Position numbers and translations under genes: made by a program. A DNA stretch of 64,000 nt, taken from NCBI GenBank assembly GCA_027494035.1, contig JAOSJQ010000001.1, forward strand, positions 3,182,131 to 3,246,130. Reading direction: 5' to 3'. The stretch's first letter is position 1; the number at the start of each line of letters is the position of its first letter. The notes under the pieces were generated by a model, which had not been told where the DNA came from, ran no database searches, and worked only from the letters and a program-made list of their open reading frames with translations. Below are positions 1-64,000 of this stretch, in pieces. This DNA is from Anaerolineales bacterium. Lineage in GTDB: Bacteria > Chloroflexota > Anaerolineae > Anaerolineales > UBA4823.

Positions 1-983
1 CTCTTGGGCTTCCTGGCGTTCGGAAGCGCAGAATTCTCGTTCCGCCCAGTCCAGGTTTCCGGCAGCCATCTGCGCCATCGAGGTCTTGTAAAAAACCCCT
101 GGCACCGTGTGGCACATCAGGCTGTAGATTCGTTCCGGATCCAGATTCACCTCGGCTGAAAGCACGACATGAACGCCTGCCGTAGCGATATTGCTGCAGG
201 CTTCTCCAACGTTGTAGGCGCCGGCTCCCAGCGTAGAACAAGCGCCGTCAAAAGCGCCGGAAGAGACCAGCGTCCCTTCTTTCAAACCGGTCAGTTCTGC
301 CGCTTGCCGGGTGACCTTGCCCGCAAATTCCCACGCGGCACCAGTTTTGGCAATAAATGTTTATAGGCGCCAATTCCAGTTAGCGATAACAACTCATCGG
401 AATAATCCAATGTTTTAAAATCGATTAAGGCGATAGATGCCATCGATGGATCTGTGCTAAATTCCCCCGTCAGACAGTATTTTGTCCAATCCTTCGAAGT
501 CAGGTTTACATAGGCTCGCTTCAAACTCTCCGGTTCGTGATCTAAAAGCCACGGGAAGATCGTCACCGGACCTATGCCGGCAAAAAGATTCCAACCGGAA
601 AGGTCATAAAGGCGGGGGAGCAAACCTTGTTCACCCCAGCGATCCAGATGGGGTTTGGCGCGCCCATCCAGCCAGATGATCGCTGGACGCACTGGGTTGC
701 CTTTTCGATCCAGCAGCCATACGCCGCCCCCATGACCACTGAGTGAAACGCCAGCGATGTCCGACGCGTTTACGGCAGCGCGTTCCAGACAGTTGCGGAT
801 CGCAGAAGCAGTCGCTTGCCATATCTCTTCCATGCTCTGTTCAGCCCAGCCAGGCTCTGGATGAGTGGTCTTAACGTCACGACCGCTTGAAACCGCGATT
901 TCATTTCCGTCCAGGTCGAACAAGGTTGCTTTTGTGGTGGTTGTGCCGTTATCAATACCCAGGAGAAATGTTTTTGTCATCAT
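1..983 (-). CDS. FGGY-family carbohydrate kinase (xylulokinase/L-xylulose kinase-like); one frameshift near 336; runs off the left edge
   Basis: N-terminal LLGIDNGTTTTKA, HPEPGWAEQ and PAIIWLDGRA motifs. After ...PKLVP a shifted frame reads WEFAGKVTRQAAELTGLKEGTLVSSGAFDGACSTLGAG...GNLDW and stays open to base 1. Confidence 0.85.
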
Positions 984-1454
984 GGCCTCGTTTTAGTGAG
1001 TTTATCCAGACGATTTGCGAAACAGCCCATGAGTTGAAGACAACCCCCACGATCAATTTCTGCCAATAAACATATTCAGTTTTGAAAAATCAGGAGATAC
1101 TGGTAAGAAACGGCTTTTCGAATGTTCGTAAGTCCTTTTGTACGGACAATATGATATACACTAAATAAGTCAAAGATTCTGCCCTAACTATAGCAGGTTC
1201 CAACTGGCTTGTCAAGCAAACATCCACGCCTGTTGTTCCGAGTAATCCCAGCGAAACGATCGCCTGATGTGAAGATGAAGTCACCCAGCGAATCTAGATT
1301 GTTCGCGAAGAGCGTTCGTCAATTTGAGGTTCTCAATTCAAGGGGGATATTTAACCCGGGCGTTTCATGGCTCAGCGGCTTAATTGAAGTCAACCCGAAA
1401 TAAAATCAAGAAAGGGGGTAAAATGTATTCTTCGTCAAAAAAAGCCGAAATTCG

Positions 1455-3071
1455 ATGACTGAAAATAAAATCCCACAAAAAACCGAGCGTGGTCTGATCG
1501 AAAAGCTTCAGACGGTCTATCAAGAATATCCGGGGCAATTTTGGCTGGTGGTAGGGGCATCGTTCATTGACCGCCTCGGCGGAGCCATGCTTTTCCCGTT
1601 TTTCACACTCTACCTGACGCGCAAATTCGGGATCAGTATGACAACCGTAGGCCTCATCTTCGGACTGTTTTCCCTGTCTGGCGTGATCGGGACCGTCGTC
1701 GGCGGCGCGCTAACCGATCGGCTGGGACGCAAGCGCATGCTCCTCTTCGGTTTGGTGTTCAGCGCCCTGACCAGCGTGCTGATGGGCGTTATCTCAGAAC
1801 TGCCGCTTTTTCTTCTGGCAACCCTGCTGGTTGGGCTGCTCGCAGATGCGGCTGGACCAGCCCAGCAAGCGCTTGTAGCCGACCTGCTCCCTGAGGATAA
1901 ACGCACTTCGGGATTTGGCATTCTGCGGGTTATCTTCAACCTGGCTGTTGTAATCGGTCCGCTAATTGGCGGGTTACTAGCTACCCAGTCCTACTTGCTG
2001 CTGTTTGTTGCCGATGCAATTACCAGTTTAATTACCGCAGTAATTGTATTCATGGTCCTGCAAGAAACCTGGTATCCAAAGCTCGAAGAAGGCGAGCCCC
2101 CCGAATCGATTGGGCAAACATTCCGCGCTTATCTTAATGTAATCCAAGACCATGCCTTCGCCTGGTTTTTAATTGCTTCGGTTCTGATGGCGCTGGTCTA
2201 CATCCAAATGAACACGACTTTGGCAGTTTATCTGCGCGATGTACATGGAGTAAATGAGCGTGGGTTTAGCTATATCCTGAGTTTGAATGCGGCAATGGTG
2301 GTGCTTTTTCAGTTTCCGATCACCCGCCGGATAGAGAAATATCGACCTCTACTGGTAATAACCGCGGGAACGCTGCTCTACGCGGTAGGGTTTGCCATGT
2401 ATGGTTTTTTTTCGACCTTTTCTCTGTTCCTGGCAGCAATGGTGATTATTACTATCGGCGAGATGCTCGTCAGTCCGGTCAGTCAGGCGATTGCCGCGCG
2501 GCTCGCGCCCGAGAACATGCGCGGCCGCTATATGGCAGTTTTTGAATTTAGCTGGATGATCCCATTTATGGTTGGTCCACTGCTGGCGGGGTTAATCTTC
2601 GATAACCTCAAACCTGAAATGCTTTGGTATGTCTCTGGTATTCTGGGGCTGGCTGCTGCGGGCGGATATTACTTGCTCGAATTGCGCGTTCGTTCGGCGC
2701 GCTACGATTATGTAGAAGAGCGCATCAAGATTCTTGAGCAGCTAGAAGAAGGTCAGATCACCGCGGATACCGCCAACACGCTGCTTGAAAATGTCAGTCA
2801 GGGGACTTGGGCACGCTTAGCGCCGGAGGAGGCGTTGCCAGCTCCCCGCAAGATGCGCATCCAGGTGAACGATTCGGCCTCAGGGCTGATAAAAGTTGAC
2901 CTGCGGCTGCCCGTAGGTCTAATCAACACCGTGCTTGATATCGGCGGTAATTTCTCGCCCGATCTGGACGAGGTTGAATCAGCTCATTTGCGAGAATTGC
3001 TCGCTCTGGCAAGTGAAGGCAACCACCATACAACCTCAGAAGATCACGGGATGGAAATTACCCTGGAATAA
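1455..3071 (+). CDS. MFS transporter with a C-terminal SHOCT-like soluble extension
   Basis: About 12 hydrophobic helices, MFS motif A (GALTDRLGRK), APENMRGRY in the C-half; extra ~125-aa tail ERIKILEQLEEGQITADTANTLLE...MRIQVND...KVDLRLPVGL. Confidence 0.85.
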   Translation: MTENKIPQKTERGLIEKLQTVYQEYPGQFWLVVGASFIDRLGGAMLFPFFTLYLTRKFGISMTTVGLIFGLFSLSGVIGTVVGGALTDRLGRKRMLLFGLVFSALTSVLMGVISELPLFLLATLLVGLLADAAGPAQQALVADLLPEDKRTSGFGILRVIFNLAVVIGPLIGGLLATQSYLLLFVADAITSLITAVIVFMVLQETWYPKLEEGEPPESIGQTFRAYLNVIQDHAFAWFLIASVLMALVYIQMNTTLAVYLRDVHGVNERGFSYILSLNAAMVVLFQFPITRRIEKYRPLLVITAGTLLYAVGFAMYGFFSTFSLFLAAMVIITIGEMLVSPVSQAIAARLAPENMRGRYMAVFEFSWMIPFMVGPLLAGLIFDNLKPEMLWYVSGILGLAAAGGYYLLELRVRSARYDYVEERIKILEQLEEGQITADTANTLLENVSQGTWARLAPEEALPAPRKMRIQVNDSASGLIKVDLRLPVGLINTVLDIGGNFSPDLDEVESAHLRELLALASEGNHHTTSEDHGMEITLE

Positions 3072-3088
3072 CAATTTTCACGCGTTCC

Positions 3089-3117
3089 TTGCGAAGCCAA
3101 TATTTATCGAGTATAAT
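3089..3117 (+). promoter_or_regulatory. sigma70-type promoter of tRNA-Val
   Basis: TTGCGA (3089-3094), 17-bp spacer, TATAAT (3112-3117), 15 nt upstream of the tRNA. Confidence 0.7.
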
Positions 3118-3132
3118 GCCGCGTACTCGAAA

Positions 3133-3207
<75 letters not shown>

Positions 3208-3212
3208 CAACT

Positions 3213-3246
3213 ACCCCTGGCACTAGAGCCGGGGGTGTTTGTTTTA
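3213..3246 (+). terminator. Intrinsic terminator after tRNA-Val
   Basis: ACCCCTGGC-ACTAGA-GCCGGGGGT hairpin followed by GTTTGTTTT. Confidence 0.75.
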
Positions 3247-3326
3247 TGAGCCTCAATTCAAGTGGAAGCAGGGTATAATTTCTTCACCGGCTAAGCATTT
3301 TGATGATGTTGCTGAGTAAAATTTCA

Positions 3327-4313
3327 ATGACTACAGAACCCCTTCCCGACCTTGCTCCACTCAGCCCCGAACAAATTGAACGTCTCACCGAGAACCAGAA
3401 AGAGATCTTCGTCAATCTCGATGAGAAGGACCGCGAATTCTTTTCCGCGCACTTTTCGCCCGAAACGCTCGGTAAAGCGCTGGAAAGAAAGTGGGAAACA
3501 ATTCAGTCCCAGTCACGCGTACAGGAATTTGACAAACACCTGAAAGAAAAACTGACCACAAACGCATCTCGGACAAGCTCGCAAGCCGCAATTTCGGGCA
3601 GCGATCTCGCAGTAAGCGCCGCAGGTGTGGCTGGCGCGGTGGGCATCGGCGTTTTGGCAAGCCAGATCGCGCCTGCAGGAAAAGCCTCTTGGCGCGGCGT
3701 TTCGCCACATGATCTGCTTGAACCGCTTTACAGGGCTTTTGCCCAGGGGGAGAAAACTGATCTGAAATTTCAGCCGCCCACCGAGGCGGGCGTATTGCAT
3801 GGGGCAATTTACGTCAGAACCCAACAGGGTCTGATCCCGGGTCTTGCCATCTCGCTTACCCCTATCGGCGATTCTACCGAAGTATATATCAGTAAGGTTT
3901 CAAGCGAATCGATCATCGATGCCATCAAGAACGGCAGCCAAAAACTGTTCGATCTGATTCGCGACGGGCTTATTCTCAGCGCCCGTAAAGGTGGACTTGA
4001 AAACTTAATTGCCCTGGCTGCCAGCATCGTGAGCAATGGCGTCGATATCGCCAGGATTGTCAAGGATCTCGATCTTGAGGACAAAGCCTGGGAGACCATA
4101 AAACTTGCCGCTGATCCGCTCCAGAGAATCTATGATGAGCGTAAAGCCATCGAAAATGCTAACCGCCTCAAGCTCGAACAGGCTTGGGACGATTATTATA
4201 ACTGCCCGAAATGCGGGGTCTCATTTGGCGCCGATGACAAGGAATGTCGGGTGTGTGGAACCGCCCGACCCGAAAAACTCGCGATTCCCGACCCGCGCCT
4301 GCCCCAGGCATAA
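3327..4313 (+). CDS. Hypothetical protein with a C-terminal zinc ribbon
   Basis: Long ORF with one Gly/Ala hydrophobic segment and CPKCG-x9-CRVCG at the C-terminus; start uncertain (3300-3327). Confidence 0.65.
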   Translation: MTTEPLPDLAPLSPEQIERLTENQKEIFVNLDEKDREFFSAHFSPETLGKALERKWETIQSQSRVQEFDKHLKEKLTTNASRTSSQAAISGSDLAVSAAGVAGAVGIGVLASQIAPAGKASWRGVSPHDLLEPLYRAFAQGEKTDLKFQPPTEAGVLHGAIYVRTQQGLIPGLAISLTPIGDSTEVYISKVSSESIIDAIKNGSQKLFDLIRDGLILSARKGGLENLIALAASIVSNGVDIARIVKDLDLEDKAWETIKLAADPLQRIYDERKAIENANRLKLEQAWDDYYNCPKCGVSFGADDKECRVCGTARPEKLAIPDPRLPQA

Positions 4314-4414
4314 ACCTGAGACGCCCGAATCAGCTATTTAGTTAAGAAGCTGTCCGAAGCATCGCCTGGCGCTTTGGTTGCCAGGATTGATTCCCGCGAA
4401 TGTGAGATTTAGAA

Positions 4415-5287
4415 ATGAAGATTACAGAAGATTTGCATTCTGAGATGCTGAAATTTCAAAAAAATGAAATCTCCGAACATCATGTTTATGCACAATTGGC
4501 GGAGGAGACAAGATCAGAAGCAAACCGTCAAGTGCTCCTGAAGATCGCTGAGGATGAGCTTCGCCACTATAATGAATGGAAAAAACACACTCAGCAAGAT
4601 GTAAAACCTGACCGGTGGACAATTCTAAAACATGTTTGGATGAGCCGGGTTTTGGGATTGACTTTTAGCATTCAATTGATGGAGCGCGGAGAGGAAAGCG
4701 CCCAAGACAGGTATGGGCGCTTGAAATCGCAAATCGCTGATATCGAGCGAATGATCGAAGACGAACATACTCATGAATTTGCCTTAATCCAGATGATCAA
4801 AGAAGAACCGCTTGAATATGTCAGTTCGGTCGTGTTGGGGTTAAATGACGCCCTGGTCGAACTCACGGGCGCTCTGGCAGGTTTTACGCTGGCGCTCCAG
4901 AACACCCGGCTGATTGCATTAAGCGGCGCGATAACCGGAGTTGCGGCAGCTCTTTCAATGGCGGCTTCGGAATACCTGTCGACCCGCTCAGAAGAAAGCC
5001 ACAAAGATCCTGTAAAAGCAGCTTTCTATACGGGCATCGCCTACATCCTGACCGTGATTGTGTTGATCCTGCCTTATCTGTTGATCTCAAATTACTATCT
5101 GGCGCTTGTGGCTACGCTAATTTTCGCGATCATCATTATCGCCTTTTTTAACTACTACATCTCCGTAGTAAAAAATGAACCCTTCAGAAAGCGCTTTCTT
5201 GAAATGGCGGGGATCAGCCTGGGCGTCGCAGGGTTGAGTTTTATTATTGGATACCTGTTCAAATTAATTATCGGGGTAGATCTATAG
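4415..5287 (+). CDS. Ferritin-like/rubrerythrin domain fused to a VIT1/CCC1 transporter (MbfA-like)
   Basis: Di-iron ExxH motifs (EDELRH, EDEHTH), then VLGLNDALVELTG and ALSMAASEYLS VIT1 signatures with TM helices. Confidence 0.88.
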   Translation: MKITEDLHSEMLKFQKNEISEHHVYAQLAEETRSEANRQVLLKIAEDELRHYNEWKKHTQQDVKPDRWTILKHVWMSRVLGLTFSIQLMERGEESAQDRYGRLKSQIADIERMIEDEHTHEFALIQMIKEEPLEYVSSVVLGLNDALVELTGALAGFTLALQNTRLIALSGAITGVAAALSMAASEYLSTRSEESHKDPVKAAFYTGIAYILTVIVLILPYLLISNYYLALVATLIFAIIIIAFFNYYISVVKNEPFRKRFLEMAGISLGVAGLSFIIGYLFKLIIGVDL

Positions 5288-5408
5288 CAAAGCCTGTTTG
5301 CCGCTGTAGGCAGCCTCAGAGATTGTGAGATAAACGCAATCCGACGACCAAAAGCGATCCGCTGTAATCTTGCGATTACGGCGGATCGTTCTTTTTTCAC
5401 AGATAACA

Positions 5409-5424
5409 TGTGAATTAATTCACA
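5409..5424. promoter_or_regulatory. Perfect palindrome TGTGAATTAATTCACA, candidate Rex or CRP/FNR-family operator
   Basis: 16-bp perfect inverted repeat ~110 bp upstream of the acyl-CoA ligase gene; fits both TGTGAA-N4-TTCACA and TGTGA-N6-TCACA. Confidence 0.6.
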
Positions 5425-5532
5425 GCAAATGGTAACATTTGTTATCGTTTCAGCCTTCGTGCTTTCGATTAGAATTGAAATTCGGATAGAAACACTATAA
5501 GCTTAAGATAAATCATATTTTCATAAGGAAAC

Positions 5533-8298
5533 ATGATGACTTATCAGACGGGACTTCCAATTTTCGACCCTGTGCATGACGTGTTGTCGTATGCTCAAAA
5601 TCCACTGTCCATGATTTTTGCCCCTAAGAATGTGGCGCTCATCGGAGCCACGGAGACAGTGGGAAGCGTGGGCCGCACCCTCATGTGGAACCTGGTCAGC
5701 AATCCTTTCGGCGGGGCAGTGTTCCCCATCAACCCGAAACGCGCCAGCGTATTGGGCGTCAAGGCATACCCTAATCTTGCGGCAGTGCCCGAACAGGTAG
5801 AATTGGCGGTCATCGTAACCCCAGCCTCCACCATTCCGGGGATAATCTCAGAGTGCGTTGATGCCAACGTCAAGGGAGCAATCGTCATTTCAGCCGGTTT
5901 TAAAGAAACCGGTCCGGCGGGAGCCGAGTTGGAACGTCAGGTGATGGAGCACGCCCGACGCGGCGGCATGCGAATCATTGGACCCAACTGTCTGGGCGTG
6001 ATGAGCCCAACCAGCGGTTTGAATGCTACCTTCGCCGCGGCAATGGCAAAACCGGGAAAAGTGGGTTTTATCAGTCAGAGCGGCGCCCTATGTACGGCGG
6101 TGCTGGACTGGAGTTTGTCAGCCAATGTGGGATTCAGCCATTTCGTATCCATCGGCTCTATGCTGGATGTGGGCTGGGGCGATCTGATCTATTTCCTCGG
6201 CGACGATCCAAACACGGAGAGCATTGTCATCTACATGGAAACTATCGGAAACGCACGCGCATTTCTCTCCGCGGCGCGTCAGGTTGCAAACACTAAACCG
6301 ATTATTGTAATCAAGCCTGGGAGGACCGAGGGCGCCGCCAGAGCTGCAGCTTCGCACACTGGCTCACTGACCGGAAGCGATGAAGTATTGGAAATGGCTT
6401 TTCGCCGTGCCGGCGTTTTACGAGTTAATGGGATTGCGGAGCTCTTTTACATGGCGGATTTGTTCTCCAAACAGCCGCGCCCACAGGGCAACCGCCTGAC
6501 CATCCTGACGAATGCTGGAGGCCCAGGGGTACTTGCAACAGACGCCTTGATCACTGAAGGTGGGCAGCTTACTCCGTTATCGCAAGAGACGATGCAGGAA
6601 TTCGATCAACTTCTACCCCCAGCCTGGAGCCATAATAACCCGGTCGATATCCTGGGCGACGCCAGCCCGGAACGCTATGCTAGAGCGCTGGAAATCGCGG
6701 CGCAAGACGAGAACTCCGATGGGTTGTTGGTCATCCTAACCCCCCAAGATATGACGGACCCAACCCAAACTGCTGAAGAGCTCGTTAAATCTACCAAGAA
6801 CCTGGATAAACCAGTCCTGGCGAGTTGGATGGGCGGCGCGGGGGTGGAGCAAGGTCAATTGGTGCTCGCACAAGCGAATATTCCATCCTTCCCGTACCCA
6901 GATACCGCAGCCCGCATGTTCGACTATATGGCGAATTATTCCGCAATCCTCAACCGGCTCTACGAAACCCCTACCCTGGCGACAAATGGCTCGAACCAGA
7001 GAACGGACTCGAAGTTGGCAGATCAAATTATCGAAAATGCGCGCCGGGAAGGGCGCACGATCCTAAGCGAGTTTGAATCAAAGCAGCTTCTTTCAATCTA
7101 TCACATTCCTACCGTTGAGACAATTATTGCCTCTACCGAAGAAGAGGCGGTGCGCGCTGCAGAGAAGATCGGGTACCCAGTGGTGTTAAAGTTGCATTCA
7201 GAGACGATCACCCACAAAACGGACGTCGGCGGGGTGCAGCTTAACCTTCGGGATGCTGATTCTGTGCGTAAGGCATTTCAGCGAATCCAATTTACGCTTG
7301 AAGAGAAAGTTGGACGGCAAGACGAAAGCGGGAAGCAACATTTCCTCGGCGTTACCGTTCAACCGATGATCGACCTGGAAGGTTATGAACTCATCGTTGG
7401 CAGCAGCATCGATCCACAGTTTGGACCAGTCCTCTTGTTTGGTTTGGGTGGGCAGCTTGTTGAGGTTTTCAAAGACAGCGCGCTAGGTCTGCCGCCCTTG
7501 AACAGCACTCTTGCCCGCAGAATGATGGAGCGAACCCGAGTTTATAAGGCGCTGAAAGGTGTGCGCGGCCGCAAACCCGTTGATCTCACCGAATTAGAGC
7601 AAATTCTGGTGCGGTTCAGCACGCTGATCTCTGAACAGATCTGGATCAAAGAGCTCGATATCAATCCTCTCCTCGCTTCGCCGGATCGCATCCTCGCCCT
7701 TGATGCCCGGATCGTGGTCTATGACGATAAGATGCGGGAGGAGAAGTTGCCTCAACTGGCTATCCGACCGTACCCAACCCAATACGTAAAGCAATGGACT
7801 GGAAGAGGCGGGCAAGAATTCATCATTCGCCCGATTCGCGCTGAAGATGAACCTGCCATGGTCGGTTTCCACGAATCCCTGTCCGATCGCAGTGTATATT
7901 TGCGCTATATGCAGCCCATCCGTTTAAGCGACCGAGCCAAGCATGACCGGCTCTCGCGCATCTGTCATAGTGACTATAATAATGAAATCCTTCTGGTTGT
8001 CGAGGATCCACATGCGGGGCTCAATGGACTATCGATCGTCGCGGTAGCGCGCCTGACCCGCCTGCATGGGTCGAATGCCGCTGCTTTTAGCCTGCTCACC
8101 AGCGACTGTTGTCAGAACCAGGGGATTGGCATAGAACTGATGAACCAGTTGATTGATGTCGCCAAACAAGAAAAATTTGATAGATTAGAATGCCTGATGA
8201 CACACGACAATCAGGTTATGCAGCACATGGTGAAAAAATTTGGATTTACCCTTTCTGAAGCAGAAAACGATCTGGTGCGCGCCGACCTGATCCTATAA
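5533..8298 (+). CDS. Acetate--CoA ligase (ADP-forming) family protein with a C-terminal GNAT domain (Pat/YfiQ-type protein lysine acetyltransferase)
   Basis: CoA-binding domain, [31 protein letters not shown]-grasp HKTDVGGV and ELDINPL; C-terminal GNAT (IRPIRAEDE...QNQGIG). Confidence 0.9.
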
Positions 8299-8322
8299 AG
8301 ATCTTTTCAACGCGATCAACCT

Positions 8323-8356
8323 AAAAACGGCAGCGCAACAGCCGCCGTTTTTTTTT
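8323..8356 (+). terminator. Intrinsic terminator
   Basis: AAAAACGGC...GCCGTTTTTTTTT stem-loop with a T tract just after the stop at 8298. Confidence 0.85.
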
Positions 8357-8469
8357 GGTCAAAAGAGGATTGCGAAACCATATGAAAGACTTTATAATCG
8401 AATTCGTATATAATGAATTTTGCAGGCTTAACTGCGAAATTCAAAATAGGTCAATAGACTGGGGATGAA

Positions 8470-9951
8470 ATGAAACAAAAGAATTCTTGTGGCGTTACTG
8501 CACTGCTGGTTGTACTGGCTTTTGTTGTCGGTTTAATTCTCGGTCTGGTTGTTTTGGGGTGGGGGCTCTGGCCCGTAACCTGGACTGGTGCAAGCCCGCA
8601 GGCGTTGGATTCCGCAGCTCAGCAGGATTATCTCCGGGCAGCAATCGACTCTTACAATCTCAACCAAGACGCCTCTCTCGCTGCATCCCGCTATGAACAA
8701 CTGGGCAGTCATGGACCAGTTACGATCGCTGCAATCTACGCATCCCCTGCGCCCCTATCTAAACAAGCTGTTGAAAGTTTCGCTAATGCGGTCAACGCAA
8801 AAGACGCCTTAGGAGACGCGCCTCCCCAGATGCAGCCCTCTGTTCCGCCACAAGCTGCGCCATCCGCGCTGAGAAGCTGGATAACCGCCCAGCCCATCTG
8901 GCTGGCGCTTTGTCTGATAGGTCTGTTCATCCTGCTGATAGTCCTATTAGTCATCCGGTTGATCGCTCGTTCGCGTAAGAAGCGAACCGGCGCCCGGACT
9001 GCCCCACAAATTCTGGTTCAGGATACTACAGACGAGCCCGCTGCAACTGAACCGCCAGTTCAACCCGCCGAGGAGGTCGAACCGGCCTCCAAGACGCAGC
9101 CCACCCTCATTTCACAGGAGCCAGCAAGTCAACCTGAAATCGAGGAAATCGAACTGCCCGACTGGTTGCGCGCTTCAACTGAATCGGCGGCAGAAATATC
9201 CGCGCCGGTTCAACCAGAGTTCGTTGCGCGCGAGTTGAGCGACCAGGAAATTGAAGAAATTTCCGCGTCGAAATTCCCGTTCGAAGAAGAATCCGCATTG
9301 CCTTCCGAGCTTGCCATATTTGAAACAGAAACGCAGTTGCCAGCCGAACAACTTCGGTTTCCTTCAAAATCGAAACCCGAGGTTGGTGAGCCGTCGCAAT
9401 CACTTGCTCACGCCGTGGATGAAACGCCAGCAGCTTTCGATTCTTTGGAGGTCTCATCCGTTATAGAACCAGCCTCTGCCAGTCAGGCGGTCGAAGCTGA
9501 AGCTCGATCAATCGGCGAAGAAACCCCGGAAGAAACCTATCAAAAATTCAGCTCAGATCTGCAATCGCTCCCGGGGCTAGAGGCAGATGATATCGAAAGG
9601 CTGCGCGAGGCGGGCATCACCGCGCCACTACTGCTCTTGCGAAATGGCTCCACGGCGCAGGGTCGGACAAAATTAGCCGAACAAACGGGCATCGAAGAAT
9701 CAAAACTGCTAGAAGGTGTTTGTTTTGTGGATTTACTGCGGATCAAGGGGTTGTCGAAGCGCGACGCGCTTGCCCTGAAGAATGCCAATATTGACACGCT
9801 CGCCAAGCTGGCCTCCAGTGATGCGGATACGCTTTTCAACTTGCTACAGGAAGAGGCAGCGTCCCAGTCTTTTGAGGCAAGCCTGCCCAGCTTTGAAAGT
9901 CTCACGAACTGGATCTCACAGGCGAACCATTTGCCTAAGGTCGTTGTCTGA
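8470..9951 (+). CDS. Membrane protein with an acidic low-complexity linker and a C-terminal DUF4332-like (HhH) domain
   Basis: Two TM segments, Glu/Pro-rich middle, tail LPGL..LREAGI..LLLRNGST..GR..LA..TGI...DLLRIKGL. Confidence 0.7.
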   Translation: MKQKNSCGVTALLVVLAFVVGLILGLVVLGWGLWPVTWTGASPQALDSAAQQDYLRAAIDSYNLNQDASLAASRYEQLGSHGPVTIAAIYASPAPLSKQAVESFANAVNAKDALGDAPPQMQPSVPPQAAPSALRSWITAQPIWLALCLIGLFILLIVLLVIRLIARSRKKRTGARTAPQILVQDTTDEPAATEPPVQPAEEVEPASKTQPTLISQEPASQPEIEEIELPDWLRASTESAAEISAPVQPEFVARELSDQEIEEISASKFPFEEESALPSELAIFETETQLPAEQLRFPSKSKPEVGEPSQSLAHAVDETPAAFDSLEVSSVIEPASASQAVEAEARSIGEETPEETYQKFSSDLQSLPGLEADDIERLREAGITAPLLLLRNGSTAQGRTKLAEQTGIEESKLLEGVCFVDLLRIKGLSKRDALALKNANIDTLAKLASSDADTLFNLLQEEAASQSFEASLPSFESLTNWISQANHLPKVVV

Positions 9952-10005
9952 CAAACCCAGTATTTTCGAGGAAGAGCCGCGCCAAAGGCTTCTAAGGAGG
10001 AAGCA

Positions 10006-10386
10006 ATGAATTTCCGGTTTATTTTACTTCGCTGGATCATTACAACACTTGCAGTCCTGGCAACCGCCTGGATCATTCCCGGGATCACAATCGAGGGCAA
10101 CGGCTTCGTCGTCGCACTGGCTGCCGCTCTGATTCTTGGGTTGGTAAACGCAATCATCCGCCCGATCCTGATAATCCTCTCTTGCGGGTGTATTGCCCTC
10201 ACGCTTGGGCTTTTTATGCTGGTCGTCAACGCAGCGACGCTCTGGCTGGCAAGCTGGTTCAGCCAGCTATTTGGGATTGGTTTTTATGTGGATGGTTTCT
10301 TTCCAGCGTTGTATGGATCGATTGTCATCAGTTTGATTTCATGGCTGCTATCGACATTTCTGATCGGCGAAGACGAACGCGGTTGA
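10006..10386 (+). CDS. YvlD / 4-TMS phage-holin-family membrane protein
   Basis: AALILGLVNAIIRPIL and LTLGLFMLVVNA motifs; AAGGAGG RBS. Confidence 0.85.
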   Translation: MNFRFILLRWIITTLAVLATAWIIPGITIEGNGFVVALAAALILGLVNAIIRPILIILSCGCIALTLGLFMLVVNAATLWLASWFSQLFGIGFYVDGFFPALYGSIVISLISWLLSTFLIGEDERG

Positions 10387-10532
10387 CCTAATAATCAAAT
10401 TCTGAAACTGCTACTTGAAACAGCTTCGCCTGGGCTGATCGGATTATAGAATCGTCGCTGTTTAACCGTCGTTCATCCGAAACTAATCCGGGTTGATGGG
10501 TTTTGTATATTTAACGGTGAAAGGCTGAACGC

Positions 10533-12073
<1,541 letters not shown>

Positions 12074-12165
12074 ACGGGGCGACTGATTTCTCCTTTTCAT
12101 CCAATATATTTAGCAGGTATAATATCCCACTGCGGCTTTAAAAGCCTGCCCCGGGATGTTTCGCC

Positions 12166-14001
12166 ATGTACACCTTGATCATCGGCTTGGATGCATTCGA
12201 TCCATACATATTCGAGAACCTCTCCGATTCCGGCAAACTGCCCAATTTAAACCGCCTGATGAAGCAGGGCGGGTACTCCAGATTTGAAGTCTCCAACCCG
12301 CCCCAAAGCGAAGTCTCCTGGACCAGCATAGCCACCGGTTTGAACCCGGGCGAGCATGGGATGTTTGATTTTGTTCATCGCGATCCAGCGAGCTATGCCT
12401 TGGAGGTCTCGCTTCTGCCGATGAAGCGCGGCATCGGTGGCTTTGAGTTCGTGCGCCCTTTTCAAGCGCAAACAATCTTCGACGCGGCTGCCGGCCGCGG
12501 TTTTCCAGCTACTTCGCTCTGGTGGCCGGCAACATTTCCAGCACGAGCTGAATCGCCGGTGCGCACGATTCCGGGGTTAGGCACGCCGGATATTCAAGGA
12601 CGCCTTGGAGTTGGCGCGTTATTCTCTTCAAATCTTGACTTGCCAAACAAAATGGGCAAAACCCCGGTTGGGCGGTTCGAAAAGTTAAGCGGCGATCGAT
12701 TTGAAGCCGAATTGGCGGGACCTCAAATCGGGACAAAACCGGGCGCCTCCCACGCAATGATGGGGTTCGAGTTGAAGAAGGTCGATTCGACCACCGCCGA
12801 ACTGCGCTTTGAACGGCAGGTTTACCGATTAGGGCTTGGCGAGTGGAGTCCAATTATCGAATTGAGATTCAAAGCGTCCTGGCTGACCTCTGTTCACGCC
12901 ATCACCCGCGTAGTGATTACCAGTCTGGAACCCAAGGTTCAAGCGTATTTTCTCCCATTGCAGATCCACCCGCTGCACCCCATTTGGCGGTACGCCACAC
13001 CCGCCTCATTCGTAAGAGACGCTTGGAATTCCAGCGGGCCGTTTTTGACCCTTGGCTGGCCTCAGGATACAACCGGCTTGGAAGATGGATGCATCAGCGA
13101 TGAGCTGTTTTTGAACCTGTGCGATTCGATTTTCGAGGCGCGCTCACGCTTGCTCTTTCACTTGTTGAACAATTTCACAGAGGGTCTTCTGGCTTCTGTC
13201 TTTGACTCGCTTGACCGCATCCAGCACATGTTTCTCATTCGCCGTCCAGACGTAATCGAGAAATGGTATCTGCGCTACGACCAATTACTTGGTCGAATTC
13301 TCGATCTGCCGGTGATGAACAAAGATAAACCCCCGCGTTTGTTGGTCGTCTCTGACCACGGATTCAACCGGCTCGACTACAAAGTGAATCTTAATCGATG
13401 GCTGATCGACAAAGGGTATCTTGCGGTGCAGCCCGGCGCAAATAAACCCGAATGGAAATCAATCGACTGGCTGCGCACGCGCGCCTATGCAATCGGATTG
13501 AACAGCCTGTACTTGAATCTGGCGGGGCGCGAAAAACAGGGCGTGGTTACCTCAACAGAGCAGCGCCCAACTGCGGAAACCCTCCAACGTAAATTACAGT
13601 CCTGGCAGGACAGCCAAAGGCATCACGTCGTCAAAAACGCCCGGCTCAACGAGCAGGTATTCGCCGGCGCGCTGGCTAGCCGCGCGCCGGATGTTTTGGT
13701 CGGTTACAATCCCGGCTACCGCGCTTCCGCAGAAACCGGGTTAGGAGGCTGGGCGGATGAATCGCTCAGCCCAAACCAGGATCATTGGGAAGCCGACCAT
13801 TGTTTCGATGCTTCGAGCGTTCCAGGCGTAATATTTTCATCGAATGGATTGCAAGATTTCAGCAGCCCCAGTTACCAGGACTTTCCAATTCTGGCAATTG
13901 ACATTGAACCAGATAGACGAGGCAGCCGCCCTCCGCCCAAGCTGGATGCACAAGATCAGGAATTGGTCGAAGAACGCCTGAAAAGCCTCGGATATCTTTA
14001 A
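12166..14001 (+). CDS. Alkaline phosphatase superfamily / type I phosphodiesterase-like protein
   Basis: IIGLDAFD, PPQSEVSWTSIATGLNPGEHG, DRIQHMF, VVSDHGF, C-terminal EERLKSLGYL. Confidence 0.85.
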   Translation: MYTLIIGLDAFDPYIFENLSDSGKLPNLNRLMKQGGYSRFEVSNPPQSEVSWTSIATGLNPGEHGMFDFVHRDPASYALEVSLLPMKRGIGGFEFVRPFQAQTIFDAAAGRGFPATSLWWPATFPARAESPVRTIPGLGTPDIQGRLGVGALFSSNLDLPNKMGKTPVGRFEKLSGDRFEAELAGPQIGTKPGASHAMMGFELKKVDSTTAELRFERQVYRLGLGEWSPIIELRFKASWLTSVHAITRVVITSLEPKVQAYFLPLQIHPLHPIWRYATPASFVRDAWNSSGPFLTLGWPQDTTGLEDGCISDELFLNLCDSIFEARSRLLFHLLNNFTEGLLASVFDSLDRIQHMFLIRRPDVIEKWYLRYDQLLGRILDLPVMNKDKPPRLLVVSDHGFNRLDYKVNLNRWLIDKGYLAVQPGANKPEWKSIDWLRTRAYAIGLNSLYLNLAGREKQGVVTSTEQRPTAETLQRKLQSWQDSQRHHVVKNARLNEQVFAGALASRAPDVLVGYNPGYRASAETGLGGWADESLSPNQDHWEADHCFDASSVPGVIFSSNGLQDFSSPSYQDFPILAIDIEPDRRGSRPPPKLDAQDQELVEERLKSLGYL

Positions 14002-14036
14002 CCCAGTTGTGTTCGTTAGATTTTGGAGCAATCAAG

Positions 14037-14285
14037 ATGACTTTCACTACGTATGTGAATTTATTAATGCGGTTTGTCTCGTTCTCCGCCCCTCGCGCAT
14101 ACATCGATCCAAACACCGGGGGTATGCTTTTTCAAATTCTGGCGGTCTTTTTAGCGCTTTTTTCAGGGATCATCTTCTTTTTCTCGCGCCAAATTAAAAC
14201 CTTCGCCGCCAAAGTGAGGCGTCGATTCCGTAACGAGGACCCGCACCCCATGCCCAATCAGGATCAAACTAACGACGACGCGTGA
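14037..14285 (+). CDS. Small single-pass membrane protein with an AYIDPNTG motif
   Basis: GGAG RBS; AYIDPNTGGMLFQIL followed by a TM helix and a basic patch. Confidence 0.65.
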   Translation: MTFTTYVNLLMRFVSFSAPRAYIDPNTGGMLFQILAVFLALFSGIIFFFSRQIKTFAAKVRRRFRNEDPHPMPNQDQTNDDA

Positions 14286-14303
14286 TCTCGACAATGACAT
14301 GGG

Positions 14304-14867
14304 ATGAAGTCGATCATTAACCGTCTGCCAAACCGCGAGCAAGTTGTTCTCCTCTTTTTGGCAATTTCACTTCCGATAAATTTCTGGGCGCTGGTGGTTT
14401 TCTTACAGGAACTGCCCGCCTATGTCTTGCGGATGAGCGCCTGGGAGATTCTGAGCGTACTGGCATATATCCTCACGCTTGCCCTCGTGGATAGCCTTAT
14501 TCTGCTGGCGATCTGCGTAATCCTCTTGTTATTTATGCCTACCTCCCTGCTCAAGGGTCGTTACACGGCAGCCGGAACAATGAGCGCCTATCTGATTATC
14601 CTCTGGCTGATACCAATCCAATATCAAGAAAGCATTGCCGCCAGATTCCATGTTGTTGAGCAAAGTTGGTTTGTCTGGCTCTGGCTGGCTTTGTTGTTTG
14701 CCAGCTTCGCCTTGTTTGCAATCATCCTGGTGCGTTCGGAAAAATTCGAGCGAATGATAAGGGCTTATTTAGAGCGGGTGTCGCTGCTCGCTTCGGTGTA
14801 TCTCTTCTTCAATTTTGCCGGTCTGCTGATTGTCATCGCCCGCAATCTCATCGCCGCAAACGGTTAA
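14304..14867 (+). CDS. Integral membrane protein (about 5 TM)
   Basis: Highly hydrophobic ORF; stop lies 2 nt before the next GTG start. Confidence 0.7.
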   Translation: MKSIINRLPNREQVVLLFLAISLPINFWALVVFLQELPAYVLRMSAWEILSVLAYILTLALVDSLILLAICVILLLFMPTSLLKGRYTAAGTMSAYLIILWLIPIQYQESIAARFHVVEQSWFVWLWLALLFASFALFAIILVRSEKFERMIRAYLERVSLLASVYLFFNFAGLLIVIARNLIAANG

Positions 14868-14869
14868 CC

Positions 14870-16408
14870 GTGAAAAACCCGACAATCACGAGGCGCGATT
14901 TCATCAAGTTTCTCGGCGCGGCTGGGCTTGCCAGCCTCGGTTTTCCGCTGCTTGATGCGGTCGACGCTGACCACAGTCAGGGAGGCCGCAGCCTCCCCAA
15001 CGTTTTGATCCTGGTATTCGACGCGTTGTCTGCCGCGGATATGTCCCTTTACGGGTATTCCCGCCCCACCACCCCCAATTTTGAAAATTTTGCGCAGAGG
15101 TCGACCGTATTCCACCGCCATTACTCAGCCGGGTCGTTTACCACTCCAGGCACAGCATCCTTGTTGACCGGGGTCCTGCCTTGGGCGCATCGAGCAATCA
15201 ACCTGCAAGGAACCACGTCGAATCGATACCAAGCAGAAAACCTGTTCAGCTTCCTCCCTCAGGAATACTATGATTTTGCCTATACACATAATTCGCTCGC
15301 CCAGGTGCTGCTGGACCAATTCAAGCCCTCGATCGAAACGCTGTATGAGATCTCTCATCTGGCGCTCTTTTCGAATGTCTGGGCTGAAAAGCCTCCATTG
15401 AGTGAATTCCGCGTTCCATTTGAGGCTGAATTACTATCGACGCAGAACTTTAATTCAATTAACAGCTCGTTACTGCTTTCCTTTCTCGATGAAGTTCAGC
15501 GCCGCGCGAACAGCCAGGGGCTTTTAGAAAGATACCGCAAAGAATTTCCACGCGGGCTTCCAAACTGCCATTTGGCGGGTCGGGACAACACCCTTTGCTT
15601 CACGCTGGAGGCTGCGATCGATTGGATCACCAACCAATTCGATCAGGCGTCAAAACCTTTTCTCGGTTATGTTCACCTGTTTCCGCCCCATGCGCCTTAC
15701 AACCCGCGGCGTGAGTTCATCAATGCCTTTAATGATCAGCCCGCCTCGGTCACGAAGCCAGAACATCATTTTAACCAGGGTGAAAGTCCCAAGCAACTGA
15801 CTCGTATGCGCCGCAAGTATGATGAATACATCGCTTATGTTGACGCTGAATTTGGGCGGTTGATCGACTTGCTAGAACGGGAAAAAGCGCTTGAATCGAC
15901 CCTGCTGATTGTCACTTCTGACCACGGTGAAATATTTGAACGCGGCGTCAGCGGACATAACACCGAAATCCTCTACCAGCCATTGATCCATATTCCGCTT
16001 CTGATATCCACACCGAGACAATCTACGCGAATTGATGTTCATTCTCCAACCAGCGCGATCGACGTCGTTCCAACCATCCTGGGTTTCTTGAACTCATCGC
16101 GCGAAACCCAACTTGAAGGTCAGCCATTGTCCCTTGATGCGAAGGCTCCCGCATTCGAAAGAGATCTTTTCGTCGTCGAAGCCAAATCTAGCCCCAAAAA
16201 TGGCAAGCTCAATAAAGCGACTTTCGCGATAATCTCAAAGAATTACAAATTGATCTACTATCGCGGCTACGCCGGCTTTGACGGTATTTATGAACTCTAT
16301 GACCTGGACCTCGATCCGCAAGAACTGGAAAACCTCTATTCGCCAGCAAATTCAGTTGCGCAAGAACTCAAGGAGAAGCTTGAAAAACGCATTGCCCCCT
16401 ATATATAA
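14870..16408 (+). CDS. Tat-signal sulfatase-like hydrolase/transferase
   Basis: GTG start, ITRRDFIKFLG twin-arginine signal, PNVLILVFDAL, FTTPGTASLLTG, PHAPY, TSDHGE, HIPLLI, ELYDL..DPQE. Confidence 0.85.
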   Translation: MKNPTITRRDFIKFLGAAGLASLGFPLLDAVDADHSQGGRSLPNVLILVFDALSAADMSLYGYSRPTTPNFENFAQRSTVFHRHYSAGSFTTPGTASLLTGVLPWAHRAINLQGTTSNRYQAENLFSFLPQEYYDFAYTHNSLAQVLLDQFKPSIETLYEISHLALFSNVWAEKPPLSEFRVPFEAELLSTQNFNSINSSLLLSFLDEVQRRANSQGLLERYRKEFPRGLPNCHLAGRDNTLCFTLEAAIDWITNQFDQASKPFLGYVHLFPPHAPYNPRREFINAFNDQPASVTKPEHHFNQGESPKQLTRMRRKYDEYIAYVDAEFGRLIDLLEREKALESTLLIVTSDHGEIFERGVSGHNTEILYQPLIHIPLLISTPRQSTRIDVHSPTSAIDVVPTILGFLNSSRETQLEGQPLSLDAKAPAFERDLFVVEAKSSPKNGKLNKATFAIISKNYKLIYYRGYAGFDGIYELYDLDLDPQELENLYSPANSVAQELKEKLEKRIAPYI

Positions 16409-16440
16409 ATAGTATATGCACCCGGTCAACAATTAAAAAA

Positions 16441-17082
16441 TCATTTTCCTTGCCGCTGCTGCCGATATAGCTTGGGGTCGATCACTGAAATCATACGAGC
16501 TGTGTCAAGCTTCCTGCCCAGAAACCTCTGAATTTCTTCGACTTGAGGCGCAGGATCTTTCAATAGAAGATTGTAGTCGATATCCAAGGTTTGGATGTTC
16601 GGCTGTTCACGCAGCCATTCCGTGATTTTGGCGAGATGCTTTCCAAACAAACCACCCATTTCCTCATCGCTAATATCCTTTGGCGTCTCGCCGCGGTTTA
16701 CCAGCATCTTTTGCTGAGAAGCTAAAATTTCATCCATGTCGCGCCGCATGAAGATGATTTTATAGGAGTGGTTTTGCGGAAGAAAAGACAGCAACGCCGA
16801 GATAACCTTGACAACCTTGCCGTGTGCGGCGTCCAGCCAGCCCAGATCGCCGTCCTTCATTTTCTTCACCCGTTCAAATTCGTAATATCCCTTTGGGTTG
16901 TCTGCGTCTGCCTGGCGTTCGAAATCGGTCAATGGTTCGATCCCCGCTGCTTCGAGCATCATCATCATCAAGGAGGTGCCTGAGCGCGGCAGCCCAGAAA
17001 CAATAAAAACGGGCTGCTCAGCCCGTTCTCTTTGAAAAAAATTTAAAGAATTTCCCTGCCAACGAAAATCGCTCCCGATCAA
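16441..17082 (-). CDS. Sulfotransferase family protein (start uncertain)
   Basis: 5'-PSB loop IVSGLPRSGTSLMM, DNPKGYYEFE, KIIFMRRD..EILASQ. The listed ATG at 17160 lies inside the upstream peptide gene; likelier starts are the in-frame TTG at 17082 or the RBS-bearing TTG at 17062 (needs one T removed from a T7 run). Confidence 0.85.
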   Translation of the reverse strand: MIGSDFRWQGNSLNFFQRERAEQPVFIVSGLPRSGTSLMMMMLEAAGIEPLTDFERQADADNPKGYYEFERVKKMKDGDLGWLDAAHGKVVKVISALLSFLPQNHSYKIIFMRRDMDEILASQQKMLVNRGETPKDISDEEMGGLFGKHLAKITEWLREQPNIQTLDIDYNLLLKDPAPQVEEIQRFLGRKLDTARMISVIDPKLYRQQRQGK

Positions 17083-17240
17083 ATGGTTTGACAGGAGGCG
17101 CAGGTGACCTGGGTCATCTGGTTTCCCGAAACCTGCCCCTGGCAGTCTCGACAACTCCATCGACCCGCACGCAGGTCAGTTTTGACCTTGATCTGTTGAA
17201 CCGCCCCAGTTATTACCGCAGCAAATTCCTTCGTCAGCAT
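17079..17240 (-). CDS. Unannotated 53-aa Cys-rich peptide B: MLTKEFAAVITGAVQQIKVKTDLRAGRWSCRDCQGQVSGNQMTQVTCASCQTI
   Basis: Translated by hand; GGAGA RBS 8 nt before ATG; shares leader motif and CxxC-x13-CxxC core with the upstream peptide. Confidence 0.8.
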   Translation of the reverse strand: MLTKEFAAVITGAVQQIKVKTDLRAGRWSCRDCQGQVSGNQMTQVTCASCQTI

Positions 17241-17263
17241 AGGTTAATTCTCCAATCCATGTC

Positions 17264-17527
17264 CTAGAGATAACAGACTTCGCAACGCGCGTTCGAAAGC
17301 AGACCAGGCGCCAGTTCAGAACCGGTGCAAGATTGGCAATCCAGCATCTGAACGCCGGGCGGAGGCGCGGGTGAAGGCGTAGGAATTGGGGGCAGCGGTG
17401 TATTCGAATCAAGAATCGGCACCCAGGCGTCTCCAACCAGTTGATAACACACCGTACGCCCTGCTCGTACATCGGAACGAACGCGTATCGCCGCAGATAT
17501 TTGCTCATTATTCAACAATTGGTTCAT
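17264..17527 (-). CDS. 87-aa Cys-rich peptide A (IRVRSDVRAG motif, Pro-rich linker, CxxC-x14-CxxC)
   Basis: GGAGG RBS before ATG 17527; MNQLLNNEQISAAIRVRSDVRAGRTVC...DCQSCTGSELAPGLLSNARCEVCYL. Confidence 0.8.
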   Translation of the reverse strand: MNQLLNNEQISAAIRVRSDVRAGRTVCYQLVGDAWVPILDSNTPLPPIPTPSPAPPPGVQMLDCQSCTGSELAPGLLSNARCEVCYL

Positions 17528-17547
17528 GCAAAACCTCCACCGCGGAT

Positions 17548-17576
17548 ATTCTATACACAATTCTACGAATCGGCAA
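17548..17576 (-). promoter_or_regulatory. sigma70-type promoter of the peptide/sulfotransferase operon
   Basis: Minus strand TTGCCG (17576-17571), 17-bp spacer, TAGAAT (17553-17548). Confidence 0.6.
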
Positions 17577-17728
17577 TACGACTTTTGACGTTGAATTATT
17601 TATCCTGGTTGAAAAGCAGTTCAATCGGATTTTTCTTATCCACATATTATCTATTTTTTCATTTGTAGAGGTATACTGTCGAATTGAGTGGTAATATAGC
17701 GTTCAATTTGCAGATTGGGGACTTCGCC

Positions 17729-18958
17729 ATGAAATTTCAAAAGACCATCGCCATCCTATCTTTCATCATTGCATTATTAATATCCAGCGTTGCTTGTGGT
17801 TTTACTTTCGAAACGGCTCCCGTGTTCACCCCCGAGGTTGAGGTGGTTCTGCCCACTCAGGAAGTCGAGGAAACTGTGGCGGTCCAGCTTATAGAATTAA
17901 CCACACCGCTTCAGCAACCTACCGCAGCCGCTGAGCCGATCATCACTACCAGTGAGGAAGCAATCCTTGTAGAAATGTATCGGCGGATCAATCCTGCTGT
18001 TGTTAGCGTGCTGACATACGACTTACAAAAGAACATCGTCGTATCCAGCGGACAGGGCTCCGGTTTCCTCTACGACACAAACGGGCACATCGTTACCAAT
18101 TCTCACGTCGTCCACGGCGCTGACCAGGTCGAAGTCCTTTTTTCAAATGGATTATCGGTAAAAGGTAAAGTCATCGGTCAGGACCTCAACAGCGATCTCG
18201 CGGTTATTAAGGTGGAGAACGTTCCCGCGGATGCTCAACCAATTCCGCTAGGACACATCGAAGATGTCGCCGTCGGGCAGACTGTGGTCGCGTTGGGGAA
18301 TCCTTTTGGTCTGGACGGCACACTGACCAAAGGGATCGTCAGTGCGCTGGGTCGCACCATTCCCGCACTGACAACCTTCTCGATTCCACAGGCAATCCAA
18401 ACCGATGCGCCCATTAACCCCGGTAATTCCGGTGGCCCGCTATTGAATCTCAAAGGCGAGGTCATCGGAGTGAATGCTCAGATCGAAACGCGCGGAAACA
18501 GCCGCTCAAACAGCGGAGTTGGTTTTGCGATACCGGTCAGTATCATCTCGCGCGTGGTGCCAGAACTGATTACCAACGGGAAATTCGAGTGGAGTTGGCT
18601 GGGGGTGGTCGGAGGCAACCTGAACTCCACGACCCGTGAGGCGATGGGTCTTTCGGTGGAACGCGGCGCCTATATTTCAGAGGTGGTCAACGGCGGGCCG
18701 GCTCAGTTAGCTGGTCTGCACGGCTCTACTCGCGAGATAAACTATGATAGCCGGATCATCGAAATTGGCGGAGATGTCATTGTCGGGATCAATGGAGTGG
18801 AAGTAAGCACTTTTGAAGATATTTTGATTTATATTGCCCTCAACACCATACCCGGTCAGCAAGTTGATCTTACAATCGTACGGGATGGAAAGACCCAGAA
18901 CGTCCCGTTGACACTACAGCCTCGACCGCCTGGGTCGAGTGAGTTTGTTCATCCCTGA
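17729..18958 (+). CDS. HtrA/DegP-family serine protease with a PDZ domain, probable lipoprotein
   Basis: Lipobox SVAC, GSGF, TNSHVV, DLAVIK, IQTDAPINPGNSGGPL, C-terminal PDZ. Confidence 0.92.
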   Translation: MKFQKTIAILSFIIALLISSVACGFTFETAPVFTPEVEVVLPTQEVEETVAVQLIELTTPLQQPTAAAEPIITTSEEAILVEMYRRINPAVVSVLTYDLQKNIVVSSGQGSGFLYDTNGHIVTNSHVVHGADQVEVLFSNGLSVKGKVIGQDLNSDLAVIKVENVPADAQPIPLGHIEDVAVGQTVVALGNPFGLDGTLTKGIVSALGRTIPALTTFSIPQAIQTDAPINPGNSGGPLLNLKGEVIGVNAQIETRGNSRSNSGVGFAIPVSIISRVVPELITNGKFEWSWLGVVGGNLNSTTREAMGLSVERGAYISEVVNGGPAQLAGLHGSTREINYDSRIIEIGGDVIVGINGVEVSTFEDILIYIALNTIPGQQVDLTIVRDGKTQNVPLTLQPRPPGSSEFVHP

Positions 18959-19070
18959 ACTTCTTTCGCCGTTATCGCTGTAATTAAGTGAAATAGAATA
19001 GCGCCGGGCATGCAAAAAACCTGCGTCTCGGCGCTTCGTTATTATGCAGCTAATCGAAACCCCATATCGA

Positions 19071-20090
19071 TCAATAACCGCGCTCGAGATCCAGTTGATT
19101 CAAGAGGCGGCTGCCTGCCAGATAATGCCGCAGATTTTCTGAGAACAACTCTACTGCCCGGGCGTCATAGTAGGGCGAGATTCCGGAAATGTGGGGGGTG
19201 ACGATCACGTTGGGCATTTTCCACAGCGGATCATCTGGAGGCAGAGGTTCTTCCGGAAATACATCCAGCGCCGCGCCGGCAATTTTCTTATCCTTCAACG
19301 CGCCAATCAATGCGGTGTGGTTGATCACCCCTCCTCGCGAAATATCGATGAGATACGCCGTGTCCTTCATGACTGAAAAGACTTCCGCGCCAATCAAACC
19401 GCGCGTCGCGGGCGTCAATGGCAGCGTGTTGACCAGGAAATCGGATTCTCGCGCCATAGATTTGAGTGCTTCGGCAGGGTAAATCCGATGAACATAATCG
19501 CCCTCCGGATCGCCAAACCCAGCCGCTGTATATCCATCATCTCTAGGATTCATCCCATGGCGTTTGCTCGCCAGGATGCGCGCTCCAAAAGCGTAAAGCA
19601 GCCGCGCTAGCTGTCTCCCGATGCTCCCATAACCGATAATTCCCACCGTTGCATTCCGAATCTCGTGCGGGCTAAACCGCTCCCAACGATCCTTTGGCCA
19701 GACGATCTTCTTCTGGTGTTCGATCATATCTGGCAGGCGGTGCCCAAGAGCGAGTATCATCATTGCGATATACTCAGCGACCTGGGTAGCTGAGGCGCCG
19801 CTCATAGTGGTGACGACCAAGCCTTCGCGCCGTAAAATCGGCGCCTCCCAGGCATGATCCACGCCCGTGAAATGGAATTGGATCCAGCGCAAGTTTGGCG
19901 CCTGACTTGGCTGTGGGATAACCCTCCCGGTGTACAACACTTCAGCCGTAGCCCAGACCTCGGCTGGCACCTCTTCCGCCCGGGAGACCCGGTGTTGGTG
20001 AATATGAAGCCGCGAAGATACCGATTGAAGTTTTTCAATCAACTCATCTGGTATTGGAACGGTCATCAATAAATCGATTTTTTCACTCAT
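19071..20090 (-). CDS. D-2-hydroxyacid dehydrogenase family protein
   Basis: GIIGYGSIG, LPLTPAT, IDISRG, AALDVFPEEPL, TPHISG. Confidence 0.92.
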   Translation of the reverse strand: MSEKIDLLMTVPIPDELIEKLQSVSSRLHIHQHRVSRAEEVPAEVWATAEVLYTGRVIPQPSQAPNLRWIQFHFTGVDHAWEAPILRREGLVVTTMSGASATQVAEYIAMMILALGHRLPDMIEHQKKIVWPKDRWERFSPHEIRNATVGIIGYGSIGRQLARLLYAFGARILASKRHGMNPRDDGYTAAGFGDPEGDYVHRIYPAEALKSMARESDFLVNTLPLTPATRGLIGAEVFSVMKDTAYLIDISRGGVINHTALIGALKDKKIAGAALDVFPEEPLPPDDPLWKMPNVIVTPHISGISPYYDARAVELFSENLRHYLAGSRLLNQLDLERGY

Positions 20091-20100
20091 TTTTTGCTTT

Positions 20101-21141
20101 TCACTTCGGACGAGACCTGTAATGGAGCGGGTTTAACTCACGCAGTCTTTCAGCCGCGCTTTCCGGCGTGAGATCACGCTGGGGCATTGCCAACATCTCA
20201 AAACCAACCATGAATTTACGCACAGTTGCAGATCTGAGCAGCGGCGGGTAGAAATGCAGATGAAAGTGCGCCTCTGGATGAGGTTCTCCATCAAATGGTG
20301 ATTGGTGAAACCCCATTGAATACGGAAAGGAGATCTCAAACAAATTATCGTAGCGGATGGTAACTTGTTTGAGGAGCTCTGCGAGATTGCGAATCTCCGT
20401 TGCTCTCAGATCAGTGAGCGCGCCGAAGTGCCGGCGGGAAATCAATAGCAATTCGTAGGGCCAGACCGCCCAAAAAGGGACGAATGCGATAAAACCATCG
20501 TTTTCAAGCACGATTCGTTCCCCGGTGTCTTGCTCAGCCGCATAGACATCGCACAGCAAACAACCTCCGGTCCGCGTAAGATACTCCAACATTGCGCGCT
20601 GCTCGCGCAGTGGTTCATTGGGGACGAAGCTTGTAGCCCAGATCTGACTGTGTGGATGTGGGTTTGAACACCCCATCATCTCCCCTTTATTTTCGAACAC
20701 CTGAACATAGGCGAGATTGTCTCTTTCGCCGAGATCGCGCGTCTGATCGATCCAGGTACGGACCACTTGTTCCACATCAGCCAGAGGCAGTTCAGGCAAT
20801 GTCAGGTCGTGGCGGGGCGAGAAACAAACCACCCTCGAGATTCCCGAAGCTGGTTCAGCCCTGAACAAATCAGATGTAGCGGGCTGTGTATCATCTGGAG
20901 GCAGCAGCGCCGGGAAATCGTTATCAAATACGAAGGTCGAATCATAAACCGGGTTCCGCACCCCCCCAACCCGTGAATTGCCTGGGCAAAGGTAGCACTC
21001 CGAGTCATACTCCGGCAAGATCAGGGCAGGCGTTTTCTCCACCTGCCCCAACCATGGTCGCTGTGTGCGATGAGGCGATACAAGCACCCACTCGTCTTTT
21101 AGTGGGTTATATCGACGATGCGGGCGGTCATAGTCAGGCAT
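20101..21141 (-). CDS. galT: Galactose-1-phosphate uridylyltransferase
   Basis: HRRYNPL, CYLCPGN, FENKGEMMGCSNPHPHSQIW, RKFMVGFEML. Confidence 0.96.
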   Translation of the reverse strand: MPDYDRPHRRYNPLKDEWVLVSPHRTQRPWLGQVEKTPALILPEYDSECYLCPGNSRVGGVRNPVYDSTFVFDNDFPALLPPDDTQPATSDLFRAEPASGISRVVCFSPRHDLTLPELPLADVEQVVRTWIDQTRDLGERDNLAYVQVFENKGEMMGCSNPHPHSQIWATSFVPNEPLREQRAMLEYLTRTGGCLLCDVYAAEQDTGERIVLENDGFIAFVPFWAVWPYELLLISRRHFGALTDLRATEIRNLAELLKQVTIRYDNLFEISFPYSMGFHQSPFDGEPHPEAHFHLHFYPPLLRSATVRKFMVGFEMLAMPQRDLTPESAAERLRELNPLHYRSRPK

Positions 21142-21158
21142 GAGGTTTTTCAAATCAA

Positions 21159-22352
21159 TTATTCGTTGAGCTTCAAATTCCGGATTATGCACTTTTCGTA
21201 GTAAAGCTCATAGGTTTTATTCTTGATGACTACAACATGCTCTTTTCCAAGCGGCAGATAGAAAACATTGTTGCCTTGATCCACCTTGACCTTGGAGCCA
21301 TTTATCGTGATTTCTCCTTTACCCGGCCCGGATTTGAACACCACCAGCACAAAGTTTCCAGCCGGAACGTAAGCGGGGCAAGCGCCCTGCGGAGTTGGCG
21401 TAAATGTGGCTCTTCCGGCAGCGGTTGGAGATGCGTACACGGGCGGCTGCGGGGTTCCGGCGCCTGGCGCGGACGGCGGCGTCGGTGTGACCGGGGAAAG
21501 GTTCAACACCAAAACGTTGCTCGCTAATAACCTCACCCCATCCGATTCGACGGCAAAACCGATCCGACCGCCGGCATACGGTTGGGGGTCTTTATAGCTG
21601 CCAACCAGCGCGCCGTTGAGGAACAGTTGGATATTCCCCTGCAGATAGCTAACGCCGAGTACATTGACAAACGGATAGAATTTGGCGGATGGCGCGGGCG
21701 TCCAATCAATCAATGTCGTCCACTGACCATTTGCTACTTTCTGCAAGCTGATCTCTGCCGCAGATGGGCGAATCGCAAAGTTGTAGAAACCGGATTTTTG
21801 TTGGTTAAGCCCAAAAATCAGCCCCAGAGAAAGCGTGGAAACTCGATCTTCAACCAGTTCGGCTTGCGCATAATAATAGTCCTGGTAAGGTCCACATTTT
21901 TCGCCCTGGCAAAAACCGACTGCCGCTTTTCCTGGATCATCGCTGCGAAGCTGAAGCTGCTCCTCCTGAATAATCACCTCAGAGGTCTGGTTAATACCCT
22001 GCCAATTATTGGAATTGTCCGCAAAAGCCTCACTCAGAGCCGGGCTTCCCTGAGCCAATGCCATTACCTCAGCCGGCGGCATTGGCAGCGAAGTTGGCAG
22101 AGGCGTTTCTGAAGGCGCTAACGTTGGGGCTTCCGTGTCGGTCGGCGCCGGCGTGAAGGTGAAGGTAGGTGGGAGAGTCTCGGAAGGAGTGGGGGTATCG
22201 CTCGCAAGCACGCTCACAGCTACGGATAACAAACGGGTGCGCATCAGAAATAATGCGATCAGCAACGCCAGACACGCAAAGACAAGTACCACGCCCCCAA
22301 TCAGAACCCATCTGGGTATTCGATTTTCAACCGCCTGGTATTCTTCTTCCAT
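21159..22352 (-). CDS. Membrane-anchored protein with Pro/Thr linkers and a beta-sandwich (DUF1080-like) domain
   Basis: N-terminal TM helix, PT-rich linkers, NVLGV...LFLNG..VG...D....GGRIGF. Confidence 0.6.
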   Translation of the reverse strand: MEEEYQAVENRIPRWVLIGGVVLVFACLALLIALFLMRTRLLSVAVSVLASDTPTPSETLPPTFTFTPAPTDTEAPTLAPSETPLPTSLPMPPAEVMALAQGSPALSEAFADNSNNWQGINQTSEVIIQEEQLQLRSDDPGKAAVGFCQGEKCGPYQDYYYAQAELVEDRVSTLSLGLIFGLNQQKSGFYNFAIRPSAAEISLQKVANGQWTTLIDWTPAPSAKFYPFVNVLGVSYLQGNIQLFLNGALVGSYKDPQPYAGGRIGFAVESDGVRLLASNVLVLNLSPVTPTPPSAPGAGTPQPPVYASPTAAGRATFTPTPQGACPAYVPAGNFVLVVFKSGPGKGEITINGSKVKVDQGNNVFYLPLGKEHVVVIKNKTYELYYEKCIIRNLKLNE

Positions 22353-22553
22353 TTCAAGCCTCCTACATAATCGAGGACAAATTTGCTTTTCGATGCTAAG
22401 TATACAATGAAACCCGCGCCATCCGCAAACCTGAGTTTGCTGCCGCAGGAGAGCCTTTTAGCAGAACAAAAAGAGGGGCATAAAAAGCGTTATGTAGTAC
22501 ACATCGATTTCCATCAACCGAAATGCCAGCAGAATAATCGCAAGGCTCTTTGG

Positions 22554-23387
22554 CTATTCGTTGAAAGAAAAAGTTGATTCGGCGTAGAACCTGATTGAGT
22601 TCGCACCCATCCGCTCCATCCACCAGTTTAGCAGCCATTCGCGCTTTTTCTCAATATCCCAATCAGCCATCAAGATTCCGATTGGTATATTGATGTTAAT
22701 CGCCCGGGCTGGAATGATGTGGCGCGTGATGCCGCTTGGCACTTTATAATCATTCTTAGCGGCGTGCAATATATCCGCGGGTTGGAGGCGGGGAAACACT
22801 ACCAGCGCGGCAATTTCCGGATAAAACGGCTTTTGAATTTCCCAAATATCATTTGAGGCTCGAAAGATATCAGCTTTCCCGCGATAACTTCGAACCAGAT
22901 CGTTTAGCAGACGTAAGTCGCGGATTTTTTTGCGTCGAGGGATCAATTTCCGTACCCCTTTTTCGGATATAACATAAGCCAGCGCCGTTTCGAGTTCGAG
23001 CGACTTGCGCGCCTCCTCGAGCGTGCACTCGACCAACTCCATCTTGTAATTTTGAATTAAACCGCTCTCCAATTCTTCAATCGGCATGCCGGACACGACG
23101 TGATACCAGGTATCCAGCATCACGCCGGGGTCTGAGTAACTCACGATCTGACAGACAATGTGCGGAATGTGCGCAGTTTGGAATGAAATCGTTCGATTTG
23201 CGCCGTCCAACACAACAAACCGATCGCTATCGGGGATTTCCGTCACGACTGGCGGGTTTTTCAAGAGACCTTCTTCGAGGACGCGCTTGATCAATCGATC
23301 CGTGCGGCGCGGGTCGATATCCTCGTGGGGAACCAGCGCGTCCACAGGGAGCATAGCTAACTTCGGTAAGGCGCTGCTATTCTGCAT
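22554..23387 (-). CDS. ParB/Srx-fold protein, SerK/SbnI-like
   Basis: LVPHED, LKNPPVV, VVLDGANR, PSGITRHII; no HTH, so not a partitioning ParB. Confidence 0.6.
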   Translation of the reverse strand: MQNSSALPKLAMLPVDALVPHEDIDPRRTDRLIKRVLEEGLLKNPPVVTEIPDSDRFVVLDGANRTISFQTAHIPHIVCQIVSYSDPGVMLDTWYHVVSGMPIEELESGLIQNYKMELVECTLEEARKSLELETALAYVISEKGVRKLIPRRKKIRDLRLLNDLVRSYRGKADIFRASNDIWEIQKPFYPEIAALVVFPRLQPADILHAAKNDYKVPSGITRHIIPARAININIPIGILMADWDIEKKREWLLNWWMERMGANSIRFYAESTFSFNE

Positions 23388-23434
23388 TCAACCTCCTGAG
23401 CAAGAGAATGAGGATTAAGTTTCATCCCATAAGA

Positions 23435-25131
23435 TCATTCGATCGGGTCAATAAGAAAGCCCAATTCTAACAGTTCTTGCGAAATTTTCTTCCAGGCATC
23501 GGAGCGGACTTCAACCGTGGTTGGACCCAGCGGCGCCCCCAGATATCGACTGGCTTTCGACTGTCGAATTGCTTGAAGCATTTCAGGTGTGCGCACTTTC
23601 AATACCATAACGCGCTTTCGAACCGTGCTTCGCGGCCGCGCTGTTCCCAATTTTCAAGCGCTCTGGTCAGGCTAGGCGGAACGTGTTTTGAATATCGGGA
23701 AAACAGACTGAGAAGATGCTGGATCGTAAGCCCCTGTTTGCTCGCTCTCGCCAAAGAATGCGGTGTCAGTTGATACAGATAATGATCGCGTTTGCATCCT
23801 TCCCATTCCGCAAAGCGTGCAAGCTGGTAGCGCGCCGGGCGGGGAAGAAACCGCGACGCCTCGATTCGACCCCCTGAACTCAATTGTAGGTTATCGGCGT
23901 CCTTTGATAATCCCTTCGGCGGTTTCAGGTTCAGCAGGGCTTGAGCCAAAACGGTGAAACGAAACGCGCTGGCTTGCAGAGGCTCAGATGCCCCTGGCGC
24001 GCTGGTAAAGCCCAGATCGAGCAGACCAAGCCAGTGAAGCGGCCCGGTAATGATGAATCGAATCAGTTCGCCATCTACCCGATCCCAATTTTCAATACCG
24101 CGCAGATAGCCGCCAGAGCGGGTATCGACCAAATACCAGGCGTCATAATCACCCGAAGATCGTTGAAAGTCGGGTTGATTTTCACGGATCGCGTTTACAA
24201 ATGAATTGAGACTCCAAAATGTTGGCTTTTCGTTCGCGCCTGGAATGCCGCCAGGGACCCGGGACAAAAAATCCATGATAGTTTGCCTGGCGGATAATGG
24301 ATCGTTGCGCCAGGCGCCTTCCGCTTTCATCCCGGGTATTAGCAGCAGATCATTAAAAAGTGGACTGCTCAGCCAACCTCGAAACAACAGCAGCAATGAT
24401 TCACTGCGATCTTTTTCAAGAAACTGACGAACCGGCTCCAACAGCAGCTGACCATTTTGGTCAAGCAATTCATTTGTGATGAGAAGCTTCTCCAACACGG
24501 TTGTGTTGATTGGATAGCGGCTTTCGGAACCCGAAATCAAATGAGGCTGGATAGACGCTGAAGCCATTCCGATGCGAATCCCCGCCATGTAGGTGCAAGC
24601 GTCGTCGATAATTTTGTCATCAGCAAGAATCACATAATCCTTTTCTGCCTGTGTAGCCGGTCGTCCGGGGAGAGGGTATGCCGCAGATGTATCAGCTTCA
24701 CGCGGCAGTACAAACAAGAAATCGTCTGGAACATAGGCGAACTCCTCCGGCCCTTCTGCCGTGTCAAAAAAGGCTCGCCCAATTAACCCGCGATACCACA
24801 ACGCTTCGGATGCGCTTGCTTGTTTGTTGCTGAATGGGCGGTCGCGGTCCCTGCGCGCTGCGCCCATTTCACGCAGCGGTCCATAGCGGCGCGTAAAAAG
24901 CGCCCAAGGCATTCGCCCGTTATGGTTAATCAGTTCGTCCAGCGCCTGCCGCGCCTCGGCAGGCAATTCTGCGACCACTTTTGTCAACAACTCAGCGTCG
25001 CCAATCATCGCAACCAATCGCGGTACGCCCACCCGGGCATCAGGCGCGGTGAATTCTATCCCCCAATGCTGGGCAATGATTTTTAAATGCCCCAGGTCAA
25101 GACCTTGCAGACTTTGTTCCAGGTCGGGCAT
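23435..25131 (-). CDS. Helicase-associated (XPB/Ssl2 N-terminal-like) domain protein; frameshift near 23617
   Basis: YQLARFAEW..YQLTPHSLARA..GL...VPPSL..ALENW; reading continues in the frame of ORF 23435-23650 (VMVLKVRTPEML...LLELGFL). Confidence 0.7.
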
Positions 25132-25134
25132 AGC

Positions 25135-25902
25135 TCAATAGCGACTCTTTAATTTCGAGACGGGGAGTACAACCTGACCTTCCTCAGGATCTCCAATCAG
25201 CGATACCTGGCTCGGCTGGCTGGCAGCGATCAATCCGGTGTACGCCGCGACCAAAGCATCCAACTCTGCCGGAGAATATAGATCGTCCAATGGCAATATT
25301 CCATTTAACAAGCGGTGGCGCGTGATCTCTTCAAAGAATTTCATCGGATCGGGGATATCCAGATCGCGCACGTAGAGCGAAAGCTGGCGCTGCAAACGAC
25401 CTTCTAAGGAGTGTTTCGGGAAGGGTACTTGCTCGAGCAAAACGCCAAAAGCCGCGTGCGGATATACTTCCAGGCACCATCGTTCTGCTTCGGGTTGCGG
25501 GTAAAGCTCGTAACCCATTGCGCGCAGCCTGCGAAAGATTTCAAACCCCTGGCGCATCCACCTGGCGCAATCTTCTTCCGATTCGGAAATCGGCACAATG
25601 CTAAAATTGTGCTGCCGCAAACAATAATCCGCCACCCGGAATTTTTCCCATCTGCCAGGCGCAGGTGGACGCGACAGATTGGCGCGCACTTCCTGTTTTT
25701 TCATCAGACCCTGGTTGGGCTGGCGCGGACCGCACACAGCCGCCACCGCCTGACGCTGCCCGGCTGCAAAAGCCAGAACGTCATCCATAGTCCCTTTGCT
25801 AAGAGCCAACAGGCGCTTTTCGTGGTCTATAGCGGCATAAACGATCTGTTTGTCATCCGCGTTCGGATCGATGCCGACAAAAGTCATGTTCAGAAAAAAC
25901 AT
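25135..25902 (-). CDS. DUF429 family protein (RNase H-like fold)
   Basis: FVGID, LEVYPHA and LDALVAAYT motifs; GGAGG RBS before ATG 25902. Confidence 0.8.
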   Translation of the reverse strand: MFFLNMTFVGIDPNADDKQIVYAAIDHEKRLLALSKGTMDDVLAFAAGQRQAVAAVCGPRQPNQGLMKKQEVRANLSRPPAPGRWEKFRVADYCLRQHNFSIVPISESEEDCARWMRQGFEIFRRLRAMGYELYPQPEAERWCLEVYPHAAFGVLLEQVPFPKHSLEGRLQRQLSLYVRDLDIPDPMKFFEEITRHRLLNGILPLDDLYSPAELDALVAAYTGLIAASQPSQVSLIGDPEEGQVVLPVSKLKSRY

Positions 25903-26054
25903 GCACGCATCCTCCCGTCCCAAAACAATCGGATTCCGCTGCTCAAGCTTTCGGGTCCGTTTAATGATACCATGAGTAATAATTCGGGGTCGATTCGAGT
26001 CTATGATTCAAACCTATAAGGAAGGAAGTAATGTGAGATACAAGACAGCCTTCT

Positions 26055-26083
26055 TTGACATGGGTAGAAGAAGGCAGTAGAAT
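26055..26083 (+). promoter_or_regulatory. sigma70 promoter of the aldehyde dehydrogenase/CoA-transferase operon
   Basis: TTGACA (26055-26060), 17-bp spacer, TAGAAT (26078-26083). Confidence 0.8.
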
Positions 26084-26198
26084 ACCAATGTCTGGCGTTT
26101 GTTTGAAGGTTCTGCTGAAAAATAATTGGGGTTCGAGTGAGCAATAGCGACTCAAATCGTCTTGTTTCAGTTCTGTTTCAAATGACAAGGAGTGTTAT

Positions 26199-27779
26199 AT
26201 GACCGAAAAATTCAAACTGACGTACGCGACAATGTTCAATCCTCCCGAAGAATTACATATCAAGTTCGACCAGGCAATTGAAAAGACTCGCGCGAGCCTG
26301 GGAAAAGAATACGCCATGATCATCGATGGCAAGGACGTATTCGCTTCCGAGAAGTTCGAAGACCATACCCCAATCAATACGGATGTAGTGCTAGCCGTTA
26401 TGCAAAAAGGAGACGCCTCGCACGCCCAGGCTGCGCTCGCAGCCGCCCGCAAGGCGGCGCCTGTCTGGAGCGGCATGGATTGGAGAGAGCGAGTACGGCT
26501 GGTGAACCGAGCTGCAGACCTCATCGATGAACGTATCTTTGACTTGGGAGCAGTCTTGGCTCTGGAAGTCGGAAAGAACCGAATGGAATCTCTCGGGGAT
26601 GTGGCTGAGACCGCCGACCTGGTCCGCTACTCCTGCTATCAAATGGAGAAGAACGATGGCTATGCAGTAGAAATGGGGCGCGACCCGCTGGTCGGTTATA
26701 GCTCTACCAACTATTCCATCTTGAAACCTTATGGCGTCTGGTTGGTTATCAGCCCATTCAACTTCCCGACTGCGCTCACCGGAGGACCGCTTGGCGCGGC
26801 GCTCGTGACTGGGAATACCGTGGTGATCAAACCCGCCACCGACACCCCCTGGGTTGTGCGCCTGCTGGCGGAATGTTTTCGCGATGCCGGTCTCCCAGAC
26901 GGGGTGGTCAATTTTGTCACCGGTCCAGGCCGCACCCTGGGTCAGGCGTTGATTGAAAGCCCCGAGGTCGATGGGGTTACCTTTACTGGATCGTATGATG
27001 TCGGGATGAAAATCTTCCGCGATTTTGCTGCTGGGCGGTGGGTTCGCCCCGCAATCCTCGAGCTGGGCGGCAAGAACCCGACAATCGTCTCACGCCACGC
27101 GGACCTTGAGCAAGCCGCCACCGGCATCGTGCGTTCGGCGTTTGGACTGCAGGGACAAAAATGCTCGGCATGCTCGCGGGTCTATATCGAAGAGCCAGTT
27201 TACGATCAGCTTACCGATCGCATTGTGGAGCTGACCAATAAGCTCACGATCGGCGACCCCACCGAACGCCCGGTCTTTCTGGGTCCGGTGATCAACAAAA
27301 GTTCTTATGAAGATTACAAGAACTTCACCGAAGAGCTTTCCCAGGCTGGAACAATTCTCACCGGCGGAAAAGTCCTGGTTGACGGCGCTTTCTCCAAAGG
27401 CTATTTTTGCTCTCCAACCGTGGTGGCGGACGTTCCGCTCGATCATCGCTTGTGGAAATACGAAATGTTCCTGCCCATTACCACGGTCGCCAAAATCGGC
27501 AGCCTGGACCAAGGTATGAAAGAAGCCAATGACGTGGCTTATGGACTGACAGCCGGTTTTTATGGCTCTAAAGAGGAAACAAAGTGGTTCTTCAACCACA
27601 TTCAAGCCGGGGTTACTTACGCCAACCGCCCACAGGGCGCTACGACTGGCGCCTGGCCCGGGTTCCAGCCTTTTGGAGGCTGGAAGGGATCGGGGTCTAG
27701 TGGTAAAAACGCCGGCGGGCACTATTATCTACCCCTCTACATGCATGAGCAAATCCAGACTCTGGTGGAGCAGCCTTAA
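26199..27779 (+). CDS. Aldehyde dehydrogenase, P5C dehydrogenase-like
   Basis: ISPFNFP, FTGS, LELGGKNP, FGLQGQKCSACSR, EMFLP, QPFGGWKGSG. Confidence 0.92.
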   Translation: MTEKFKLTYATMFNPPEELHIKFDQAIEKTRASLGKEYAMIIDGKDVFASEKFEDHTPINTDVVLAVMQKGDASHAQAALAAARKAAPVWSGMDWRERVRLVNRAADLIDERIFDLGAVLALEVGKNRMESLGDVAETADLVRYSCYQMEKNDGYAVEMGRDPLVGYSSTNYSILKPYGVWLVISPFNFPTALTGGPLGAALVTGNTVVIKPATDTPWVVRLLAECFRDAGLPDGVVNFVTGPGRTLGQALIESPEVDGVTFTGSYDVGMKIFRDFAAGRWVRPAILELGGKNPTIVSRHADLEQAATGIVRSAFGLQGQKCSACSRVYIEEPVYDQLTDRIVELTNKLTIGDPTERPVFLGPVINKSSYEDYKNFTEELSQAGTILTGGKVLVDGAFSKGYFCSPTVVADVPLDHRLWKYEMFLPITTVAKIGSLDQGMKEANDVAYGLTAGFYGSKEETKWFFNHIQAGVTYANRPQGATTGAWPGFQPFGGWKGSGSSGKNAGGHYYLPLYMHEQIQTLVEQP

Positions 27780-27914
27780 ATCCACCAATCAGGTATGGCT
27801 TATTTAACGTGAATCTGGGATGATCGCTGCCCAGATCTGTCGCTAGAAACTGCCGGGATGATCACTGCTCAATTTGTGAATCGTCCCGGCAATCCTTATC
27901 TAGGAAAAAGATCA

Positions 27915-28817
27915 ATGAACAAAATCTTTTCACTCACTGAAGCCGTCCAGAACTTGATCCAAGACGGCGACCTCATCTATGCCGCCGGGTTCACCCATCT
28001 GATCCCCTTCGCAGCGGGGCATGAGATCATCCGTCAAGGGCGGAAAAACCTGACCCTGGCGCGCGCCACGCCGGACCTCATTTATGATCAGATGGTGGCT
28101 GCAGGGTGCGCAAAGAAAGTAGTCTTCTCTTATATGGGCAACCCGGGGGTTGGGTCTCTGCGGATCGTTCGGGCAGAGCTGGAAGCAGGGCGGCTCGAAT
28201 GGGAAGAGTATTCGCATTTCGGCATGATTTCGCGCCTGCAGGCTGGCGCGGCTGGACTGCCATTCATGCCGATGAATCCAACCGCGGCGGTTGACCTTGA
28301 GTTGGCTAACCCAAATTACCGCACCGTCCAGGATCCCTATTCAGGCGGCGGCGTTGTGGTCGTGCCGGCGCTCAAACCGGATGCCGCGATCGTTCACGTC
28401 CAGCGCTGTGACGCTCAGGGTAACGCCCAAATATGGGGGATCATCGGCGAACAGAAGGAAGCTGCTTTTGCCGCCGAGCGCGTTATCTTGACGACCGAAG
28501 AGGTTGTACCCGAAGAGATCATCCGCGCAGACCCAAATCGAACGCTGATTCCAGGTTTCATCGTCGACGCGGTGTGCGTTGTCCCGCATTGCAGCCACCC
28601 TTCATACACCCAGGGTTACTATGATCGGGACAATGCCTTTTACCTTGAATGGGACAAAATCAGCCAGGACCGCCAGGCGGTTAATGCCTGGTTGGATGAA
28701 TGGGTGTATGGCGTGTCCGACCGGGATGAGTATTGGGAGAAACTCGGCTCGGAGGTTCACGACCGGCTCCAGGTCGACCCGCGCCTCAGCACGCCGATCA
28801 ACTATGGAAGTTATTAG
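27915..28817 (+). CDS. CoA-transferase subunit A (glutaconate/3-oxoadipate CoA-transferase type)
   Basis: GFTHLIPFAAGHEIIRQG, SYMGNPGVG, RLQAGAAGLPF, HVQRCD..GN, GYYDRD. Confidence 0.9.
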   Translation: MNKIFSLTEAVQNLIQDGDLIYAAGFTHLIPFAAGHEIIRQGRKNLTLARATPDLIYDQMVAAGCAKKVVFSYMGNPGVGSLRIVRAELEAGRLEWEEYSHFGMISRLQAGAAGLPFMPMNPTAAVDLELANPNYRTVQDPYSGGGVVVVPALKPDAAIVHVQRCDAQGNAQIWGIIGEQKEAAFAAERVILTTEEVVPEEIIRADPNRTLIPGFIVDAVCVVPHCSHPSYTQGYYDRDNAFYLEWDKISQDRQAVNAWLDEWVYGVSDRDEYWEKLGSEVHDRLQVDPRLSTPINYGSY

Positions 28818-28837
28818 CGAGCGCGCCCCGGTTTAGT

Positions 28838-29725
28838 ATGAAGCCCAATTTTCCCTACGAGGATTTTGGCGGAACCGGTCCGTTGCTTCATTTTACGCAT
28901 GCAAATGGATATCCGCCCAAAGCCTACCAGCGTCTGCTAAGTGGTTTGAGCGAGCATTACCACGTTCTTGCCATGCACATGCGCCCGCTCTGGCTGGATT
29001 CCAGTCCCGAGGACCTGCACGACTGGCGTGTGCTGGCGCAGGATTTGGATGATTTTCTCACCCAGCATGGATCAACGCAATGGATCGGAATTGGTCACTC
29101 GGTGGGCGCAAATGCCACGCTGCGCCTGGCGCTCAGCCAACCGGAGCGCTTCTCGGCTTTAGTCTTGCTTGACCCGGTCATCTTCCCACCATACATGACC
29201 TATCTGTGGGAAGTGGTTTACCGGCTCGGTCTCGCATACCGCCTCCATCCCTTAGTCCGGAGCGCGCTCAAACGCCGCAACCGGTTTACCAGCCGGGCTG
29301 AGATGTACGAGAACTATCGTTCGAAGCCGGTTTTCAGTCGAATTAGCGACGAAGATCTGCAGTACTACGTCGAGGCGTTAGCTTGCCCCGACATAGATGG
29401 ATCGGTCACGCTTTGTTACCCGTCTCGCTGGGAAGCGCGCATCTATGTGACCGGCATTCGAGCCGACCTGGAAATCTGGCAAAGGCTGCCTGAGCTGGTT
29501 CCGCCAGCGCTTGTCATTCGAGGCGGCTTGTCGGATACATTTCTACCAGTCACAGCCAAGATGTTAGCCAAGAAACAGCCCAAAATATCGATCCTTTCGT
29601 TTTCCGATGCGACCCACTTGGTTCCACTCGAAAAACCACTCGAGGTAACCCGATCCATTCTTGATTTTCTCGGGATTCAAGAGAATCGAAAAATTCAACC
29701 CCATTCGCAACCAGATGGAGTGTAA
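28838..29725 (+). CDS. Alpha/beta fold hydrolase
   Basis: HANG, nucleophile elbow GHSVG, LLDP, catalytic His in THLVPLE. Confidence 0.88.
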   Translation: MKPNFPYEDFGGTGPLLHFTHANGYPPKAYQRLLSGLSEHYHVLAMHMRPLWLDSSPEDLHDWRVLAQDLDDFLTQHGSTQWIGIGHSVGANATLRLALSQPERFSALVLLDPVIFPPYMTYLWEVVYRLGLAYRLHPLVRSALKRRNRFTSRAEMYENYRSKPVFSRISDEDLQYYVEALACPDIDGSVTLCYPSRWEARIYVTGIRADLEIWQRLPELVPPALVIRGGLSDTFLPVTAKMLAKKQPKISILSFSDATHLVPLEKPLEVTRSILDFLGIQENRKIQPHSQPDGV

Positions 29726-29731
29726 AAACAG

Positions 29732-30511
29732 ATGGACTCAAATGATTATTCTTCTTCAGAATTGATGATTATCAACGCCTCCCGCCTGCTGCGAGACGGC
29801 GATGTCGTTTTTGTGGGCGTTGGACAGCCCAACTTAGCCTGCAACCTGGCGCGGCGCACCCACGCGCCGAATTTGCTCATGATCTATGAAGCCGGTGTAA
29901 TTGGAGCGCAGCCTGCCCGGCTGCCGCTCTCCATTGGAGACCCTACCCTCGTGAGCGGCGCCACGGCAGTATGTTCGATGTACGATATTTTCAGTCTTTA
30001 CCTGCAACGTGGAAACGTGGATGTGGGTTTTATGGGCGGCGCGCAGATTGACCAGTATGGGAACATCAATGCAACTGTAATTGGTGACTATGCAAAGCCG
30101 AAGGTGCGCCTCCCCGGCTCCGGCGGATCCAAAGAGATCGCTGCCTGGGCAAATCGCTGCTATATCATGACGCCTCATCAAAAACGGCGTTTCCCCGAAA
30201 AATGCGATTTCCAAACCTCGGCGGGTTTCTTGGGCGGTCGTTCCGAGCGCGACGAGGCGCGGCTGCGCGGCGGCGGTCCTCAAGCTGTGGTCACCGATAT
30301 TGGCATCCTTCAACCGGATGATACCGGCGAGTTAATCCTGACCGCGCTGCACCCCGGTCATACCGTCGAGGAAGCCAGACTGAACACCGGCTGGAACCTA
30401 CAAGTATCCCCCGACCTGCGTTACACCGAGCCGCCAACCCAAGATGAATTAACCATTCTTAGAGAAGAATTGGATCCCCAGGGGATTTACATCAAAGGTT
30501 CGGGGGGTTGA
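29732..30511 (+). CDS. CoA-transferase subunit B
   Basis: FVGVGQP, MIYEAG (catalytic Glu), GGAQIDQYGNIN, RLPGSGG. Confidence 0.9.
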   Translation: MDSNDYSSSELMIINASRLLRDGDVVFVGVGQPNLACNLARRTHAPNLLMIYEAGVIGAQPARLPLSIGDPTLVSGATAVCSMYDIFSLYLQRGNVDVGFMGGAQIDQYGNINATVIGDYAKPKVRLPGSGGSKEIAAWANRCYIMTPHQKRRFPEKCDFQTSAGFLGGRSERDEARLRGGGPQAVVTDIGILQPDDTGELILTALHPGHTVEEARLNTGWNLQVSPDLRYTEPPTQDELTILREELDPQGIYIKGSGG

Positions 30512-30523
30512 TTGCCACCCGGT

Positions 30524-33500
30524 TTATTGAAAAGTGATGGGTTCGACGCGGATATTTTCCGCCCCAACGAGAAACCTCACCCGGTCGAGCAGTTCCTGAC
30601 AAATCAGCGTGGTGTAATTGGGAAATTCTAAGAGATGCGTTCGGTTGCGTTCGATGATCTGAATGGCAAACCTGTCGTTTCCTGGATAAGTTAAAACCAG
30701 ACCGTGCAGCCGCCTCAGGCGCAAAACGTCCCGCGTTTTATCGCCGCTGCTGCGCAAGATGATCGTCAGCATTCGGACATCGCCAGTATCATCCGCATTC
30801 TGCGGAGGCGTCATAAAATAGCCCGAAAGGTCAGTCGCCCCGGCGGAGATTTCATTCCCACTTAATTTCCTTTGTGGCGGGATGACGACCGGGGTGGATT
30901 CCCGCACATCGTGCGATTGAATTTCAGATAATGCTGGCGCTTCCATCGTTTTATCTGTATCACCCTGAGAGAATGATGGGCTGTCGAGGTCGGATGAAGC
31001 ATAGTACTGCGGCTCAGCAGTTGTGGGCGTTACCGAATAATCGTTCCAGTCTGGAGGATCTTCAGGCGGTGGCGGCATTCCTGCCCAGATTTCGCCAGTG
31101 TCCTTCTCCGTAGTCTGATATTTCGAATCCAAATCATCTTCGACAACAAACGCCTCATCCACAACCTTGACCACTTTGTCAATAGTTGTTGAGATACGAT
31201 CCGCGATCACTTTTGGATCGCCGCTCGTAGCATCTACTCTTCCATCAATGACGACAATCTGGTCAACTCGAATCTGGTCTGCCGCTTGCGCCCATACGCG
31301 CGGGAAGATCACGACCTCAATCGCGCCCTGCAAGTCTTCCAGTGTTGCGAACGCCATAGCCTTGCCTTTTTTGGTGGTGTGTGTCCGAAACCGAGAGACT
31401 ACCCCGGCAACCCGCACCCGCTCTTCATTTGTAGCTTCTCCGAGTTGAACGGAGGAATGCGTAACAACGTCCTGCAGGTCATTCATCACCGGCGCCAATG
31501 GATGATCGGAGATATACAACCCAATCAGTTCCTTCTCCCAGTTCAGGATTTCACGCCGGCTGATATCGTTTCTGGCGGGAGGCAACATTATGGTTTCTGC
31601 GACCCCGGTCTGGGTGCCAAACAGGCTCATCTGTCCCGCTTCCGCTGCTCGAAAATGGGAGGCGCTGACGGAAAGAATACGATCCACTGAGTCGAGCAAA
31701 GGCGTTCGCGGCCCAAAGGTGTCCAGCGCGCCAACCTTGATGAGGCATTCCAAAGAGCGCCGCCCTACCAGGCGCAGGTCGACTCGGTGCGCAAAATCAT
31801 TGAGATCTGAGAAGGACTCCTCTATTCGGGCGTTAAAGATCGTCTCGACCGCGCCTTGGGCGACATTTTTCACCGCTCCAAGCCCAAATCGGATGACCGA
31901 ACCGCCGCCGTCACAATCTTCTATTGAAAAATCCCACGCGCTCACATTAATATCTGGCGGCTCAACTGGCACGCCAATCCGCCGGGCATCAGCCGTATAA
32001 AGCGCGACTTTGGCGGTATCGTTTTTTGACACGGAGAGCAATGCTGTCATATATTCGACTGGATAATGCAGCTTAAGATAGGCTGTCTGTACGGCAATTA
32101 CTGCATAATCGACTGCGTGGCTCTTGTTAAAACCGTACCGGGCAAATTCCTCCCAATCGGAGAAAATTGCCCTGGCGGTCTCAGGAGAAATCCCATTCCG
32201 CTGCGCTCCATCGATAAATTTCTGGCGATGATTGTCCAGTTTATCGCGCAACTTCTTGGATATCGCCTTGCGCAGGTCGTCCGCTTCAGGGGCGGTGTAT
32301 CCCGCCAGTTTCATCACTGCAAACATGAGCTGTTCCTGATAGACCGGATAACCATACGTTTCTTTGAAGATCTCCTCCAGCATTGGGTGCCGGTATTCGA
32401 TCTCTTCTTCGCCGTGCATGCGTCGAATATAACCAGGGATGAAATCCATAGGGCCGGGACGAAAAAGCGCCACCATCGCAACCACGTGCTTGAGTTCTTT
32501 GGGCTTCATCTCCATCAACCAGCGCCGCATCCCAGAACCTTCGACCTGGAACACGCCCGCCGTTTCGCCTCGTCCCAACAAACCATACGTCTCAGCGTCG
32601 TCCGTTGGAATGGTTTCCAGCGAAAGATCCACGCCATGCCGTTCGCGGATCAAATCGCAGGCTCTCGCCATGATCGTCAGGGTCGCCAAACCCAAGAAAT
32701 CCACCTTGAGCAGCCCCAAGGAATCGAGTACGTTCATCTCGAATTGGGTCACCGTCTTGACGGGGCTCTCGCCAGAGGCGCTGCCAGTTGGGCGGTGAAG
32801 CGGGATATACTCAATGATTGGCTGGTCGGTGATGATCACCCCCGCGGCATGGGTGCCGGCATTTCGAACAACCCCTTCCATCTTAGCCGCGGTATCGATC
32901 AATTCCTTCAAATAATCTTCACTTTCATAGGCTTTTTTAAAATCCTGAACATCCTCGAGCGCCTGAGGGATCGTCACCGGTTTTCCAGGGATATTCGGGA
33001 CCAGTTTGGCAATCCGGTCCACTTCCGATAGCGGGATATCCATTACACGCCCCACATCCCGTAATGCGGCACGCGCTCCCAAAGTGCCAAATGTGATGAT
33101 TTGGGCGACCCGATCGTCTCCATACTTGTGCGCGGTGTATTCAAGCATTTCCACGCGGCGGTCATCCCGAAAATCCAGGTCGATATCCGGCATCGAAATG
33201 CGCCCCGGATTGAGAAACCGCTCGAAAATCAACCCATGCTCGATCGGATCGACCAGCGTGATATCCAGGGTGTAGGCGACGATCGAACCCGCAGCGGAAC
33301 CGCGGGCGTTGTACCAGATCGAGCGTTTTTTGGCATATTGACACAGATCCCACACGATCAAAAAATAGGTGTCAAACCCCATCTGGTGGATGATGCCGAG
33401 TTCGTAATCCAATCGCTGGCGAACCGATTCGTGCGCGGCTCTTGAACCATAACGCCGCTCCAGTCCGTCCAGACAAAGCGAACGCAGGTAGTCTTCCGGC

Positions 33501-34375
33501 GCATAACCTTCAGGGACATTAAAATTAGGCAGACGATATCCCTTGAAGCTCAGGTCCACGTTGCAGCGTTCCGCAATCGCTAACGAATTCGAGATCGCTT
33601 CTGGCACCTCAGCGAACAACCGCGCCATTTCCGCGGGGCTGCGCAGGTAGTAGCTTCCGCCCGACATTCTCATTCGATTCGGATCGCTCAGGGGCGTTCC
33701 AGTCTGAATAGCCAGGAGAATATCTTGCAGCCGCGCATCTTCCGGTTCGATGTAATGCACATCGTTCGTCGCCACAAAACGCGCCTCGTAACGCCGCCCA
33801 AGCTGGACCAGTTGGCGGTTAATCTGATCCAGCTCTGGGATATCATGCTGCTGCAGCTCGAGGTAAAACCGCTCATTTCCGAAAATTCCGTAATACCAAT
33901 CCAATTGCCGGCGGGCGCCCTCGATATTCCCCTCGGCGATCATGCGCGGCACCTCGGCTGACATACAGCCGGACGTGCAAATTAACCCATCTGAGTGAGC
34001 CGCGAGCAGTTCGTGATCCACACGGGGGTAATAATAAAAACCATCCAACTGAGCCGCACTGGCGAGTTTTAGCAAGTTCTGATAACCGGTCTGGTTTTCA
34101 GCTAACAGCAAAAGATGGGTTGACTTTTTATCCATCTGTGGATCGCGCGAATTCATCCGTCGTGCTGCCAGATAAGCTTCGATGCCGATAATGGGCTTTA
34201 TCCCCGCTCGAATTGCCTGGTTGAAAAACTCGATCACGCCAAACATCGTTCCGTGATCCGTCAGCGCCAGCGCGGGCATCTCCATCTCCTTGGCGCGCTG
34301 AACCAGCTTCTTGATGTTGCTGAAACCGTCTAGGAGCGAATATTCAGAGTGAACGTGAAGATGTACGAAAGACAT
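30524..34375 (-). CDS. dnaE: DNA polymerase III subunit alpha
   Basis: PHP HLHVHSEYSLLDG, RGSAAGS, MPDIDLDF, KVDFLGL, YGFNKSH, OB fold. Confidence 0.98.
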   Translation of the reverse strand: MSFVHLHVHSEYSLLDGFSNIKKLVQRAKEMEMPALALTDHGTMFGVIEFFNQAIRAGIKPIIGIEAYLAARRMNSRDPQMDKKSTHLLLLAENQTGYQNLLKLASAAQLDGFYYYPRVDHELLAAHSDGLICTSGCMSAEVPRMIAEGNIEGARRQLDWYYGIFGNERFYLELQQHDIPELDQINRQLVQLGRRYEARFVATNDVHYIEPEDARLQDILLAIQTGTPLSDPNRMRMSGGSYYLRSPAEMARLFAEVPEAISNSLAIAERCNVDLSFKGYRLPNFNVPEGYAPEDYLRSLCLDGLERRYGSRAAHESVRQRLDYELGIIHQMGFDTYFLIVWDLCQYAKKRSIWYNARGSAAGSIVAYTLDITLVDPIEHGLIFERFLNPGRISMPDIDLDFRDDRRVEMLEYTAHKYGDDRVAQIITFGTLGARAALRDVGRVMDIPLSEVDRIAKLVPNIPGKPVTIPQALEDVQDFKKAYESEDYLKELIDTAAKMEGVVRNAGTHAAGVIITDQPIIEYIPLHRPTGSASGESPVKTVTQFEMNVLDSLGLLKVDFLGLATLTIMARACDLIRERHGVDLSLETIPTDDAETYGLLGRGETAGVFQVEGSGMRRWLMEMKPKELKHVVAMVALFRPGPMDFIPGYIRRMHGEEEIEYRHPMLEEIFKETYGYPVYQEQLMFAVMKLAGYTAPEADDLRKAISKKLRDKLDNHRQKFIDGAQRNGISPETARAIFSDWEEFARYGFNKSHAVDYAVIAVQTAYLKLHYPVEYMTALLSVSKNDTAKVALYTADARRIGVPVEPPDINVSAWDFSIEDCDGGGSVIRFGLGAVKNVAQGAVETIFNARIEESFSDLNDFAHRVDLRLVGRRSLECLIKVGALDTFGPRTPLLDSVDRILSVSASHFRAAEAGQMSLFGTQTGVAETIMLPPARNDISRREILNWEKELIGLYISDHPLAPVMNDLQDVVTHSSVQLGEATNEERVRVAGVVSRFRTHTTKKGKAMAFATLEDLQGAIEVVIFPRVWAQAADQIRVDQIVVIDGRVDATSGDPKVIADRISTTIDKVVKVVDEAFVVEDDLDSKYQTTEKDTGEIWAGMPPPPEDPPDWNDYSVTPTTAEPQYYASSDLDSPSFSQGDTDKTMEAPALSEIQSHDVRESTPVVIPPQRKLSGNEISAGATDLSGYFMTPPQNADDTGDVRMLTIILRSSGDKTRDVLRLRRLHGLVLTYPGNDRFAIQIIERNRTHLLEFPNYTTLICQELLDRVRFLVGAENIRVEPITFQ

Positions 34376-34445
34376 CGAGTTTAGAACTTAGAAGTCTACT
34401 ATTAATTCTTGTGGCAGCGATCAGGCTTCGATTGAAGCCAATGAG

Positions 34446-34585
34446 ATTATAGCATGTTAGAAAATTACATTTCTTAAAAAGAGCGGCTGTACGCTTAAAA
34501 TATTCATGGAGGCGGGCTTCATTAAGAACGACTAATTGGCTATTGTCAAATATCGTATGTCCATTTCCCCGCTTCGTGCTATAAT
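34446..34585. promoter_or_regulatory. Divergent extended -10 promoters for dnaE and secA
   Basis: TGcTATAAT on the minus strand (34454-34446) and TGcTATAAT on the plus strand (34577-34585). Confidence 0.55.
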
Positions 34586-34609
34586 CCGCGACCTAGAGGT
34601 ATTTGATTG

Positions 34610-37600
34610 ATGTTAAAAAGATTTATTCGTTTAGTTGGGGGCGACCCTAACAAACATGAAATTGAAAAACTTACCGAAATCGTTCAACAGATTACCCTCC
34701 TTGAACCCGTTTATGAGTCAAAGAGCGACCAGGAACTCCGCGCACAAACGCACGATTTCAAGCGCCTCATCGCAGAACGAACCCGGGGGATTGACGACCC
34801 AGTTGAACTGAAGCAAGCGGAACAGGAAGCTCTGGATGAGATACTGCCAGGTGCGTTTGCCGTCGTGCGCGAAGCCAGCAAGCGCACGATCGGTTTGCGG
34901 CATTATGACGTTCAATTGATCGGTGGAATTATTCTTCACCAAGGGAAAATTGCCGAGATGCGCACCGGTGAGGGGAAAACGCTGGTCGCCACCCTGCCAA
35001 TCTATTTGAGCGCCCTGGTTGGCAAAGGTGTTCATCTGATCACCGTGAACGACTACCTCGCTCGCCGGGATGCCCGCTGGATGGCTCCCATATATTCCAT
35101 GCTTGGTATGAGCGTTGGCGTGCTGCAAATGGCGGCGCGAACCGAAAACGGCAAGAAAGCTTTCCTCGTTGATCTGGAACGGGAATCGCCACACGAAGAT
35201 CAAAACCAACTGGTTATGGTTCCCCGGGCAGAAGCCTACCTCGCAGATATCACCTATGGGACTAACAGCGAATTCGGTTTCGATTATTTACGTGACAATA
35301 TGACGATGAGCCTCGCAGAGCGCGTACAGCGCGGTCATTATTACGCGATCATCGACGAGGTCGATAATGTATTAATTGACGAAGCGCGCACACCGTTGAT
35401 CATTTCTGGGCCCGCCCAGGATGAGGGGGAATGGTACGTGCGCATGGCTCAGGTGGTCAAGGGGTTGAAATCAGAAGATGTTGAGGTTGACGAAAAAGAC
35501 CGTACAGTGACGTTGACCGAGATTGGCGAGGCGCATGTCGAGGAGCTGCTTGGCATCCCATTGCGCGACCCCGAACGCCCCGAGGACGTCACGCCCGAAC
35601 AGGCTCGTCTGATGGGCAACCTGGAACAGGCTCTCCGGGCGCAATTCTTGTACCGCAGAAACAAGGAGTACCTGGTTCAAGCTGGCAAAGTCATTATTGT
35701 CGATGAATTTACTGGGCGGATGATGCCTGGGCGGCGCTGGTCCGATGGTCTTCATCAGGCGGTTGAGGCGAAGGAAGGGGTCAAAGTCGAGAGCGAATCG
35801 GTCACTTATGCCACGATCACCATTCAAAATTACTTCCGCATGTACCAAAAACTAGCTGGGATGAGCGGAACTGCCGTGACCGAGTCCGAAGAGTTCGACA
35901 AGATTTACTCGCTCGGCGTGTTGGAAATCCCCACCAACCTGGAGTTCCAGGCTTTGCTGCCGGATTCAGAACTTGAAGAGCTCGAAGGACGAGATGAGCA
36001 GGGCTACAAATTCCAATATTATTCCCGCAAATCCGATTTGGAACATGTCCCGGTGTTTTGGCGCAGAAAAGATTATCCTGACGTGGTGTACCGGACGGTT
36101 GAATCCAAGCTGCGCGCCATTTGTAAAGAAATCTTGGTGGCAAATACCCTTGGGCGTCCGGTTCTTGTAGGAACAACCTCGGTCGAAAACTCCGAACGAC
36201 TGGCGAACCGCTTGCGGGCTGAACCGCTTCGCCGGCTGGTTCAGGTCATGATCTTGAGAGACGCCTGGATCACACAAAACGATTACCAGGAAGACGGTCG
36301 CCTGATCCCAAAACTGATCTTTCTGAACGCACCGCTTGAAAACCTGGATGTGGCAGAGATGCGCAAGCTCGCCCGCGAGCTTAACGTACCATTTGTGCCC
36401 GACGATCCAGCCAACCTCACGCGGCTGGCTGATATCCTGGAACTTCCAGAAAACGCCATTCAGCGCTTGCACGCCAACCTTCAAGCTGGCATTCCAAACC
36501 AGGTTTTGAACGCGCGCAAGCATACGGAAGAGAGTCAAATCATCGCCGGCGCCGGATCATTTGGCGCGGTGACCATCGCCACCAACATGGCTGGGCGTGG
36601 TGTGGACATCAAGCTGGGCGGCGAACTGGCAGAGGAGAACATTGCCGCTGTAAACCGGATTCTGCATCGAGCCGGCTTTGAAAATGCTTACGATATGACC
36701 GATCAGGAGCGCAAAGCCGTCCTGCTGGCAATGGACCCCGTGGATTTCGGTATTTATGACGCCGAAATCGAGTTTTTCCTCAACCACATGGAGGAAATGG
36801 AGCAGGTGCGCGCCCTGGGCGGCTTGCACGTGATCGGGTCTGAACGCCACGAGGCGCGGCGGATCGACAATCAGTTGCGCGGCCGGTCTGCCAGGCAAGG
36901 CGACCCCGGATCCTCGCGTTTCTTCTTGAGCATGGAAGACGACCTGATGCGCCTTTTTGGAGGTCAGCAAGCTGACGCCATGATGCAGCGCCTGAAAATA
37001 GACGACGCTCTTCCGCTGGAGATGGGGCTGGTGAGCCGGTTAATCGAGCAGTCGCAGACGCGCGTGGAAGGGGCAAACTTCGATGTCCGGAAGCATTTGC
37101 TTGAGTATGACGACGTGCTCAATGCCCAACGCGCGCGCATCTACTCCGAGCGCAACCGGATTTTCACCAAAGCAGACCTGACCGACGATGTAATTGAAAT
37201 GCTGCGCACCGAAGTCCTGCGGCGCGTACCCGAGGCGCTCAAGGATGAAAGCGGTCCATGGAAATTGATTGCCTGGCTGGATCAAATTCAACCGTCGATT
37301 TCGCTCAACGACCAGATTTTTCCCTCATACACCCTCAAGCTCCTGGCTGAAGAAATCCATCACCAGCTTCCCGCTTCGCCCAACGAATTAGACATCAAGA
37401 CTGCCTTGCTCTCGGTTGCGCGTTCGGCTTTACAGGCTGAGGCAGATCACCATCTCCAGGCTTTCAGCGTCTATTTAGACCAGGCGCTGGATCGCATGGA
37501 AACCCAAATCAATGAGCGGCGGGACCTGATAGAGACATTCTTCGAAGGGTTGGAGCTCAATGAAGATGAGGAGCGCAAACCCGCCGAACTTCTAACAGAA

Positions 37601-38761
37601 TTGTCCAGCGCCGCCCGCCTCCCCTTGAAACTGACTGGCGAGCAGCAGAAAATGCTTCGCGAAGACCCAAAATCCCTGGAAGTCGTAGCGCGCGACCAGG
37701 TTGTTTCAAACATCCGAGCTCAAACGATTGAACGGCTGCTGGGCACAATCGAGATGCGCATCGGAGAGCCGCTGGAAATCTCCACTGCTGATTTGGATCC
37801 CGAATACTGGGGGGCGCTTTCACGGGAACTCCTCGAGGCAACTCGAACTACGTTCCAAAAACGAATTGAACGCCTGGTCAGCGAAGGCGGTCAAATTGCT
37901 AAAGATCTAGACAGCCTGCTCGCACGTTTACCCCGCCCTTATTCGGATCACGAAATCTATTGGCTGCTGCTCCAAATGCCCCAGGGCTCGAAAACAACTT
38001 TCGATCGCCGCACCCATCGCAGAACATTCCAACGCACCAACCGCTTGAATTACACCTACTATACAGCCCAATTATTAGAGGATGTCCGCCCAGACCAAAT
38101 CGCGGATGAGGTTCTGGAGCATCTTGAGGAAGCTCAGCAACTGCTCAGCCTCTCGTGGGGGCAGGCTGAATTCAACCGCCTCACGAACGCAACGCTGGCG
38201 GATTTCCAGGAACCGGTCCGCCAGGAATTGGCTGAGCTGATGGAAGTCCCCCAGGATTCGCCGGTTTTCAACCTTACACTCGGCAGCCTTGACGCGGATC
38301 AACGCCAGATCATCACCGAGATTTTCGGGCGCAGGGTAATATCAAATATCTACCGCTCCTTGTTATTAGGCGTGATCACAGAACTCTGGGTAGATTACTT
38401 GACCCAAATGGAGGCTCTGCGCGTCTCGATCGGGTTGGAGGCGTACGCGCAGCGCGATCCCCTCGTGCAATACAAAGGACAGGCTTCGGAGTTGTTCCGC
38501 ACCTTGCAGAGCAGCATCCGAATGGGCGTTATTTCACGCATGTTCACTTATCGCCCGCGCGATCTAACGCGGATCCAAACTGAGACAAGTCAGCTCGAAC
38601 AGCTGGAACCCGAACTCGAAACTGAAATAAGCAGCTCAGACAACCACGCTGAGAGTCAGGCACAGCCTCGATTGGCGCCTGCTGGAAAGTCGGAACTGGA
38701 ACCTCAAGAGCAGAGGCGAACTGACAGCAGCAACAAGAAACGCCGCCGCAGACGAAGATAA
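34610..38761 (+). CDS. secA: Preprotein translocase ATPase SecA (long form)
   Basis: MRTGEGKT, NDYLARRD, IIDEVD, GLHQAVEAKE, IATNMAGRGVDI, RRIDNQLRGRSARQGDPGSS, QRDPLVQYK. Confidence 0.96.
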   Translation: MLKRFIRLVGGDPNKHEIEKLTEIVQQITLLEPVYESKSDQELRAQTHDFKRLIAERTRGIDDPVELKQAEQEALDEILPGAFAVVREASKRTIGLRHYDVQLIGGIILHQGKIAEMRTGEGKTLVATLPIYLSALVGKGVHLITVNDYLARRDARWMAPIYSMLGMSVGVLQMAARTENGKKAFLVDLERESPHEDQNQLVMVPRAEAYLADITYGTNSEFGFDYLRDNMTMSLAERVQRGHYYAIIDEVDNVLIDEARTPLIISGPAQDEGEWYVRMAQVVKGLKSEDVEVDEKDRTVTLTEIGEAHVEELLGIPLRDPERPEDVTPEQARLMGNLEQALRAQFLYRRNKEYLVQAGKVIIVDEFTGRMMPGRRWSDGLHQAVEAKEGVKVESESVTYATITIQNYFRMYQKLAGMSGTAVTESEEFDKIYSLGVLEIPTNLEFQALLPDSELEELEGRDEQGYKFQYYSRKSDLEHVPVFWRRKDYPDVVYRTVESKLRAICKEILVANTLGRPVLVGTTSVENSERLANRLRAEPLRRLVQVMILRDAWITQNDYQEDGRLIPKLIFLNAPLENLDVAEMRKLARELNVPFVPDDPANLTRLADILELPENAIQRLHANLQAGIPNQVLNARKHTEESQIIAGAGSFGAVTIATNMAGRGVDIKLGGELAEENIAAVNRILHRAGFENAYDMTDQERKAVLLAMDPVDFGIYDAEIEFFLNHMEEMEQVRALGGLHVIGSERHEARRIDNQLRGRSARQGDPGSSRFFLSMEDDLMRLFGGQQADAMMQRLKIDDALPLEMGLVSRLIEQSQTRVEGANFDVRKHLLEYDDVLNAQRARIYSERNRIFTKADLTDDVIEMLRTEVLRRVPEALKDESGPWKLIAWLDQIQPSISLNDQIFPSYTLKLLAEEIHHQLPASPNELDIKTALLSVARSALQAEADHHLQAFSVYLDQALDRMETQINERRDLIETFFEGLELNEDEERKPAELLTELSSAARLPLKLTGEQQKMLREDPKSLEVVARDQVVSNIRAQTIERLLGTIEMRIGEPLEISTADLDPEYWGALSRELLEATRTTFQKRIERLVSEGGQIAKDLDSLLARLPRPYSDHEIYWLLLQMPQGSKTTFDRRTHRRTFQRTNRLNYTYYTAQLLEDVRPDQIADEVLEHLEEAQQLLSLSWGQAEFNRLTNATLADFQEPVRQELAELMEVPQDSPVFNLTLGSLDADQRQIITEIFGRRVISNIYRSLLLGVITELWVDYLTQMEALRVSIGLEAYAQRDPLVQYKGQASELFRTLQSSIRMGVISRMFTYRPRDLTRIQTETSQLEQLEPELETEISSSDNHAESQAQPRLAPAGKSELEPQEQRRTDSSNKKRRRRRR

Positions 38762-38771
38762 AAAAACCGAG

Positions 38772-39821
38772 ATGACAACCCAACGCCTATCGTTTTACAA
38801 ATCTCTTCCCAAAATCGACCTGCATCGCCACATGGAAGGATCTGTCCGGATTTCAACCTTGCTTGAAGTCAGGCGTGAACATGGGATGCCGGTCCCCGGC
38901 ACAGGTCAGTTGAACGACCTGGTTCAGATCGGGCAGGACGATCGTTTTACAACTGAAAACTTTCTCTCGAAATTCATGACCTTGCGCCAGTTCTACAAAT
39001 CGCCAGAAATCATCAAGCGAATCACGCGCGAGACCATCATGGATGCCGCCGCGGATAACGTGCGCTACCTCGAATTGCGATTTTCACCGGTTGCACTGAG
39101 CCGGGAAGAAAATTTTCCGCTCCCCGAGGTAATGGATTGGGTGATCGATTCGGCAAACGAAACCCAAAATGAACTCAATATCCTCGTCCAGATGATTGCA
39201 TCCGTGAACCGCCACGAGAGCTTGCAGTTAGCAGAACAGATCGCCCGCCTTGCAGTCGACCGTATCGAGCGAGGGATCGTAGGGCTCGACCTGGCGGGCG
39301 ATGAGGCGCGCTTTTCCGGTCTTGAATTTGCGGGAATTTTTCGCGAGGCGCGCCAATCCGGCTTGCACGTTACGATACACGCCGGCGAATGGGCTGGACC
39401 ACAAAGCGTTCGCAACGCCATTCTTCACTTGCAGGCAGAGCGGATTGGTCACGGGATTCGGGTTTTGGAAGACCCTGAAGTGGCTGAGCTGGCGCGCAGC
39501 AGAGGGATTCCTTTCGAGACCTGTCTCACGAGCAATGTTCAGTCGGGTGTGGTTCAACAAGCATCCGCCCACCCGCTGCCAAAAATGCTCGAGATGGGCA
39601 TAAATGCCACGATCAATACCGACGATCCAAGCATCAGCCAGATCACCTTGAGCGATGAATATAGCTACGCATGTGAAGTGCTGAATATTTCGTGGGCGTC
39701 GCTGCGCGAGCGGATCATAGCAGCCGCCAACGCGGCTTTTCTTCCAGAAGACAAAAAAAAGGCCTTCGTGGAGGCCTTTAGTTCTGAAGTAAATCGTTAT
39801 AATTTGAAGAAAAATCGGTGA
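38772..39821 (+). CDS. add: Adenosine deaminase family protein
   Basis: LPKIDLHRHMEGS, DLAGDE, HAGE, RIGHG, CLTSN, NTDDP. Confidence 0.9.
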   Translation: MTTQRLSFYKSLPKIDLHRHMEGSVRISTLLEVRREHGMPVPGTGQLNDLVQIGQDDRFTTENFLSKFMTLRQFYKSPEIIKRITRETIMDAAADNVRYLELRFSPVALSREENFPLPEVMDWVIDSANETQNELNILVQMIASVNRHESLQLAEQIARLAVDRIERGIVGLDLAGDEARFSGLEFAGIFREARQSGLHVTIHAGEWAGPQSVRNAILHLQAERIGHGIRVLEDPEVAELARSRGIPFETCLTSNVQSGVVQQASAHPLPKMLEMGINATINTDDPSISQITLSDEYSYACEVLNISWASLRERIIAAANAAFLPEDKKKAFVEAFSSEVNRYNLKKNR

Positions 39822-39826
39822 TCGTC

Positions 39827-40507
39827 TTATCCCCTGTTCTCCCATTCAGCAACACAGGACTGGATCAACTCTCGGACGGCATCATCAGGCACGTCGCTCA
39901 CGCCTTCATACGACTTTCCGTCCACCATAACCACCATGCCCCGCCCGGGCAGTTCCATCAAACGAATTCCACGATTGCGCATTTCCGTTTGAGGTAGTTT
40001 TTCCTGCAAAATTTCGTCAATCTGTTCCGCGATCGTTTTCGGGACCTCTTTACCCGATTTTGCCTGCACGGAGGGCGCGCCTGCAGCCTGGCTTATCAGC
40101 GCTTGTTCTGCTAAACCCGCGTAAACCTGCTCGCCGCTTGCAGCAGCTTTTGCCAGCGATAAGTCCCCCACCTGCTGGAGCCGGTCAGACGGCGCAATCG
40201 GCATGCCCAGCCCAAGCCAGAGGCGCAGGTCGTCAACCAACTCCGCCAGTTTGGTCTTTTGGTCTGCGGTAAGCTTGCTGGCGCTTTGATGAATCGAACC
40301 ATCGTATTCGATGATTAGTTTGTGGCTGCGCGGGTCATGCCAGACCTGCATTGCCGCGGGCAGTTTTTGCCCATCCTCATCACTGACAGGCGGGCGCGAG
40401 CCTTTCAGTGCATTGTCAAGTATAGCGCCAACTACCACACCCACTACCAAGCCAATAATTCCGATGAGTAGGACAGGAACAACCATCGAGAGTAGAATGC
40501 TATTCAT
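39827..40507 (-). CDS. Hypothetical single-pass membrane protein
   Basis: N-terminal TM helix; C-terminal IAEQIDEILQ...YEGVSDVPD..VRELI...WE. Confidence 0.7.
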   Translation of the reverse strand: MNSILLSMVVPVLLIGIIGLVVGVVVGAILDNALKGSRPPVSDEDGQKLPAAMQVWHDPRSHKLIIEYDGSIHQSASKLTADQKTKLAELVDDLRLWLGLGMPIAPSDRLQQVGDLSLAKAAASGEQVYAGLAEQALISQAAGAPSVQAKSGKEVPKTIAEQIDEILQEKLPQTEMRNRGIRLMELPGRGMVVMVDGKSYEGVSDVPDDAVRELIQSCVAEWENRG

Positions 40508-40520
40508 AGCCGCCTCCTAA

Positions 40521-41357
40521 TTATATTCTCATTTCCTCAGGAACGACCTGACAAAAAGGACAGTAATATGTACCTCTTTGTCCGACTACGATTTTCACGA
40601 TCGGGGTCCCGCATTCCGGACACGCCTGATCTTTGCGCCCATAAACTCGCAGGTATTTCTGAAAATCACCCCCACGGTACACCCAGTCAATGCTAGTGCC
40701 GTTTCGTTGAATCGCCGCTTGAAGCGTTTCTCGAATTGCGCGCAGCAGCCTGCCGGCGTCTTCCAGCATAATCGAACTGGTGCTGGCGAGGGGGTGCAGC
40801 CTGGCGCGATTTAAAGCTTCATCGGTGTAAATGTTCCCCAGCCCAGCCAGGAAGGCTTGATCCATTAAGGTGGGCTTGAGGCGTCTATTGACAGAATGCA
40901 GCATTTGATAGAACCGGAAATCATCCAGTTTTTCATCAAATGGCTCCGGGCCGAGCGCCCCAAGCACCTTTTGCGGATCGCTAACCAGCCAAACCCTGCC
41001 AAATTTACGTGGATCGATAAATGCCATTCGCCAGCCTGGTTCCAGATTGAACATAACCCGTTCATGCGTTCCATGTGGTTCACCAATTGCTCCAACGGTT
41101 ATGTCGCCGCTCATGCGCAGGTGAACCAAAAGCCAATCTTCCGAGAGCGGCAGCGTCAGGAACTTCCCGCGGCGCTCCACTCCTTTTACAACCTGACCGG
41201 AGATTCGCCGCAAGAATTCATTTGGTTCGGGTTCGGCGAGGCTGCGCGTCCATAGCAGCTCTGCATTGATGATCTTTCTGCCCAAAATTGACGGTTGTTC
41301 TGGCGTACCCAGCCGCAAGCTCTGCCGAATAGTTTCCACCTCGGGCAGTTCAGGCAT
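40521..41357 (-). CDS. mutM: Formamidopyrimidine-DNA glycosylase
   Basis: MPELPEVET, RRGK, HLRMSG, DPRKFG, GLGNIYTDE, CPEC...CPFCQ zinc finger. Confidence 0.97.
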   Translation of the reverse strand: MPELPEVETIRQSLRLGTPEQPSILGRKIINAELLWTRSLAEPEPNEFLRRISGQVVKGVERRGKFLTLPLSEDWLLVHLRMSGDITVGAIGEPHGTHERVMFNLEPGWRMAFIDPRKFGRVWLVSDPQKVLGALGPEPFDEKLDDFRFYQMLHSVNRRLKPTLMDQAFLAGLGNIYTDEALNRARLHPLASTSSIMLEDAGRLLRAIRETLQAAIQRNGTSIDWVYRGGDFQKYLRVYGRKDQACPECGTPIVKIVVGQRGTYYCPFCQVVPEEMRI

Positions 41358-41892
41358 GGCTTTCTTCCCACTCTGAACGCAGGATGCTCATTTGCAGAAC
41401 GTCGATATACTTGCCATTCAAATAATAACCCTGCCGCTTTCGCCCTTCGTGCTTGAAGCCGGCTTTTTCATAAGAACGAATGGCGCGCGGGTTTGTCTCA
41501 TACACATCGAGCATGATCCGGTTCAGATTCAGCGTGTCGAACCCGACCTGGATCAACAGGCGCATGACTTTTGTTCCAAGCCCCTGTCCCCAGAGCCGCT
41601 TTTCGCCGATAAAAATTCCCACTTCGGCGGAGCGAATCCGCCAATCGATATTAAAAAAGGCACAATTTCCAATTCCAATCCAGATATTATCTTGTTGAGT
41701 TTCGATCAGGAACGGGTGTTCCTCTCCCGGTCGTTTGAGCATTTCCTCGAACCATCTCTGCTCATCAGCCATTGAAAGCGGCAAAACCATCTGGAGACCT
41801 TCACGGACTTCCGGATCATTTAGCCAGGCAACAAACGCTGCCAAGTCAGTTTGCTCGATCGCTCTGAAACGAATCCCGTCGCCATAAATCAT
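41350..41892 (-). CDS. GNAT N-acetyltransferase, RimJ/RimL family
   Basis: AEVGIFIG..WGQGLG, NPRAIRSYEKAGF..EG. Confidence 0.9.
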   Translation of the reverse strand: MIYGDGIRFRAIEQTDLAAFVAWLNDPEVREGLQMVLPLSMADEQRWFEEMLKRPGEEHPFLIETQQDNIWIGIGNCAFFNIDWRIRSAEVGIFIGEKRLWGQGLGTKVMRLLIQVGFDTLNLNRIMLDVYETNPRAIRSYEKAGFKHEGRKRQGYYLNGKYIDVLQMSILRSEWEESHA

Positions 41893-41912
41893 TGTCAGCC
41901 ATCCGTCATGAT

Positions 41913-42944
41913 CTAATTCTCGATCAGAAGTTGAACTGCTCGCCAGGGTGATAGTTCACGTCGAACCAGAAGATCTAAGATTTGCTCGTACTGCCCGTCA
42001 GAAATGCCCGCCATCCACCGCTTAAGCAGAGTATCGCGCAACAGCAGATCGACCTCGGCGTGCAGTCTTCTGCGTTCGCGCTGCTCGCGTTCGCCAGTCA
42101 TAGCTAGAAATCGGCGATGCAGTTCGATTGTCGAGCGAAGTTCTGACACACCCTGCCCCTCGACTGCGATGGTCTTGACCACCGGCGTCACCCACAATTC
42201 CGCCTCGCTCGAATTCGCAGGATTCGAAGGCGGCGACTCCGCTTCGATCCACCGGTGACCAGGCTTGCTCGAATGATCGCGCAGAATCTGTTTTGCCGGA
42301 TAGGCAAGCTGCAACATGCTGAGCAACGCCCGCTCGGTCGACTCAACCCCGGGGCGGTCAGCCTTGTTAATCACCAGAATATCCGCAATTTCGAGGATTC
42401 CAGCCTTCAACGCCTGGATGTCATCCCCAAGACCGGGGGCTTCGACGACCAGGGTGGTATGCGCCAGGCGGGCGATATCCACCTCAGCTTGCCCGGCGCC
42501 CACTGTCTCGATCAGGATTATCTCAAAGCCGGCTGCATCGAGAGCCTGTACTACGCCCGAAGTTGCTACAGCCAGACCTCCCACCGAACCCCTGGAAGCC
42601 ATTGACCGGATAAAAACGCCAGAATCGCCCGCGAGGTCACGCATGCGCACCCGGTCTCCCAAAATTGCGCCCCCGCTGAAAGGGCTAGAGGGATCCACGG
42701 CTACGATACCCACACGACCAGCCTCGCCATCTTCCGATTGACGAAACGCGATCGCCAGTTGGTTTACCAGCGAGGATTTTCCTGTTCCAGGCGCGCCGGT
42801 TACACCGATCAAATGGGCGCGGCCAGTGTAGGGAAAAAGCTCGTCCAGGGCGATCCGCCCGGCTTCGGTTCCATTTTCGATCTGGGTAATTACCCGAGCG
42901 AGCGCCAGCCGGCTGCCCGCCAGAAGTTCCTGCGACAATGTCAT
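41913..42944 (-). CDS. meaB: Methylmalonyl-CoA mutase-associated GTPase
   Basis: GVTGAPGTGKSS, AVDPSSPFSGGAILGDRVRM, ETVGAGQ, NKAD. Confidence 0.95.
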   Translation of the reverse strand: MTLSQELLAGSRLALARVITQIENGTEAGRIALDELFPYTGRAHLIGVTGAPGTGKSSLVNQLAIAFRQSEDGEAGRVGIVAVDPSSPFSGGAILGDRVRMRDLAGDSGVFIRSMASRGSVGGLAVATSGVVQALDAAGFEIILIETVGAGQAEVDIARLAHTTLVVEAPGLGDDIQALKAGILEIADILVINKADRPGVESTERALLSMLQLAYPAKQILRDHSSKPGHRWIEAESPPSNPANSSEAELWVTPVVKTIAVEGQGVSELRSTIELHRRFLAMTGEREQRERRRLHAEVDLLLRDTLLKRWMAGISDGQYEQILDLLVRRELSPWRAVQLLIEN

Positions 42945-42963
42945 GCGTCGATCACAGATCTCA

Positions 42964-43380
42964 CTAATTCGAATCGGCGTACGCCCGCGTGACCGCTAAG
43001 CGAATATCCTTCACGATTTGCTCTGTCAACGTCCCGGGACCATAAATTCCCCGAACGCCCATCGCCTGCAGTTTGGGGATGTCCTCGTCGGGGATGATGC
43101 CGCCCAGGAATATACTTACGTCTTCCTGTCCATTACTGCGCAGCAGCTCTAAAATGCGCGGCACCAGCGCCATATGCGCGCCTGACAAGACGGACAACCC
43201 AATCGCATCTACGTCTTCCTGCAAAGCGCTTTCAGCAATCATTTCCGGGGTTTGGCGCAATCCGGTGTAAATCACTTCCATTCCAGCGTCGCGCAGCGCC
43301 CGCGCAACCACTTTTGCGCCTCGGTCGTGTCCATCCAGCCCCGGTTTTGCCACAAGCACGCGAATTTTGCGGTCAGCCAT
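42964..43380 (-). CDS. Cobalamin-binding subunit of an acyl-CoA mutase
   Basis: [14 protein letters not shown] (DxHxxG), [14 protein letters not shown]. Confidence 0.93.
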
Positions 43381-43470
43381 ATTCACCTCGATTATCGAGC
43401 TAATTTAAGCACTCAGATTATACCCCGATCATAATCCCCACGATCTTGCGACTCTGCGCTTTTAAAGCGC

Positions 43471-44826
43471 CTATTTTTCCGGGGTGGAGATGACCTCGCT
43501 GGTGGGCGTCGCCCGGATCATCTGTTGCGCGGTCTGGATCATCGAGAGCGCCAGGTTCACCGGTCGCAATGCGTTAATAAAACCGCCAACCGGAACGCAC
43601 GCATCCCTCTGATCGACTTCACCGTCCATGTTGGTATCCGTAATGACCCGGCAATCCACCACATCGCGCTCGCCGCCGGGTCCCAGTTGAGTAGGCACGG
43701 CGATCATCTCGCCTTTTGAATTGAGGACGACCCCGCCGCTTGTCCCGCCGGAGATTGTCGCCGAGGTTTTTATGTAAGCCCGGTCGCCATACGCGCGTTG
43801 AGAGGTAAAACCACCTACACTGCCGCTGGTGAGCGTGATTGTATCTCCGCCTATTCCAGGATAGCCGAGGATCGTCAGTGGGTCGCCAAGTTCGACCAGG
43901 TTAGAATCGCCCACCTTTATTGCCGGCAGGTTTAGGTTTTTCCAATCAACCGGTTTATAACGCAAATCCGACACGATCCGCAGAATCGCCAGGTCCAGGT
44001 CTTCATCAGTCAAAATCGGCTCGGCGTAATAGGTTTCCACCGGCTCCTCTGCCGGATCGTTGGTCAAAGCAATCACAAAAACATCCGGACGCGCGCCCGG
44101 GATCGGCAGCACCAGGTGAGCGTTTGTCAGGATCAGTCCATCCGGCGTCAAAATCGTTCCCGAACCGCCCCACAGGTTGCGCAAGTAGCTTGAGTGCTTA
44201 ACTTTGGCTATGATCTTCACGACCGATCGGTAAGGCAGCGCCATCGAGGTGGCAGTCGGTGGCACGTCTGTCGGCGGCAGGGGCTGCGGAGTCCAAGTAG
44301 GGGGAATGGTGGGGGGCGCTTGAGTTGCGGTGGGTTCGAGCACGAGTTTCTTGTTGAACAAAATGCGAAAGCCGGTTGAGTATGTTTTTTTCTTGCTGAT
44401 AATTTCCATCCGGCTGGCTACGTCTGCAATTTGCCAGGGCATCAGTTTGATCACAAACTCGCGCCGTTCACCCGGTTCGAGCATCATCCCAATCTTGTAA
44501 CCGGTCCAATCAACGTAGAATTCTTGTTGACCGGGAAATATCGATGGGAAAACCTCTTCGATCACAGCGGCATCGGTTAACTGCGCCGGCATCCGAATTT
44601 CATCGACTTGAAAAACGCTATCCCCCTCGTTCTCGATCATGATCTTAATCTGGATTTCTTCGCCAAGATCAGCTTGCGGCGGAGCCAGCACATAGATATT
44701 GATTTGTGGTTTTCCCCCAAAGATCGATGGCGCAGCTCCCCTCATGAGTAGAATAGCAGCCGCAGCCGCCAGGATAAACGTGATGACACCCATTGCGACC
44801 AAGGATATGATCCATTCACGTTTCAT
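43471..44826 (-). CDS. Membrane-anchored trypsin-like serine protease
   Basis: TM anchor, GSG, LTNAHLV, DLAILR, ISGGTSGG. Confidence 0.85.
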   Translation of the reverse strand: MKREWIISLVAMGVITFILAAAAAILLMRGAAPSIFGGKPQINIYVLAPPQADLGEEIQIKIMIENEGDSVFQVDEIRMPAQLTDAAVIEEVFPSIFPGQQEFYVDWTGYKIGMMLEPGERREFVIKLMPWQIADVASRMEIISKKKTYSTGFRILFNKKLVLEPTATQAPPTIPPTWTPQPLPPTDVPPTATSMALPYRSVVKIIAKVKHSSYLRNLWGGSGTILTPDGLILTNAHLVLPIPGARPDVFVIALTNDPAEEPVETYYAEPILTDEDLDLAILRIVSDLRYKPVDWKNLNLPAIKVGDSNLVELGDPLTILGYPGIGGDTITLTSGSVGGFTSQRAYGDRAYIKTSATISGGTSGGVVLNSKGEMIAVPTQLGPGGERDVVDCRVITDTNMDGEVDQRDACVPVGGFINALRPVNLALSMIQTAQQMIRATPTSEVISTPEK

Positions 44827-44959
44827 AAGACAATCTACCTACCCATTAAGCGAAATTTCTTTAATGTATTCTGAATCCAAACTATGCAAGAATTATACCT
44901 TGTCCGTCTGATTTCAAACCGCACAGATTAGAAAGGCAAATTATAATTTCCAACCAGGT

Positions 44960-45610
44960 ATGAAAATCATCCGATCTGATCGCCGCACATTGGCAATAAT
45001 CATCGAGAGCGATGGGAGTCTGACGGTTCGAGCGCCGCTTCGCCTGAGCCAACTGGAAATCGATCGTTTCCTCGCCACTAAGCAGCGCTGGATTCAATCC
45101 AAACAAACCATCGCATTCAGCCAAGTTCCTCCCCCACACAATTTCGAAACCGGTGAGAGCTTTCCATTTTTAGGAAACGATCATCTGCTGAATCTAGTCG
45201 ATAACCCAAGCCAGCCGCTCGAATTAAAAGACTTCTTTCTGCTGGATCGCCGCCTGAAGAACCGAGGCTGCGAGATATTTACCCGCTGGTATCGGGATCA
45301 AGCCAGGAGAATTTTTGGCGAGCGTTTGGCGCATTTTACACACCTGCATAAAATGGGCTACAACAAGCTGCGAATATCCAGCGCGAAAACTCGCTGGGGA
45401 TCTTGCAGCAACCGCAAAACGATCAGCCTGACCTGGCGATTGGTAATGGCGCCGCTTCCCGTTGTGGACTACCTGATACTTCACGAGTTGACGCACCTGG
45501 AAATCCCAAACCACTCGCAGCAATTCTGGGCGCGGGTCGCGCAGTTTTGTCCAGATTATCGACTGCATCGTAAGTGGCTTAAAGACAACGGCGCCCGATT
45601 AGCGCTTTGA
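44960..45610 (+). CDS. YgjP/DUF45 (SprT-like) metal-dependent hydrolase
   Basis: KTRWGSCS, DYLILHELTHL..NHS..FW. Confidence 0.92.
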   Translation: MKIIRSDRRTLAIIIESDGSLTVRAPLRLSQLEIDRFLATKQRWIQSKQTIAFSQVPPPHNFETGESFPFLGNDHLLNLVDNPSQPLELKDFFLLDRRLKNRGCEIFTRWYRDQARRIFGERLAHFTHLHKMGYNKLRISSAKTRWGSCSNRKTISLTWRLVMAPLPVVDYLILHELTHLEIPNHSQQFWARVAQFCPDYRLHRKWLKDNGARLAL

Positions 45611-45686
45611 TTGGAATAAGTCGTGCAACCTAAAGACTATGCTTGCCCATCGCATGAAAATAGCAAAAAAAAGGAGTCTTCCAGCG

Positions 45687-47018
45687 ATGTCAACTAAGTT
45701 CCTAAAACACGCCTGGAGAGCGGGAACAGTCATCCTCATTCTAGTGACTGCGTGCGCTCCTTTACCGAGCCCTGCTGCTTCTCCCACGACTCAAATAATT
45801 CCAGCCACTCAAGGCGCCCAATTGCTGCCAACACGCGAAGCCTCGCCGACCATTTCAAGCGTCGTTCCAACAGTTAAATCCCCCCCCACGCCAGCGCCCC
45901 CCCTGCCTCCTGCCGTAGGACCCGCGCTGGCTTACCTGAAATCGGGCGACATTTGGATGGTTGACGAACCGGGGAGCGAACCCTATCCGCTAACTGTTGC
46001 TGGCGACATCTTGAGTTTCGCCTGGGCTCCAAGCGCGGAGAGACTGGTGGCATTCAACGGACGTACGCTGTGTTTCTTCCATCGGGATGGCAGCGTGCGC
46101 ACCGCTTGCCTCGAGATCGGCTTATCAGATGAGCAAGCCCAGGTCGAACGCCGGCTGGTTCTCTCTCCCGACCAGCGTTGGGTGGTCTTGTGGAACCCCG
46201 CCAGCCCGCCTCCGGCTGACGAAATCGGCTGGATCATTGTAGCTCTGGACTCAACCAACACAATGTATCGGATACAAGACCCCGTTGACTGGGGAGCGCA
46301 AATTACCGATCCAGTCGAACAGGGCGGGTTCACCGGCAAACCCGTTTTCCTTCCCGATAGCCGGCTAATTGGCGCGCTTTCGCACCGCTCATTATGCACT
46401 GCTGAGGGATGCGCGTACAAGCTCTATGAATTCGATCTCCAGAACCGCCAGTTCACTCCCTTTAACCAGCCTTTGGAATCTCAATCCCTCCTGGTGAGCG
46501 ACGGCGCCGCTCTTGATCTGACAACCGATGGTCGAATGTTGATCGAATTTGGCGCCGTCTTTGAGAGTTGCGAATCGTATTCAACCCGTGTGAACGTGAC
46601 CGATCTCGAGGCAGCAACTGTCACCAATCACGTGCTGGATGACGAAAACCTAATCGGAATGGATTTTCAGCCGGGTTCGGATCAGGCGGTGCTTGCTCGT
46701 TCGAAAGGCTGCCGAGACCCCGAATTACCTGCCTGGGCGGTCCAATGCCGCCTCACCTCAGACCAGGAAGTACTGCCCATGCAGATTTGGAATCCGGAAA
46801 CCCAGCAGCGCGACGACCTGATCCCTGGGATCGCGCCTGCCTGGGCGCCGAACGGGGATTGGATCGTCTTTGAGTCTTGCCTTTCGCAGGGCGAAACCGG
46901 CGCCTGGCAGCCCGATGGGTCTGCCGCGCCGGCTCTGTTCCTTTTCAGTTCCTCTGACCAAACGATAACGACAATTGATCAAGGGGCGCTCTCGCAGTGG
47001 CAGCCGCGAGTCAACTAG
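45687..47018 (+). CDS. Putative lipoprotein with TolB/beta-propeller-like repeats
   Basis: AAGGAG RBS, lipobox VTAC, Pro/Thr linker, WAP/LSPD repeats. Confidence 0.65.
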   Translation: MSTKFLKHAWRAGTVILILVTACAPLPSPAASPTTQIIPATQGAQLLPTREASPTISSVVPTVKSPPTPAPPLPPAVGPALAYLKSGDIWMVDEPGSEPYPLTVAGDILSFAWAPSAERLVAFNGRTLCFFHRDGSVRTACLEIGLSDEQAQVERRLVLSPDQRWVVLWNPASPPPADEIGWIIVALDSTNTMYRIQDPVDWGAQITDPVEQGGFTGKPVFLPDSRLIGALSHRSLCTAEGCAYKLYEFDLQNRQFTPFNQPLESQSLLVSDGAALDLTTDGRMLIEFGAVFESCESYSTRVNVTDLEAATVTNHVLDDENLIGMDFQPGSDQAVLARSKGCRDPELPAWAVQCRLTSDQEVLPMQIWNPETQQRDDLIPGIAPAWAPNGDWIVFESCLSQGETGAWQPDGSAAPALFLFSSSDQTITTIDQGALSQWQPRVN

Positions 47019-47167
47019 CGCTTGTTGTTGATCACCAGCGCGGCAATCACGCCTGGCACCCAGCCAATCAACGTCAAAATTGTTACAATTACAATTGAAC
47101 CGCAGCCGCGGTCTAAAACTGCCAGAGGAGGAAACACCACACAAAACAATACGCGCCAAATGCTCAT
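47015..47167 (-). CDS. YqaE/Pmp3 family small membrane protein (50 aa, not in the ORF track)
   Basis: Hand translation MSIWRVLFCVVFPPLAVLDRGCGSIVIVTILTLIGWVPGVIAALVINNKR; PPLAV and LTLIGWVPG motifs; AAAGGA upstream. Confidence 0.9.
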   Translation of the reverse strand: MSIWRVLFCVVFPPLAVLDRGCGSIVIVTILTLIGWVPGVIAALVINNKR

Positions 47168-47270
47168 TGTCTTTCTTTCCTTTCACCGGTAGATATTCTA
47201 TAATCCTTACGCACCAGAAACATTAAAGTTTCATTTATTATTCTGGCAGAAGTAGTTTATCCCGATAACC

Positions 47271-47942
47271 ATGCGCAAATTACTGTATAAGCCCGCGGGC
47301 ATAGGTTTGTTTACCCCTGCGTTATTACTGGCTGCAGTCTTTCTTCTGAGCTGTATTGCGCCCGACAGAATAATTCGCTGGATCCAAACCCCTACGCCCA
47401 CGCCCACCAACACCCTGACGCCCACTCCGAGCCCAACCTCAACCCGCACACCGCGGCCTACTAACACCTCCACTGCGACACCAAGCCCGACGCCTACCGT
47501 ATCATTTGTATCAACCAGAACGAACACACCTCAACCGCCAACCGTGACGCCCGGTCACAATGAGATCACCAATGGTTCAAATGTCTGGCGGCTCACATTG
47601 GTGGATTTTCCAGCATACATTTCTGTATTTGGACAGCGATTTGCGCCGCCCCTGCGCAAAAACCCTTTGCAGGCGTATGTGTTTATCCGCCTGAATTTCG
47701 AATGCGCGACGGGTGCATCCTTAATCCAGCTATACACTGGCAAGGATATGGGTTTGACGTTTGTGTTCAAAGAAATCGGCTATCCGGACAATTACATCGA
47801 GGATGCGCAAGGGCAAAAATATCCGATCACCCTGCTGGGCTCCTGCTGGCTGGCTGCTCCAATCCCGTCAACCCGCATGCAAGATGAGGTTTTCGTGTTG
47901 CATTTCAAGGATCAACCCCCATTCGAATTTCACGCTCGCTAA
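47271..47942 (+). CDS. Putative lipoprotein with a Pro/Thr repeat linker
   Basis: LLSC lipobox and TPTPTPTNTLTPTPSPT. Confidence 0.6.
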   Translation: MRKLLYKPAGIGLFTPALLLAAVFLLSCIAPDRIIRWIQTPTPTPTNTLTPTPSPTSTRTPRPTNTSTATPSPTPTVSFVSTRTNTPQPPTVTPGHNEITNGSNVWRLTLVDFPAYISVFGQRFAPPLRKNPLQAYVFIRLNFECATGASLIQLYTGKDMGLTFVFKEIGYPDNYIEDAQGQKYPITLLGSCWLAAPIPSTRMQDEVFVLHFKDQPPFEFHAR

Positions 47943-47977
47943 CCATCGGTGCCAGGCTCCAGACGATGGTTAGCCGG

Positions 47978-48994
47978 TTATAAACCAGCCAGTTTCCCTT
48001 TTCTTTTCACTAATTCTGATTTCTCTTCTGAGCTTAAGAATGCAATTGCAAGGGCATTATGCTGGATTGTGCGAATTTGATCCCGGCTCAAACCCGCCAG
48101 CAGCGTGGCAACATCGTATTCATGCCTCAGGTCAATCGCGCTGATCGCAGGATCATCCGTGTTGATCGTTGCCAGCAGCCCATGTTCTACAAACTGGCGT
48201 ATCGGGTGAGAGGCATAATTTTCCACGCTGCTGGTCTGTACGTTGCTGGTTAAATTACATTCAATTCCAATCCGTTTGTCGCGCAGTTCATCTATCAACC
48301 ACGGGTCTTTGACGGCTGAAAGACCGTGCCCAATTCTGACCGCGCCAAGATCGCGCATCGCCTCCCGAATGCTCTCCGGTCCAACACCCTCACCAGCGTG
48401 CACAGTGATTTTCCAGCCCGCAGCACGCGCCAGTTTGAAATGTTCTGTGAACAGCTTTGCCGGGAATTTTTCTTCATCCCCCGCCAAATCGAGCGCTGAA
48501 ATTTGATCCTTGAATTCCATTAAAGCTTTCAGTTCTTGCAATCCCGCGCTTGCGCCGTATGTGCGGCTGATTATCCCAATCAATTTCACCGAGACCTTAA
48601 AAGCCCGTCGCCCTTCCTCGACGCCCGCGCAAACCGCCTCGACAACTTTGACCGGGTCCAGCCCATGCGCCATCGCCATGAACCGCGGGCTGAACCTGAG
48701 TTCGACGTGATCTAAGCCCTCATGCAGTGCATCCTCCACATTCTCGTAGGCAATCCGCTTACAGGCTTCGTAATCGACCAGAATTTGGGTCAGCCAGTAA
48801 AATTTCTCTATGAAAGCCATTACCCCGGGTTGCGGTCCACTGACTTGAATGAACGGTTTCATCCCTTCCACGGTCCATGCGGGCAACGGTAATTTGTGCA
48901 ATCTTCCTAATTCGATAATCGTTTCAATTCGCACGTTGCCGTCAAGATGACGGTGAAGATCAATCAGGGGGATTCCAGAATCGATGTTTGACAT
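47978..48994 (-). CDS. add: Adenosine deaminase (second paralog)
   Basis: DLHRHLDGNVR, DLAGDE, HAGE, RIGHG, TSNVQT, NTDDP. Confidence 0.92.
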   Translation of the reverse strand: MSNIDSGIPLIDLHRHLDGNVRIETIIELGRLHKLPLPAWTVEGMKPFIQVSGPQPGVMAFIEKFYWLTQILVDYEACKRIAYENVEDALHEGLDHVELRFSPRFMAMAHGLDPVKVVEAVCAGVEEGRRAFKVSVKLIGIISRTYGASAGLQELKALMEFKDQISALDLAGDEEKFPAKLFTEHFKLARAAGWKITVHAGEGVGPESIREAMRDLGAVRIGHGLSAVKDPWLIDELRDKRIGIECNLTSNVQTSSVENYASHPIRQFVEHGLLATINTDDPAISAIDLRHEYDVATLLAGLSRDQIRTIQHNALAIAFLSSEEKSELVKRKGKLAGL

Positions 48995-49217
48995 AATGAG
49001 ATACCTGCCGAATGCATTTTATCAGCGAATCTACTCACTTCGCCCACGCAACTTTGACATTTGGATATATTCAAGCACCCAATATTGATATAATTGGGGT
49101 CTAACGCCAAACACCATTATCGGTGACATAATCCTGGCGTCTGAGTTGAAATGGATAAAATCCGTCCTTTTCTCCGGAAGATGAGCCAGGAACTACATTT
49201 CGAGGATACAGAAGCAA

Positions 49218-49988
49218 ATGGACGATCAAATCGAAACAAACGAGGCAATAACATATCCAGAGAAAAAACTGGGCGGATCTACCGGGTCAATTAATTGGGC
49301 AGTAATATCGATCGGATTGATTGGTTTATTAATCGGTCTGGTGATCGGTTACATGGGGCGAGGCGTCCTCGGTCCTGAAGCTACAGCTGCCCGTGGCACT
49401 CAGACCGCAGCCGCGGTGGCAATGCAAACGCGTGCCGCCGCCAACCAGGAGGTGATGAAGATGGTAGTCGCTGAAGCGCGTCACTTCAAGGGAGACCCCA
49501 ATGCGCCTGTCACCTTGATCGAATTCAGCGATTTTCAATGCCCTTATTGCAGCGCCTGGAATAATGACGCGGGCATGAAAATCGAACAACAATATGTGGA
49601 ATCTGGCAAGGTTCAGGTTGGCTATTTTCACTTCCCCTTCCTCGGACAGGAATCTTTGGATGCAGCCCAAGCTGCTGAGTGCGCTGGCGAACAGGGGAAG
49701 TTCTGGGAATTTCATGATTTCCTGTTCTCAAACCAGAACGGCGAAAACCAGGGCGCTTTTTCAATAGATAATTTAAAAGCGTTTGCTGCCAAAATGGGAC
49801 TTGATACTGAGGCATTCAATTCGTGTGTAGATGCCGGCAACTACACCGACGTCATCGCCAAGCAAGTTCAACTTGCCAGGCAGCTTGGCGTTCAGAGCAC
49901 ACCCAGTTTTCTAATCAATGGCACCCCCATTGTTGGCGCTCAACCGTTCGAAAACTTCACGCAAGTAATTGATCCAATGTTGAAATAG
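49218..49988 (+). CDS. DsbA/BdbD-family thiol-disulfide oxidoreductase
   Basis: TM anchor, GDPNAPVTLIEFSDFQCPYC, AAECAGEQGKFW, GVQSTP. Confidence 0.93.
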   Translation: MDDQIETNEAITYPEKKLGGSTGSINWAVISIGLIGLLIGLVIGYMGRGVLGPEATAARGTQTAAAVAMQTRAAANQEVMKMVVAEARHFKGDPNAPVTLIEFSDFQCPYCSAWNNDAGMKIEQQYVESGKVQVGYFHFPFLGQESLDAAQAAECAGEQGKFWEFHDFLFSNQNGENQGAFSIDNLKAFAAKMGLDTEAFNSCVDAGNYTDVIAKQVQLARQLGVQSTPSFLINGTPIVGAQPFENFTQVIDPMLK

Positions 49989-50022
49989 CGAGCCATTTGG
50001 GATCAATTACCCCTCGATCGAC

Positions 50023-50589
50023 ATGAGTGATTCAGCGATACCCATCTCGCTGGTTGTATTCGATGGAGACGATACGCTTTGGTACGGTCTGGATGGCGGT
50101 TACATTTCTGGAACAGATTACCGCGATTCAGGTCAGAGCGATTTCAGCTTCCATCGATTAGACTCGTTACACATACAAAGGAATGACGGTCAGCGATTTC
50201 GCCTCTTCCCCGAAGTGCTGTCGGTGCTTCCTGAGCTTGTGCGCCTCAATGTGCTCATCTCGTTAGCAAGTTATAATCATCGCCAGCCGGTGGTTGAGGC
50301 GCTCAGGGCATTCGAAATCGATCATTACTTCGAACACCCGGTCATCGAATGGAGCAGCCGCAAGGACCAAATGATCAAGAGCATCTTGCGCGACTTTACC
50401 CTCAGCAATTATCTCGTAAGTCCAAACTCAACGCTGTTCATCGATGACGACCATCACGGGCATTACCGCCGTCAGATGGCATCCATCGACGTACACTTCT
50501 TGCAAAAAGGCGTGGACATCATGAATCTGGAAGAGATTCTCCAGCATCCACGATATAGGCTCGTCCCAGCTCAAAAAAGTCTCCTTTGA
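50023..50589 (+). CDS. HAD-superfamily phosphatase (MDP-1/IIIC-like)
   Basis: [21 protein letters not shown] motifs. Confidence 0.8.
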
Positions 50590-50615
50590 ATCCAACAGGC
50601 GATCCGGAGGAAGAA

Positions 50616-51036
50616 ATGCGTTCATTCAGAAAAGAGTTGTGGTTCAATGTACCTAACCGGCGTGGTTTCGTAAACATCACTCCCGAGGTCGAGGCGTGTT
50701 TACAAGAGAGCGCGATCAGAGAAGGGCTCGTGCTCGTAAATGCAATGCACATCACTGCCTCTGTCTTTATCAACGACGACGAAAACGGTCTCCATCAGGA
50801 CTACGACCGCTGGCTTGAAAAACTCGCTCCGCATGAGCCGGTATCTCAGTACCTGCATAACCGCACTGGAGAAGACAACGCCGACGCGCACCTCAAGCGC
50901 CAGGTGATGGGGCGCGAGGTCGTGATTGCCGTCACACAGGGTCGACTGGATTTAGGGTCCCTGGGAGCAGATATTTTATGGAGAGTTTGACGGACGCCGC
51001 CGCAAGCGTGTGTTGGTCAAGATCATTGGTGAATAA
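50616..51036 (+). CDS. yjbQ: YjbQ/UPF0047 family protein; extra G near 50956
   Basis: HITAS, NADAHLK; removing one G restores [29 protein letters not shown]. Confidence 0.9.
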
Positions 51037-51093
51037 CCACGGTGAAAAACCAATTTATCGAAATCCATAAAATATGACATAATCAGGATTAAT

Positions 51094-51127
51094 ATCCATT
51101 GCCGAATGGATTGGTTTTCGATATAGT
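51094..51127 (+). promoter_or_regulatory. Promoter of the Cys-Ala-tail/radical SAM operon with a palindrome over the -35 box
   Basis: TTGCCG (51099-51104), 17-bp spacer, TATAGT (51122-51127); perfect ATCCATT-GCCG-AATGGAT repeat at 51094-51111. Confidence 0.55.
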
Positions 51128-51156
51128 GTGAAATAAGCTGCGCGTTCGGAGGAAAA

Positions 51157-51519
51157 ATGAAAATCATTGCCTATATCGCCGCCGCAATTCTGGTTTTCTT
51201 TGGCATCCTGTTTATCTGGGGCGCTTTCAGCCCAGAGGGCTCCGCTGGCTGGATTATTGTGGGATTAATCAGCATCGGCATCGGCTTTACCATCATCTGG
51301 TTTGCCAGCCGGGCAAAGTCAGCCGCGGCAAATGGGCAAGGCGCAAACGTTACCTACCAGGTAGATCTGCCAGCGAACGTCAACCTCGATACGCTCAAGT
51401 GTCGGTCATGCGGCGGGACCCTGACCAAAGAAAACATCACTATGGTCGCCGGCGCGCCGGTTGTGACTTGTCCATATTGCGGAACCACCTATCAGCTTAC
51501 AGAAGAGCCTAAGTGGTAA
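51157..51519 (+). CDS. Two-TM membrane protein with a C-terminal zinc ribbon
   Basis: GGAGG RBS, two TM helices, CRSCG-x16-CPYCG. Confidence 0.8.
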   Translation: MKIIAYIAAAILVFFGILFIWGAFSPEGSAGWIIVGLISIGIGFTIIWFASRAKSAAANGQGANVTYQVDLPANVNLDTLKCRSCGGTLTKENITMVAGAPVVTCPYCGTTYQLTEEPKW

Positions 51520-51550
51520 ACCCATGGTTCCAAACAAAACAGAGGCGGCA

Positions 51551-64000: not shown

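Follow-up and report, generated by a model that had tools for sequence, protein, structure and literature searches.

A short noncanonical leader shared by paired Cys-rich peptides and other small proteins in Anaerolineales, with a single PCAT as its candidate exporter

PCATs, ABC exporters with an N-terminal C39 domain, export bacteriocins, pheromones, and RiPPs behind double-glycine leaders of 15 to 30 residues. In the canonical leader, position -2 is occupied by Gly and the final position, -1, by Gly, Ala, or Ser (PMC6363468, PMC10986499), and positions -4, -7, and -12 of an amphipathic helix carry hydrophobic residues; a basic residue at -7 abolished LahT150 processing (PMC6363468). As discussed in PMC10986499, atypical signals may hide PCAT substrates, and HetC of Nostoc PCC 7120, the PCAT of a filamentous bacterium, is presented there as having an unknown substrate. 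A three-gene transport cassette comprising a C39 ABC transporter, a peptidase-less ABC transporter, and HlyD has been described for NHLP/Nif11 precursors (PMC3140520). Sulfated products also have reported precedents: the raxX-raxSTAB cluster of Xanthomonas combines a sulfotransferase and a leader peptide with a PCAT-type exporter (PMC6637879), and sulfonated lanthipeptides exist (PMC11143521).

Here we analyzed a 64,000-nucleotide stretch of DNA (the window) in which two small peptide genes, A and B, precede a sulfotransferase gene. The host belongs to an uncultured filamentous lineage of the Anaerolineales that is common in activated sludge, judging by run labels. Sequence comparisons indicate that A and B are probably PCAT-exported, leader-cleaved, Cys-rich peptides with a short leader of noncanonical type.

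The peptide pair and its conservation

The first-pass annotation placed A, B, and the sulfotransferase head to tail on the minus strand, and all three genes were found at its coordinates. Peptide A (17264..17527; 87 amino acids plus stop) has a GGAGG 7 nt 5' of its start, and peptide B (17079..17240; 53 amino acids plus stop) is followed by the sulfotransferase gene (16441..17082; about 213 amino acids if the TTG start is used), whose TTG start overlaps the TGA stop of B. BLASTP of A against B aligned a single stretch with 8 of 14 residues identical, in agreement with the 10-residue motif that had been noticed in both. This motif ends in AG and, by sequence comparison, occupies residues 14 to 23 of A (17459..17488, minus strand) and residues 17 to 26 of B (17163..17192, minus strand). 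It is preceded by a variable N-terminus of 13 residues in A and 16 in B. Behind it, A continues with a Cys/aromatic beta-hairpin segment, a Pro-rich linker, and a CxxC...CxxC segment, and B with a 27-residue CxxC-x13-CxxC tail. The paired CxxC motifs described earlier are thus CxxC-x14-CxxC in A and CxxC-x13-CxxC in B, counted between the inner Cys residues, and the extra Cys and Pro-rich insert attributed to A are likewise both present.

The sigma-70-like promoter proposed 5' of A (TTGCCG-17-TAGAAT; 17548..17576, minus strand; 9/12 matches) exists as a site, but the match alone is not significant because 3 sites occur in 1.5 kb versus 1.5 +/- 1.3 in shuffled sequence. Contigs from RNA libraries of three studies end at 17529-17534, just downstream of this match, which hints weakly at a 5' end. 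A sequence scan also revealed a terminator-like hairpin of 11 pairs plus a T run (17005..17030, minus strand), located 50 to 75 nt past the B stop and inside the 5' end of the sulfotransferase open reading frame; two loci of the genus, L043 and L044, fold into this hairpin as well. Divergent from A, profile searches identified an HtrA-type serine protease with a PDZ domain (17729..18958, plus strand), as previously noted. The earlier remark that no exporter adjoins the peptides also stands: the sole C39 ABC exporter of the genome lies about 284 kb away, beyond the window, and for that reason was invisible to the first-pass annotation.

Peptides A and B are conserved and not chance reading frames. 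They are adjacent and in the same order in all five same-genus genomes and in five genomes of two further genera, and dN/dS is about 0.1 for both (0.09 to 0.13 in unsaturated pairs); A and B are under purifying selection. Both are also covered, at an identity of at least 99%, by contigs of four RNA libraries from three studies, in which absence of cover does not equal silence and contig depth cannot rank genes. The idea of a conserved leader followed by a variable core fared differently depending on the comparison. Within the A family (26 aligned sequences) and the B family (12 aligned sequences), the part before the motif varies and the Cys-rich C-terminus is conserved, and the description fits only a comparison across every motif-bearing ORF in the genome.

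The A family was found in 8 of 401 genomes of the order. Relatives of A formed 50 clusters in 5.8 billion proteins, none of them named, with 24 matches at E<=1e-3 in 1.84 billion representatives, and an ESM Atlas search likewise returned only clusters without names. Pfam and NCBIfam contained no family for A, and NCBIfam had nothing relevant for A or B at E<=10. Peptide B matched the Cys-rich region of DnaJ and, with E 8.2e-4 and 19.8 bits (cut-off 28.9), a HypA zinc site, in each case below threshold. A sequence search of the PDB gave 0 matches for A at E<=10 and only chance-level cytochrome matches for B. AlphaFold2 placed a beta-hairpin at residues 28 to 52 of B (pLDDT about 72-74), with residues 1 to 20 below 50. 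Beta-hairpins were also predicted for A, in a model that is unusable for fold searching because its mean pLDDT is 50.

A modular leader and the PCAT cassette

The first-pass annotation had suggested searching for the motif across the genome and its relatives, and this search located about 11 small leader ORFs at five loci in this genome, with further examples in relatives. The consensus, h-[KR]-h-[KR]-[TS]-x-h-[KR]-[AS]-G, lies at or near the N-terminus. In all six reading frames of the 4.05-Mb genome, a strict form of the pattern had 13 matches and its mirror image had 0; 12 of the 13 matches fell within 40 residues of the start codon of a small ORF, at five loci. The sequences behind the motif are unrelated and comprise LysM domains, Cys-rich hairpins, and helical peptides; with relatives included, tails of 7 to 140 residues are arranged as cores behind a common leader. 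LysM domains account for two of the tails in this genome, one with a Pfam E of 4.1e-9, and neither carries a Sec-type signal. Four of the other leader peptides had no NCBIfam match at E<=0.01, and a literature search, which covered neither subscription journals nor supplementary files, returned no description of this leader. A four-gene leader cluster at G000:C1:1.643 Mb is preceded by genes for an M48 peptidase and an NfeD protease.

Conservation across 56 unique motif ORFs does not extend past the Gly, and 35 of these ORFs open with the motif. All 56 have Gly at -1; at -2, 41 have Ala and 15 have Ser, although Gly at -2 was not sampled, the search pattern having permitted only Ala or Ser there. 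A Leu, Ile, Val, or Met occupies -4, 51 of the 56 ORFs have Arg or Lys at -7, and the 35 that open with the motif have no -12 position. Because the pattern itself fixed the residue classes, these counts characterize the family as the pattern delimits it. Two other resemblances of the motif were considered. A likeness to methanobactin-like precursors made with an MNIO enzyme was rejected for want of support: the sole PF05114 (MNIO/DUF692-type) match in the genome, at G000:C1:98460-98774, is 3.1 Mb away and split over two ORFs, and no peptide gene was seen beside it. A likeness to the N-termini of small ribosomal proteins was also dropped, no such match having been obtained in Pfam.

The genome encodes a single PCAT, at G000:C1 about 3,481,000-3,484,000, with Pfam Peptidase_C39, ABC_membrane, and ABC_tran domains; its C39 domain is the only one found in the genome. 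Gln20, Cys26, His106, and Asp122 of this domain are invariant in 11 orthologues. The cassette also encodes a second ABC protein, a small membrane protein, two pentapeptide-repeat proteins that are part of the conserved arrangement, and, directly after the second ABC gene, one leader-bearing peptide of 61 amino acids. The small membrane protein occupies the HlyD position and had no family match in Pfam or NCBIfam, and no modifying enzyme is present in the cassette. In NCBIfam, the PCAT came closest to the NHLP-type bacteriocin export peptidase/permease/ATPase model, without reaching the cut-off.

Adjacency and phyletic distribution both associate the leader with this exporter and its complete C39 domain. 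Among 401 genomes of the order, the cassette peptide occurs in 16 and the PCAT N-terminal region in 16, with 15 genomes sharing both, and all eight A-family genomes hold both; the support is smaller than these co-occurrence counts suggest, since the genomes are related and so not independent. When a degenerate DNA version of the leader pattern was anchored at an ATG, it matched 87 times in the 16 PCAT-carrying genomes (2 to 14 matches in each). By comparison, there were 8 matches, near chance, in 20 PCAT-less genomes of the taxonomic family, taken as the first 20 without a PCAT match and not as a random draw, and 15 of these 20 had none. The pattern read backwards matched 6 times over all 36 genomes. 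The 16 cassette-peptide loci (about 269 kb in total) include the PCAT in 12 cases and contain 15 further leader ORFs. In control loci, 0 leader matches were found in 629 kb around unrelated ABC genes and 2 in 588 kb around sulfotransferase genes, both of the latter being the A/B pair of L066. A search for relatives of the whole PCAT had returned 2 close relatives and 48 generic ABC loci, and the 48 served as negative controls. In G155, 14 tandem ORFs of 17 residues lie directly upstream of the PCAT gene on the same strand, each with its own AGGAG-like site and each consisting of a 10-residue leader and a 7-residue hydrophobic core. In the present genome, only 1 of about 11 leader ORFs adjoins the PCAT, and A and B are 284 kb away. 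Genus g55 has the cassette peptide without cassette genes within the 13 to 19 kb covered (L236 and L237).

Complex prediction with C39 residues 1 to 160 and peptide B gave a median score of 0.35 versus 0.01 for the best control, which is classed as weak support: 58 of 80 solved complexes and 2 of 110 mismatched pairs attained that mark, with only 7 of those 80 at scores of <=0.60. Between runs, at least 78% of contacts were shared, and the partner pLDDT was at least 49. Memory may contribute to this score because complexes of a PCAT or C39 domain with a leader have already been solved.

Comparison with described systems shows both likenesses and differences. Like the substrates of double-glycine systems (class II bacteriocins, pheromones, and the substrates of LahT and PCAT1), the ORFs found here have a short leader ending in two small residues and followed by unrelated cargo; one transporter with an N-terminal C39 domain and intact Gln, Cys, His, and Asp columns would serve several different cargos; and position -4 is hydrophobic. 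Unlike double-glycine leaders, this one is about 10 residues long and basic, with residues alternating as in a beta-strand where those leaders form an acidic amphipathic helix. Its last two residues are [AS]-G and not G-[GAS], without the canonical Gly at -2, and it carries Lys or Arg at -7 and usually lacks a -12 position, where hydrophobic residues are the rule. Whole LysM domains as cargo are a further difference.

The NHLP/Nif11 cassette is matched by a pair of ABC proteins, of which one has a C39 domain, and by a small membrane protein where HlyD is located in the published scheme (PMC3140520). The best NCBIfam matches are likewise NHLP export subunits, yet the scores are far under the equivalog cut-offs (178 versus 853 bits), the leader resembles neither the NHLP nor the Nif11 domain, the protein in the HlyD position lacks a family match, and the cassette contains two pentapeptide-repeat proteins and no modifying enzyme. 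As in NHLP/Nif11 systems, many precursors with one leader type are dispersed over the genome, and the scattered prochlorosin precursors may offer a parallel. Like HetC as portrayed in PMC10986499, the PCAT described here belongs to a filamentous, multicellular-type lineage, but here, in contrast to HetC, the genome sequence supplies candidate substrates, and the transporter is not known to be linked to cell differentiation. It resembles HepA/HetC-type models only through general ABC likeness.

In the model that we favor, the short basic leader would be recognized in the cytoplasm by the C39 domain of the single PCAT, cleavage would follow the invariant Gly, and the tail would be exported through the PCAT. 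Mature A would comprise 64 residues with five Cys, and mature B would be a 27-residue beta-hairpin with two CxxC pairs facing each other, which outside the cell may be stapled by two disulfides or may hold a metal ion. A and B may act together because they are always encoded as a pair, possibly as a bacteriocin-like or signalling pair. The earlier suggestion that the RAG ending may be a cleavage or recognition site is strengthened to the extent that the motif behaves as a modular leader before unrelated tails and tracks with a C39 exporter. Counting against the model are the basic residue at -7, the Ala or Ser at -2, and a 10-residue leader that cannot reach -12, together with the 284 kb between the PCAT and the A/B pair, the g55 loci that lack cassette genes, the HlyD-position protein without a family match, the low AlphaFold2 confidence for A, and a complex score that amounts to weak support.

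A leader of about 10 residues seems to serve, for a dozen different cargos per genome, the purpose of the longer double-glycine leader. If confirmed, it would broaden the rules for finding PCAT substrates, as genome miners seek GG motifs, and would provide a very short export tag for engineering. Unstudied secreted peptides would also come into view, with a possible part in competition or signalling within wastewater communities.

The sulfotransferase and competing readings

The sulfotransferase contains Pfam Sulfotransfer_3 (E 4.7e-13; 50.3 bits, cut-off 27) and Sulfotransfer_1 (E 1.9e-11; 44.3 bits, cut-off 22) domains. Its orthologues have 201 to 207 amino acids and begin about 20 residues before an N-terminal loop that we take to be the nucleotide-binding loop, whose residues are invariant in 8 orthologues. 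The domain scores above curated cut-offs, together with this loop, assign it as a PAPS-dependent sulfotransferase.

The first-pass annotation had suggested that this enzyme may act on Tyr, Ser, or Thr of the peptide cores. In such a scheme, A and B would be O-sulfated in the cytoplasm before cleavage and export by the PCAT, as for RaxX, RaxST, and RaxAB, which would add to the model above and which we regard as unlikely. In its favor, A, B, and the sulfotransferase gene lie in this order on one strand with gaps of 0 to 40 nt, not only in the window but also in L041-L045, L059, and L061, an arrangement held across two genera of the family. Both precedents introduced above, raxX-raxSTAB and the sulfonated lanthipeptides, also lend it plausibility. 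The distribution of the enzyme, however, argues against it. Its family comprises at least 596 loci at 49 to 61% identity, mostly in Chloroflexota and also in Nitrospirota, Proteobacteria, and Planctomycetes, and only 1 of 80 loci holds the peptides (the best 80 of 600 pattern matches listed, which do not include the five same-genus loci; 8 of the 80 have less than 600 bases upstream). The peptides conversely persist without the enzyme beside them: in G143, A and B lie between sulfatase and HtrA genes with the sulfotransferase 126 kb away, and in G102 (92% complete) and G138 (72% complete), which encode A-like peptides, no sulfotransferase was found. In all, the enzyme is unlinked or was not found in four genomes with peptides (G143, G047, G102, and G138).

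Features of the sequences also speak against sulfation. No Ser, Thr, or Tyr is invariant in A (26 sequences) or B (12 sequences), and B of the window has no Tyr at all. None of the other nine leader ORFs has a sulfotransferase gene next to it, and the genome carries a single copy of that gene, meaning that there is no specialized paralogue. A profile search of the PDB with the enzyme retrieved 32 cytosolic-type (SULT-type) chains, none named tyrosylprotein sulfotransferase, and the terminator-like hairpin separates B from the body of the sulfotransferase gene. As in raxX-raxSTAB, a leader peptide stands beside a PAPS-type sulfotransferase in a genome with a C39-type exporter; in contrast to that cluster as described in PMC6637879, the exporter here is outside the cluster and the sulfotransferase family is widespread without peptides. 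In contrast to RaxX, A and B have no conserved Tyr or acidic-Tyr site, and the enzyme is missing or unlinked in some peptide genomes. The enzyme represents a widespread stand-alone family and is most likely not the tailoring enzyme of A and B, and its link to the pair looks incidental. Because it is probably co-transcribed with A and B in this lineage, sulfation of the peptides is possible but unsupported. A sulfotransferase next door is not sufficient for calling a sulfated RiPP, and no co-occurring modifying enzyme of the kind expected for a RiPP with dedicated tailoring was seen in the sulfotransferase, cassette, or MNIO/DUF692 comparisons. A fuller scenario is quite doubtful: the ten-residue leader would be a new PCAT signal for a small secretome, the sulfotransferase would O-sulfate Ser or Thr of A and B before export, the product would be a sulfated two-peptide signal or bacteriocin in Chloroflexota, the first outside RaxX and the lanthipeptides, and a convergent sulfatase would remove the modification.

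Alternatively, the motif could be a signal for other machinery, such as HtrA, other adjacent proteases, or another export route, with an indirect link to the PCAT; this seems very unlikely. HtrA adjoins the peptide pair in all pair-holding genomes of the taxonomic family and is divergent from A in 10 of 10 examined, the four-gene leader cluster has the M48 and NfeD genes before it, and the leader is noncanonical for C39 domains. Yet the proteases vary by locus, none co-occurs with all leader loci, and the combination of adjacency and a matching phyletic pattern was obtained for the PCAT cassette only. HtrA as a dedicated peptidase was set aside; its adjacency is conserved within the taxonomic family and lacking in g55, where it is absent among the locus neighbors examined around the peptide cluster.

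Least credible is a reading of A and B as intracellular zinc-ribbon proteins whose CxxC pairs bind zinc and whose motif forms the first beta-strand, with no cleavage or export. The short spacing of the CxxC pairs, the weak HypA and DnaJ matches of B, the predicted hairpins, and the superior conservation of the Cys-rich tails would all suit it; but no PDB sequence relative was obtained for A, only the chance-level cytochromes for B, and the AlphaFold2 model of B leaves the motif region at low confidence and apart from the hairpin. Twelve of the 56 unique motif ORFs, including those with LysM domains and 7-residue cores, have Cys-free tails; the motif is therefore not part of a zinc fold, and its occurrence tracks with the PCAT.

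Arrangement and reality of the peptide genes

The arrangement described in the first-pass annotation was confirmed in the window, and its idea of a shared leader is supported and extended, since the same motif precedes unrelated tails and tracks with a C39 ABC exporter. Three minus-strand genes lie head to tail: peptide A (17264-17527; 87 aa, with a GGAGG site upstream), peptide B (17079-17240; 53 aa), and a sulfotransferase ORF (16441-17082, ending at 16441) that matches Pfam Sulfotransfer_3 and Sulfotransfer_1 above cut-offs. Sulfotransferase orthologues are 201-207 aa long and start about 20 residues ahead of the nucleotide-binding loop; in the window, the only start codon available at this point, a TTG, overlaps the TGA stop of B. 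A sequence scan gave a promoter-like match, TTGCCG-17-TAGAAT, at 17576-17548 on the minus strand, which was not significant alone (3 sites versus 1.5 +/- 1.3 in shuffles). The sulfotransferase ORF contains, in its first 25 codons, a terminator-like hairpin of 11 pairs plus a T run (17005-17030, minus strand), and the same fold occupies the same place in two other fetched loci (L043 and L044); this hairpin could limit transcription running on from the peptide genes.

Peptides A and B are real genes. They are adjacent and in unchanged order in 5/5 same-genus genomes, where the synteny block runs from phosphodiesterase, membrane protein, and sulfatase genes through sulfotransferase, B, and A to HtrA, dehydrogenase, and GalT genes, and both are retained in four genomes of the related genus g38 and one of g40. 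Two unsaturated comparisons gave dN/dS of 0.09-0.13 for both peptides. The A family comprises 50 clusters among 5.8 billion proteins, none of them named; a search of 1.84 billion representatives gave 24 matches to it at E<=1e-3, of which about 18 are small proteins of the A kind. Contigs from four RNA libraries (three studies; labeled activated sludge and bioreactor) covered A and B at >=99% identity, spanning 17076-17530, 17103-17500, 17183-17534, and 17261-17529, although DNA carry-over may contribute to this cover. Three of the four stop at 17529-17534, shortly past the -10 hexamer, a weak hint of the 5' end of a transcript.

The A/B pair is not always contiguous: in one g38 genome (L061 of G274), a 446-aa multi-pass membrane ORF (9465-10805) lies between the two genes. 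Separately, the middle of A (Cys-aromatic, turn, Trp/Tyr-Pro) resembles a repeat of about 35 residues in three proteins from searches with A (P0071, P0064, and P0068), which reaches 29 copies in giant proteins; this may be a common beta-hairpin unit.

A modular N-terminal motif

The 10-residue motif common to A and B, h-[KR]-h-[KR]-[TS]-x-h-[KR]-[AS]-G, is a modular N-terminal element. By BLASTP, A and B align only over this motif and its edge. The first clue came from the related genus g55, in which four neighboring small ORFs, a set conserved between genomes, carry the motif before differing tails. A strict protein pattern applied to the complete genome of the window (G000), translated in six frames, gave 13 matches, versus 0 for the mirrored pattern; 12 of the 13 fall close to the beginning of a small ORF, and about 11, at five loci, are credible. 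Three clusters lie outside the window, one of four genes (G000:C1:1643434-1644605; L157 9435-10605), following an NfeD protease and an M48 peptidase, and two of two genes each (G000:C1:2525700-2526150 and G000:C1:2895250-2895780). Two genes in these clusters encode LysM-domain proteins (Pfam E of 4.1e-9 for the one tested), and other tails consist of helical peptides or of Pro/Cys-containing repeats with an aromatic Gly-Val-Trp-Tyr-Pro theme in common with the middle of A. A hydrophobic Sec-type signal was absent from the motif-bearing ORFs of G000, the LysM proteins included. All fetched DNA contained 56 unique motif ORFs, of which 35 begin at the motif itself and 12 have tails without Cys. 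Conservation falls to background on either flank of the motif; only the flanks are informative here, because residue classes within the motif were set by the search pattern.

Association of the leader with a C39 exporter

In G000, the cassette of the peptidase-containing ABC transporter (PCAT; G000:C1:3.481-3.490 Mb) encodes a 948-aa protein with Peptidase_C39, ABC_membrane, and ABC_tran domains, a 778-aa ABC protein, and, on the divergent side, a 188-aa membrane protein without a family match. It holds one leader ORF (61 aa), directly 3' of the second ABC gene. Two pentapeptide-repeat proteins (401 and 619 aa; L160 8968-12029) follow the cassette peptide, as they do in 13/16 loci, and seem to be part of the conserved cassette. 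The closest NCBIfam models are NHLP-type bacteriocin export subunits, with scores far below cut-offs. The C39 domain is the only one found in G000, and its catalytic residues are intact, the Gln, Cys, His, and Asp columns being invariant across 11 orthologues.

Leader ORFs occur next to PCAT genes, and the two match in phyletic distribution. In a sample of 401 genomes from the order, 16 carry the cassette peptide and 16 the PCAT N-terminal region, with both in 15; all eight genomes with the A family also carry both. Across 16 fetched cassette-peptide loci (about 269 kb), a PCAT is present in 12 and a second ABC gene adjoins the peptide in 14, and 15 more leader ORFs were found, 3 of them between cassette genes. 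As controls, unrelated ABC loci totaling 629 kb contained no match to the motif, and sulfotransferase loci totaling 588 kb contained it only in the A/B pair. A degenerate DNA pattern anchored at an ATG gave 87 matches in 16 PCAT-carrying genomes (2-14 per genome), compared with 8 in 20 members of the same taxonomic family that lack a PCAT (those listed first among genomes with no match in the PCAT search; 15 of the 20 had none) and 6 for the backwards pattern in all 36 together, counts that come from kin genomes and are not independent. The clearest single case of the link is an array of 14 tandem 17-residue ORFs in the related genome G155 (L245, G155:C397, 2585-3874, minus strand), directly upstream of a PCAT and on its strand; each ORF has its own ribosome-binding site and consists of the 10-residue leader and a 7-residue hydrophobic core, making these candidate tiny exported peptides.

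We propose that the C39 domain would bind the leader and cut after its Gly while the transporter exports the tail. In complex prediction, the pairing of B with the C39 domain was graded "weak support" (median 0.35 versus 0.01 for the best control). Of 80 solved complexes, 58 attained this mark, as did 2 of 110 mismatches, with only 7 of those 80 scoring <=0.60; runs agreed in >=78% of contacts, and the partner had a pLDDT of >=49. Likeness to complexes already solved means that memorization may help the score. AlphaFold2 modeled B as a low-confidence N-terminus followed by a hairpin (residues 28-52; pLDDT about 72-74) with its two CxxC pairs opposite each other, suggesting two disulfides or a metal site.

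Canonical double-glycine leaders, in the passages of PMC6363468 and PMC10986499 that describe them, end in Gly-Gly, Gly-Ala, or Gly-Ser and lie as a short helix in a peptidase groove, with hydrophobic residues at -4, -7, and -12; basic residues at -4 or -7 blocked LahT150. Like these, the leader described here has a small residue at -1 and a hydrophobic one at -4; unlike them, it carries Ala/Ser at -2 and Lys/Arg at -7 and usually lacks a -12 position. It is therefore not filed as canonical, and we rate it a new variant of the double-glycine kind. No description of it in Chloroflexota was found in searches of the main texts of openly available articles. With its two ABC proteins, the cassette is similar to the three-gene transport cluster tied to NHLP/Nif11 precursors, as described in the introduction of PMC3140520. 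The value of bench tests lies mainly in the short PCAT leader and its cargo set.

The sulfotransferase and its neighbors

The peptides and the sulfotransferase are not specifically linked. The proposal that this enzyme tailors A and B as a RiPP enzyme has its nearest precedent in the RaxX system (PMC6637879), yet three RaxX features fail here, namely conservation of the acceptor, a specific distribution of the enzyme, and location of the exporter in the same cluster, and we regard the proposal as unsupported and improbable. A profile built from eight orthologues and searched against one-genome-per-species contigs matched at least 596 loci. The best 80 of the first 600 pattern matches (L065-L144; 49-61% identical) are mostly from Chloroflexota, with others from Nitrospirota, from Delta- and Gammaproteobacteria, and from one planctomycete. 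By profile search of six-frame ORFs, tblastn, and pattern scan, A and B occurred in only 1 of these 80 (L066, a g38 genome), 8 of which have fewer than 600 bases upstream. The neighbors of the enzyme differ between loci, with metal regulators, P-type ATPases, Feo, and ABC genes each present in a minority of the 80. This family of roughly 200-residue enzymes, spread over several phyla, is without an NCBIfam model.

Elsewhere the enzyme is unlinked or was not found. In the related genome G143, the sulfatase and HtrA genes flank A and B, but a sulfotransferase is missing from that site, and the copy of this genome is 126 kb off; in G047 (g55), A-like peptides are present and the sulfotransferase is on another contig; and it was not found in the g55 genomes G102 (92% complete) and G138 (72% complete), despite their A-like peptides. 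The window's genome has only one copy. Neither A (26 sequences) nor B (12 sequences) has an invariant Ser, Thr, or Tyr, and Tyr is absent from the window's B.

Two minor observations were made. A sulfatase homologue lies near the sulfotransferase in 6 of the 80 loci. The only MNIO/DUF692 (PF05114) match in G000, beside which no small peptide gene was seen, is divided between two ORFs (147 and 131 aa) that overlap (L156, G000:C1:96960-100274; 1067-1950) and may represent a frameshifted gene or an assembly error.
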